A DNA stretch of 63,507 nucleotides, filler included, from Sphacelaria rigidula (Eukaryota), in NCBI GenBank assembly GCA_964200075.2. It is 11 parts of 11 records of this genome, joined end to end, with 100 filler letters (N's around TTAATTAATTAA, not from the genome) between each part and the next. Parts side by side here need not be neighbours in the genome. Positions count along the whole stretch, not along the records: positions 1 to 5,683 come from CAXNAA020025283.1; 10 more parts are not named here. One strand, 5' to 3'. Shown piece after piece: positions 1 to 63,507 of this stretch. Each line of letters begins with the position of its first letter. Positions within the stretch are counted from its first letter, which is position 1. The translations under genes were made by a program, and so were the position numbers. The notes beneath the pieces are model-generated. The model saw only the letters and a list, made by a program, of their open reading frames with translations. It ran no database searches and had not been told where the DNA came from.

Positions 1-64
1 GAGACCCGTCGTGTTGATACCTGCGGCACTGCTGCCACGCGCGTTAGCCGTGGCTTACCACTAG
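1..64 (+). mobile_element. Helitron-like 3' terminus abutting the tandem array
   Basis: GC-rich hairpin GCCACG(34-39)...CGTGGC(49-54), then 6 nt later CTAG (61-64) followed by T. Intact array units read cgcA|TATCGTATG and the sequence after CTAG is TATCGTATG, which fits an A|T insertion site. Confidence 0.6.
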
Positions 65-809
65 TATCGTATGAATCGTGTAATCAAGGGGAAGGTGCCC
101 ATCTGCTCAAAACTCTGGGCCATTTGTTTCCCTCGTTGATTAAACCCCATGTCTAGCGATTCCCGTACCTAGCAGACATGGCGCCAAAACTAGAATATCT
201 ATGGAACTCCCGATCGATGCATTTAGCGGATGGTGACGAATTGTGATGTGAAAGAAAACCCGCGAGAGAGCCGAATACAGAAAACAGGGGGGGGGGCTTC
301 TATTCGTATATATTGCATAGAGGTTGAGGCGTTCTCGTGAAGAAATGGTCTATACCATAGTAGAACGCCCTGAACCAGTGAAGGAGATCCAAACAAATAC
401 AACCTGACCCACTTATGTTCGTCAATCATGCCTGAGAGAGCGTCCGCACAAAATTTCAATACACGACAACCAAGCACGGGCCGGTGAGCGGCGTGCGAAA
501 TACTGTTCCGAGTTCGTACAGACCCGGTTCTGTGAAGGGTAAAGAAGCGCATGACAACCGCCAGAAATATGTTTATTCCCTGTCAACCACTGTTGACGTA
601 CAGTTCGTCAGGTCTACTGCGCTATCGTTATAGTTGGCGACCATCAGATAATCACTATCCATCAACCAAGATTTGGACAAATGATCAAAACAGTGAATCA
701 ACACCAACAAGAGATTTGAAGCTACGGTGTACATTCCATTTTGTGCGAAACGCGCGAGCAATCATATATGTTTGGATGTGACAAGTTGGACAAGCCACCA
801 TGAAGAAAT

Positions 810-915
810 GACGCGATGGCTCGGTGGTCACGCTTACGGAAACGTCAGGCTGTGTGATCGGAAACGCTGGTTCGAATCCGTGCGCAAACACAACTGGTCC
901 ATTGTTTCTCTTTTT
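810..915 (+). ncRNA. Putative Pol III small RNA / tRNA-derived SINE-like cassette, copy 1
   Basis: A-box-like TGGCTCGGTGG (817-827), perfect B-box GGTTCGAATCC (869-879), central hairpin with GAAA loop, T5 at 911-915. Confidence 0.55.
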
Positions 916-1743
916 GCTTCGACCTGGGCCAGCCTAGAAACGGGTCTGAGCTCTACAAGCAATATATCACCGACACAGACGAGTTGGGCGTGATTCGCAT
1001 ATCGTATGAATCGTGTAATCAAGGGGAAGGTGCCCATCTGCTCAAACCTCTGGGCCATTTGTTCCCTCATTGATTAAACCCCATGTCTAGCAATTCCCGT
1101 ACCTAGCAGACATGGCGCCAATACTAGAATCTCTATGGAACTCCCGATCGATGCATTTAGCGGATGGCGACGAATTGTGATGTGAAAGAAAACCCGCGAG
1201 AGTGCCGAATACAGAATACAGGGGGGGGCTTCATTCGTATATATTGCATAGAGGTTGAGGCGTTCTCGTGAAGAAATGGTCTATACCATAGTAGAACGCC
1301 CTGAACCAGTGGAGAAGATCGAAAAAATACAACCTGACCCACTTATGTTCGTCAATTATGCCTGAGAGAGCGTCCGCACAAAATTACAATACACGACAAC
1401 CAAGCACGGGCCGGTGAGCGGCGTGCGAAATACTGTTCCGAGTTCGTACAGACCCGGTTTTGTGAAGGGTGAAGAAGCGCATGACAACCGCCAGAAATAT
1501 GTTTATTCCCTGTCGACCATTGTTTACGTACAGTTCGTCAGGTCTACTGCGCTATCGTTATAGTTGGCGACCATCAGATGATCACCATCCATCAACCAAG
1601 ATTTTGGACAAATGATCAAAATAGTGAATCAACACCAACAACAAGAGATTTGAAGCCACCGTGTACAATCCGTTTTGTGCGAAACGCGCAAGCAATCATG
1701 TATGTTTAGATGTGACAAGTTGGGCAAGCCACCATGAAGAAAC

Positions 1744-1849
1744 GACGCGATGGCTCGGTGGTCACGCTTACGGAAACGTCAGGCTGTGTGATCGGAAACG
1801 CTGGTTCGAATCCGTGCGCAAACACAACTGGTCCATTGTTTCTCTTTTT
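1744..1849 (+). ncRNA. Putative Pol III small RNA cassette, copy 2
   Basis: Same A-box, hairpin, B-box and T5 as copy 1. Confidence 0.55.
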
Positions 1850-2674
1850 GCTACGACCTGGGCCAGCCTAGAAACGGGTCTGAGCTCTACAAGCAATATA
1901 TCACCGACACAGACGAGTTGGGCCATGATCCGCATATCGTATGAATCGTGTAATCAAGAGGAAGGTGCCCATCTGCTCAAACCTCTGGGCCATTTGTTTC
2001 CCTCGTCGAGTAAACCCCATGTCTAGCGATTCCCATACCTAGCAGACATGGCGCCAATACTAGAATCTCTATGGAACTCCCGATCAATGCATTGAGCGGA
2101 TGGCGACGAATTGTGATGTGAAAAACCCCGAGAGAGTGCCGAATACAGAAAACAGGGAAAGCCTTCATCTGTATTTTTTGCATAGAGGTTGGGGCGCTCT
2201 CGTGACGAAATGGTCTATACCATGGTAGAACGCCCTGAACCAGCGAAGAAGACCCAAACAAATACAACCTGACCCACTTATTTTCGTCAATTACGCCTCA
2301 GGGAGCGTCCATACAAAATCTCAATACACGATAGCCAAGCACGGGCCGGTGAGCGGCGTGCGAAATACTGTTCCGAGTTCGTACAGACCCGGTTTTGTGA
2401 AGGGTAAAGAAGCGCATGACAACTGCCAGAAATATGTTTATTCCCTGTCAACCATTGTTTACGTACAGTTCGTCAGGTCTTCTGTGCCATTATTATAGTT
2501 GGCGACCATCAGATAATCACCATCCATCAACCAAGATCCGGACAAATGATCAAAACAGTGAATCAACACGAACAAGAGATTTGAAGCTACGGTGTACAAT
2601 CCGTCTTGAGCGAAACGCGCAAGCAATCATGTATGTTTGGATGTGACAAGTTGGGCAAGCCACCATGAAGAAAC

Positions 2675-2780
2675 GACGCGATGGCTCGGTGGTCACGCTG
2701 ACGGAAACGTCAGGCTGTGTGATCGGAAACGCTGGTTCGAATCCGTGCGCAAACACAACTGGCCCATTGTTTCTCTTTTT
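2675..2780 (+). ncRNA. Putative Pol III small RNA cassette, copy 3
   Basis: Same architecture; hairpin CTGACG-GAAA-CGTCAG is perfect. Confidence 0.55.
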
Positions 2781-3609
2781 GCTACGAACTGGGCCAGCCT
2801 AGAAACGGGTCTGAGCTCTACACGCAATATATCACCGACACAGACGAGTTGGGCCGTGATCCGCATATCGTATGAATCGTGTAATCAAGAGGAAGGTGCC
2901 CATCTGCTCAAAACTCTGGGCCATTTGTTTTCCCCGTCGAGTAAACCCCATGTCTAGCAATTCCCATACCTAGCAGACATGGCGCCAATACTAGAATCTC
3001 TATGGAACTCCCGATCGATGCATTCAGCGGATGGCGACGAATTGTGATGTGAAAAACCCCGAGAGAGTGCCGAATACAGAAAACAGGGAAAGCCTTCATC
3101 TGTATTTTTTGCATAGAGGTTGAGGCGCTCTCGTGAAGAAATGGTCTATACCATAGTAGAACGCCCTGAACCAGTGAAGAAGATCGAAACAAATACAACC
3201 TGACCCACTTATTTTCGTCAATTACGCCTCAGGGAGCGTCCATACAAAATTTCAATACACGATAGCCAAGCACGGGCCGGTGAGCGGCGTGCGAAATACT
3301 GTTCCGGGTTCGTACAGACCCGGTTTTGTGAAGGGTGGAGAAGCGCATGACAACCGCCAGAAATATGTTTATTCCCTGTCAACCATTGTTTACGTACAGT
3401 TCGTCAGGTCTACTGCGCTTTTGTTATAGTTGGCGACCATCAGATAATCACCATCCATCAGTCAAGATTTTGGACAAATGATCAAAACAGTGAATCAACA
3501 CCAACAACAAGAGATTTGAAGCTACCGTGTACAATCCGTCTTGTGCGAAACGCGCAAGCAATCATGTATGTTTAGATGTGACAAGTTGGACAAGCCACCA
3601 TGAAGGAAT

Positions 3610-3715
3610 GACGCGATGGCTCGGTGGTCACGCTGACGGAAACGTCAGGCTGTGTGATCGGAAACGCTGGTTCGAATCCGTGCGCAAACACAACTGGTCC
3701 ATTGTTTCTCTTTTT
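3610..3715 (+). ncRNA. Putative Pol III small RNA cassette, copy 4
   Basis: Same architecture; hairpin CTGACG-GAAA-CGTCAG is perfect. Confidence 0.55.
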
Positions 3716-4539
3716 GCTACGACCTGGGCCAGCCTAGAAACGGGTCTGAGCTCTACAAGCAATATATCACCGACACAGACGAGTTGGGCCGTGATCCGCA
3801 TATCGTATGAATCGTGTAATCAAGGGGAAGGTGCCCATCTGCTCGAAACTCTGGGCCATTTGTTCCCTCGTTGATCAAACCCCATGTCTAGCGATTCCCG
3901 TACCTAGCAGACATGGCGCCAATACTAGAATATCTATGGAACTCCCGATCGATGCATTCAGCGGATGGCGACGAATTGTGATGTGAAAAGACCCCGCAAG
4001 AGTGCCGAATACAAAAAACAGGGGGGGCTTCTATTCGTATTCATTGCATAGAGGTTGAGGCGTTCTCGTGAAGAAATGGTCTATATCATAGCAGAACGCC
4101 CTGAACCAGTGAAGAAGATCGAAAAAATACAACCTGACCCACTTATGTTCGTCAATCATGCCTTAGGGAGCGTCCGCACAAAATTTCATTACACGACAAC
4201 CAAACACGGGTCGGTGAGCGGCGTGCGAAATACTGTTCCGAGTTCGTACAGACCCGGTTCTGTGAAGGGTGAAGAAGCGCATGACAACCGCCAGAAATAT
4301 ATTCATTCCTTGTTCACCGTTGTTTACGTACAGTTCGTCAGGTCTACTGCGCTATTGTTATAGTTGGCGACCGTCAAATTATCACGATCCATCAACCAAG
4401 ATTTGGACAAGTGATCAAAACAGTGAATCAACACCAACAAGAGATTTGAAGCTACGGTGTACAACCCGCTTTGTGCGAAACGCGCAAGCAATCATGTATG
4501 TTAAAATGTGACAAGTTGGACAAGCTACAATGAAGAAAT

Positions 4540-4645
4540 GACGCGATGGCTCGGTGGTCACGCTGACGGAAACGTCCGGCTGTGTGATCGGAAACGCTGG
4601 TTCGAATCCGTGCGCAAACACAACTGGTCCATTGTTTCTCTTTTT
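4540..4645 (+). ncRNA. Putative Pol III small RNA cassette, copy 5
   Basis: Same architecture; one substitution in the 3' arm of the hairpin. Confidence 0.55.
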
Positions 4646-5683
4646 GCTACGACCTGGGCCAGCGTAGAAACGGATCTGAGCTCTACAAGCAATATATCAT
4701 CGACACAGACGAGTTGGGCCGTGATCCGCATATCGTATGAATCGTGTAATCAAGGGGAAGGTGCCCATCTGCTCGAACCTCTTGGCCATTTGTTCCCTCG
4801 TTGATCAAACCCCATGTCTAGCGATTCCCGTACCTAGCAGACATGGCGCCAATACTAGAATATCTATGGAACTCCCGACCGATGCATTCAGCGGATGGCG
4901 ACGACCTGTGAAGTGGAAGAAAACCCGCAAGAGTGCCGAATACAGAAAACAGGGGGGGCTTCTGTTCGTATTTATTGCATAGAGGTTGAGGCGTTCTCGT
5001 GAAGAAATGGTCTACACCATAGTAGAACGCCCTGAACCAGTGGAGAAGATCCAAAAAAATACAACCTGACCCACTTATGTTCGTCAATTATGCCATAGGG
5101 AGCGTCCGCACAAAATTTCAATACACGATAACCAAGCACGGGTCGGTGAGCGGCGTGCGAAATACTGTTCCGAGTTCGTACAGACCCGGTTCTGTGAAGG
5201 GTGAAGAAGCGCATGACAACCGCCAGAAATATGTTTATTCCCTGTCAACCATTGTTTACGTACAGTTCGTCAGGTCTACTGCGCTATTGTTATAGTTGGC
5301 GACCATCAAATTATCACGATCCATCAAAAATTTTGGGGCTAGCACTTCCCTTCCTCCTGGCCTGCTCCCTGCGGGGGTGGGCCGAGGACCGCTAGTGATC
5401 TTTAACAACACACACAAAGACCACCAAACCAACGGAAGCGGAGCAAGGAAAGGTAAGGGACACGAACCCTAGCATCGTGTCGACGTGGGCTCTGAGGTTT
5501 GGGGCGATAGGAGATGCAGGGGTCGTGAGACACAGTGTAACTCATATCGCACTAAGTGTTTCAGATACCACCCCCTTCCCCCGACTGCCCATACTGGGGT
5601 GGGCAGAAGTCCACCTGTGATCTTAGACCACCATTCAAAGATCAGTCAACGACGGTGGAGACACGAGTACGAACCTCGTATCG

Positions 5684-5783
5684 NNNNNNNNNNNNNNNNN
5701 NNNNNNNNNNNNNNNNNNNNNNNNNNNTTAATTAATTAANNNNNNNNNNNNNNNNNNNNNNNNNNNNNNNNNNNNNNNNNNNN
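5684..5783. other. Artificial contig spacer (also at 11467-11566, 17250-17349, 23033-23132, 28816-28915, 34598-34697, 40380-40479, 46162-46261, 51944-52043, 57726-57825)
   Basis: Identical N44-TTAATTAATTAA-N44 blocks (stops in all six frames) separate segments of 5683 or 5682 bp. Confidence 0.99.
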
Positions 5784-6569
5784 GTTGTCACAGACGTAGG
5801 CTCATCTTTCCAATACCGTCCCTGCTATTCCTTACAAGACATATTACCAAAAATAAAAATACGAAGAGAGACGCCACGAAAACATGTGAGAAGTAGCTCC
5901 TCCGAGTTCAACCGATGAAAAAAACATACAAATAGGAAACGACAACGTTACTGCCAAAAAGAAATAAACACACCGAAAGAAAGGAACAGAGACAAAAGAA
6001 GTAAATGGGTATGCATTCTCATTTCGTTTTCAAGCAGGAAAAAACTTTCGAACAGGGTTTGGCAAGATTTGAGCCTAGACTACGTGCGCAACGAATGTAC
6101 CGAAAAGGAGTGAAGACCAAATGTGCGAGAGATGGAAGTTGTCCGTTTTTAAATCTCGCGTCTGCTTCGAACGAAAACAACTTTCAACACAGGTGTTGGC
6201 AAGAACCGAGCAGGAGGCTGGATCGGGGGTGCTGGTCAACTCGTGCTGCCCCGGTGAGCATCATGTCTTGCCCTCGGGAAGGAGTTGAAAAGCGGGGGAA
6301 GAAAAAAATAATTGAATTTCAATGAAATAATTTGTATGTATCCCATACTCGTGCGTACGTTGTAGTTGCATCATTTCCGTGCGCCATTTTCGTTGGCGCT
6401 GTACTTATTTCGAGAAACAGACAAAATCGGGTATAATATGTGGTTTCAGGAACAAAAATTAGCAGCGCGCACTTCGGTTCGGGGAGAATCGCTGCACGCG
6501 GGCTGAGCACCTCTGCATTACCTTGCAGCGCCTCAATCCTACAACGTGCTCGGGCAGCACGCCCAACCG

Positions 6570-8195
6570 TTCGACCGAGGAGGTGCAGCCTGCTGCTGGC
6601 TGCCCCTAGACTCGTAAGATCCGACGATGTGTGCAGGGCGCGAGCGATTGTGTGCAGGAGATTGCAAAGATCCAAAGATATGCGGAAAGTCTTGCCGGTA
6701 CCCACACGCCCGCACGTCATCATGTAGCATCATCATGTGGAGCACCAGAGCGTAGCGAGTTCTGCGTTTTGCGGACTGGTACCAACCGTTATCGATCAGA
6801 TTACAATGAAGTACGAGTCGGATTACGCATGATGGGATATACTGGTCATGAAGCGTAGTACGCATATTTCAGGTTCTCGAGAGGAGCAAAGCACAGTGTG
6901 CCACACCACAGTGGAACGATATCGAGCCCCTCACGAACGATGTCATGCTGCGACGCTTCATCAAACCGGAAATACTTCACCTCGGTCGACCCCCACAAAA
7001 AGGGCTGCTCTGCCTCGAAAGGGGTGCGTGGTCAATGGTTAAACGACCAAGACAAGCAACGAATGAGCACCCCCCCCCCCACACACACACACATACGCGA
7101 AAAAAGAGATGCAGGTGCAGCCGCTGGTACACGCTATCCTCACTTGAAAATATCTCCTGGTAATTATAAGTTCTCGACGGTGCCGAAGACGCGCGTATAA
7201 AGTAGAATCGTGTTCAAATCGTACGCGTTGTTGAGTGTACACCAGTGTCAACCCGACTTGATTGTGCTACATGTGTTTTGCAACCCCGTTCACGCTGTAC
7301 GCATGCTGCTCAACTTTCTGACCACCCCAACCCTAGGCCTCCCGAGAACCCTCAAATCGAAGTGTCGTACACGAAGTGTGCGTTGACAGACCTCAAATCG
7401 GCGCTCGTGACGCCGATTTCGACAAAAGCGCGTTCTGCGTACGGTACAAAGTACTCAGGACCCACTGAAAATCCGACTCTCGGTGTCCACACAAAACTCA
7501 AGTAATTAACGTGGATATAATGGTTCCGAACTGGCGAAAACTATGCTGCAAAACGAGGGCCGAAAGGTGACGAAACATAATCCGCGCGTCCGACCGGCGG
7601 ACGGATATTATTATTATCATTTATTATTATTTTGTTTACAAAGATCCGACTTTCGGTGTCCAGACAAAAATCAAGTAATTAACGTGGATGTAATGGTTCC
7701 GAACTATGGAAAACTATGCTGCACAAAAAGGGCGGAAAGGAGGTGACGAAACATAATCCGCGCGTCCGACCGGCGGGCGGGATTATCCTCCTTTGCCGTT
7801 GGGGATCTAGTTCGCAGTAATGCAGGCGAGAGTCTAGTGCATGTACGGCACTTGTGGATTTTTCGTATCCACTCGATCGTTCCGTGTGTTACGCCCTGCT
7901 TTGCTCCTCTCGAGAACGTGAGATATGTGTACTACGCTTCCCCAGCAGTACGTCCCATTATGCATCATCCGATTTGTACTTTATTGCAACCCGGCCGGTT
8001 ACCAGTCCCGCTACGCTCTGATGCTCCACATGATGATGGCACATGATGAAGTGCGGGCGTGTGTGTGCCGGCGAGACTTTCATGCATTGTTGGACGTTTG
8101 TGATTTCCCGCACACAAGCGTTCGCGCCCTGCACAAATCGTTGGATCTATTGGATCTGCAGTGCAACGAGCAGCAGGCTACAACTCCTCAGTCGT
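6570..8195. repeat. Diverged inverted repeat pair, arms ~6570-6925 and ~7870-8195
   Basis: For example catcatcatgtggagcaccagagcgtagcg near 6730 is the approximate reverse complement of cgctacgctctgatgctccacatgatgatg near 8010, and ttctcgagaggagcaaagca matches tgctttgctcctctcgagaa. Confidence 0.8.
7470..7785. repeat. Direct duplication, period ~173 bp
   Basis: tcaagtaattaacgtggat...ggtgacgaaacataatccgcgcgtccgaccggcgg occurs twice. Confidence 0.85.
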
Positions 8196-8239
8196 TGAGC
8201 TTTTCGGCTGTTGTGGCAAGGTATAATATGTCAAAATAG

Positions 8240-9434
8240 CAGTGTTGAGAATCGGATATCGATACTCGATACGATTTCGATAATATCGGTCGATACGGCG
8301 TATCGGTATCGCCGCTTCCCAAGCCGATATTTGTCGATACGTATCAATATCAATATCAGTATCGAATATTGATACGGTCGATATATGTATATATATATAT
8401 TTTACCGGGGGGTGGTGGACAGCACATCGTCCCACCGCCCATCACGCCACTGCCCACCACCCCGCCACACTCCACACACAACACACACCGCACAGCCACT
8501 TGCTGCGAACCACACCGGTCTGCAACATGAACCGCCTTCAGACATTCGGCTTTGTGAAAGGCGGTAACGCATATTCTGCGGTCGACGTTTCTGCCGAACC
8601 GTCTGTATTTGTGTCTACTATGGTCGACGTTGTTGCCGAACCGTTTGTATCTGTGTCTGCTACGGCGGCTGCTGCTGCACCAGTGGCCGCCCCAGTGCCC
8701 TCAACCAAGAGTGGAGAGAGTCGGGAATCAGAGTTACCCGCGAAGTTTTGGGTGTCTGGAGAGTATACTTCGTTGTGTAGCCGACAATGAAAAAATTGTA
8801 CCTATGCTGCCGACGTATCCCTTGTCTAGTATGGAGAACAGAAGAAGCGAGCGCGCATTTGCATCCATCATTTATCGCCCAGTTTCGACGTTTGGCGCGT
8901 TTGTCTTTGAATAATGAGTGCATTCGCAGTGCGCAGTGCGCAGAGCCGAGGTAAATGCTCAAATTCGATAGAAACATGGCGGAATTGTGGCCGCGGAATA
9001 TACTTTACTTTATCAGCGGCTTAAAGAACACTATCATGCATCACACCTCGAGTTGTGATCACCTACCTCTCTTGCGACTTGCCTCTTGCACGATGAACCA
9101 TTTTGGTCAAACCGAAGCATCACGCCTTGTGCCGCTGCTTCTATGATATCCGATAACAAATCACAAATCACACTCTGGTGCTGCTGTACCTTCGTACAAG
9201 TAGGCGTGCACCCACTCCAGGTTAGGTTGCTAGTGTCAGTGTAGTACCGTGAGGTCTTGCAAGCTGTGTCCCCACCAAAACAGCCGTATCGTATCGTATA
9301 GAGTATCAGTATCGAGTATCGATACATATCGGGTCATTTTCCGCGTATCGAAGACATATCGATACTGACGTCTCGAGGTCGATACATTAAAAATATCGTA
9401 TCGAACTTTTTTTTCCGTTCGAAATTCAACACTG
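8240..9434. mobile_element. Non-autonomous hAT-like element
   Basis: Termini CAGTGTTGA...TCAACACTG; 8-bp flanks caaaatag/caaaaccg (6/8 match); dense subterminal GATAC/GTATC/TCGAT motifs at both ends. Confidence 0.7.
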
Positions 9435-10221
9435 CAAAACCGGGTATATTTGTGTCTGTTCGGCGTATCCTCCGCAAAGCCCGCGGCATACAGTCCCACG
9501 CCAAAATATAGCTAGGAAGCCTTTTTTCGGGACAGAATCTGACCTTTTTTCACCTCGTCGCTTACTGCTGTCACGTGCAACCCCAGATCAAGGCGCATGG
9601 GCAGCCCAAAAGCTTTCGGGTTGCTCTTTTGCAAAAGTAAACCATGATATCCTTGTTGTAATTTGGATTCCCAAGCCCGATGCCGTGCCTACATTGATTC
9701 CATAAAAACCTTCCCCGTTTCTGCCCCCTATCCCTCTTTTCCATCCTTGTCCCCTGCGCGTGTATGCATCATGCATGCTCGCGATCCGAATGGCCGTGTG
9801 TTACCCTTCATATGTTTAATCGCCGCCAGGGTACGTCGCAACGGACATGACCTCGCACATGGGGCCCATGCCAACAGAGCAAGGCGCGCGCACTCCGTAC
9901 ATGCTCACCCAGATAAAGCCTCTGCGGGAGGGAGGGGTCACGGGGAAATTCTTTCAGAGGGAGGCTATCTCGACCTGGTGAAGACTGAAAAGCCATGATG
10001 TGTATCACGCGTGCATACACCCCGCTTCCCGTGTGCTGGTGCTTGTATGCCTCTAAAGCGTGTGAGTTCGGGATGTTGATATGCATGTTAATGTATGCGT
10101 GGGTCAGCCGTCGATGTTTCTAGACCATTTGATCGACGAGATGGGTCGAGGCAGCGAGTTTTCGTCGGGTCAGAGGGTTCGGTTTCCCCATTCTCCGTTC
10201 CCATGTTGGCCTGCGGTGCTC

Positions 10222-10310
10222 GGCGTAACGTCTCGGTGGTTCATTAAACACTGGCACAAGTGAAGCCAGTTATGTCGGAGGAATGTGGGTTTGAATCCCG
10301 CCAGATGTAC
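10222..10310 (+). other. Degenerate tRNA-like / SINE-head element
   Basis: A-box-like CGTCTCGGTGG (10229-10239), hairpin ACTGGC...GCCAGT, B-box-like GGTTTGAATCC (10288-10298) inside a 5-bp T-arm-like stem GTGGG/CCCGC. Confidence 0.35.
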
Positions 10311-11287
10311 TTCATTCCTCTGATTCACGTCGGTGAAAGCTTGAATATGTGAATAGGGGGGGCAGCTCGTTATCATAGACGACAGTCGCGACGCGGTGCT
10401 GGAGTGCCGATCCAATCTACTTTACCGAAACAAGTGCAAGGCGTTTACAAGGGGAGATATGGGTTGATCCTGCGAGACCACGGACTCGTTCCGAGATGGG
10501 GGGGTTAAAAGGTGTGGCGCATGCACGCGTACACTAACAAGTGCTGCAGTATTATATGGTAGTAGGGTTTTATTCGGTATTTACCTTGAGGGCGCAATTG
10601 AATGTCAACACCGTAGAACCGTCGCAGGTGTCCCGGTGCAAGGTACTACTGCACCCGTAAGACAGGAACAGTTGTTGCCTGGTGTCGAACTATTCACTTT
10701 CTATCTCTCTCTAGCCAGCACTTTGTAGTGTCGGGGCGTCCTTCCTACCCCGAGGTATGTTCCTCACGTATGGTGCGGCAATCATTGAACCAATTTAACA
10801 AGGCTTGGTATATCTGTCTGGTTGTCATCACTACATTTGTTGTACGTAATGTATGTATACTCCTTGAACTGCCCTTTTTCGGGAGATACCAATAGGGTAC
10901 TCTATGTACCTTGTACGGAGTCAACCTACTCCATATATATCTTGGGTATTGTGTGTGTATTTCAACGTGTAAGCTGCGGTGCACAGAGGGGGGCATGTAA
11001 TGCTTGTAACGGCTGAACAGAGTAGGATATGGTAGGATAATCTTTCTTGTGCCTCGATTCTATTCCCCTTTGGGCTGTTTCGTGCTTGCTCATGTGCGGT
11101 TTGCTGCTTATTTTTCCTGTTTGAATGTGAACGGTGATTCACCTTCAGCCAGAGGTTGTTGCAAATATTTCGAGCCCGTGCCTTCCCACAAAAGGCCGCA
11201 CACTTGACTCCTAACTTCGGGGTGCGGGCGGCCAAGTCGTTAACGCACCTTTAAAAAATGCTTGACCATTTCTCGACAGTCCACTAC

Positions 11288-11466
11288 AACCAAGGTTTTC
11301 GTGAGAATGAGAGTTGGGTGCGGATTGAAAGTGGCTATGATCATTCGCTTTAACTCGGCCAATTTTTCATTCCGTGTATGCTTTTCGTCGTCTCATCACT
11401 GCCATGCGCTTACAACTACAAGTTGGTATCCTACTCAGGGGTATCGAGGACCTCAGTGGCAAGCTA
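11288..11466 (+). mobile_element. Partial copy of the ~290-bp GTTTTCGTGAGA-TIR MITE
   Basis: Aligns by eye to 14871-15045; truncated by the contig end. Confidence 0.7.
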
Positions 11467-12999
11467 NNNNNNNNNNNNNNNNNNNNNNNNNNNNNNNNNN
11501 NNNNNNNNNNTTAATTAATTAANNNNNNNNNNNNNNNNNNNNNNNNNNNNNNNNNNNNNNNNNNNNGACTATGGCATGCATGATCATGAGTACACCTGCT
11601 GTGTTGCTAAGTCAATTTCCCCCCCACGTTTTCCTGGCGACGTAGATACAGCAGCAGTTCACCCTCGGGTGCTGGCTTTTATCAAGCTTGACATTCTCAC
11701 AAAACAAGAGCCCTCTCTGTCCAGAAATTCCAGGCATGGAAAGACTTGGGCTTGGCTGGGTCTCTCTTTCTATCTGTCTGTCCTAACAACCAGACTTTCG
11801 ATACTCTGGCTGGCACCCAAGTCTTGGGGAAAGTTGACGTTGTAAGGGTCATCCACCAACGGTACTCCGACACCTACGGTGCCTTGTGCAATTGTTGGGG
11901 GTCCAGGTGAAGTATAAGGACAGGTGCACGCGCATCTCGGCGATTTGTAAAGCCGGATGCGATCAACCATGTGATGTGCATGGTGGAGTGGCCCGTACGT
12001 CTGAGCCTATCTGAGTATGCTGCCCCCGTGTGCTCGCCTCCTTGCCGTACTCGCGCTTCGAGCGCCGTCTTGAGAGGCGTACAAGTATCTGAAATAAACC
12101 TCAGGTGGTGTAATGTGGGCAAATTTAGCAGCGAAGGTGTTGCTAGCGCTCCAGGCGGTAGCTGAATGGTAGGCACTGTACTGCGCGCATTTGTCAACAT
12201 GGCTAGCGACGACTCGGGTTCCCTGTGTGTAACCGAGGGTACCAACCTATACCGACTAAGAAGAGACAAATAGGGCTGTTCTTAACGATCGGTGTACTTT
12301 TGAAAACCACACTTTTTTGTACCTCGTCATTTTCCACCCGTGAAGAGAGGGGAAAGTGTGTTCCTTTCTGAAAGAGTTGAGGTCCACGCCCATATTCCAC
12401 ATCCCATCACACCCTGTCATCATACCATGCCATGTCAATAGCGTAAGGGCCCCAAACATCGGTTTCACCGCCAAGAATAGCAGAATGATATCCCCATGCA
12501 GTGCGGTCACGTTTTGTGCAAGATTGGGGCCGTGCGCATCCCGAAGTTCATGAAACAAGCAGCAGTAGTGCTGATTTTCGGTTGTGCCCACTGTCCAATT
12601 CGGAAATGGATTCGAACAACGCCATGAAGGGAAAGACATGTACGTTTCCAAACAAAGAATGTTTCAACATGAAGAGCGTGCATGGAAAACGTGCGAAAAT
12701 GAAAATCAGAATGACCCCTTTTTGCGTCGTTGAGAACGGCTCTTGATCTCGTCTTTTCATCAGATATTCATCGCGTGGTGACTCTGTATTCTCCTAGGAA
12801 AGACCATCCGGGGGTCACTTTGGCGTGCCATAATAAGATCACCCTGTCCATGTAAAAAGAGCACATCTCGACGACTATTGGCGCCAAGATGTTTCATAAA
12901 GTTTCATGAAGCAAGTCCTCCTACCCCTGAGTTGTGCCGCCGTCTTGAGCTAAACCCCCGCTGTACTCGGTGCGCGTATTTTGGTTTAATCTCGGGCAG

Positions 13000-13213
13000 T
13001 TCTGGCCGGTCATATTTGATGACAACGTGGGCAGGGCGGGCAGCAAGACGGGCGCGCATATCGTGGACGTACGTGACATTGGCACAGGGTTGCCGATCCC
13101 CTTCGACCAAGCATTGCGACGGCACCTCGTGCGAGCGGAGCCGTATTTGGTCATCACACAGGGTGCTGCTACCGAAAGCAACCTACTCCACGAACTGGAG
13201 ACCCGAGACATAG
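13000..13213 (+). CDS. Possible isolated exon of an unknown protein (FWPVIFDDNVGRAGSKTGAHIVDVRDIG...)
   Basis: Open GC-rich frame bounded by ...gggcag and gtggcc; no recognisable domain or partner exons. Confidence 0.3.
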
Positions 13214-14187
13214 GTGGCCGGGCACATAGCAGAGCACACGGCAGCAGCGGTAACTTTTTTTTGTCGGAAATATCGAGGATGCTGACTTCAGGCGGAGATA
13301 CGGACTGACTTGTCATCCTCTGCATCCTGCGATGCACCCGAGTCCTGACTGTTCTATCATCGTCGGCATTAGTCACATACTTTGCCAAGGGCTTCCGTTG
13401 TTGCTCGTTGTGGAACGTCGGTAATTTTGGCTACATATCTTACGGCGGAATGGTCATCGTGGAGAGAATCTTTTGTCGTCCTTGTTCCGGATTTCCGTGA
13501 CATTGTGTGTGGAGAGCGCACAATTCACGGTCAGGCGTGTAGGCAGAGCCGTCATATACCCAGACGCGTCTCCCTCTTTAATCGCCATTTCCATTTATGT
13601 TTATATCATAATTTCATTTTTCAACAATACGAGATACTAGCCGTGGAGTGCGGTTGCGGGTAGGCACGGCAACACTGTAAACAATGTCACTTTCCATATT
13701 GACCTACCGCGTCCACTTCTGCACGCCAGGTGTCCTCAGGTCCTGATTGTTTTCCTCAAGCAGGAGGAAGAGATGGGTCGATCCCCTGAGAGCACGACCT
13801 CGTCCCGACGATAAAAAGGGGTTTAGAGAGTGGCCAAAAGAAAGCAAGTGCTTGACGTTCCGACGTAAGACTAGACGCGAGAGGCTGTTGGCAGGATTGA
13901 GAATCTCCCACTCCTGAGTAGAATAAAACCTTCCGTTGTTCTCTGGCGGGGGTCGGCAAGCACAGATTTTTGCGCACGAATTTTTGTTCAGCGGCCAATC
14001 TCAAAACCTCGGAGCCAAGCGAATCTGAAAAGCAGACTATTAATGAACTCCTCCCTATGCAAAGTGTCCGAGATGTGTGTTGCCGGTTTTCCCTGTTTGG
14101 GGGTCTAAAGGTTGGTCAAACGTCCCAAAAGTGAACAACCCGTGGGCCAAAAACATCAGGCCTTACATGGTGAAAAATGAAAATGTA

Positions 14188-14658
14188 AACAGCGGATTCT
14201 CAAAAATGCGGTTGAACAAACAAATGAGGTTGAAAGTTGAAGTCGAAAGCAGTGCTTTCCCTGATCCAAGGCCATGGCAAATTACTCTCGTATTTCCTAC
14301 GTCTGTGACCACGGGTTCGCGAGATCGGACTAATGTGCGGAAATAAGAAGAAATGGACGACCCCATCCCTCCCTGCCTCCCTGAAACTATTTCGGGGGAT
14401 ATCTATCCTTCCGTTCCCCTAGAGGGTATGCACGAAAGCACGATTTTTGGGTCAAAAAGCGTCCCGTTTATCACCCCGAGATCGAGGCAAAGATGTACTT
14501 TCGCACATACCCCTTGGGGGAACGGAAGGATAAACAATTCCCCGACATAGTTTTGGAGAGGTCGGGAGCGATGAGGCCGTCCACTGGATCAGGGAAAGTA
14601 CTCCTGTTGAGTTGAAAGTAATGTTTTTGTTCAACCCCATTTTTGAGAACCCGCTGTT
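14188..14658. mobile_element. Foldback MITE, AACAGC-terminus family
   Basis: aacagcggattctcaaaaatgcggttgaacaa...ttgttcaaccccatttttgagaacccgctgtt; inner ctttccctgatcca/tggatcagggaaag also inverted; core resembles 30190-30250. Confidence 0.75.
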
Positions 14659-14864
14659 TGTACCACCCGTCGATATATATACTTCCACGCGTCGTTCTGT
14701 ACGGTACCGTGCAACCCGCGCTCCCGTAAGATGATACTAGCTACCCTGCGCCAGGGGTGCCAATATATTTGATCACGACGATGTCTGTTTTAATTGCATC
14801 GGCCTCGTCAATGAGCACGAATCTAGGATTGCCTACAGATTTCGAGAAATAGCCGATTAAAAAT

Positions 14865-15167
14865 AAAAACGTTTTCGTGAGATTGAGAGTAGGGCGCTGA
14901 TTGAGAGTGGCTTGGATCGTTTGCTCCAACTGAGCCTACCTTTCATCCCGTGTGTACTTTTCTATGCCTCCATCACTGGTGTGTACTTACAGCTGCACGT
15001 CAATATCCTTCTCAGGGATATCACGGCCTCAGTGGCGAGGTACTACAGAAATTATGTCGGGCCTTGTCGAGGAGCGCTTCGGAACTGAAACAATTTATTC
15101 ACTCATTGATCGATTTTCACTCCCAATCGCATCCTATATATACTTTCAATCTCACGAAAACATGGTT
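14865..15167. mobile_element. ~290-bp MITE with GTTTTCGTGAGATTGA TIRs
   Basis: gttttcgtgagattgagagt...actttcaatctcacgaaaac; reverse-orientation copy at 30443-30740, fragments at 11288, 16075-16150 and 52044. Confidence 0.75.
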
Positions 15168-15225
15168 AAATATGAAACAGGTTCACTGCGGAAATGCCCC
15201 TCCAGGCCATATACGAGGCCTCATA

Positions 15226-16062
15226 CAAGCTGGGCCGACGAAAACGCCAGCATTTAACCAATATCGCTGTGCCCCGCTCAGGTTTTGGAATTCGGGTCTG
15301 AAATTTGGACACGTGATTCAGAGCCGTTTGCTGAACAAATTACTTGGAGGTCGCAAAAAAAAAGAGTTTTTTTCTATACTTTTTTGTCAATAATGTGATC
15401 CTGAATTTCCTTAGTTCGACCGTAAGTCGGCAAGATTATATATATATTTTTTGCGACCTCCAAGTTTTATTTTCATCACACTACTCTCAATCGCGTGGCA
15501 AAATTTCAGGTTCCAATTCCCAAAAGGGAGTGGGGAACGGCGAATCTTACGATGGACGCTTTTCCTCAGGAATTCCATGGAAAACCTGCAAGTGTCTGCA
15601 TAAAAATCAGCGAGAAAGTCTCGAATTATGTTGCCTTTTGTGAGTGCTCCTTACGGTGGATGGTGATTGCAAGGAGGTACAGTTAGGACAGCTACAGGGG
15701 GAGTGGTCTTCACCCACTGCATGATATCTGGCGTGTGCAGGGTCAGCAGAGAGCTCTTGCAGGGAAGAAACTGCTGCGCTGCTGAGCTGCCGTCTGCTGT
15801 AACACTTGATCGCACCGCGTTTTTCTTTTTTAAATTTAACGAAAATGACCGTTTCACGCCTCAATTACGCCGCACCATAGCGGGCTGTGATTGATCAGAA
15901 ATCCTTCAAGTGCAGAACGTGCTCTCTGCGGGATCTGGAGGGTTTGAGCTTCAGCGCATGAATTCACCAATTGTAGCAATGTTTCCGGTTTGAGCTACAA
16001 CCTAGAGGAAGTGGAGATATGGCGATCTGACACATTGTGAGCTTTCCGGTCGGCCCAGCTTG
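15226..16062. mobile_element. Tc1/mariner-like non-autonomous element (837 bp)
   Basis: Perfect 14-bp TIR CAAGCTGGGCCGAC / GTCGGCCCAGCTTG, flanked by TA on both sides (15224-15225, 16063-16064). Confidence 0.85.
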
Positions 16063-16902
16063 TATACTTTCTGCAACAGCCTCACACTGGAGTCCCTGAT
16101 ATCCTCGAGTAGGATATCGACGTGTCGCTGTAAGCACACGACATGAGAGAGTTTCGGGAAACGATTCTATGTCATTTCCGCGTGCAACTATTTCAGGATC
16201 AGAGTGTATCGAAAATTTTACTCCCCCTCCGTCGAATGTAGTATCACCTTGACTTTTTTTCGCTGAGTTTTGTTTTTTTGCACTCTGATCCTGAGATATT
16301 TGCACTCTGAAATGACAAAAGAGCGACTCCCGAAACTCTCCATTATTACAGGCAAACACACACACAAACGAGAAGCTGGTCAAACTAGAGCGAATCATGA
16401 AACTCACCCTCAGTCACATACGTGCTAGACACTCAGTTTGGCGACGAGGTCGTTCCCTCCGGCAGATGCACGTATTCGACAAAGATAAGGTAAAACAAAT
16501 AATGGCATGTGGAGGATCGAGAGTATTATTAGCGTGATGTGGGGGCTAAGAGGGAATTCTGATAAATGGGGAGCGTGTTGGGTCGTCTGACACACCTGCT
16601 ATGAGCCCTTTTTTTCCGTGGAGGAATCAATCGCCCCTTCCTTGTGATAGCATCTGGAGCAGGTCTCTATGAAGAGTATGAACGGTGCTCCGTCTCGAAA
16701 TGGATACGTGGTCAATGGCCAAACGACTGAGGTAAGTAACAAATGAGTCATTCTCTATCGTAGTATTGCTCGAGATTTTTCAGTGGCAAATAAATTGCCC
16801 TGTGCCCAGGGCGCTTCCAATTCCAATTTATTTCGTTTTTTGTGATGTGACGTTGCGGTCTTGAATTTCGGCAGTGAAACCGGAGTGCTCTCGGCTGGGC
16901 CC

Positions 16903-17178
16903 TTCTACTGTAAAACGAAGGTCTGCCCCAAAGGTCTGAAAAATATGTATTCCGGGACATGTAGGCCCCAAGATCGAAAATTCGAGTTTTTGAGGAGGGC
17001 ACACTTTCTACTGTACGATAGCCCCCCCAAAAAACAGCTCTCTTCTACTGTAAAACGAAGGTCTGCCCCAAGGGTCTGAAAAAAATATATTCCAGGACAC
17101 GTAGGCCCCAAGATCGAAAATTCGAGTTTTTGAGGAGGGCACACTTTCTACTGTACGATAGCCCCCCCCAAAAAACAG
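16903..17178. repeat. 140-bp direct tandem duplication
   Basis: ttctactgtaaaacgaaggtctgcccca...gatagccccccc at 16903 and 17043. Confidence 0.9.
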
Positions 17179-17349
17179 GTCAAAAGTGTCACGGAGAAAA
17201 TTGCGATACAGCGCCTGATGTTTGGGTTCAGGCTGCATGAACCGCCTCANNNNNNNNNNNNNNNNNNNNNNNNNNNNNNNNNNNNNNNNNNNNTTAATTA
17301 ATTAANNNNNNNNNNNNNNNNNNNNNNNNNNNNNNNNNNNNNNNNNNNN

Positions 17350-17404
<55 letters not shown>

Positions 17405-18581
17405 CGTCGTCGTCGTGGCGGTTGTTGTGGTTGATGTTGTTGTCGTCGTCGTGGCGGTTGTTGTGGTTGCGTTGGCTTCTACAGTCCGAGTCGTCGTGTT
17501 TGTCTGTATTGTGAAAACTGCACCGTTTGACAGACCTGTCCTGGTGGTTTGACTGCCCACTAGAACGGCAGTCACGGGCGTGGTGACCTCTTCTTCCGCA
17601 CGAAAAGCTTTTTCCGCGAAATTTCGCGGGTTGATCCGAGGAGTTCGGCATTGCTGCCGCCAGCATAGAAGAATCACGGCTATGTGATCTGCTCGCGGTT
17701 ACTTTCCTCGCCAGTCTATTGGCATACATGTTACGTAGGGTAGTTTCAATATCCCCGATGCTCAAGTCTGGGTCTCGTTCTGCGTTATATTTCACTTGGT
17801 CATACTCGCTGGTTAGACCCTCGACGATGATATCAGTGAGTCTTTCGTCGGAGATAGGCTCGCCAATGTGCACGAGCTCGTCCCGGAGCTAGAATAGTTT
17901 TGCCAAGAAAACATCCGGGCCTTGTCCTGGTGACATAGTCATGGTGTCCAGCTGTCGCATCAGTATGCGACGTCTTTGCTTAGATGAATTTTGATACTTG
18001 GCTACCAGTCCTTCCCACGCATTTTTGCCGTTTGGTTTCTCTGGACCCTTCAGCTGAAAACGCAAGAGGTAACTTGCCGCTGAGCCAGGTGACGATAAGT
18101 ACAAAACGTTGAACAACTGTTCGTTATACCGGTTCCAGTTTTGTATCTCACGCATGTTCAAAATTTTTCTCACATTTGACTCCACGCAGGGATGATCAGA
18201 CACTTCTTGAACAGGAGGTTTGGCTTGAACACCGGCAGCTTCAGTGTCACCCGCCGCTGCTGTCGTCTCGCTCCCTGCGTTTGCTTCCACCGATGGTAAC
18301 GACGAACGAGCGGGCGGCTGCTGATGGCTTCTGGAACGGGTCGCAATGGGGCTTGTTCTTGATGTCGATCTGGCAGCTGGTTGTGGGCGATCTACCTCAG
18401 AAAAATCTTTATCATAAATTTCCGGGGGGCGTTCAACCCCGTTGAGGATATCATTTATCCCTGGATGAGTCAAGGAAATTATCGCGCGTGTAGAGCGCGT
18501 CCATTCGACGAATTTCGTACCGTCGAACTTGCGTATACTCCTGATGAGTTGAGTTACAGATGGCTCTCCCGATGTATTCAT
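17350..18581 (-). pseudogene. gag: Ty1/Copia gag, one in-frame stop
   Basis: FDGTKFVEW...AWEGLVAKYQ...GEPISDERLTDIIVEGLTSEY; degenerate knuckle SFSCGRRGHHARDC and a second CSFHNTDKHDDSDC. TAG at 17889-17891 splits two in-frame ORFs; ends in a poly-Asn (TTG)n tract at the contig edge. Confidence 0.85.
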
Positions 18582-18730
18582 CTGCCTCAAGTTTTATTCG
18601 TAAAACTGTCTATTCACACCTGCAGATCCTGTGAAAGGATCTGAATTCTTGGTCTTCTTACTGATGCTGTTGAGACGACCTTGAAGTGACGTCCCCTCGC
18701 TCGTGCTGACCGTCGTAGTCTTGACTCAAA

Positions 18731-19249
18731 GGCCGATGACCTGAAGGACTACGTGGTCGCGAATCGAAGGCTCAAAACCTGTTGGAAATATTGGTGGCTC
18801 GTGGCGTTTGGTACTGTTCTCGAAACAGACCGACTACTGTCGCGGAGACAGTAGTTTAGCAGAGGTTGCACAGTGGTAGTCAAACCACTTGCTTCTGCAG
18901 CAGACAGAAAGTCCAAAGACAAAAATGGTGTTTGGGGCTCTTCACTTCGGCCGAACAAAATCAAGGCAGCCTCTTTTGCAAGCAGAGTGCTGAGGAAATG
19001 AAGAAGAGCTGGGTAAGCTTGGTAAGCTTGGGAGAGTGATTGCAAGGGCGATAGACCACCGAATACAACCATGCTTAATCCTGGAAGAAGAATCCAAAAC
19101 TCTACACGTACGTAAGGGCTAATCGTATCATTCAATTCAACCTCGCTATTGCTGACGCGGTAGCCTTGCTAGCTTAGATTAACTGCAAAGTTGCACACAA
19201 GATATCCTGTAGCTTACGTGGCCTAAATACTCTGCTAGAGTATCTTTCA
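18731..19249 (-). mobile_element. Putative Copia 5' LTR (18742-19249) and PBS (18731-18741)
   Basis: Minus strand reads TGAAAGATAC...GTAGTCCTTCA (TG...CA with short imperfect inverted ends), immediately followed by GGTCATCGGCC, ~150 nt upstream of the gag ATG. Confidence 0.5.
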
Positions 19250-21326
19250 TTGACAAATCATGGCAACACGCCTACTGTAGCAGTATCCTACCTGAAACGT
19301 CATTCACACAGGTAGACTGTAAATCAATACAAAAGAGGTACTCTCTGTGAAAAGGATACTGATGAAACGGTATTACGTGGTTCGTTTTTTCCTTGGAACG
19401 CAACAGGTCGTACCGCTATCTTTTGTTGCAACAACTCTATTCAAACATAATGAATATAGACTACATCGTCTAGATTTTTCCAACACCTCCCCGTGAATGA
19501 GACATGTTGCTACCAAAGGTAGTATTGTACTCAACGCACTAAGTATAGTAGTGGGTAATGCAGTCAGACGAAAATATACAACGTATATAAACTGTTGTAC
19601 CATTCCTCGTTTTATACGATACTGTAAAGTTTTTCGACAAACGTCAGTCCAAACAAATTAGAGCTGAAAAGTCCACCCGCGTGCACACGTATGTGTGTGC
19701 GCTTTTCGCATAGGCATCAAATTTCATGAGCCCTGTAGAAACAAATTCCTTGAACCTTTTTTCAGAAAGAAAGTTCTGTGAACCGTACAGTCACATGTGG
19801 TATCAGATGCCGTGTATTCTGTTCTCCTGTTTGACTGTGTCTTCACGCTGTCGTTGACCCCGGCTGGTGTGCCCAAATATATATATATATATATATACCG
19901 AAAAGCGTAGGCCGGCGTCCAGAATTGATGGGACGAGAACACATACCCTGTGAAATTAACGAACCGAACATCGTTCCCACAAAATATCAAGTCGCAAGGT
20001 GCTACTTGACGCGAGAGTTGAACCACATAGGTCACTGCATGCACTTGTGTTTTATCCAGCTCATGTCCCTTGGAATTGGTATGGCATATCATGCATATGC
20101 CCTCAATAAAATCAAGGCAAAATGAATCATGTAAAGAAAACGTTTTACGCAACACATGCGGTTTACTGTACTGTCCTGCAATGCACGACAATCATACTGT
20201 GTGCACAGGCATTTATCACCTGATTATTCAAAATCAATCATGCTTACCAACATCTGCGTAAAATAGCGAGGATAACAAAAACATATTACACACTTTACTG
20301 GTGTGTCTTCGCTGTGTTACATTTTCCTCCCCAACGCTTGTGGGCGGAATTGTGACATAGCTGCTTCATGCTCGACTTCAAAACATACGGGGGTAGTGCG
20401 CAATCAAAAACTTCTGAACAAAGGTTGATGAACAAATTCACCCGTGTACGGTACAATACTTGCGATAGACTATTTTCAAATAGGGCAAGGTCCTGCATAC
20501 AGACCAGTGCAGTAATATAAACACAGTACCGAAACTTCAAATCAATTACCACGCTTGCCAACGATGCGCTACGCTGTACAGTACAACCGATCATTTTTTT
20601 TTTCCCGAATAATTTTCTCGGAGAATTCCTGTTACTGCGTACAGTCAAATAAAGGATATACGCACCACATTACCATGGTTTCCTGCGCTACGTCAAGCAT
20701 TCAGTAGTAAACGGTGAGTAGTGGCGATCGTTGATGTCGCTGGGTCCGTTCTTGATAATAGCGCTGTAGTTGTTGTGGTGTTCGTTGATCTTGTTCGGTT
20801 AGTTCGCGGCGGTGTTGTAGTATAGGTGCTCGCCTCATTCCGTGCTCTCACCCGATCGTGGTTGCTGCTCAAGCGACGGCGTAAGGGATTCCGAACAGTG
20901 GAGGACACCTGATAGCACTGACAAACAAGTGTCGTCGTTTCAAATGAAACGCGGAGAGTTAGAAAGTTCAAGTGACATAATGGTGTATGTGCTTCGAGGA
21001 GAGCGATGTTGCTGGTGATGCTCGAGTGCGCTCAAGATGTGCTCCTGGATGCTGGCTTCTTGATAGTGGATGCTTCCCTCGGGCTTGCTGGTGGAGTCAC
21101 TTGGGGTGGTTGCTTCTTGATAAAGCAGGTGATGATTTTCGTTTGTTGTGCTGATTGCCCTTACTGATGATATTCTTTACCGCGTTTCCTGCGCTTGATC
21201 TTCCTGGGGTGTTCAATCGCCCCGCTTTTCACGTAGGCAGATGAGGGAGCTGGCCCCTGCCGCAGGACTGAAGGGCCTTGTTGCAGGTTAAGGGCAATGC
21301 CTGGTTAAGGGCAACTTTTCGCTTAA

Positions 21327-21424
21327 CCCTTAGACCGCGAGGTCAGTCTTCTCTTGAATCGGTATCAATTTCAAGTGAAAAAAAGTATGCATGGTCCAGA
21401 AAGACTAATCTCGCGGTCTTAGGG
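21327..21424. mobile_element. 98-bp piggyBac-like MITE
   Basis: TTAA-CCCTTAGACCGCGAG...CTCGCGGTCTTAGGG-TTAA; the opposite arm of the foldback shows the empty site with a single TTAA. Confidence 0.85.
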
Positions 21425-21661
21425 TTAAGGGCAAGCGGTCCGAATTAAGGGCAAGCGCCCCTGACTATGGGGAAGCGCACCTGACTATGGGGAAGCGCAC
21501 CTGACTATGGGGAAGCATACCTGGGTAGGGGGAGCGCACCTGGATACGGGCAAGCGCCTCTGATTATTGGCATCTGCTCCTAGCGACGGAGAAGCGATAC
21601 ACGTATCGTCATCATATTCCCGAATCAGGCGAAGAATGCCGAACTGTCTAGGGCGTGCTAA

Positions 21662-21767
21662 GGACCCACGATACGTGTGTCTCTGGCTCGTGGGCACACG
21701 ATACAGGTGTCTCTCGCTTGTGGGCACGCGATGCAGGTTAGGGTTAGGGTTAGGGTACCGTGGGTCC
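21662..21767. mobile_element. ~106-bp PIF/Harbinger-like MITE containing (TTAGGG)3
   Basis: TAA-GGACCCACG...CGTGGGTCC-TTA; absent from the opposite arm (empty site gtgcTAAgtgtaatg); internal ~30-bp direct repeat. Confidence 0.65.
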
Positions 21768-23132
21768 TTAGTGTAATGCGTGAGAGGACCGCATGCTTAG
21801 AGGACCGCGCCGTAGTTCAAAACACCTCAGGATCGACGTCTTTCAAAACCAATCCGGCCAGTCCCTGCAGGTACTACGCCCCTGACCATAACCCCGACAC
21901 TAACCCTAACCCTAACCCTAACCCTAATCATAGGGATATTCAAGTTCCGATGCGGTTCTCTAAGCACGCGATCCTCTCACGCATTACACTTAGCACACCC
22001 AAGACAGTTTGGCATTCTTCGACTGATTCGGGAATATGATGACGATACGTGTATCGCTTCTCCGTCGCTAGGGGCAGATGCCAATATTCAGGGGCGCTTG
22101 CCCGTATCTAGATGCGCTCCCCCCTACCCAGGTGCGCTTCCCCTTCCCCGCGTGCACTTCCCCCTACCCAGGTGCGCTTCCCCCTACCCAGGTGCGCTTC
22201 CCCATAGTCAGGGGCGCTTGCCCCTAATCCGGGCCGTTCCCCCCTAACCAGGGGCGCTTCCCCATAGTCAGGGGGCGTTTACCCTTAATCCGGACCGCTT
22301 GCCCTTAAGCGAAAAGTTGCCCTTAACCGGGCGTTGCCCTTAACCTGCAACAGGCCTCTTTTCTTGATGTCAAGCACTTCTCTAATGTACCCTTTCTCCT
22401 CTCGTGTCTTTGTAACTTCGATGTCGGAGCTGCCCGGATGCGATATTTTGGGCTGCTGCTGCTGTTCCTGCTGCTTCTGCTGTTGGTGGTTCGGCTGCTT
22501 CTTATGCTGGTGATGGCGGTTATGGGACTGCGACTGCTCCTGATGCTGATCACGGGCCTTCTGCCGTGAAGTTGATAGTCTCTTCGTTGTAGAGGATGGA
22601 ATAACCTTCGTTCTTGTACCCCTGTTGTAATTTCTGCGCCTGCTGTTTTCTGCCGCTGTAGAGTTGACCGGCCTGTTCTTCTCATGGGATTTCAAATTTC
22701 GTTCATTACCCGTACTGATGCATGCAGTTGTAGGCCTGGCCAATGAAGATCTAGATCTACTGTTGTTATGACTCTTGCTCATTTTCCCGGCTGAACAGCA
22801 CACAGATTTTACTTTTCGGGCGGCTGCTGTCGGAGGCGGTTCTACGATCTTGACGGTTCCTGTATTGTTCGGCGGAAACACTGCGGCTGATAATGCTGTC
22901 CCCATCCGCAAACATTCTCCGGATAATACCCTAGTCGTGAGTGCTGACTCGATCCTTTTGTTCAAGGTTTTCGAATTTTGAGCAACCTGCATGCCAATGT
23001 AGTGTAATGCTCCACCGCAGTTGCTAATGGGANNNNNNNNNNNNNNNNNNNNNNNNNNNNNNNNNNNNNNNNNNNNTTAATTAATTAANNNNNNNNNNNN
23101 NNNNNNNNNNNNNNNNNNNNNNNNNNNNNNNN

Positions 23133-23196
23133 CTCGTCTGTGTCAATGCGATATTGCTTTTAGAGCTTAAATCCGTTTTTAGGCTGGCCCAGCTCG
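23133..23196 (-). mobile_element. Terminus of a mariner-like element homologous to part of the contig-1 array unit
   Basis: Reverse complement TA-CGAGCTGGGCCAGCCTAAAAACGGATTTAAGCTCTAAAAGCAATAT...ACACAGACGAG matches array positions 1852-1917. Confidence 0.75.
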
Positions 23197-23319
23197 TACA
23201 TGTTTTGGGCATACAATACGCAAGCAGACCAACCGTCGCAATAAACACCGTCAAGTAAAATATATCTGGGGTTCAAAATGTATGTCGGAACCTGTTTAGG
23301 AGTAAGCACGGGTACATTT

Positions 23320-24824
23320 CAAGGGTAGGTCGAGTAGAGTATGTACTTTGAGTACTCGATTAAAATACTGAAGTGTTTACTTTACTCGACGTTTGAGTAG
23401 GTCGAGTACGGCCTCAAATACTCTACTCCAATTTTGAGTTGGTCGAGTATGGCCTCAAATACTCTACTCAAATATTGAGTAAGCACTCTCAGTAATACTG
23501 GAGTATAGAGTATCACTAGAGTATGACCTCAATACTCTACTCGAGTAATTGAGTAGGTTGAGTACGGCCTCAAATACTCTACTCAAATTTTGAGTAGGTC
23601 GACTATGGTCCCAAATACTTGATTCAAACTTTGAGTAAGCACTCTCAGTAATACTTGAGTATAGAGAGTCACTTGAGTATGACCTCAATACTCTACTCAA
23701 ATTTCGAGTAGGTCGAGTACGGCCTCCAATACTCTACTCGACGTTTGAGTAGATCGAGTACGACCTCAAATACTCTACTCAAATATTGAATAAGCACTCA
23801 CAGTAATACTCGAGTATAGAGTATCACTTGAGTATGACCTCAATACTCTACTCAAAATTTGAGTAGTTGGAGTACGGCCTCCAATACTCTACTCAAATTT
23901 TTGAGTAGATTAAGTACGACCTCAAATACTCAAATATTGAGTAAGCACTCACAGTAATACTTGGGTATAGAGTACCCCTTGGGTATGGTGAGTAACCCTG
24001 ACAGTCGGCGACTTCGTGACGTCACTTCACAAACTACGTTGAATACATGGGCCAACGGTGGTCATCAATTAGATGGGCGGCTTTACATCACAGCCAACAA
24101 GGAGTAAGAGCGAATGATGGCCATAAAAAAAATAAAAAAGCGTGCAGGGCCCTTCGACAATACCACAACATCCAAACAACATTGTTCTACCCTAGTTTTG
24201 TACCATTTGGTTTTGATCCGAATGTTTGCTGAAGTTTGACCTTGAATCAACACTCATCATGAATGGGCAACTCTAGGGATACCTCGGTATTTCCTCTACC
24301 CGAGTTTGAGTATCTTGCGTACGAACTTGAATATTGAAGATGAAGTTATGGGTTATCGGTACATCGGATCCGGCCTCAGATACTCTACTGAAATTTTGAG
24401 TAGGTCGAGTGCGGCCTCCAATACTCTACTCAAATTTTGAGTAGGTCGAGTACGACCTCCAATACTCTACTCAAATTTCGAGTAGACTGAGTATGGCCTC
24501 CAATACTCTACTCAAATTTTGAGTACGTTGAGTACGGCCTCAAATACTCGACTCAAATTTTGAGTAGATCGAGTACGACCTCAAATACTCTACTCAAATA
24601 TTGAGTAAGCACTCTCAGTAATACTTGAGTATGGAGTATCACTTGAGTATGACCCCAATACTCTACTCAAATTTCGAGTAGACTGAGTATGATCTCAAAT
24701 ATTCTACTCGAGTAATTGAGTAGGTCGAGTACAACCTCAAATACTCTACTCAAACTTTGAGTACTAAAAGTATGACTCTTCAAAAATACTGAGTATTGAG
24801 TGTACTCTACTCGACCTACCGTTG
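23320..24824. mobile_element. 1.5-kb hAT-like non-autonomous element built from palindromic minisatellites
   Basis: TIR CAAGGGTAGGTCGAGTAGAGTA / TACTCTACTCGACCTACCGTTG; perfect 8-bp TSD GTACATTT (23312-23319, 24825-24832); two arrays of ~41/73-bp units containing TACTCAAATTTTGAGTA around a ~380-bp unique core. Confidence 0.9.
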
Positions 24825-25119
24825 GTACATTTCTAGGTTCGCCAGCGCCACTCGGAACTATATCAACAGCTGTTGAAATCATTTCATACATATGCTCGCG
24901 ACCGTGTTCGATATATATCAGAGATACTGGACGTACGAGTATAATACCCAGGCGATGAGCGTGTCCAATATATATTTGAAAAATAGCACGTAGTGTATCC
25001 GTGTTCCATGCATATTTACGTGAGGATATGTCATGATGAAATCGGACTCGATGTTTACTGGCCTGCTCATATTATCCGGGGCCAGCGTGGACAGCAATAA
25101 TATACTTGTGTTGCAACAT

Positions 25120-25276
25120 CTACCATTTCTGTTCTGTTTTTGTTCACTGTTCTTCAGGAGTGTTCCCGTATTGTTTCATCTCGGTTGCGTCGATCATGTG
25201 GATAATGGCTACAGCTGGATCATGACTCCTGCGGTATCAGTGAAGGTGCAACAATCAATCAATCAATCGATCAATT
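25120..25276 (+). mobile_element. LINE/SINE-like 3' end with (AATC)n tail
   Basis: gctggatcatgactcctg...caatcaatcaatcaatc; related minus-strand copy at 47475-47690. Confidence 0.55.
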
Positions 25277-28200
25277 AGCCTATCAAACGTATTGTTCTGG
25301 TGCGACCTTGTACTGGATAGGTCTCGCATGTTTTGGACCTACGACGACGACTTCAGCAATATAAATCGCCGCCACAAAGTCAACGACATAAATAAGCACG
25401 CGCCGAATGTACAGTTCTGTGGGGGCAGCGCACTCACCGTTTTCGATATTGAAGTATTGACATGGTGATGGAACATACTAGTTAACCGCCCAAGGCGTAA
25501 GCAACGCGCCCCGCCCCCTGCTTGGAGCACGAATCCTGAAGGCGTGTCCTTGGGGTCTTATTAACGGGGTATTTTTTTTCCAGATTATTCTTCATTTTTC
25601 CCGCAAAATTGCATTTTTTCCCCCAACTTGAAAAACACATGCTACAAGAAAACCCTACTCTGCTGCAGATTTTCAGAGAAATCTGTGTTGAGTATTAAAT
25701 TGATCAATAATTGCCTGACCTGGTTGAGCAAATCAGCCCTCACACTTTTCCGAATAAGCGGATGTTTCCCCGGAAAATTCGGAGACTTCGGGGGGAAAGA
25801 TAAACCCGCTGATAGTACTCCTTTAAAAAAATTGACTGGCGGAAAAGAAAAAACGGCAGAATCTAATCTGGAAATTTCTTATTGTTTCGCGCGGTTTGGT
25901 GGCCATGGAATTTTCCCAGCACGGAACGACAAAATGAGGCGGATGTTACCGACAAACAGCAAATACCACCCCCAAGTCAATGCTCTTCATGCGGTGATCA
26001 TGACATACATCGCATCCGATAAAGCACCCGAGTAGCCCAGCCAATATTCATCAAGCAAACGGATCGCCTGTGCTCGGTTCTGTGCCCACCAGCTACTCAC
26101 TCAAGCAGCATCGCTATCCATTTCTGGACGAACGCGTCAGTTCAAACTGGCCGTTCACAAACAAAAAAAACGAGACCAAAAAAACTATCGTCATGCAGAT
26201 GGCTGCTGCTCGCTCACAACCGTACTACTTACCGCCGCTGGAACAAATTACCGTGTAGTGCGGTGCACTATGATCACCTCAGAAGGTGTCAGGTGTCTGT
26301 CTAGCATGAGTGTTGACCACGCGTTGAATAATTGCGGACATGAAGCTCTCACTAGCGGGAGCACATCACAAGCGTTTGACCTTCCAGTGATTGTTCTATG
26401 CCAATGTGTCCCACTCCCTATGCTCGCTCGGACGCTCAAAATCTAATTTTGGACCATTTCGGGCTCAAGTGAAGACCCCACGAAACACGGCGATGACGTG
26501 GACCAATCAGATCGGGTTTCCGCCATCCCGCCGCCCATTCTCGCTGAACTTTTATTTTCATATTTTTACAAGCTCTCAGCGCAAAGGCTGGATTCATCTA
26601 AACACGGTAACCCCTCTCCCTGTCCCCCTCCCCCTCCCCCATCCTCGAGCCTGGTCCGGCGGAAACCCGGCGTGCTCCATCCCGGCTTTGTAAGGATGCG
26701 AAGCCAATGGTCTTATGACTACGGCATGCATGATCATGAGTACACCCCCCTCCCCAAGGAAGAAAAGAATCCGCTCGACCGTGTTTGTCGGCTGGAGATT
26801 ACACTAGGGGGGAGAACAACCACACACACTAAATCACACACGCCGGAAGATGAGAAAACGCGTTTATTTTCGAGACAGCTATTCCCCTAGAAGATGACCA
26901 TACCCTGGACAATAGAATACACAGTCAAAAAGTGCACTGCGTACAGTATCGACTATTGCACCTACTGAATAGACAATAGATCCCATACTGCACGCAGTAC
27001 ATTTTTTTACAATGGAATCTCTTGTCCAGGGTGTGAAGATGACACACGATCACGCTAGCCCCAATACTATATTAGGAGTCGCGCCTACGCGGTCCAGTGT
27101 ATATTGACCAGGCAATATGGTTTTGCCCACGCGGTCCGATATATCTTGTTTACGTAACGTTGTCGCTTGCGACGTCTAATACATATCAATTGGGCAATGT
27201 ATTTGCAATCCTGCCGCAACAACATATGTTTGTCGGGACACATGTTCCGCGCACGACGTGTGCAATGAAAAACGTGATGTTAGCATCTTGACGCATTCCA
27301 ATACATTAATTTTCTCATTGTATATTGGACACATACTATATCGTCTCGGCTGTGAACGTCATCGTAGGGTCGCCGCCCCGCGGTGGTCTACTGGTGCAAC
27401 CCAAAACCGGTTTCGGCGGCGTTGATTTTGTTTTTGTTTCTCTCTCCTAAGGTGCATCTGAATTCCGCTTTTGGAAAACTGGGTGGCACCGAAAATATGA
27501 TGGCGTCGACACGGTACAGGAGTGCTCATCCAATCGGCGATATCACAATGCCGGGCATGTACGGGGGGAGAGATAGATGCGTTGTTCCCTTCACCCTCCC
27601 CACTCTCGTCTCGACGAAGAGAAGGGATTCAACATTTTCGGAGAAAAAAGAAAGAAATCCTCGAAAGGCGTTCCGAAACCGAGCTTCTTCGGGCTGTGCG
27701 CACCATTCCCTTGTCTCCCGCGAGCTCCGAAAACAAAAAATACGACAATTCATCAACATTCTCTACGAAAAATACTGCGTCTTGTGCTAAAAGCACAGCT
27801 CTCTAATCATCCCCACCACTAAATGAGAGACGAAGCTCAGCGCAGTTTTTTTGTTTCTGGCACAAATTGACCACCACCAAACTGCTCAACCATTGCACTT
27901 CGACCATCCACCGTTTTGCTTGCGCAAAAGTGTCCACTCCAAATCTTTCTCGAACACACCGTAAACTATGCAACCAAGCATGGTTCATCATTTTCAGTAA
28001 AATGCGGAAAAACAACCCAACCTTTAACCATGTGCAGTTTTACGCGAATAAAGAGTCCGATCTTCGTGGGCAAAACGACGGCACACGGTGCGAAATTATC
28101 GTATAGCAACCTGTAATAAGGAACGCACGGGGTGAGGAATCAAACAACAGCATTTCAGAAGGAAAACAAAAACAAAAAAACAAAGAAGTGTAACAGTTTC

Positions 28201-28915
28201 ATAATCGAAAATCCGTGTGGCGGTCGGAGCCGGATATGACCCCGCTTTTTCGTTGGAAGAGCGCTCTCACCGGCCGAAGTTCTTTTCTGTGGAACGATCT
28301 GCGGAATATTCTTTGAGCTCGTCGATCTGGAGGATCTTCGAGCATTCGAGGAACTCGGTGTGCGGAAGAATCCCAAGCCTGTCTCTTCGTCCCCTCGGCC
28401 GTCATCATCATCACCGTCTTCGCCTTTGCTGCTTGCACCTGAACGGGGGGTATCCGCACGCATCAAGAGGCGCTCATTCCAGTGCTACAGACCGTATGAA
28501 CGAGCAAACAATAACATCACGGCACGACGCACTTTCATCGATATTTTCTTGTGTTCAATTCGCCCCCTCCCCCACGTGTTGCGCGTTTGCGTTTTTTCGC
28601 GGTAGCCACGATGGTAGTCGAGCTCGATCATCTTGTGCGGTGTGGGAGAACCTCAACTCCGCACAATGGGGATCATCGTACCACGTGGTGTGTGAATGGC
28701 GAGACACCCATGAGGAAGTGTATAAGCCGTGACTGTCTCTGGAAGTGGCGATACCAAAAAATAAAGAAACTCATTGGAGGCCGTCATCCAAATGTAAGAT
28801 AATCAGTAGGCTTCGNNNNNNNNNNNNNNNNNNNNNNNNNNNNNNNNNNNNNNNNNNNNTTAATTAATTAANNNNNNNNNNNNNNNNNNNNNNNNNNNNN
28901 NNNNNNNNNNNNNNN

Positions 28916-29345
28916 CTACCCTCTCCACCAACTTCGCGTTCCCCTCCCATACTTCTCCTGCATATTCCAGCTTTGGTACGATCACGTTCATCAAGATACA
29001 TCTCTTAATCCTAGTGTCTAGGCGCAGGTCTTGGAGGATCCCGTCCAACCTGCCCATCTGCGTGTGCCTTACCCTTTTCTATTACTTTGTTTATGTGTGC
29101 ATCCCAAGAACAGTTTTTTGAGATCTCTGCGCCAAGGTGTGTATACTGGTCTACGATCGGCAATTCCTCTTTTCCCCACTTCCATTTGAACTCTACCGGA
29201 TTTGTCTTATCTCCGTTACAGACGAGTATTTGTCGACGTTCGCTGTCACTCTCCATTTCCTAGTGTATTCTAGCGCCTTGTCTATCTGTGTCTGTAGTCC
29301 TTCTGGTGTCCCTGAAATCCCCACAAAATCATCCGCGAACATCGG
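28916..29345 (-). pseudogene. 5'-truncated non-LTR retrotransposon reverse transcriptase fragment
   Basis: MFADDFVGISGTPEGLQ...WRVTANVDK; frameshift; LPIVDQYTHLGAEIS...WDAHINKV; frameshift; IVPKLEYAGEVW. Confidence 0.9.
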
Positions 29346-29992
29346 GAACGTTGAAGGTGTCATTACCGAAAAATTACGGTTTGGGGCAAAATTCGACGCC
29401 GTTGGAACCGTATTCAACACTTCTTCTCCCGTTACTACGATGTGAACTATGTGGAGACTCGGTGGGAATTGGGCTTGGAATAAGTGTTTTCAATTTCGGA
29501 TCAATTTGAAAGGTGCTGATTGGTCGAAACATATATTTTTGTCCATAGCGCCACCGCTCTAGCGTTGAACAAAAATCCGGCTATGTCACCCTTTTCGTCT
29601 GTTCATTGCGGTCAGTATGATACCACATTTTGTGCATATTGGCTGGGTATTGCGCTTGTCTTTAGCCGGGGAATAAATTTTGGGTATCCAATCTGAAGCA
29701 GCTTGTAGACGAACGAGGTTGGAACCCCGCGACTTGTATCGCTTTGGCTGGTGGTCGTGCCTTTCGAGTTTGGCTCCCCTCCTGTTTGATCTCTTATGTT
29801 GAGTGGACCAGTGGACCCTGCCCGCGATAATTATAGCAGCGGTCCTTTTTTCTCCCTCGTTCCTTCTTTTGTATCGCATCTGCGTGAATTGTTTCTGGGT
29901 CCGCTTTTTTCTTGGATTGGGAAAAAAAATTGAAACTGACTGCGATCATTCTTGGTCAACCGGCCGACCACCAGGGTGGGCGATCTGATTAT

Positions 29993-30413
29993 AACAGCCT
30001 GGATTCATTATTGAGGTTCAAAATATAAATGAATTTCAACTCAAAAACAGTGCTTTCCCTGACCTAAAGTCATGACCAATGAATTTCACATGGTCAACCT
30101 CATGCCCCCCGACCTTCTCACAACTATTTCGGGGGTTGCCCGTCTTCCGTGCCCCCAAAGTGTATACGCGGAAGCCCCAATTTCGGGCTAAAAACGTCCC
30201 CTTTTTCGCCTCGATATCGAGGTGAAAAGGTGCTTTCGCACATACTCTTCGGGGCACGGAAGACGAGCAACCCCCGAAATAGTTATAAGGAGGTCGGGGG
30301 GCATGAGGTCGTCCGTGTGAAATTCATTGGTCATGATTTCAGGTCAGGGAAAGCACTCTTTTCGAGTTGAAGCTCATTAAAATGTTGAGCCTCAGTAACG
30401 AATCCAGGCTGTT
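29993..30413. mobile_element. Foldback MITE (~185-bp arms), AACAGC-terminus family
   Basis: aacagcctggattc...gaatccaggctgtt; arms pair along their length; partial relatives at contig ends 40308-40379 and 46087-46161. Confidence 0.85.
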
Positions 30414-30442
30414 TCATCGCGTATTATCTCACCGACGATCAT

Positions 30443-30740
30443 AACAGTGTTTCGTGAGAATGAGAGTAGAGGGTGCAATTGAGAGTGGAAAGCGGTCAAT
30501 TAGTCGATGAATTATTTTTGTTCCGAAACGCCCCTTCGCGAGGCCCGATATGCCTTCTGTAGTAGTAGCTTGCCACTGAGGCCCTTGTTATTCCTGAGTA
30601 GGATATCGATGTGTAGCTGTAAGCACACGCCAGTGATGGAGGCAAAGAAAAGCACGCACGGAATGAAAAACTGGCCAAAATCAAGCGAATGTTCAAAGCT
30701 ACATCCAATCAGCGCTTTCCTCTCAATCTCACGAAACCTT
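30443..30740. mobile_element. ~290-bp MITE, reverse copy of 14865-15167
   Basis: gtttcgtgagaatgagag...ctctcaatctcacgaaac; internal sequence is the reverse complement of 14950-15120. Confidence 0.75.
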
Positions 30741-31619
30741 TGGGGATTCTTGGTTGTCCGATCGGACCTCGAAATCGATTTCCTCCCTTAGGACCCCAAC
30801 ATTTCGGTCATCAAAATCCAAATTTGTATGGCGTGTAGTAGTTGTCAATAGCTACGAGCGTGAAATGGAAGCATATTTCGAAGATTTGGTGTAGATATTA
30901 TGAAGATTGTAAAGTTGTGTTCTGCAAGGTACGGGTACGTTCTGTAGGGTATGAGATTCCTTACAGAACGTAAACAACTGTCGGGTACAAGTATGAAGTC
31001 GTACAGAAATTACAGAACTTAGCGGGCACGCGACAAAGTCGCCGACGGCCTTGGCGACTATTGCTCAAAGTTCATATAGTCTGTGCTGTACATGTCGACA
31101 ACGGCCTGGGGTTTGAGTGAGCTGCGATAGGATCTGCACTTTTGGGACCAAAACCGGCCTGATTCAGGGGTTTCGAAAATCAGGAACTACACAAGAATAT
31201 GAGTCAGGATATCCCCGTTTGCAAATAAATTGGAAAAAAACCCTGGTGTACTCTCACCTATTTTGAAAGTCGTGTTTTGGATGAGATAAAGGGTTCCTAA
31301 CAATTCTTCTCTGAGGACGTAAAAGTGCTGACCCTATCGCAGCATCACTCGTTTGATGACCACGACACAACCGCCATCAACGTGGATGCGTGCGTCTTGC
31401 TACTTGACCCTCTGGTAGCGCAGATGAATCAGCCCCGCTTGAGCCGCCACTAGCGAGTCTGGCGGTTACCCATCCTGAAGGTCTGCAGGACTGATCATGT
31501 TTCGTGTATTCACTCAGCGGCACCTCGTACCCTATCCGATCCCAAACCAAACAAGTTTTCACACGTCGAACAAGTCATTACTCGTCGAAATAAGTGCACT
31601 CGTGGATGTTTTTTGAAAA

Positions 31620-31868
31620 TACAACGAGCATGACTCGTGTGCTCGAGTAATTACTTTTTTTTTCAACGAGCAATGACTCGAGTGCTCGCCCTACAATTTT
31701 TTTCCGCAATGAGCAATGAGTTGAGTGCTCACCCATTAGTTTGTTTCCACAACGAGCAACAATTCGAGTGCTCGCCCTATTCATTTTTTCTACAACAACG
31801 AGCAATGACTCGAGTGCTCGCCCTAATATTTTTTCCACATCGAGCAATGATTCGAGTGCTCGCCCTAT
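31620..31868. repeat. ~43-bp degenerate minisatellite, ~6 copies
   Basis: Unit cgagcaatgactcgagtgctcgcccta+(t)n, partly palindromic (GAGCA...TGCTC). Confidence 0.85.
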
Positions 31869-32444
31869 GAACCTTTTTTACATGAGACCGACCCCCCACG
31901 AATAAGAGCTTGACCGTGTCTTCGTGGAATAGTAAAACATAAGTCAGGGAGCGACCTGCCCAATCAGGGCGAGGCGAAGTTTATCGACCAGACCCGAATA
32001 ACTAGCGCAGCGGCTGTTGCCGAGTGTGATTTCAATGCAAAAATAGTGTGGGGGCCCTACCCCTGGCCCAAAGAAGCCTTCCCAGGTTTCTGAACCCAGG
32101 GTGCTCGGAGCATGCCTTGTTGTATTACTTACATTCGGTAGACCGTTCCCGGGGTTCCCCAGGAGTTTTTTTGGGTCGCCTGCTGACACTAAAACGTAGT
32201 AAGTGCACGAACGCAGGGTGGAGTGGGAAAACCGGGAAGGAGTGTACATGCCACAATGTGGTCATTTTAACGAGACTCTAAACCGACGTGGGCCGTGGAA
32301 AGAGAAGAGGAGCTACCGCCATGAATTATGCTTATCCCTCTGCCGATGACTTGCAGAACACTGTGACCATGTATGTAATGGGCGGGGATGAACAAGCTGT
32401 GCATAGGCAGCTGATCTCCGTCGCTGAGAACTACGAAGAACATG

Positions 32445-32606
32445 CAAGAGAGTATGCAGCGGCGGTTGCTGCTGCGGTCGGGGAGGTGTACTACTGCACT
32501 TACTGCACTGTACTGTACTGTATGATGTATGTGCGCCGCAACGCCGATACTCTTTGAAGAGAAAATGTCGCATACAACAAAGAGGGAAATGGCGGCCCAC
32601 CTCGAC
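32445..32606 (+). repeat. Dispersed repeat shared with 46262-46398
   Basis: aagagagtatgcagcggc...aatggcggccc occurs in both contigs. Confidence 0.75.
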
Positions 32607-32659
32607 TCCCCAAGGTATATACCTGTGCTCATACCTGCAATCGGGTGTATCTATCTATG

Positions 32660-33085
32660 ACGGTACGGATACCCTAGTCCCGGGTAGGGGTATATAGGAG
32701 GCTTACAGAGCTCATAGAACTATCCGGTACCGGTATACTGGATGAAAGTCTCACAGAAATGTCAGAACTTTTCGGGTACGGTACAGAAGGCTTACCGAAA
32801 ACCGGTACCGGCAATCGGGTTGGGGTAGATTTTTTCTACAGAACTCACAAAACTGTCCGGTAGGGTATGGAGGTTGCACAGAAAATCGTATCCGCAACCA
32901 GGTATCTTATCCAAAGCGTACCCTTGCCCCCCGGTAACGATACGGGAGTCTTACAGAGATTACAAAACTGTCGGGTACCGGTATAAAAGTCTTACGGAAG
33001 TCACAGAAATGTCGGGTACGGCAACTATCCGGCAAAATTCCCCGAGTGTACAGAAAACCGTACCCTATACAGAGCACAACCTCGA
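32660..33085. repeat. Degenerate cttacagaa/gtcgggtac(c)ggtat subrepeat element; related pieces at 30910-31020 and 62455-62555
   Basis: Repeated ~35-bp motifs; atggaggttg(c/t)acagaaa is shared in reverse with ~62490; the 3' end resembles the reverse complement of 30910-30946. Confidence 0.6.
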
Positions 33086-34529
33086 AAGATCGTTATTCTC
33101 GGGGTTTTCTCATCCCCAACAAAAATCCATCCCCAAATTGTAAAATCACGTGGAAAACGGTTACATCGGGTACACTTGATGTGCGAGAAACAGTAGTAGC
33201 CCGATCGTACCCCAGAATAGTTCATTCGCGCTAGGATCTCGAGTCACCTGCCTTCCTGGTGACCGGAACACGGCCAGGGGTCGGGTGCTGCAGGCGTGTA
33301 GTAATACGTACATCCTCTAGTGGTTCTGAGGAACGCTACGGTAGGGGTGCACGACTATTTTCTGAAATAAATATTGTTGGGAGCCGTTTATCTCATGCAA
33401 AACACGACTTATGAAATATGTGAGAGTAAGCCAGCATTACTATCCCAATGTGCTAGGATATCCCGAATGGATTTGCGAACGGGGGTGCTGGGTACCCTGA
33501 CCCATGATATTGTGCCTGCCTAATCTTCAGGAGCCCCTGAATCAGACAATGTTTCCCATAACAAGTGCAACCCTACCGTGGCATTGCTCTTCTGTCCTCA
33601 CCCATCGAAGGAAGTACTCGTGGAGCCCTGTAAACTGCGTTGACGTTCAGCCGTTGGGTATTTTTCCCTCCGCTTCTGAGATACCTCCCCGTGTGCCGAT
33701 CCGACGTTCGCTCGCATCAGCAGTGCAGCTGGTAGAGCGAGGGTGTATGCAGTAACTATCGTCATGTTGTTATCGGAACAAAAGATATGAGCAGGTGTGC
33801 TGCACAGTGCCGGAATGAGAAGGGTGTGCACACCAGCTCCTCCGCACAGCTCTTCTCAGGGTTCGGTTCTTAGGATTTCTGACCACTGGCCGGGAATATG
33901 CTCGTTTTTTTGCCGTTATACATAAACAAAAAATGTCAATAATGTTGACCCCTTGAGAGAGAAGTCGTCCGTTTGAGTCCTACGTATGCTAGTGCACCAT
34001 TTTATGTGTAGGATTACACAACGATTCTCCTGTATACAGATTCTTTTTTTGTTTTTCGTTTTCCTCTTTTTGTTTTGTTTTTCTGATCACGAGCTGGAGC
34101 ATTGCAATCAGCCACGTAATGCGAGATAAGCATCTTTGTGGGAGATATCCCCTTGCAGTGACATATCAGAGACTGATGCTGCACATGTATACAGACCCAG
34201 TGCAAACAGGTACGAGGTAGGAACGTTCCGGAAGGACAACATTCCCCGAGGACCCTGTAATGCCAGGAAGAGCCTAATATTCAGGACGATCCAACATCCC
34301 CCGAGGAACCCGGTCGCTTCCAGCGACCACTCTATGTCTGACCCACTTCTTGCCTACCTCTTACAAGAGGAAATAATCGTCAGCTTCGGAGTTCCTTCGG
34401 CATCAGGCCGACATCTCTTGGGACAGCCTCTTCCTCAGTCTGCCCCCCCTTTGATACGTCCTCCTTACATCTTGTTTCGTTTTTCGTGTTTGTGTTGGTG
34501 TTTGTGTGCTGTCACTTTGTCGTTCATGC

Positions 34530-34531
34530 AG

Positions 34532-34596
<65 letters not shown>

Positions 34597-34597
34597 G
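34530..34597. repeat. (TTG)n microsatellite at contig end
   Basis: Pure trinucleotide run; a similar run lies at 17350-17403. Confidence 0.95.
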
Positions 34598-35734
34598 NNN
34601 NNNNNNNNNNNNNNNNNNNNNNNNNNNNNNNNNNNNNNNNNTTAATTAATTAANNNNNNNNNNNNNNNNNNNNNNNNNNNNNNNNNNNNNNNNNNNNAAA
34701 TCGGTGAGGGGTGGGGTGGGAGGGGGGGGGGGGGGGGGGTGGTATTTCGTTGCACGAAAAAAAAGGCTTATGAGTGTGTCAGACGACCTGCCACACTCGC
34801 GTTGCGCTTGTATTTGGTTCGAAACGATGTCAATCGGCATGAATGAGCGTCACGTATCTATATCAAGCTTATTCGAGCAACCGTTGCTGCTTTCAACGAC
34901 GATTTAACCTGGAATTTCGTGCGAGAAATGGCCCAAAATACCCCCCCCCCCTATCGTAGGGTGACTCATTCCCAAGGCCGCTTATTACGGCAAACGAAGA
35001 AAAAATGTGGAGAAGTGCTGTTATCAAGCCTCTACGCCGTTTTACGCTCGAAACGCCTCGAAAAGAGAGCTAGGCGAACTTTCACACCTAGGAGTGCCTT
35101 GCTGAACTTGCCGAGACAGCACACCTGTGCCTTTGTGTAATTTGTCTAGATTTGACCGATCTCCGAGAAAAATGAGCAGTCTCCCAAAAACAAAACAAAT
35201 TCGGCCAACAAAGATACTGCGGTCAGCCGGGAAAACGAACAGGAGTGCTGGAACCGTCTCAACGAGTACGTTAACCCGGTGATAGCTGAGAACAAATCAT
35301 GTGGGGCTTGCGTGCCTCTGTAAACGGGCAGTTTTCTGGCGTAGTGGTCCGCAAGTTAAAAGTCACGTGCCCCTTCGTGTCTTTTCTCCGATTTTTTTCG
35401 AGTGAAAAAGCTCAGGCCGTGTGTTGTTGAGACTAAGGACATGATGGGGGAAAAGAACAAGCGCCCAGAAGCAGCATGCTGGTCGATTACAGGGCGGATC
35501 TGTGGTTGCGGTGAATTAGCAACATGCTGCTTTTGAACGCTTGTTTCCCTCTTAGCTTCTTTTTCTTGTCTCGGTAAGACGAGGCCTCATCAGGCATATT
35601 TTGGCTTCTTGTCCACGCGCTACTAATTATGAAAATAAAGTTTAAGGACAGCTATCGTATACGAACAGGTATGCCGTGGACCGACTCATCATGTCAATTT
35701 TTTCCTTTTCCTTCGCACTTTTCCGATCAGAGAG

Positions 35735-36762
35735 AAATATGCTAAGGGCGTGTCTTGTCAAATTATTTTTCTATAGAAAAAGAGCAGTGGGAAATAAGTT
35801 TTCGATCTGCTAGGTCAGGATAGGTGGTCGTTTTGTCCACGTCACTCGCGTTGAAAAAATGACCGATCGAATCGAAATTTCCCTCTCCCGCCTCACCTTT
35901 TCGATAAACAAGTGACGAGCTCACGACACGTAGAGCGTGTCCTCGCATTCATATTTCATATTTCTACCGAAAACGTGCAGAGGAAGAGAAAAAAAATGAT
36001 CGGATAGGTCCACGGCAATTATTTATGTTCCTGGCTGGCTTGCTTAGCTTGTTTGGTCGACACCATGGGAGGAAGGCTCGAAGGGGCGCTTGATTCCTAC
36101 TTGCAGCCCACCACGCCAGATGCCAGCCGTTCACAGAACCATGCAAACCCCACGAAATGCATTGTCAGCTACAACCGCAACCCTGCAGCATTAGAGCATT
36201 GTATGTTTATTTTTTGTTCGCGAAGTTTTGAGCATAATATTTAATGGCATGGGTCGGCGACGGATGTTGTGTGGTGGGGTTGGCCGACCGACTTGCGTAC
36301 ACGCTCATGGACAGGGCAGGCAGCACAAAACTGCACATTGTTCGAGTCAGTTTCACGTGGCATTGTATGCAGCGGGTGCAGATAGTTCGGTGTTGTCTGT
36401 ACTGCACGTCGCTTGCCTTGTCTTCACATCCTACTGCACGAAACACGCACACACGCCCAGGCATGTAGCAGACAGAACGGACAATACCGCACTTTCCGTG
36501 TTGTAGAGAAGCAAACAAGTACCGCTTCACGAATTCGGCTGTCTTTGTTGTTTTCACTAAAGCTTGCAAATCAATTCGCTTGGACCCGAATCGCAAAACG
36601 CGAACGAATTCGCTCAAATCAAATCCATCGTAGTTATTTTATTTTTCGATCGAAAAAAGGCGTGCTAAGGCCGTGTCTCAGCGAAGTATCTTTCGATCGA
36701 AAAGGTGCGGTGGAGAAGATCGTTTCCGATCTGATGGGCCAGGATAGGTTGTCATTCACGTC
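35735..36762. repeat. Diverged ~110-bp direct repeat pair (35735-35845, 36655-36762)
   Basis: tgctaagg(g/c)cgtgtct...cgatctg...caggatagg(t)...cacgtc present twice. Confidence 0.55.
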
Positions 36763-38689
36763 TAGGTCCTTCGTGTTGAGATGGCAACTGTCAGGAGACG
36801 AGTTTGGGCTCTATTCTTCAAGGCAGGTTCACCGCTTCGTGGCGTTGAAGCGTCGTGCGTCGCAGGACTTCAGGATGTGGATGACGTGGATGAGCGCCAA
36901 AAAGTGGTTGAAAGACGATGTGTGTGTATCATGCTACTTCTACTGGAAGTCTCAAGTAGTTAATACAGACTCAATCTGCAAGCGAAGATCAAGCAAAAAC
37001 GTGGCCTAAAACTGCAGAGCGAAGTCTGAGGGTACAGGCATGAAGCGGGCACCGGGAGGGTTTGCGTCGACACTCGCATCTCGCCCGCCCTTGACCCTTT
37101 CGTCTTTTCATACACACTTGAACCCAAATTTGTGATGCTATCCTGGAAATAATCTTCTTGCTCAGAAACACCCTTCAGTTTGGCTTTTACGTGCCCGCAA
37201 CATCAAAAGTTCGAAATATATTCCATTTTTGTCGTATTTCTCTCACACATATTCCGAAACCTCAGACGTTCCGATCCTGCCTACACGCTTTCTTGATTTT
37301 TATTACTTCAACCTCGAACACCCCGGCCCACTCGGAACTAGAAGCTAGAAGTACGGCTTGTAGTATCTTGAAATACCGTAACACAGTCCCTGTACCCCGG
37401 ACAAGGACTGTTTTATCTGGTTTTACCCCGATTCCCACATGCACGCTTCTTTTTTTTTAGCTAAAACTGGTTCAGCACGAAATAGTAACGCCTACGAGAA
37501 CTCGGCTCAGCACACTAGCCCATTCTGTGAACCTAAATTTCATCTCCTGTTCAGATGATTTTGGTGAACAAACTAGATCAAATCGTCCGGACTCTGGTGA
37601 GCCCCAATACTTCTACCGGATCACTCGAACCGGCCACGCAAACTCGTTAACCTAGAAAAGGAGAAACTCGAGAAGAACATGGCATCCACTCCTTCATTAC
37701 ACTTCTGAAAGCGGGACTCCACAAGTCGGTTCTCTCTATTGTAATCGATGCCTGTCATCAACCCACATAACTATTTCTCGAAGCGAGGAAAGAAAATCAG
37801 GTAAGCCATTTCATTGTTCTCCCGACGAAGCTTCCCTTCCTTCTCGATGTCATGTACCAATGCCAAACCACCCCACTCATCTACAATATTCTGATGTCCG
37901 TTTTCAGATACGATGATGTCCGATTATCTCCTTCCGTCCTTTTGTACATGAAAATGCCAGCACCGATACCCCATTTGGTTCCTAAAAGTGATAAGCTCTC
38001 CATACGAAAGTGAACATTGTAACGCTCCCCAAGGTCCAACATTCTCACGGTATGTGGTCGACTCTGCATCGCGGCATTCTCCTGAATACTCCTCACCTGG
38101 GTTACAATAGCTGCCAGCCTGCTTTCTGCATTTCTTGGTAGATATAGCAGCCGACAATTTGCGGGTAATGAACACGAGGGCCAGAATTTAAATCGCTTCG
38201 AATTTTATATCCTTCATTCACATTCGTTTTCCCCTTCCACGAGTCTCCACTCGCCTTGTCAAATTGACACGGTATTTGCAGTATGTCGAACTTTCTAGCT
38301 TATTCATTTTTTTATTTCTCATCGAGTAAGTGAGGATACACGACCGTATTGCTTCACGTCCTCCTCATGTTCCCACCTTGGCATTTTCCATTTTTTTCAA
38401 GTACGTCGAAAGTTGTGCTGAATTTTCCCTCCCAGCCCGCGGGATAAGCGGTGGGCTTCAGCCGACACGTGCCCAACGGCACCGACACATCATTCTCTGT
38501 GAGATGTAGCGGAGGCGACAATTCCGAGTGCTGGTTCAACACATATTGGGACCCCAGGTGAAGATTTCGGTGGTTCCGGATCGTCTTTTGGATTGTAGCA
38601 CCGTATACATCTCAACACAGAAATTCGGAGACGCATGACGTCCTCAGGCTATTTTTTCCGGATTTCAAGCAACAGTAGCTCTTCTCGCA

Positions 38690-39368
38690 CCAGCTCTCCT
38701 TTTTCTGAGACACCTGGTCTTACCATTAAGATTTTGTGCGGCCCTTTCTAGGAGTGAGGCAGTTTAGCCGATAAAGATGTCGTTCCCTCTTCTCGTACCG
38801 CACTTCCACCCGACATGATAGTACCCTTGGTATCGTGGACAAATTCTCAGTCACCTACTTCCCGCTCCGGCCGTCGATTCAGAGTTTCCTCCACTTGCTC
38901 CTTGTTCGACTTGTGTTTAGATTCGAGATATAGTCCTCCTACCTCACAAGATAATATGCTCAAGTTTGACGATCCCTCAACAACTTCGAATACTCCAGTT
39001 GATCTCGTCTGCAATCCTTGGTGTCGGGACACACCCCTTATCTCCAGGATGGTTATGGGTAACCGGGGATACCTCAAAATATGCCCCTCATTTGGCGCCA
39101 ACCCCACTCCCTTACTTACATTATTGTTGTGTGCAGAAATTGCGTGTAACAGCAGCTTGTCCCAGTCTTCCTGACCATCTGCCACCAGACACGACAACAT
39201 CTGACACAACGTGTGGTTTTGTCGCTCTACCATCCCATTAGTTCGTGGATGACACGCACTTGTGTATTGTCTCACGACTCCCAACATTCTATCGACAACC
39301 CTAGCTACTTTCGCCGTGAATTTCGTTCCTCGATCCGACAGTAACGTTTGAGGTAACCCATCTCCCAA
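38690..39368 (-). pseudogene. Ty3/Gypsy integrase fragment
   Basis: LPQTLLSDRGTKF...TSACHPRTNGMVERQNHTLCQML...DWD; downstream degenerate SAKLPHS*KGPHKIL (GPY/F-like). Confidence 0.85.
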
Positions 39369-40553
39369 CCCAGAATTTTACACAATCTTTTATTCCGACC
39401 CACCAGTGATATCGTTTCAACAGCGATAGCGTGGTACTTTCCCCCAAATGAATAGTTCATTTGTGGGTTTGGTCCGTTACCCAGGGTCTTAACAAAAATG
39501 GCACATACCTTCTGGTCGGCTCTTTTCCCAAATACATCTCAAATTTCCCAGGATTGCGGTTTCCCTTGACTGGGCATCGGCGTCGGCTGCTTCACCAATT
39601 AAAGACTTCCGTTCGACAGTTCCAAAAGTGTTCCATTCTTGAACATTGTTTTGAACCGGGATGAGCCAATTTGTGTGGAGATACCCTTTCTTGATCGTTA
39701 GTCAGCGTCGTCATTCGTGTTTTTTTCAAAGATTCGAAGGCAGTCCTAGACGTGATTTTTTCCTGGTGTATTTGAACCCAGTCTTTTGTCGATTTCTGGC
39801 ACAACTGTTATCCACAATTACAGGCTTCATCCGCTTCCAGAGTCGATGAGACCGGTATTAGTGGCCCCGCACTACTGCTTCCTACTTCTGTTATGGGTTC
39901 GATCACTGATACGGCTCTGTGCTTCGGAGGCTGTAGCAATTTTCTCCCTACTCACGTGATCGGACATGCATCCAAGATTAAGCCGTATTCCCATTGTCCA
40001 CTGACCATGTTACTCATCTGGAAAAAAATTGACGGGGAATCATTCGGTGCCACGTACGAAGGCTTGTCCGCTCTTTTTCTTCCTATTCTACTCGCATTAC
40101 TTCCGCCCTGCTCACTCTTCGTACCTAAATCCATTGTTGGTCAGCTTCTTCAGAAGTCGTGAGTGGTACTGCGCTTACTTCTTTCCCCCCATTTTTCAAA
40201 ATCGATCCAGGGTCCAGCCCATTAAAGTTTTGATCGTGGGAACTCACTGCAGATTCTAAATGCCCATCCCTGGTCAGGCTTGTAAAATTGCTCGGCCGGA
40301 CACCACTAAACAGCCGATTTTCGAAAATGAGGTTGGAAACAAAAATGAGGTTCAACTCAAAAGTCGTGCTTTCCCTGACNNNNNNNNNNNNNNNNNNNNN
40401 NNNNNNNNNNNNNNNNNNNNNNNTTAATTAATTAANNNNNNNNNNNNNNNNNNNNNNNNNNNNNNNNNNNNNNNNNNNNGGGGGGGGGGGGGGTGGGGGG
40501 TGGTGAGAGGTAGGAAAGGGGGGGGGGTGGGGTGCGGGGGGAGGGGGGGGGGA

Positions 40554-40586
<33 letters not shown>

Positions 40587-41380
40587 CGTGAAGGAGGCTG
40601 GCCCCAAGGCATTGTACGAAAGGTCATGAAAATTAGCCGCACTGACGTGAACTGTCCATGCACGATTCCAATCCTGCAGGTGGAGTGCGGCACGTACGTG
40701 GGCCAGAGATGTGGATGCGTGTTCTTCGGCTCGGCCCGGCAAAACTGCGGATGGAAGGTCAATATTTGAATGCAAACCATCTGCAGGAATAGTACCATCG
40801 TGTTTTTCCTGAATATGCGCCAGTTCATCGTGCTTACTGCAGCAGGAACCGGGCGGCATCAGGAGACGTGGCGCACGCCGCTGGCGAACATCTGCGTAGA
40901 CCATTCTCTGCGGTTTTTGTCGAGCATGTACGGGATGACCACGTTTTTCTTTATACCTAGCGACTTCGGTGGTATGCTCAGTGCGACTTTCCCGACCAAC
41001 CTCGGGCTCACAGGTAGTACACTAGTCTGCAAGCACACCCGGCGAGTTTTGTGACCGGGTATTCTTTAATATTCTCGCAAATCTTCTTTGCTAGCGATCA
41101 AAGTGCTAGTCGATAAACATCGCAAAAATAGACAGGTCGTGCTCAGGACACAATCCCCAAGTTGGTGTTGTCGGGGTGATACGGAGTAAGACCGCGTTTA
41201 TCAGGAGGGTGTTATTGACCGTAACTGGTAAAGAAACACAGTATTTCCGCTCTAGCGCAATAAATAGGTAGAACTTCAGGAAAAGAGTTCCTTTTAGCTG
41301 TTTGTTCACAAGACCGGTCGAGATTGATTAATTTGAGCAAAAATGTCGAATAGCCAGAATCTGGGCCTGTGTAGTCGCAG

Positions 41381-41403
41381 GGCCCCCGAGAACTGCTTAC
41401 CCG
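41381..41403 (+). CDS. 23-nt microexon of the PAS-domain gene (GPRELLT/R)
   Basis: cgcag acceptor and consensus gtaagt donor; its phase-2 end matches the phase-2 start of the next exon. Confidence 0.5.
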
Positions 41404-41715
41404 GTAAGTAAGTCGTTCAATATTGGGCGCAGGAGTGTTTTTTTCTCGAAACGTGAAGCGGACGCTAGTATTTCCTGATGTCCAAACTTCGGGATTACAT
41501 TTTTACTGTGATGAGCGGTGGCACGCGAAAAATCGACACAACACCCAATTACCCAAAACATCGACTAGTTTGCTTGCAGAGTACTGTAGCTGTGGTTACC
41601 TACTTAGCCATCTCGCACGCAACCATACCTGTCGTGGCCTGTTGCTACCGTTCAAAAAGTGAGTGAAATGAGTCCGCTCGGCTGAAAGTACGACGATGCT
41701 GTCTCTCTGCTATAG

Positions 41716-41877
41716 GGTGTCGTGGGGTGCTGCTGCTGCTGCGGCGGCGACCGTTGCTGCGCCAGAAATACTGGCTTCGTTTGTCGGCTCGCCTGCTGGA
41801 CAAGAAATGATATCCTGTGAGACCGGAAGGATCATCCTGGGAGGGAGTACCGTGGAGGAGGAGCCGGCCCTCGCTAG
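41716..41877 (+). CDS. Exon of the PAS-domain gene (VSWGAAAAAAATVAAPEIL...EEEPALA)
   Basis: ctctctgctatag acceptor, gtagtt donor, phase 2/2, open frame. Confidence 0.65.
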
Positions 41878-42294
41878 GTAGTTGGGTATGTTTCAATCTG
41901 AGGAATCGTTCTGCGGTAGGAGGAGGCAGGCATTTCCCCTGAAACGAATGGGCAGCGGAGGGGCTGGAGATATTTTATCGTGTGCCATTCTTGGCTTCAC
42001 CTAATTAACATACTCATGAACATGTTGCGCGTAGGTGATGTCGGTACCCAAAAGTTTGAGGAGATCGACGCTGTTGACTGTCGACGCCGGCATGTGATCA
42101 CGGCAAACAGCTTTCGTACGTTTTATAGGCATAAAGTGTAGGCTCTCACGTTGTTGATTAGATGAAAATCGCATGTGGCTCCTTCATGGGTATGATGCAC
42201 TACTCCTAGCCTCGCAGAGTCTCAACGTACCCCGTTCCCCATCCACTTCCCTGCTTTCTCCGACCCACCGAATACGTGTCGTGACGATTCAAAG

Positions 42295-42571
42295 ATCTAG
42301 ACGTCCATGGAGGACGCTTTTCGAGCGATCCCTCGGACCGTTACCGCACGGGGCCGTGCTCAGCCTCGCCGAAAAAACGCGACACAACGAAGACGTTGAC
42401 GGCGGTCCGGAGGTCGTTGCGTCCGCAGGCAAGGTCGTGTGGGCCAACGAGGGCTTTGAAAGACTGGCCGGTGTCGATGCGACCGACGTGGTGGGGCAAA
42501 ATCTGGCATCATTACTCGATGTTGGTCTCGAGGAGGGCAAAGAGTTGACTTTGAGCTTGGAACTCGGACAG
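42295..42571 (+). CDS. Exon encoding the N-terminal half of a PAS domain
   Basis: GKVVWANEGFERLAGVDATDVVGQNLASLL fits the PAS pattern (I-x-x-N-x-x-F-x-x-L-x-G...V-G-x-N); phase-2 acceptor (alternative at 42301); gtaaat donor, phase 0. Confidence 0.75.
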
Positions 42572-43112
42572 GTAAATGGATAGTTGCGGACGTTTCCGTG
42601 ATTGGGAAAGGGGACACTAGCGGCGGGTGGGCAAGGCGGAGCAGCGGATGAGCGATGCACCAAAGTACTAGGGCCGAGGTTGTGGCCTTTGTTAGTACAC
42701 GTCCTCATGAAGTGCTTGTACCGTGGTGTTCATACAAGTGACCCAGCTCGTGCTTCGATGGGGGTTTAGAGTTGGTTTGATTGCTTCGGCCGGATCATGG
42801 CATACACCGAGCCCCGCGAAGCATCTGTGTGGTCGCCTCCTGCGTTGAGGCGGGAGTTTGCGTTCGAATGTCCACTCTTCCCGACGATCACAGAGGCCGC
42901 TCGCACCTAACCTCATTGATACTTCGAGCACCTCTAAGCAACATGGTAGTATGTATTTATTCCTCGGTACTTTTTCTTGTCGTCACAACACAAATCTCGC
43001 TTTGAAGATCCCCGTAAAATGACGCGACGGTATTGCCACAGTCGAGTACTATACTTTCCCGCTATATACGAATCCGGCTTCGGATACGATTGATGCCAAA
43101 CCGTTCCTTCAG

Positions 43113-44708
43113 GGCTGCGTGCTGTGGATGACGATGGCGGTTGGGCAGGGGTCAGACATCACTGACGTACTTTGCCTTCACCAGCCAGTGACAGTTCCGC
43201 CTGAGCTCAGCGACGAGGGCAACTACTCCGTACTTCTCCTCTTTGATACCGTCTCCGACTCGTTGCAAGTCAACGACGAAGAGGCGCAGGAAAGCGATAG
43301 AAATGAGGAGAGAGCGCGAAATGACGACGGCGACGACAACGACGTAACGAACTATAATCAAGAACGACATCGACATTCTCCCGAAATGCCACCGAATGAA
43401 TATGGAGGTGACGACTGGGCGCGACGGCATTGTTGTAGCGCCTTGTCCACTGCAATGGTGCACCTTCTGACCGCTAGCACTGTCAATACCGAAGGGGCTG
43501 CGCATTTCCTTCACGAGGAAAACGAACTGAACAATGGCGGTGGCCTACGTTGGCGAGAATTCGAAATGGGCAGTGTGGAGAAGCTTGCCGCGGGATCAAC
43601 AACGATAGGGCAAGCAGAAGGGGCTGGTCGTACCCGGCGAAGAGCCACTCAATCGCTGGATGGGTGGCCGCCACCGTCGGTGAAGTTAGAAGACCGAACA
43701 CCGACAATCTCAACGCCCGCCGTCGTGTCTACTGGGCGACGGTGGTCGGGTGACATGGCTGCTGCTGAAGATGTGTCCAGGGCTATGGATGTAGCAGTAG
43801 GGTACTCATCTGAGGACTTTAGCCCTGGGCCAAGGGGCGATTTGGTGCAATCTCTGGAACATATAACCACTGATGCGTGTGGAACGGAGGACGTAGTGGA
43901 CCCAATAGAGAAAAAGAGCGAGGAGCTGGTCGGTGACGGTGGTCTTGTGTGTAGTGAACCTCGGGAGGACGTACATATTCGGCAATACGCCCCTGGAGAT
44001 AATTTTGCGGAGCAGGTCGACGAAATTGGTGGGGGCAGGGATCCGATCGACTGTGATGACGATGACGACGGTGGTAGCGGAGGTGATCCGTACGAGGACG
44101 ATTTTTTTAGCGATGTATCTTCTCCATCGTTTGACAAAGTCGACACTAACGGTAGTATCACCGGAAAAAGCACCGACGGCGTCATGCAAGATTCGACCGA
44201 CACTGCAGCGGAACAGAGTAGGGAGTCGAAGACTTTGGAATCAGGTCCGATGTCCCCTGTCACCATGGTCACCGCTGCACGAGACTGGCAGGATGGAGGG
44301 GGAATTCAATCACCACCACTGTGGCGAGAAACAGATGCAGATGATCCATGTTGGTCAGTATCACCAGGGGTGCGATGGCCCAGTGGTGATGGTTTAAGTT
44401 CAGAGGAGGGACCTGGGGGTGGGAGTGTGGGTAAAGGCGGCGGGGGTGACAACGTCCCGCCGCCGGTAAGCGAGCAAATAGAAAGGGGTTCATCCTGGTC
44501 AGACGGTATTGTAGAATATGACGAGTCATGGGTCGCTTCGGGAGCCAGGGACAACATTAGAGATAGTGGTACTACGAAGAGCCGCGACGGCCGGGACGAT
44601 GGGGGGGGGGGGGCGAATGTCACCACACAAGAACGGGTGCAGTCGACAGGTCTCGGTAGCGGGGAAATCGTTGATGCTACTGCAAGGTGGCGAGGCAGCA
44701 GAGCGTAA
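43113..44708 (+). CDS. Terminal exon: PAS/PAC C-terminal strands plus a long acidic low-complexity tail
   Basis: ttccttcag acceptor is in frame with the 529-aa ORF; GCVLWMTMAV...HQPVTV...GNYSVLLLFD; ends at TAA. Confidence 0.75.
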   Translation, partial: GCVLWMTMAVGQGSDITDVLCLHQPVTVPPELSDEGNYSVLLLFDTVSDSLQVNDEEAQESDRNEERARNDDGDDNDVTNYNQERHRHSPEMPPNEYGGDDWARRHCCSALSTAMVHLLTASTVNTEGAAHFLHEENELNNGGGLRWREFEMGSVEKLAAGSTTIGQAEGAGRTRRRATQSLDGWPPPSVKLEDRTPTISTPAVVSTGRRWSGDMAAAEDVSRAMDVAVGYSSEDFSPGPRGDLVQSLEHITTDACGTEDVVDPIEKKSEELVGDGGLVCSEPREDVHIRQYAPGDNFAEQVDEIGGGRDPIDCDDDDDGGSGGDPYEDDFFSDVSSPSFDKVDTNGSITGKSTDGVMQDSTDTAAEQSRESKTLESGPMSPVTMVTAARDWQDGGGIQSPPLWRETDADDPCWSVSPGVRWPSGDGLSSEEGPGGGSVGKGGGGDNVPPPVSEQIERGSSWSDGIVEYDESWVASGARDNIRDSGTTKSRDGRDDGGGGANVTTQERVQSTGLGSGEIVDATARWRGSRA

Positions 44709-45639
44709 TGACAGCATTTCTACCTTTTTCGGGGGAGTAACCACGTCTACGACAGAACTGAACAGCACTTCCGAACATGTGCGGGACAAAACGTTGGTCA
44801 ATCGTTGCCAGAAGTTCGGCCAGTGGAACAACTTCCTCCAATCCTGGCAGGTGTCCTGCCAGTTTACACCAACCTCCCCAAACATTGCCAGGTATTCCGC
44901 TGTAACAGTACTTTGGAACAACTCCCCGAGCGTTGTCAGATCCCCGCAGCCGAAAACGATGTCCCCAAACATCGCCGAAATCTTCCGGTTAGAAACCCCT
45001 TTCCAAGCGTTGCCAGATGTGGGGCAGTCGAAAACAGCTCTCCCGAACGCGACCACATATATTCCAGTTACTCTGCCCAGAACCTTGAATGTTGTCAGAT
45101 ATCTTCCACTTTGGAAGCGATTTGCGACGAGCTCACCGTTGCAGAGAAGTAGTGGGCGCTGGTGTTACCACACATACCCTAGTGATGTCACAGCCACAAT
45201 CCTGTGACTCAGCTCTTTTCCACTTTGGCGCGAGTGAGGGATTGTGGGGTTGCTTGACTGTGCGTGCGTGCTGACGGGGAGTCACCCTCTTTCAGTTGTC
45301 CCTATTGCTGTTATGTTTTCATCGTATGACATGTATCAAACACATATTTTTATTCTTGTATGCGTGGTATGCATGCGGGCATGCGTGCACGATGTTGGGC
45401 GAAATAAATTCATCCGGTAGACACGGAAATAATACAGGACGACGAAAATAAACTTTAAAATACGAAGGAATGTATACTTATGTATACGGTACTATCCGTA
45501 ATGATGTACAAGCAGTGCATACATACCTACTTGTATACAAATACACAGTATTTCTGTTGCTTCGAAACTTTCACACGTCGGATAACTTAACTCAGGTTAA
45601 CACGAGTGAATTCTGTTTAGCACAACTCACCAATGAGTT

Positions 45640-46050
45640 ATACTTGGAGCAGCATCAATCAGCGGTGCCCATTCTGGCCAGGTGAGTTATACAGCATAAC
45701 TCAGCGATGCAAATTCTGGCCAGGCGACTTATAAACTATAACTCAACGGTGCCAATTCTGGCCGGGCGAGTTATAAACTAACTGTAACTTATCGATGCAT
45801 ATCTTGGTCAGGTGAGTTTATGCATCGATTAGTTATAAAATATAACTCAACGATGCACATTCTGATTGGGTGAGTTATAAACTGACTGTAACTTACCGAT
45901 GCATATCATGGTCAGGTGAGTTACGAACTAGAACTCAGCGGTGCACATTCTGGTCGGGTGAGTTATAAACTGCAACTATTCGATGCATAATTTGGTCAAG
46001 TGAGTTATAAACTAGAACTCATCAGTGCACATTCTAGCTACGTGAGTCAT
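45640..46050. repeat. ~42-47-bp degenerate minisatellite, roughly 9-10 copies
   Basis: Unit gtgagttataaacta(t/g)aactca(a/g)cg(a/g)tgca..ttctgg(c/t)cag. Confidence 0.85.
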
Positions 46051-47474
46051 AAAGCATAGTCACTGAGTTTGGTAGCTCGAACAGTTAACAGCCGATTTTC
46101 AATTTTGGGTCTCATACAAAATATGGGGTTGAAGTGGCTTTTCTCTCTTGCACGGAAGACCNNNNNNNNNNNNNNNNNNNNNNNNNNNNNNNNNNNNNNN
46201 NNNNNTTAATTAATTAANNNNNNNNNNNNNNNNNNNNNNNNNNNNNNNNNNNNNNNNNNNNAAGAGAGTATGCAGCGGCAGCTGCTGCTTCAGTCGGAGA
46301 GGCGTACTACAGTGTACTGTCCTATACTGTTGTGCTGATACCCTTCGAAGAGAATTTGCCGCATGCAACACAGTGGGGCAATGGCGGCCCGCCCCGACCA
46401 CAAAGGGCTGTGTGGCAAGGTGATGGGGACGAAAGTATCATCCAAACCCATAGGTGGCGGGCGGTCGCCGCATCCTGTTGGAAGCTCTGTACCGCGACAC
46501 ATACTGCTTGCTACATCAGATGTACACCACCTAATGCGCACCCTGCACCTGAAAACAGACGAGATGAAATTTTCGGTCTTCGTCATAACCCTGCAGTTAC
46601 ATACGCGGATTTTCAGCAACACTTCACTGTTTCGTTTAAACGCCAGACACGTCATTCCTCACCAGCCTCATTGCTTGTTCTGGAGGCCCGGTCCCAAAAG
46701 GGTTCAGGGCATCAATCAGTTTTCAGGTATCAGTAAAACGCTCTTAACTCATGAAAGAAAACAAAAAACCTGTTGGTACCGACGTAATTTTTTTGTTATG
46801 CCCTATGCCATACCAAATTTTACGCTCCAACTCTAAACATTTACCGGCGCATGGGCCTGCAAACTTCAAATCCGCCTCTAGGCTGGCCCAGCTGGTAATA
46901 CGCGTGATTGGCGCCTGTTGTGGCTACTTTCCTGCGGTTGTTGTGTACTCTGAGTAATGCAAACGTGTACTCCCTGTGTTGAAGCCCCTTGATCCCTGTG
47001 GTATGCCATGTCCTGTGGTCTATATATCAGGGTTGGCGATGTCTTCCTTGGTGTTGATTGATGGCTTGGGTCGCCTAATACTGGTTATGGCGCTCGAACA
47101 GTCCACACATCGGTATGTTCACCTGAGGTACTGCAGAAAACAGGCAGTTCAGCGTGATTGGCTCAAGTGGGCGAGGGTATGCACATCTCCACGCACGGCA
47201 GTCAGACCGGCCAGAAGTCCAGACTCTCACAATGGCAGTGTGCACCCCGCCAGGCTATTTAGGCTACGCCAAGTGTCTGAAGTCAATTGAATATCAGCTT
47301 CTCAGCTGATATTTAGAAGAGTGCCATGTGAGGCATGAGGACAGCTCCTCACCACGAATCGAGTCAATCAGTAGCGCTTGTCCCCATTATGTAATGTTCC
47401 ACTCACCTCTTGTGGGGAATAACCATTTCAAGACGTGGTATGACGTTATTGTTCACAACAGTATTTTGTTTGAT

Positions 47475-47690
47475 CGTGATTGATCAATTGATTGTCGCAC
47501 TTTAACGGATTCCCAGGAGTCATGATCCAGCCGTGGTCATGATCCTCATGATGGACACGATAGACTTACCCGAGACTGAACAAAAGTGAAACATCCGCTG
47601 TAGAAGAGTGAAGGAAACAGAAAAGGCAGAGCAGACAAAGAGAGTAGACGAAAAAATGGAAATATTGGTTTGGTGTACCATATTTTTTGT
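47475..47690 (-). mobile_element. LINE/SINE-like 3' end, relative of 25120-25276
   Basis: Reverse complement contains cggctggatcatgactcctgg...caatcaattgatcaat. Confidence 0.5.
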
Positions 47691-50114
47691 CTGGGGCATC
47701 GAACTGCTCCCCCAAATAAGTTTTGTTTGAGAATTTTCGTAGACAGTCATTCCTGGGTCTAGGTTTACTGTCTGGCCGCACGTAACAGAATGGTGAACTC
47801 GAACAACATAGTGTCTGTGTGTGCTATTATTTAGAGTGAGGAATATAACCATAGTATGCCGAGAAAATAGGTTGATGGCAGTCCCAGGGTTGATGGATCT
47901 GGGGCACTAGAAGTCGATAAATAGGTTGTAACATCGTATTTTTCGCATGCCGCCTTTCCTTCCTCCGGAGGAGAAGACTTCGACTTTTTGGCCCAAAACG
48001 TTTCAGGAAAGAACAGTCTCGATCGATGTGTTTCTTCCGTTCGTCGTGCCCATTTAAAAGTGGTACGAGCCACCCTTTGCTTCTTTCGCTCAGCAATGAT
48101 AGCGGGTTCCACTAGCTCAGTAGGTACCAAGCAACCAAGACGCTTGTCAACGTTGAATGCACGAAAACATGACCTCGTCCATCCCACATTTGGCTGGGAG
48201 CCCATCGATATGCACGAGCGCGCGCATACTGCTGAAATTGTTGTTTACTTCAGTGATGTTATACTGTACTGCAGACTCCCGCTACAAACAACTGCATGCA
48301 GGAGCAAAGTACTCTCGATGCACCCAGAAACATTGCCGTCTCGCAGCCTCTGGAGTCAGGACGCCTGTAGCCAAACTTGGCTCTAGTATGGGCCAACTAG
48401 TTTCTATGAGCTATATTTATAGTGTCTTTTAACTTTACGGGCACCCTCGGTTCCACAGTATAGAGAACCCTATAGAAAACCCTGCGCCTAGAGTGCAGCA
48501 GTGCACTTTTATTGAATAGGCGTCACGTTCACTTGATGGAATAATTGCAAGGCTACTTGTCCGTCTTCGGGCGTTTTGAGGCTAAAGTCCCTTTTCCAAG
48601 TATGGCACCGATACGACGTTTAGTATCACATGCCATCAGCGCCTTTGCCTGTCGCGGTAAAGGTCGGTATGTTCAGGTGCATCGGCCCGTGGAAGGTGTA
48701 GTGCTCGAACTGACCTTCCGCTAACGGGCACCTTTCGATAGTGCTTGCTGTACAACGTAGACAAGAAGTGGTACCTCCAGATTAGTTTTCGGGGGAGATG
48801 GGGCGGGGGGGGCGTGCTAATTTTCTGCTTGCCTTAGTCGTTTGAGCATTGACCACGCACCCCTTTCGAGATAAAGGAGGGGGGGTGGGGGTTACCCGAA
48901 AATGCCCCGAAAACAACTCACGGTTCTCGCTGCTACCTCGGTGCTCGCATCTGTAGTCGGGGCCGCAACCCCAATCCCGGCCACTAGAAGAAATTCAATG
49001 GTGCAGGCGCCCCTTCATCACACCTGCCGAAGTAAAGGACAAGACTAAAATGAAACCAACATGAGCACAGCTACTCATGTACCCTACCCACTTGTCTAGT
49101 GACACTTTTAGCTAGCGGGTACGCAGGAGCCCTCAGCGCTTTTTACATGGCTATGCCGCAAGGGAAATCTATCACGCGGTTCCTGCCAATTGTATGGTCT
49201 TTGTTTCAGGCATTTATTTGAAACGAATCGATATCCGACTCCTACTTACGGCATCGCCGAACGTCGTCGTCTATTTGAACACTTGAGTAGTACCCACTGT
49301 GAGTACCCACTGTGAAAGCATCGCGGCTATCTGTACAGAGCCATGTTGCACGTAGAGCGCACGGATTCATCGCTGCAACACGCCAGTAGTCTTCTCTTCA
49401 ACGGAAAAAGCCTGTATCTAGGGGGCACAAATGGGGAGGGAGAAAGGGGGCAGTGCGGTTGTGTCTTGTGTGTATCGGGGAGCGCTCGCATGGTCGCTCG
49501 TTGCTTCTGTCATCATGCGGGCCTTTCATCATGATTTACCCCATGACCCGTGTCCCCATCCTCGACTCATCTATTTAGTGACACTACTGTTAAGGGGAAG
49601 GCACACGCGAGGCGCTCGTTAGCGACGTTCAGTACAGTGTGATGCGAATATTGAGATTGAAATTGTAAGAGCTTTAGATGAGGGTAGATTAAGCGCATGC
49701 TGGAATATATTTATCGCACCGTTACAGTGGCCTGACTGAACGTCATGCTACGTACATTTCGCGCACGCACTGGAATCCTGATATTTTTTTATCATGAGGG
49801 GCGATGCGATCCCATGACTGACGTTCAGTATAGTACTGGCGGCTTCGTCGAACAGCTTGTCGGCGTATCTAGCCGCGGTACATAGTGCCCGTCTTGCCTC
49901 ACAAGAACACCTCAGGTGTGATCACACGGAGAATGCCCTTTTGCGGTCTCCGTATCCCCACAACACTAGGACAAACAGCGAAAAGAGAGCAGGGCGTATG
50001 CATCAACGCATCCTTGAATCAGGACACCTTCATGTTTCACCCGCTGCGCTATGTGTATTTCCAACGTTGATATTTTTGTTGATGCCGGTGTCCGCTATTC
50101 ATGATGGCGTGCAG

Positions 50115-50279
50115 GAGCTGCTGGAGCTGAAGCAGCTGTATGAAAAGGCAGCGGGGAAGCCATACGGGCCGCCTCCGAGCCCGAGCAAAGGCAAGGGCAA
50201 GAGTACGAGTGACAGTAAGGGAGACAAGGCTCAAGAAAAGCACCTGGACACCAAGAAGGCGTCTAAGGAGGCCAAGAGG
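50115..50279 (+). CDS. Exon: C-terminal half of a WHEP-TRS-like domain plus Lys-rich linker (probable aspartyl-tRNA synthetase)
   Basis: ELLELKQLYEKAAGKPYGPP resembles the WHEP second helix (LL-x-LK-x-x-Y-x-x-x-x-G-x-x-Y-x-P); gtgcag/gtgagc splice sites; 165 nt, phase 0/0. Confidence 0.75.
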
Positions 50280-50933
50280 GTGAGCACATGGTATGCACCT
50301 CAGCACCAGCATACTTATTATCGTCATCATCGCCATCATTATCGCTATCCTCATATCAGCGCAGGGTAACGCCTAGTTCACAATCCCGAAGCACGCCTCA
50401 CAAAGTGTGCTACACTTATACGCACATGTTGGATAGTTTTCATCATTGCCTGTACAGCATCATTTGTGCAGTGTATTCCGCCGCGCCCCGGCGGTGTAAC
50501 TCACTGGTACAACTGAAACCAATTGGGGCAGAATAGTACGTGTTCGAATCCTGGCAGATGTATTGGGGTTTTCCCCCCTGACGTGTATCTGATTTCTACG
50601 GTTGAAAACGTGACGGTTTGGGTGAAGTTTGTTTTCGACGAGAGTCGACGCGGTGCGAGAGTGCTGATGGTCATGATCCAATCCACAGTGACAAAATGCA
50701 AGGCGTGAACTGTGGAGAATATGGGTTAGCCCCTGGAGATCACGAGCTTCTGGAAGAGGCGTTGAAGCTAGGACGGGCGACAATATTCCTGTGGGGCGAC
50801 CGTGGACGTTGTGGCCCTCACCCATGCACGTACCAGATATGGAAATACCTGTGCTTTAGAACTACAGACCCTCCCCGACCCTCAATTTTTCATGATTCTG
50901 ATATCCCTCTTTTCTCCGTGCTTTTCTCTTCAG

Positions 50934-51149
50934 CTGGCTATGATGGAAGCTGAAAAGGCTCGAAATCCGATGGAAGGGCTGGAGCCTGTGTCCTACCCGT
51001 CCAAGGAACAACTCCTTTCCGGCCAAGCACAAGAGCCGGAGCAGAGAATGGGAGACTACGTCATCAATAAGAGCGAGGTGGAAACAGGCAGGGAGTTCGC
51101 TCTCATCAAGGACCTCGGGGTGGAAGGGGGACTGCCGCCTAACAGCGAG
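50934..51149 (+). CDS. Exon: N-terminal extension leading into the anticodon-binding domain of a eukaryotic-type aspartyl-tRNA synthetase
   Basis: Strong polypyrimidine/cag acceptor, gtgcgt donor, 216 nt, phase 0/0. RMGDYVINKSEVETGREFALIKDL...SE resembles the YG-x-x-x-x-IQS...R....V.DL....V segment preceding the OB fold of cytosolic AspRS. Confidence 0.65.
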
Positions 51150-51664
51150 GTGCGTACCGCTGCTTTCTCTACGCGCTTTCGATGCATGCGGTGTATCCTT
51201 ACATGTAGCTGATCGCTAGCTCTGAACAACGGCAGTGTGAACGTACAGAGCCAGGATCAAAATTCCGGGCTTACGGTGGCTCTTTGTGATTGGTTGTCAG
51301 TCTTGGTCTCAGCAAGGTGTCCGCAGTTCTTGCCGAAGCTTTGGGCCGTTGACCCTGAAGTGTTGGTCACCGTAGGCTGTTCAAGTGCACGCTGTGCTTC
51401 TGTGTGGTTCATAGCCTTGGGCCTCAGGAGAGTGAACTATAAGTGTATGCTATTGCTCGTTGCTGACCCTTGTCTAGAACGTCAGCGCAGGGTGCGTGTG
51501 TGTGTCCTGTGCGGGGTAGGCCATCGGTATTGCTGCGTTGGGAAGGATGATGATCGTTGGGTACGTGTGGGCGGGAGTGTTCTAACAGGTGGTTAGTTCC
51601 GATGCTTCGATTGGTGTGCCTACAAATAGCGCGTAGCACCGAAATAAGCGTGGCATTTAATGTC

Positions 51665-51820
51665 GAATCATTCAGACAACGGAGTTCAAAAATGCGAATC
51701 ATTAAGACAACGAAGTTCAAAAATGCGAATCATTAAGACAACGAAGTTCAAAAATGCGAATCATTAAGACAACGGAGTTCAAAAATGCGAATCATTAAGA
51801 CAACGAAGTTCAAAAATGCG
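51665..51820. repeat. 31-bp tandem repeat x5
   Basis: gaatcattaagacaacg(a/g)agttcaaaaatgc at 51665, 51696, 51727, 51758, 51789. Confidence 0.95.
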
Positions 51821-52113
51821 AGTCGAGCGTGAGTGACACTTCCTACGATAGCCCCATCACGAGTACGAGCTGGGCCGGCCATCAGTGACTTTTAAACGAA
51901 GAATGGAGATGCTTTTGGCAATTCGAAGAGTTGGGCGCTGAAANNNNNNNNNNNNNNNNNNNNNNNNNNNNNNNNNNNNNNNNNNNNTTAATTAATTAAN
52001 NNNNNNNNNNNNNNNNNNNNNNNNNNNNNNNNNNNNNNNNNNNTCATTCACTGATTGACCGCTTTTTACTCTCAATCGTATCATCTACTCTCAATCTCAC
52101 GAAAACACTGTTC

Positions 52114-53716
52114 ATGGTAGAAACAACGATCGTCGTCGACAAAACACCCGCCACAACAACAGCCGCAGCAGCAGCAACAACTACAACTCTGGCTCCAATG
52201 CGACCAATATCACCAATCAACAGAACCAGGCAAATACTGTCATCGCGAACCCTACGACAAGCGACACGTCGACTACTGTACCCTACAATCACCAGGCTAA
52301 AAAAATCAGCGGTACATCAGCTTCGACGGTGATTGATGCGTGTCCGTCACCAGGTGGTTTGGGTTTTTCGTTTTTTGCCGGTCCTGATCGCAAGGATAAC
52401 ATTAGGGAGCCTGAGTCTACATAATTTAAGATGGCGTGTGATTCAGGAGCAACATTTCACTACCTGGATAACGAGCTCCTATCAGAACTCGAACACGATA
52501 TGATTAGCTACGTCAAGCTGGATCCCCCAATGCGGATCCTCACTGCAGGAGGTCATCTAGTTTGCGGAACAGGGAAAGGAGTGCTCCTGTCCATCGTGAA
52601 ATATCAGCAGGGAAATGAGCATTCCGTCCGGTTCCCAGCCATCATCGTTCCGGGGTTGGGAAAGCAATTTCTCCTGTTTATGCATTACGAACAAAGGGGG
52701 TCGGAACAACTTTTGGTGTCAATTCTTATGTTGATCTTGGACAATTTAGAGTGCCACTTCGCCCTGATGACAACAGCTTGCTCCACTACATTGACATGAA
52801 GATCATCCGGGATTACAAACCCGTCGACTCAAGAACCGGGTCAGCACTAGCGGCTGAGGTGATGTCAGGAGATCATATGAGCATGGGGACAGCTTTAACT
52901 TCTATGACGATCGCGGGAGACTCTTCGGTTCTTTCTACTACTGTGACTGCAGGAGTTTGGCATCGGAGATTGGGTCATCCCGCGGAGCCAGCGATGCGTC
53001 GGGTGATGAATATTTCCGAAACAGATGTGAAATTTACGGGGTCACTCAACTTTTGTGACACCTGCATGATAAATAAAAGCACCGAGAAGAATCATCCAAA
53101 AACCTCCGACTCTACGTTAGTAACAGAACGTCAGCAACTGGTAACTACCGACCTCTCGGGTCCCATCACACCAACTGCATTAGGCGGTTTCAAGTACATG
53201 ACGAAATTTATCGACCAATACAGTCGACTAAAAGTTGTATACTTCATCAAAGCAAAAAGTGAGGCGCTCTCTACACTCATCAAGTACATCCAAGACGTGG
53301 CGATTCCCTGAGGACTTAGGGTACACCGCCTACGGTCAGATCGAGTGGGTGAGTACATTGCAGACTACTTTCGTCGGTATTGCAAGACGGCAGGCATTCT
53401 TCAGGAGTTCACTGCACCACATTCACCTCAGCAAAACGGCATGAGAGAGAGGGACGGGATAACAATTTTGAATATTACTCGTTGCCTTCTGCACGAGGCG
53501 GGATTACCCAAATTTCTTTGGGGGGAAATAGCTGCCACTTCAGTATTCTTAATGAATCGTCTACCACATCAGAGCATCAACGGGGAAACACCGTACTACA
53601 GGATTTTGATAAAGAGGCGAATCTAACATTCCTATGCATCATAGGATCACGAGCGTTCGTGCACAAGGAGGGGCACATTAACAAGCTGGAGGATAAAGCT
53701 TGGGAAGGAGTACTGA
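52114..53716 (+). pseudogene. pol: Ty1/Copia gag tail, protease, GAG-pre-integrase and integrase, with frameshifts and stops
   Basis: CDSGATFH (protease); WHRRLGH...CDTC (pre-integrase); TDLSGP, FIDQYSR, RSDRVGEY, SPQQNGMRER, LPKFLWGE, MNRLP (integrase). Confidence 0.93.
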
Positions 53717-56361
53717 GGTAATGGTAAATGAGTGTCTGAATTCAAACTGGTTTCTTGTGGATATGCAGATGGTCCCTAGAAACGACCAGCGGGTATGGAA
53801 GGATTCTAGTCGAATGTGTGTTTTTATAAGGCAGGATTCGATCCTTGTGTTGTTGCCGCAGCGGGTTGAAGGCAAAAGGATTGTACCCGATTAGCCGCGT
53901 GTACCTGCTGCTACTACAGCTTTGAATGGCTTGAGGTACAGTGCGTCATGCTGATGTGTATATGACAAGATTATATGCGTAGCTGTGAGCCTTGAGGGTA
54001 ATCGTGAGTACCATCGCCCACGCAGCCACTTGCGATCCACCTGTCAGAGAAAGGCCTACCGTAGAACTAATCACAAGAAGGACCATCAGCTTTTCATCTG
54101 TTCTGCGCGACGTCTCCCCTTCTGCTGGCAAGCTGTGACGAGCTATAACACGAGTAAGTCACAAGTAATATAACCCCTTGATATCACAGTGGTGTTTCCT
54201 TTTTAGGAACAGCTCAGTGCTTACTTTCTACCGCAGCTGTCGGCTGTTAACGACTGCCTTGTGGGAGAGTAACATACAGTTTGAGTGTAACAAGTCAATC
54301 CAGGACGGCGACAGACACCTCACAAGGGTGTGGCTTGCTTGCGTTCGGGGTATACGGCACTACTGCTTGCGGTAATTGCTTATACCGTTACATTCATGGG
54401 GCTTCAGAGGTAGCTTGTGACCTCAAATTGTACTGTTTTTCTCTCCGTGGGCTGCTGCTGTACGCGTCCCAGTCCACCACAACCCTTCGTTGGTTTGATT
54501 TTCACTTGATATTTGTATACACGATTCAGCGGTGTAATACACCAAGGTGAAAAGACAGCTTCTTGGATAGCTGTTGTTTATTTTACTCGAAGTTGAACAT
54601 ACATTCCAACACGAGTTCGCTGCAGGTCTGCGATGTGTCATACAGTCCCCGCGTTGGTTTCAGGCAACGGTGACCGAACCATGAGGCGCTTCAGGTATGA
54701 GCGCACACGCAAGCCCTCTTTTGCTGCACAAGCATATTCCCCTCAACCTGCAGGTCATATCTACGGTACAAGCAAACCCACTGCGGCGGATACGCTCTCC
54801 CTGGTAACGTTATACACCGCACAGAGAACGCATAGCGTTTTCATGCACACTCGACCTGAAGTGCCGAGTCCTTTTTCACCCACGGGCGCGTTCTCGGATA
54901 ATAAAGCCGCTCACACGCTCCTTGTTTAGATACGCCCCTCAAGGGTCCGTAGCTTTTTCACCGCCCTCCCGATCACCTGCCACCGCAAGCGCCGCTGTTC
55001 ACAGTCCGTCGATTCTGTATCAACCGAATCGACCGACATGTGTCCAAATACACGCCGATTCATGCTTGCAGGTAGAGAGTTCGCGGGCTATTTCAATCGC
55101 TGCCCGTGGTACATACGACTTTTCTTGCCCAAACACGGAACGTTGAGCCACCATGTGCACCGAATTATATCGATGCAGCATGATGGACCAGGATAAGAAT
55201 GTTGTCTGTACACGAGCAGGATTAAACACGGCGATGCGCGAGGCTCACATGTTACTTGTACACAAGCGCTCGACTCTGTATTTCAGTTACTTTTGCACGG
55301 CACTAGTGTATACTACAGTTTGATTGCCGCCCCACCAAAACGCACTACAGTTCATACTTGGTCGTCCAGAAGGCCACTCACCTTTCCCGTTAAAATCTTG
55401 TTCCGAATTGAAGTACTGACGACAGTACAGCACCGTTTCAATTACAAATGGTCCCAGCGGGGAATATCTTGCGGACGGTGAGGTGCCGTACTGTAGCATG
55501 CGTTGGTACTGCTACACTATCTGAACGAAGTCATCTATATTGCATTGTGAAATGAACACGACGCGGGCATAACGTTGTGTCGGATTTTTTTTCATGTGAT
55601 GCGAACAAATTGACCCTCGCTACCCCACGCGAAGGATCATATGTACTGTACTGTGCCACATAGTATTTTTCTGTCCGGTGCTTTGTACGCTGCAGTTGTA
55701 CTGCACTACATAATTGTATTCCGGTTGCGCTTGTACATTTGTTGACTGATTACCTGCACGAGGATATGTGACCGATCCCCCGGCTCGGCTATTTTCAGCG
55801 AACTACGCGGTACTGTGTAAGTAACGCCAGTCGCGCTGATTTTGCCTCTGGACATACGACATCCGATAGTTTGTTTGTTTTTTCTCTCAAACCTCAACAT
55901 GTTCTCAAGACAGAACTGAGCGGTTGACGTTGCGGTTCGCTGCGTCCCACACGTACATCCCTCCATGGCATGCAGGTCTGTTAATGCGCTGTTACGCTGT
56001 TGACAGACACTGTGTGTCTGTTGCTTGTGACAACCTTCGTGTTCTTGTCTCTTGCTGTTACAATTTATTCCAACACACACACACACACCTACGGTTTGTT
56101 GTGTGCCTTCGACACATTTGTTTTTCTTTCTCTCTTGTCTGCACCCGATTGACAAGGTGGCAGACCTCATGCATGTGCAGAGTGCGCGGAACTACATGTC
56201 GATCGACTATCGACAGTGCCCTTCAACTCTGTTCCTTTGTTTTTTGTTCACGCCGCCTCAGTCCTCAACAACGATGCTCCATTCCACGTCGAAACGTTCA
56301 CTTTTCAACCTCTGCATCTCTACGTTACCGGTTTGGCGCAAATTGCGCAGGTGTACAAGCA

Positions 56362-57268
56362 ATGTCTGATATCAACCGCCCTTCGACTCCATCGGAGCAC
56401 GATGTCACCAAAAACGGTGCGATCCCTACAGACACTGGTGAACAACCATACAAGTCAACCCAAACCATGCGTAGTGAGACGGTTGAAAACAACGAACCGG
56501 GCTGTTTCGACGATGATAGCGTTCTTGCAGCACGTATTTTCAGAGATGTGGCTGAAGATTTCGATGAGGACCGTAGTTCTCCCCATGCTTACCCCCCCCT
56601 CCCTCAGTGAACATACCACTACACACCAAGCAGCCACCCAGAACGCTGACGCTGTTCCCACTTTTCGTTCTCAGATGGCATCTCTTCACGTCAGCCCTGA
56701 TGCTACGAAAACCTTTCCTGGCGATAACCTCCGCACCCAAACTGGTGCTGAATACTCTGATCGCCCCACTCTGGCTTTTGATCCGTCGCCCACATTGGAA
56801 CAATACCTCCCGACGAATGACGAAACACACGACCGGCTTCGGCAAAAGCGTCCGGTCTTCATTCCACCGCGCCATTGGTACAACTTCTCAGAGGCTGAAC
56901 AAACAGCGTGCTGGGATCAGATCCGCAGCAACGATCTAGCACACCACATGGAACTCGAGCGCAGAGAGTTGGAATTTGCCCGCCTACAGGTATCTACAAT
57001 GGTCCAGGAGTCCGCTCAGGCCCCCCATAATTTAGATGTCCACCCCGAAAAAAAGCCAACAGAACAGAACGAACTAGGACACGCGATACGCACATCCATA
57101 AAGGCTCTGGAAATTGCGGAGCAAGGATATAAAGTGTTGACAAGAAGACACTTGGAAGCTTCGCATCATTTTGGACTATGTTGGCAAGTCTGGCAATCAC
57201 AACTGCGTTCGTACGGTCGCCTGCTCCGCCCCCAAGGCGACAAATGTTTCACCGCCAGACCCACCTGA
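56362..57268 (+). pseudogene. Intronless ORF of unknown function (possibly retroelement ORF1/gag-like), split by a frame change at a C-run near 56592-56603
   Basis: MSDINRPSTPSEHD...SPHAYPP in one frame continues as PSLSEHTTT...HHMELERRELEFARLQ in another; no recognisable domain. Confidence 0.4.
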
Positions 57269-58006
57269 CCTGGCACACTTTCAACCACATGCACCGGCCC
57301 ACTAACAAAACGGTAGACGTTTACACATGAGTGGACCTAGTGCCGCGGCTGAACCCCACCAGGGCGGTACACACACAGCACCGATGCTCACCTCATAACT
57401 TGACAACCTTCTGGGAACGTTCTACAAGTTGCGGAGATTCCAAATAGCATACAGTGGGGGTAATCCAGGACGCGTTGCTTAGCCCAAAACCTAAGCCCCG
57501 TCACCTGCCTATTTATTTTTCTACTTCTGTATTTTATTTCTCATTAGTTGGTACAATCCCACAATTAGAAATGAACAATGAGCGGTAATACACCGCAGAA
57601 GTACCCAACAATTTTATGTCAACAATTTTCTTTCGCTCGGCCAGGCCATATACTCCTCCGTTCCCCGTCCTCCGACGAAGGCCATGACCGGTCTTGTCGG
57701 TACGGCGTGGGGAGGGTCTTTTCGGNNNNNNNNNNNNNNNNNNNNNNNNNNNNNNNNNNNNNNNNNNNNTTAATTAATTAANNNNNNNNNNNNNNNNNNN
57801 NNNNNNNNNNNNNNNNNNNNNNNNNGGTTCCCAAAAACCTCGCTTGACCCCTCAAAAAAAGGGAAGAAAAAAAAAGGGGCTCCAGTAGGAAAAAAAAAAA
57901 ACGATTGTCATCGCCGCCGCCCAGGTTTTACCGTACTACAGACTCGGATATTCATGCAGGCGCTCAACATGGTTCAAAAACGGGCACAACGAACCTGGCG
58001 CACCAC

Positions 58007-58189
58007 CTGCGGTGGAAGCAGAGCCGTTCCCAGAACCAGTCCACGGAACGATCTCCGACCCGCTACCGCTGCCGACGCCGTGCCCCGGCACGGATTGCAT
58101 CTGATTCCACGGATCACGGGGTCCACCGCCCCGCTCAGATGAAGTGGAAGGAGGATGCCGACCAGGTGCCATTTCGTCCGGATATCCAG
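58007..58189 (-). CDS. Probable downstream exon of the PDZ-like gene
   Basis: aattcag acceptor, gtggtg donor, GC-rich open frames; phase and linkage unresolved. Confidence 0.35.
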
Positions 58190-59409
58190 CTGAATTTGTG
58201 ATGCACATTCCGTCGAGAAATTCATTTTTAATTATTATTTTATTGCAAACAAGGAGAATGAGGGGAAAATGAGACGTTTCCCAGCAGCAGAACGGGGGTG
58301 TGGATGCTGCTGCTGCTTCGGGACGCAAATTTTTTCCTCATATCCGCGCAACATCACCTTAAAATGCACATTCAGAGAAATCCATTCAATAGAGAAAAAT
58401 CGTCGAACCAGAATGGAAGAAAAAAAATGTTTCATCACGCCAGCATATGGATTTTTCGCTCCAAAGAACTTTCGTTCCAACATGCATCACTACATGCATG
58501 CGCCCAACAAGCACGCTTTGGTTTCTAAAAACGCACTGTTTTGTGTCACCATCCACCTTGATTTACCGGTGATTCCACGAAACTTCTCTGGACAGGTCAC
58601 ACAAACGCAGATGCTGCCAACATCCATCGGAAATCGCCCGTCACCCGGATACCGCAAGTGGTCCTCCAAGCGTTGCACGAAGTACAATGCACACCATTTT
58701 CACTACCACCCCCCCCTCCACAACAAAAATCAACCCACTCCAAGCCACGTCGGCAACACGGCCATGGATCAAGACTCTGACAATTATCAAGTAAATATTG
58801 AACAAGAAAAACATCAAAAAGAGCTTGAGTGAAGATGGAGAAAAAAAAAAAAGTCAACGTCCAACCCGATTTCATTACTTTGGTTGTGACAATTACAAGG
58901 CAAAATAGCTTGAAAGCCACCCCACACCCCACTACCCGAACAGAGTACTACAACATTTTGGTGAATACGTACCACTGCCCGCGCCGCTGCTCCACCCGGC
59001 ACTCAAGGCGGGGTGACCCTGTTGGCATAGACAAGGACGTACGTACAGTACGCAGAAAAAACAAAACGACAATAATGATTGAGTCGTGCCTGTATATGAG
59101 GCCAATTGTGAACAACATCTGTCTCCAAACCTCCACTGCCTTGTGAGGGAGGAAGCCTTTGGAGCGATCCTGTGACCTTGCTCGAAATTCAAAAAGGATG
59201 GTAGGCCGCAGAGGCGTTTTAATTAATCGCCATAATCATAACGACGACAGCAACGTAACAAAAAACGCACGACGACTACACAACGAACGGATAGGTAGAT
59301 TTCTTGAGACGACGCGCTCGTCCAGACGAGGTGAAAAGGCTCAAGAAAAAAAAAAGTATAAAAAATTAGTGACAAAGAAGAAACAAAACGTTGATTTCAC
59401 GCAGGTCAC

Positions 59410-59502
59410 CTGAAGCGAGTACTCTCGATAAAGACGGTAGCTCCAGATTGCCTCCCTGCCCCTCACGTCATTTTCCGTTCGCATCCACTCGCGCTGTTCG
59501 GG
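59410..59502 (-). CDS. Exon of the PDZ-like gene (PEQREWMRTENDVRGREAIWSYRLYREYSLQ)
   Basis: tatatag/gtgacc, 93 nt, phase 0/0. Confidence 0.6.
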
Positions 59503-59767
59503 CTATATACACATGTCATGCATCATTTATTCATCGGTTCATCAACAAAAAATAGCACCGGAGGAAGGAGGGAAATGCGCGAGCGCCAACACAGGAGATG
59601 GCGCGGGGGGGGGGGGGGGGGGGGAAAAACCCCGGAAAAGGGGAAAAAAAAAAAATAAAAAACGGGAAAAAAAAAAAAAAAATAAAAAAGGGGAAAAAAA
59701 AAAGAAGAAAANNNNNNNNNNAAAAAGAGGGGGGAGGGGGGGGAGGAGAGGAGAGGGAGGAAAAAAA

Positions 59768-59798
<31 letters not shown>

Positions 59799-60007
59799 GG
59801 GCAAAATCCACGGAAAAGGGTCAAGAAAAAGATTAAGATACTGGAAAAAAGAGAATAGATTAAACAAGGGTAACACTAAATGATGACCAAGTGAATTTCA
59901 AGGAACCAAGACTTGGTCATGCGAGGGTCACAGGATCACAGGATCACAGAGAGAGACACAGACACACGGACACAGGCGCACGCACACACACACAAACAAA
60001 TACGCAC

Positions 60008-60145
60008 CGACGCAGCCTCCAGCATGTGACGCCGTACACCACCCTGCCACCAGGCCAGCGCCTCATGCCACGGATAGCCCCTGGCGCTGCTCTCGCCCGT
60101 TGCGCGCAAGAACGTTATGTCCAGTAAACGTACGCCCTTCACCGC
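60008..60145 (-). CDS. Exon of the PDZ-like gene (AVKGVRLLDITFLRATG...MLEAAS)
   Basis: tttttttcacag/gtgcgt, 138 nt, phase 0/0. Confidence 0.7.
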
Positions 60146-60389
60146 CTGTGAAAAAAATAGAGTAGGAGAAACGACAGAAAAGAGAGGATAATATAACATG
60201 GAATCTGAACACTCATGCCACCTAAAACAAATATTGGAAAATAAACAAAAATTAAACAGAAAAAACAGAAGGCCGAAGAAACACGGAAATACCGAACAAA
60301 AAAAGAGCTGAAAAGAAAAAGGAAAACGATCAGAAAAGGGAAAAGTTTTCAACACTGATTTAAAACAACACGAAAAAGAAATACTTGTA

Positions 60390-60717
60390 CGAGGTGGGAC
60401 AGCATAAAATCCCGCTTTTGCATGTCATACCATAACTTGTCAAGTTTGCCCGATCAGCCCGACTTGAGTATATCAGTGTGACCTGCAGACCAACCTGGTA
60501 ACGCACCGCCGCTGAATCAAGAAAAAATTGACAAGAAATGTACACTCCATAATGTACGATGTTGCCGACGGAGGAAGAAAAAAATATCTTGCATCCTCCG
60601 GAAAGTTGTCTATATTGATGAAAATGTCGTGTCGAAAAAATTCAGCGCCCAATCCCTCGAATTACCTACAGCCGGGTCCGGAAACGTTCAAAAATCACTG
60701 TCAGCTGGCCCAGCTCG
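60390..60717. mobile_element. 328-bp intronic Tc1/mariner-like MITE
   Basis: TA-CGAGGTGGGACAGC...GCTGGCCCAGCTCG-TA (12/14 TIR match). Confidence 0.7.
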
Positions 60718-61032
60718 TACAATAATGAAAGGGTAAAGAAAAGAAAACTATTGAGTAAAAAATAGAGCATCATACAATTCCGTGTAAAGAACAGAATCCC
60801 AATTTTGACCTTCCCATTTACCTCTTCACGCATTACAGTCGAAAACGACGAAAATATTGACGCAACATAATAATAATATGTAGCTACAGTATATCCTACT
60901 CCATATGTAAACCGCTGAAGCCACGACAGTTTCCTCTTCAACTTTGAAGATGATGACTATAACGCCTCGGTCGAGACAATCAGGACAAGTGTGAAAAACG
61001 GCAAGAGCGCCTTGTAGTAGGGTTGGCCGTAC

Positions 61033-61152
61033 CTTGGCTTCCCACTCGAACTTTTCCGCTGCATCGAGCGCAACCCCCGCTCCGTTGATGTGCGTGATCA
61101 GGTCGCCGTCGAGCATGCCCGCGTGTTCCATCGCCCCTCCGGACTTTAAAAA
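61033..61152 (-). CDS. Exon with PDZ-like core (FLKSGGAMEHAGMLDGDLITHINGAGV...)
   Basis: A-x-x-AG-x-x-x-GD-x-I-x-x-ING motif; ttctcaacag/gtacgg; 120 nt, phase 0/0. Confidence 0.75.
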
Positions 61153-62054
61153 CTGTTGAGAACAGAGAGAAGCGAATGGGACGCAGAGGTGATGGAGCAC
61201 AGGGAAAGGGAAGCAAGTCCTTCCTGACTTTGATAACTACAGTAACTCCCCAGATCAAAGGGAGAACCAAATGAGAACCAAACGCGCACTAGAACCGAAC
61301 TCGAGGGAGAGACGCAAACATAAAGGCAAAGAAAGTTGGAAAGTGTAGACACAAGCAGTCTCTCCTTTATTCGACAGCCAGAACCCCTTGAGAACTCGCA
61401 AGGAATTGCGACCCCCTCCCCCCTCCCCCCTCCCCTTGGTTTCAATAGTTGTTCAAAGCTAAATATAAGACGGAGAAAAGTACGGGGGAACCAAAACATG
61501 AACATTTATCTTCGGTAACTTGAGGACGCTCCCTGTGCTGAGCGATACATCTCGTAAACGATTACTTTGAAACGAATAATAACAAAAAAAAAAAAGAAAG
61601 TACTGTATTTCCATCTTTGACGGGGCGAATAGGAAACCTTTGATGATGAATGACATCCAACAACGGATCCCATCAGTTTCATCAGTGTACGCCTCGCAAC
61701 AAAACCTTTCGCCGAGAAAACGCGAAGAGAGGAAGAACACATCGCATCTCATGTACACGCTATGTATGTTTCACATACTGGATGTTGGCAAGAGCATTAC
61801 AATGTCGAGAAGGGTACTGCGTACAGATTGGAATCTAGTTGGTCTAATGCAATGGACGCAATAGTCGATACTGTACGCCGTACATTCCTTTACAACTGCA
61901 ATTTACTCTCTACGGTGCGGTATGCTTCTAGTTCACCCAGAAGCAGCGGAAACGATGAATTGGAGTTGGACCCATCAGATCAAATTTCGACGTTTTTAGC
62001 CTTATTTTGTTCTGTAGGACAAAACTTCATGAGCCTTACGTAGCCCCAGCCCAC

Positions 62055-62216
62055 CTGAGGGGCGCAGACGACGAGCTCTCCCGGACTGCCGAACACCATG
62101 GACACCTGCTCGAACGTTTCCGTCCGGAGACACAACTCGTCCATGACAGCATTGGCTACCATCGCTCGTACCAACAGGGTAGCCCGCATATCAACGAACA
62201 GCAGAGCGAGGTCATC
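62055..62216 (-). CDS. Exon of the PDZ-like gene (DDLALLFVDMRATLL...VVCAPQ)
   Basis: tcgcag/gtgggc, 162 nt, phase 0/0. Confidence 0.7.
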
Positions 62217-62721
62217 CTGCGATTCCAGTTGAACAAAGAAGAGCAATGCGGGGAGGGGAGAGGGGGGAGGGGGGTGTCCTCATTTGTTGCTTGCTTTGGA
62301 CATTTGATCGATGACCACGCGTCCATTTCAAGACGGAGCACCGTTTCTACTCCTAATAGAGACACCTCCAACAGATGGTCCCTCATCTGGTGCCTTGTTG
62401 CGATTTTTCCGTACATGCACCCGGCAATTCTACCCTTGAAAACAAAGACCCTCCCCCGGAGTACGGGGGATAGATACCCTTATTTCTGTACAACCTCCAT
62501 GACGTACCCGATTGGTTCCGTAAACTTCAAGATATCCATACCGGTACCCAACAGGTTTCAGACACGACGGCCCACAATGCTGCAAGAGAGAACGAGAACG
62601 AATGATTCGCCTACGAGACCCGATGATAATAACACCACAGCCACTGTACTGTATCACAACATCTTTCAGCGTTTGAACTTCTAACTCTCCATCTGTTAAG
62701 GGAAACGTCGGATCCTCTCAC

Positions 62722-62876
62722 CAGCGTCTGGAGCGCCACCTTTCGCGTTCCCAAGGGTACCGCCGCCTGAATAACCCGGTAGGAACCCATTTCGCCACTT
62801 CCCAGAACCTCGAGCGGTGTCGGGCCATGTTCCATCGAGCCATGGTCTACGACAACGCCTCCGTGGGCCACCCCTG
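62722..62876 (-). CDS. Exon of the PDZ-like gene (GVAHGGVVVDHG...KVALQTL)
   Basis: cattcag(cag) acceptor, gtgaga donor, phase-0 end. Confidence 0.6.
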
Positions 62877-63507
62877 CTGAATGCGTGTGGACGGTAAAAA
62901 TACATTACACAGGCGAGAAAAATGGAGATGGGGGTGGGAGCTAGCGAGAGAGTAGAATGAGCGGAAGAGAACCAACAATGAGCAACTGGAGAACCAACAA
63001 TGAGCCACCCAAAAACCAAAAAGGGCACCGATGAGTAACCAAGAAGATAAGTGAGAAAGGATTCAGCACCATGTTAGCGTTCCGAAAGATAACCGAGAGG
63101 TTCATCGTCCGCAAAAAATTGAACCAGAGAAGGAAAAACGGAGAACTGAATCAACTGGCAACGCTCAAGAAGGCGCATAAGAGACGTGCACAGGAAACAG
63201 AAGAAGATTAGTCGAGGAAACCATAAAGCTGCAACACCCGGAGGGCCTTGTCAAAAGGAGAAAAACATGAAATGACTAATGCCGAGATAGCCCCCCTACA
63301 AAAAGTGTACCGGAGACCGTCCGACGAACCGAATGCAATCCCACTATTGAGCTCATTTACAGCAATTTCGCCCACATGAGAGGCGTGTAGAAACCCGAAA
63401 TCAGCTATAACGCCCAAATGAGTCGCGTCGTGCAGCACGAAACCAGATCTAACGGCATTTCTGATCATCGCTGCCGTGCACTTTTTGGCCGGTTCGGGGG
63501 GGGGGGG

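What the first reader, a model, noticed from the sequence alone, without database searches (positions are those of the whole stretch)
810..4645. Tandem array of a non-tRNA Pol III small-RNA-like cassette (vault/VA-RNA-like architecture)
Seen: each of five ~933-bp units contains a 106-nt stretch with TGGCTCGGTGG (A-box-like) and, 52 nt later, a perfect GGTTCGAATCC B-box, ending in T5. Between the boxes lies a long hairpin (TGGTCACGC-TGACG-GAAA-CGTCA...GTGTGATCG) capped by a GAAA tetraloop. The 5' end (TGACGCGATGG, TCGG) can pair with the B-box/3' segment (TCGA, CCGTGCGCA), giving a panhandle. It cannot form a cloverleaf because there is no 7-nt anticodon loop or clean acceptor stem. By eye only 3 positions vary across the 5 copies, whereas a similar-length segment equivalent to 240-345 varies at more than a dozen. 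Some other parts of the unit are also well conserved, so this contrast is suggestive only. Established: internal A/B boxes plus a T-run define type-2 Pol III genes (tRNA, SINEs, vault RNA, adenovirus VA RNA). Inference: an amplified cluster of an undescribed ~100-nt RNA, or a tRNA-derived SINE head captured in a satellite.
Basis: partly seen in the sequence, partly recalled or inferred. Interest (0 to 1): 0.75.

Follow-up and report, generated by a model that had tools for sequence, protein, structure and literature searches.

The report
Arrayed tRNA-derived small RNA, brown alga
A brown alga carries repeated copies of what looks like a gene for an undescribed, roughly 100-letter RNA that evolved from a transfer RNA and has kept its folded shape while the DNA around it was replaced by transposon pieces; whether it is made, and what it does, is untested.

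Summary
The cassette is real: five copies in a 933-bp array (window 65-5327), each with A-box, B-box and T5; no Rfam or ARAGORN hit. The genome is a brown alga. About 550 bp of each unit is the left part of a high-copy TA-flanked MITE. The cassette is rarer: 22 copies found on 14 contigs, most old and decaying; two lack the MITE, so the MITE inserted later. Within the array the cassette varies at 3 of 106 sites against 116 of 822 elsewhere (p 0.0002; scan-corrected 0.015). Comparing old and young copies gives three helices with compensatory changes: a 5'/3' closing stem (810-825 with 893-908) ending just before T5, a GNRA-capped hairpin and a retained tRNA T-arm. Copies share 5' flanks, so they spread as DNA, not as a SINE. 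Best reading (0.6): a lineage-specific, tRNA-derived, ~100-nt Pol III RNA under structural selection, analogous to rodent 4.5SI/4.5SH and amphibian OAX/PolIII-TAN, not homologous to them. Expression, function and presence in other species are not shown; three of five window copies carry a hairpin-breaking change.

The parts
65..5327 (+). Tandem array, about 5.6 units of 930-935 bp, 91-96% identical; unrelated sequence on both sides within the contig
810..915 (+). Predicted RNA gene, copy 1 (G810 = tRNA position 1; ends in T5)
1744..1849 (+). Predicted RNA gene, copy 2
2675..2780 (+). Predicted RNA gene, copy 3 (all hairpin pairs intact)
3610..3715 (+). Predicted RNA gene, copy 4 (all hairpin pairs intact)
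4540..4645 (+). Predicted RNA gene, copy 5
817..827 (+). A-box; G at tRNA position 14 (823) where the older copies and the 29 genomic tRNA genes compared have A
810..825 (+). 5' strand of closing stem P1 (pairs with 893-908; 14 of 16 positions pair, no bulge)
826..859 (+). Hairpin P2: 826-833 with 852-859, 4-nt bulge 848-851, tip 834-838 with 843-847, GNRA loop 839-842
865..884 (+). tRNA-like T-arm P3 (865-870 with 878-884, one bulged base, 7-nt loop) containing the B-box 869-879
893..908 (+). 3' strand of closing stem P1
911..915 (+). T5, predicted Pol III terminator
   Evidence: role inferred from established Pol III biology
765..809 (+). 5' flank shared with most dispersed old copies (60% mean pairwise identity over -60..-1 against 40% further up); candidate upstream promoter element, no TATA box
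918..1468 (+). Left ~550 bp of a ~850-bp MITE (TA, ~22-bp TIR), cut at the base of its central palindrome; repeats at 65-538, 1852-2403, 2783-3334, 3718-4268, 4648-5200
2442..2480 (+). Terminal repeat of a second, ~330-bp inverted-repeat element; present in each unit

Best explanation
Each cassette is a type-2 Pol III gene for a stand-alone, ~100-106-nt RNA that arose from a tRNA (tRNA-Cys is the best candidate) in a brown-algal lineage. The acceptor and D stems were lost; the A-box and the T-arm/B-box were kept as promoter; the anticodon arm became a GNRA-capped hairpin; a new 3' tail pairs with the first 16 nt and ends just before the T-run. Shown: the anatomy, excess conservation, covariation, MITE insertion into an older locus, DNA-level duplication. 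Inferred: TFIIIC/Pol III transcribe it; the terminal duplex makes it long-lived, as reported for 4.5SI RNA; it works as a stable protein-binding (decoy or scaffold) RNA through the T-loop, the conserved 4-nt bulge and the 3' oligo-U, not as a base-pairing guide, because its single-stranded linkers are not conserved. The active genes sit in tandem arrays whose spacers turn over and fill with MITE pieces; scattered copies are decaying orphans of earlier arrays.
For: P2+P3: 93.7% of 238 cells paired, 16 cells changed on both sides, 0 of 500 shuffles as high, slid controls at most 45%. P1: 5 of 14 pairs changed on both sides, 13 cells against 6.9+/-2.1 (1 of 500), score 0.303 against at most 0.093 slid; 14 of 16 positions pair in 7 of 7 full array copies, shuffle p about 0.005, ending at +99 with T-run at +102. 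Five double changes separate old and array copies (816:902, 818:900, 837:844, 838:843, 867:882). On the lineage to the array 8 of 8 stem changes in P2/P3 keep pairing (one column is a consensus tie; simulated p 0.0025 for 7), against 14 kept and 15 broken on 7 orphan branches and 39% expected at random. An array copy and old copy C8335 fold alone to the same three helices. Array conservation; array against C6858: cassette 81/89, MITE part 302/385, p 0.007. Empty sites at C2421 and C25665 and a complete MITE at C22462. Variants read in public runs (2705 A>G, 2724 C>T) keep the GNRA loop and the pair (only the best-supported rows were shown).
Against: No transcript evidence. Two variants in the array break the tip helix, in 3 of 5 window copies, and each is shared by two copies. 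The array A-box departs from the tRNA consensus at position 14. Against C6662 the cassette (67/84) is no more conserved than upstream (117/142) or MITE (128/156), and against C6858 the upstream contrast is not significant (p 0.096). Folding z-scores are 1.3 to -1.6 for 13 copies, and most old copies do not fold alone to the model; P1 is better than shuffles (p<0.01) in only 2 of 10 non-array copies. The structure was derived from some of these sequences, the copies are related (five events, not independent cells), and the shuffle control ignores relatedness. Most old copies were found through the cassette, which inflates its apparent conservation. No homologue outside this genome and near-identical runs was found or could be searched.
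Confidence: 0.6

Rival explanations
1. An inert satellite: the head of an extinct or rare tRNA-derived SINE (or a selfish Pol III repeat) was caught with a MITE end in a tandem duplication. Covariation dates from earlier master copies; today's array copies do nothing for the host.
For: The unit is a patchwork of transposon pieces; cassette plus MITE end was tandemly duplicated twice, also at C21779; old copies decay at about the neutral rate; hairpin-breaking variants have spread in the array; one copy, C3758, shares only ~15 nt of 5' flank, as a retroposed copy would; no expression shown.
Against: Excess conservation within the young array itself; closing stem ends at the terminator, so the selected RNA has no body or tail for a LINE enzyme; only 22 copies found and none beside 18 dispersed MITE loci; most copies share 45-270 bp of 5' flank.
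Confidence: 0.25
2. The cassette is a Pol III driver whose read-through past T5 makes RNA from the adjoining MITE end and feeds small-RNA silencing of that MITE family (a trap locus).
For: 17 of the 19 copies with an intact 3' end are followed by a MITE left end in the same orientation; the MITE has about 1,900 candidates in the assembly; small RNAs are associated with TE families in Ectocarpus (PMC12477816, passages).
Against: One ancestral insertion, plus a nested one at C6858, explains the linkage; two copies lack the MITE; T5 and P1 point to a 100-nt product; the MITE part of the unit varies at the average rate, 62/462; only 1 of 29 tRNA genes has a TIR-like match within 200 nt downstream.
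Confidence: 0.06
3. Selection acts on DNA: the boxes are TFIIIC sites serving as a chromatin boundary, and the double changes come from templated repair of short inverted repeats.
For: A- and B-box positions are among the most conserved columns; templated mutation in quasi-palindromes is established knowledge (recalled).
Against: G-U/G-C exchanges and GNRA retention are RNA signatures; P1 partners lie 70-100 nt apart and change one pair at a time.
Confidence: 0.05
4. It is the brown-algal counterpart of a known Pol III RNA (vault RNA or Y RNA) diverged beyond Rfam recognition.
For: Size, internal A/B boxes (as vault RNA genes have; PMC7904556, passages) and a closed 5'/3' stem.
Against: No Rfam match at E<=10 in the window or E<=5 over six loci with old copies; clear tRNA-arm ancestry; Y RNA genes use type-3 promoters (PMC10137851, passages).
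Confidence: 0.04

Closest known systems
Rodent 4.5SI RNA (PMC10137851, passages; PMC3440375, listing and abstract start)
   Same: About 98 nt, tRNA-derived, type-2 Pol III promoter, narrow taxonomic range, a 16-bp duplex between its ends that gives stability; function unknown.
   Different: Three genes, a companion high-copy SINE (B2) and a TATA-like box; here arrays and orphans, no companion SINE found, no TATA box, retained T-arm and GNRA hairpin; expression not shown; no homology tested beyond Rfam.
Rodent 4.5SH RNA (PMC10137851, passages)
   Same: About 94 nt, Pol III, each gene part of a long tandem repeat.
   Different: 7SL/B1-derived, unstable, no long hairpin, hundreds of 4-5-kb units, acts against antisense B1 exonization; here tRNA-derived, closed structure, 0.93-kb units, no abundant complementary target found.
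Amphibian tRNA-related tandem repeats OAX, PolIII/TAN, Rana/polIII (PMC10702118, passages)
   Same: Tandem repeats with a tRNA-related segment and no matching dispersed SINE; PolIII/TAN is transcribed in vitro.
   Different: Vertebrate; the passages read report no covarying closed structure or MITE-built spacer.
tRNA-derived SINEs and SINE-derived satellites (PMC10702118, passages)
   Same: tRNA head with A/B boxes; decaying dispersed copies; tandem amplification.
   Different: No LINE-derived region, tail or target-site duplication seen; shared 5' flanks; low copy number; terminator directly behind the head. In Ectocarpus no SINE with a known Pol III 5' end was identified (PMC12477816, passages).
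Vault RNA / adenovirus VA RNA
   Same: Internal A/B boxes, ~100 nt (vault), 5'/3' stem (recalled).
   Different: No Rfam match; the B-box here sits in a tRNA T-arm and does not pair with the 5' end; no viral match.
Tc1/mariner-type MITEs of brown algae (PMC12477816, passages)
   Same: Non-autonomous, short TIRs, TA at both ends, high copy.
   Different: Here only the left ~550 bp is built into the array unit; superfamily inferred from TA ends, no transposase sought.

Membership tests
tRNA (RF00005) | Cloverleaf with 7-bp acceptor stem and 7-nt anticodon loop | tested here: not met
   ARAGORN 0 genes; Rfam none; tip loop is 4 nt
tRNA-derived type-2 Pol III unit | A-box, B-box in a T-arm, downstream T-run | tested here: met
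   array A-box has G at position 14
tRNA-derived type-2 Pol III unit | Identifiable parent tRNA | tested here: inconclusive
   tRNA-Cys(GCA) scores 35 of 50 anchored positions, Asn 33, others 26-31; only 29 genes of 11 isotypes compared
tRNA-derived type-2 Pol III unit | Transcription by Pol III | not testable with these tools
   no run on record as RNA; contigs only
SINE | Many dispersed copies beginning at the Pol III start with unrelated 5' flanks | tested here: not met
   22 copies on 14 contigs (lower bound); shared 5' flanks in all but C3758 among those aligned
SINE | LINE-derived 3' region, simple-repeat tail, target-site duplication | tested here: inconclusive
   none seen by eye in the loci read; the outer ends of the old duplicated segment were not defined and no LINE library was searched
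Vault RNA (RF00006) | Match to the family model | tested here: not met
Vault RNA (RF00006) | Major vault protein in the genome | tested here: inconclusive
   PF01505 0 matches, but no positive control rang and the assembly is fragmented
Y RNA, SRP RNA, VA RNA, tRNA-Sec, snRNAs | Match to Rfam models | tested here: not met
   0 of 57 viral pattern loci match the cassette model
4.5SI-like lineage-specific RNA (works-like) | About 100 nt, tRNA origin, ~16-bp terminal duplex | tested here: met
4.5SI-like lineage-specific RNA (works-like) | Abundant, stable nuclear RNA | not testable with these tools
   needs northern or small-RNA data
Tc1/mariner-type MITE (spacer part) | TIRs with TA at both ends, high copy, empty site | tested here: met
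   inverted right end found in 13 of 17 dispersed copies, 817-869 bp in 12; empty sites

The most novel reading that the evidence does not exclude
An abundant, functional, stramenopile Pol III RNA class: a tRNA-Cys derivative that independently reached the 4.5SI design (16-bp terminal duplex) while keeping a T-arm, is encoded by large collapsed tandem arrays with transposon-built spacers, and acts as a tRNA-mimic decoy or scaffold for a specific protein. It would show that this route from tRNA to new functional RNA also operates outside vertebrates, with its old stages still readable in the genome.
Probability: 0.3. Interest if true: 0.8.

Novelty: new variant of a known kind. Interest (0 to 1): 0.57.

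Why it matters
In the papers read, lineage-specific tRNA- or 7SL-derived ~100-nt Pol III RNAs are described from rodents and amphibians, and most have no known function. Non-tRNA Pol III products of brown algae are nearly uncharted (searches found no paper on such an RNA). This family offers dated intermediates (old orphans, empty and filled MITE sites, a young array), a covariation-based structure and a sharp test: a ~102-106-nt U-ended RNA. If silent, it is a well-resolved case of a satellite built from a tRNA head and a MITE end.

Tried and rejected
Hammerhead-like look of 470-540: it is MITE sequence, z -0.24, no Rfam hit. Helitron 3' end (hairpin before CTAG in old copies): homology continues past it. 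MITE targeting of Pol III genes: 1 of 29 tRNA genes has a TIR-like match within 200 nt downstream; the window itself has 4 other TIR matches. Viral origin: 57 pattern loci, 0 match the model. Metagenomes: 14 pattern loci, best 12.9 bits, chance. Weak model hit near a tRNA-Gly (15.4 bits): no boxes, rejected. Expression: no RNA holder listed; 4 of the 7 listed runs were laid, all contigs, two only guessed to be RNA; one contig bridges spacer, cassette and MITE, which cannot be told from DNA. Summed depth over the cassette in run X2 (1.6-2.0 x 10^5) is like that at the MITE's first bin (1.5 x 10^5); the tool says this is no copy number, so it is only a lead that larger arrays may be collapsed. 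Run X5 (organism B) has depth 12 and may hold traces of organism A, so it is not counted as cross-species conservation. Vault protein search uninformative. Upstream-segment search found only itself. Earlier findings of this scan: none.
Full report
Setting. The window is a set of contig pieces joined by N runs; 1-5683 is contig C25283 of a 244-Mb assembly in 27,214 contigs. A plastid PsaL from contig C1 is identical to a protein NCBI lists under Sphacelaria rigidula, so the organism is a brown alga.

Observation. Five A-box/B-box pairs, 52 nt apart, recur every 930-935 bp; units are 91-96% identical. The array runs from 65 to 5327 with unrelated sequence on both sides. ARAGORN and Rfam find nothing. 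In 810-915 only sites 835, 847 and 898 vary: 3 of 106 against 116 of 822 (Fisher p 0.0002; p 0.015 for the best of all windows; with 7 units 5 of 106, p 0.00036 and 0.037; gap columns excluded). The perfect tip hairpin is present in 2 of 5 copies.

What the unit is made of. Sequence starting three bases after T5 matches about 1,900 first-look candidates in the assembly, 40 scored per search. Of 17 dispersed copies examined, 13 show an inverted right end, 12 of them 817-869 bp away, with TA at both ends and a central palindrome: a Tc1/mariner-type MITE (superfamily inferred from the ends; such MITEs are common in Ectocarpus, PMC12477816, passages). Each unit holds its first ~550 bp, cut at the base of the palindrome, then the end of a second inverted-repeat element, then about 190 bp shared with the nearest dispersed cassette copies. 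None of 18 dispersed MITE loci carries the cassette.

The cassette family. DNA and pattern searches and models run on the fetched loci give 22 copies on 14 contigs, a lower bound: 5 here, 3 in a second array (C18857), 3 on C21779, and single, mostly decayed copies. Of 19 with an intact 3' end, 17 are followed by a MITE left end. C22462 has a complete MITE variant, and the sequence after its right end follows the cassette directly at C2421 and C25665: the MITE inserted into an older locus. Copies share 45-270 bp of 5' flank, except C3758 with about 15 nt. They spread as DNA segments, not by retroposition from the Pol III start. The tree is star-like, with two supported clades: array plus C6858, and C11329 plus C6662.

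Origin. Among 29 tRNA genes of 11 isotypes from 26 nuclear-looking loci, tRNA-Cys(GCA) is closest (35 of 50 anchored positions, 9 of 10 in the anticodon stem; Asn 33) and shares the T-stem wobble pair. tRNA origin is clear; the isotype is a lead.

Structure. Three helices do. P2 (GNRA hairpin with 4-nt bulge) and P3 (T-arm): 93.7% of 238 cells paired, 16 cells changed on both sides, 0 of 500 shuffles as high (for the first 10 rows). P1 pairs 810-825 with 893-908: 14 of 16 positions in 7 of 7 full array copies (shuffle p about 0.005), ending three bases before the T-run; 5 of 14 pairs show double changes, 13 cells against 6.9 expected. Five double changes separate old from array copies. Stem changes in P2/P3 on the way to the array keep pairing 8 of 8 times (one a consensus tie), whereas orphan branches keep 14 and break 15 (the two terminal branches C11329 and C6662 were left out). 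Array copies and old copy C8335 fold alone to this shape. Limits: the structure was read from these sequences, the copies are related, energy z-scores are not significant, most old copies do not fold to the model alone, and P1 beats shuffles in only 2 of 10 non-array copies.

Against function today. Both variable sites in the array core break the tip helix and each is shared by two copies; the array A-box has G at position 14 (non-canonical box bases can be functional in 4.5S genes, PMC10137851, passages); against C6662 the cassette is no better conserved than its flanks. Public runs gave no RNA evidence either way.

Mechanism. Shown: anatomy, conservation, covariation, order of MITE insertion. 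Inferred: Pol III makes a ~102-106-nt RNA ending in U; the terminal duplex stabilises it, as a 16-bp duplex does for 4.5SI (PMC10137851, passages); it binds proteins through T-loop, bulge and oligo-U rather than guiding by base pairing, since the linkers differ between subfamilies. Arrays supply dosage and are homogenised while spacers turn over. I put 0.6 on this, 0.25 on an inert SINE-head satellite, 0.06 on MITE-silencing read-through, 0.05 on DNA-level constraint, 0.04 on a diverged vault or Y RNA.

Known and new. It works like rodent 4.5SI (size, origin, terminal duplex) and is arranged like 4.5SH, OAX and PolIII/TAN (PMC10137851; PMC10702118, passages), but is not a member of any Rfam family and fails the SINE copy-pattern test. 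Searches for a brown-algal counterpart in print found none; the library lacks most subscription papers and supplements were not read. Verdict: a new variant of a known kind, interest 0.57, to rise sharply if the RNA is detected or found in other genera.

Noticed in passing
window:23133-23198, 46707-46893, near 16041, 60388 and 60696: Further ends or fragments of the same MITE family; the one at 23133-23198 is cut by a contig edge and lies beside 41-bp tandem repeats (23378-24764).
   Followed up: partly
window:21429-22274: 20/40/60-bp tandem repeats around eight telomere-type hexamers (21880-21927) inside a contig.
   Followed up: no
window:52619-53311 (+); 17298-18593 and 38847-39377 (-): LTR-retrotransposon remnants: GAG-pre-integrase domain at 52.6-53.3 kb; the other frames look gag- and integrase-like by eye but had no Pfam hit.
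   Followed up: partly
window:50094-50183: Exon-sized WHEP-TRS match below cut-off (22.7 bits), probably part of an aminoacyl-tRNA synthetase gene.
   Followed up: partly
L057 (C21779):94-2150: A second, independent tandem of cassette plus short MITE end with a ~480-bp unit; the third copy is cut inside the cassette and joined to the family's own upstream segment, as at C24527.
   Followed up: partly
L122 (C25665):1819-2225: A cassette copy split in two by an inserted foldback element also found at C2940 and C2421.
   Followed up: partly
L082 (C20961):1501-1573: A tRNA with the tRNA-Lys(CTT) body but a CTC (Glu) anticodon: possible anticodon switch or pseudogene.
   Followed up: no
L106 and L107: Closely spaced tRNA clusters (His-Thr, His-Cys) on nuclear-looking contigs, possibly organelle-derived insertions.
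   Followed up: no
L009 (C6858):1090-1310: First exon of what reads as an NADP-isocitrate dehydrogenase gene about 400 bp from the cassette copy, divergently oriented (motif recalled, not searched).
   Followed up: no
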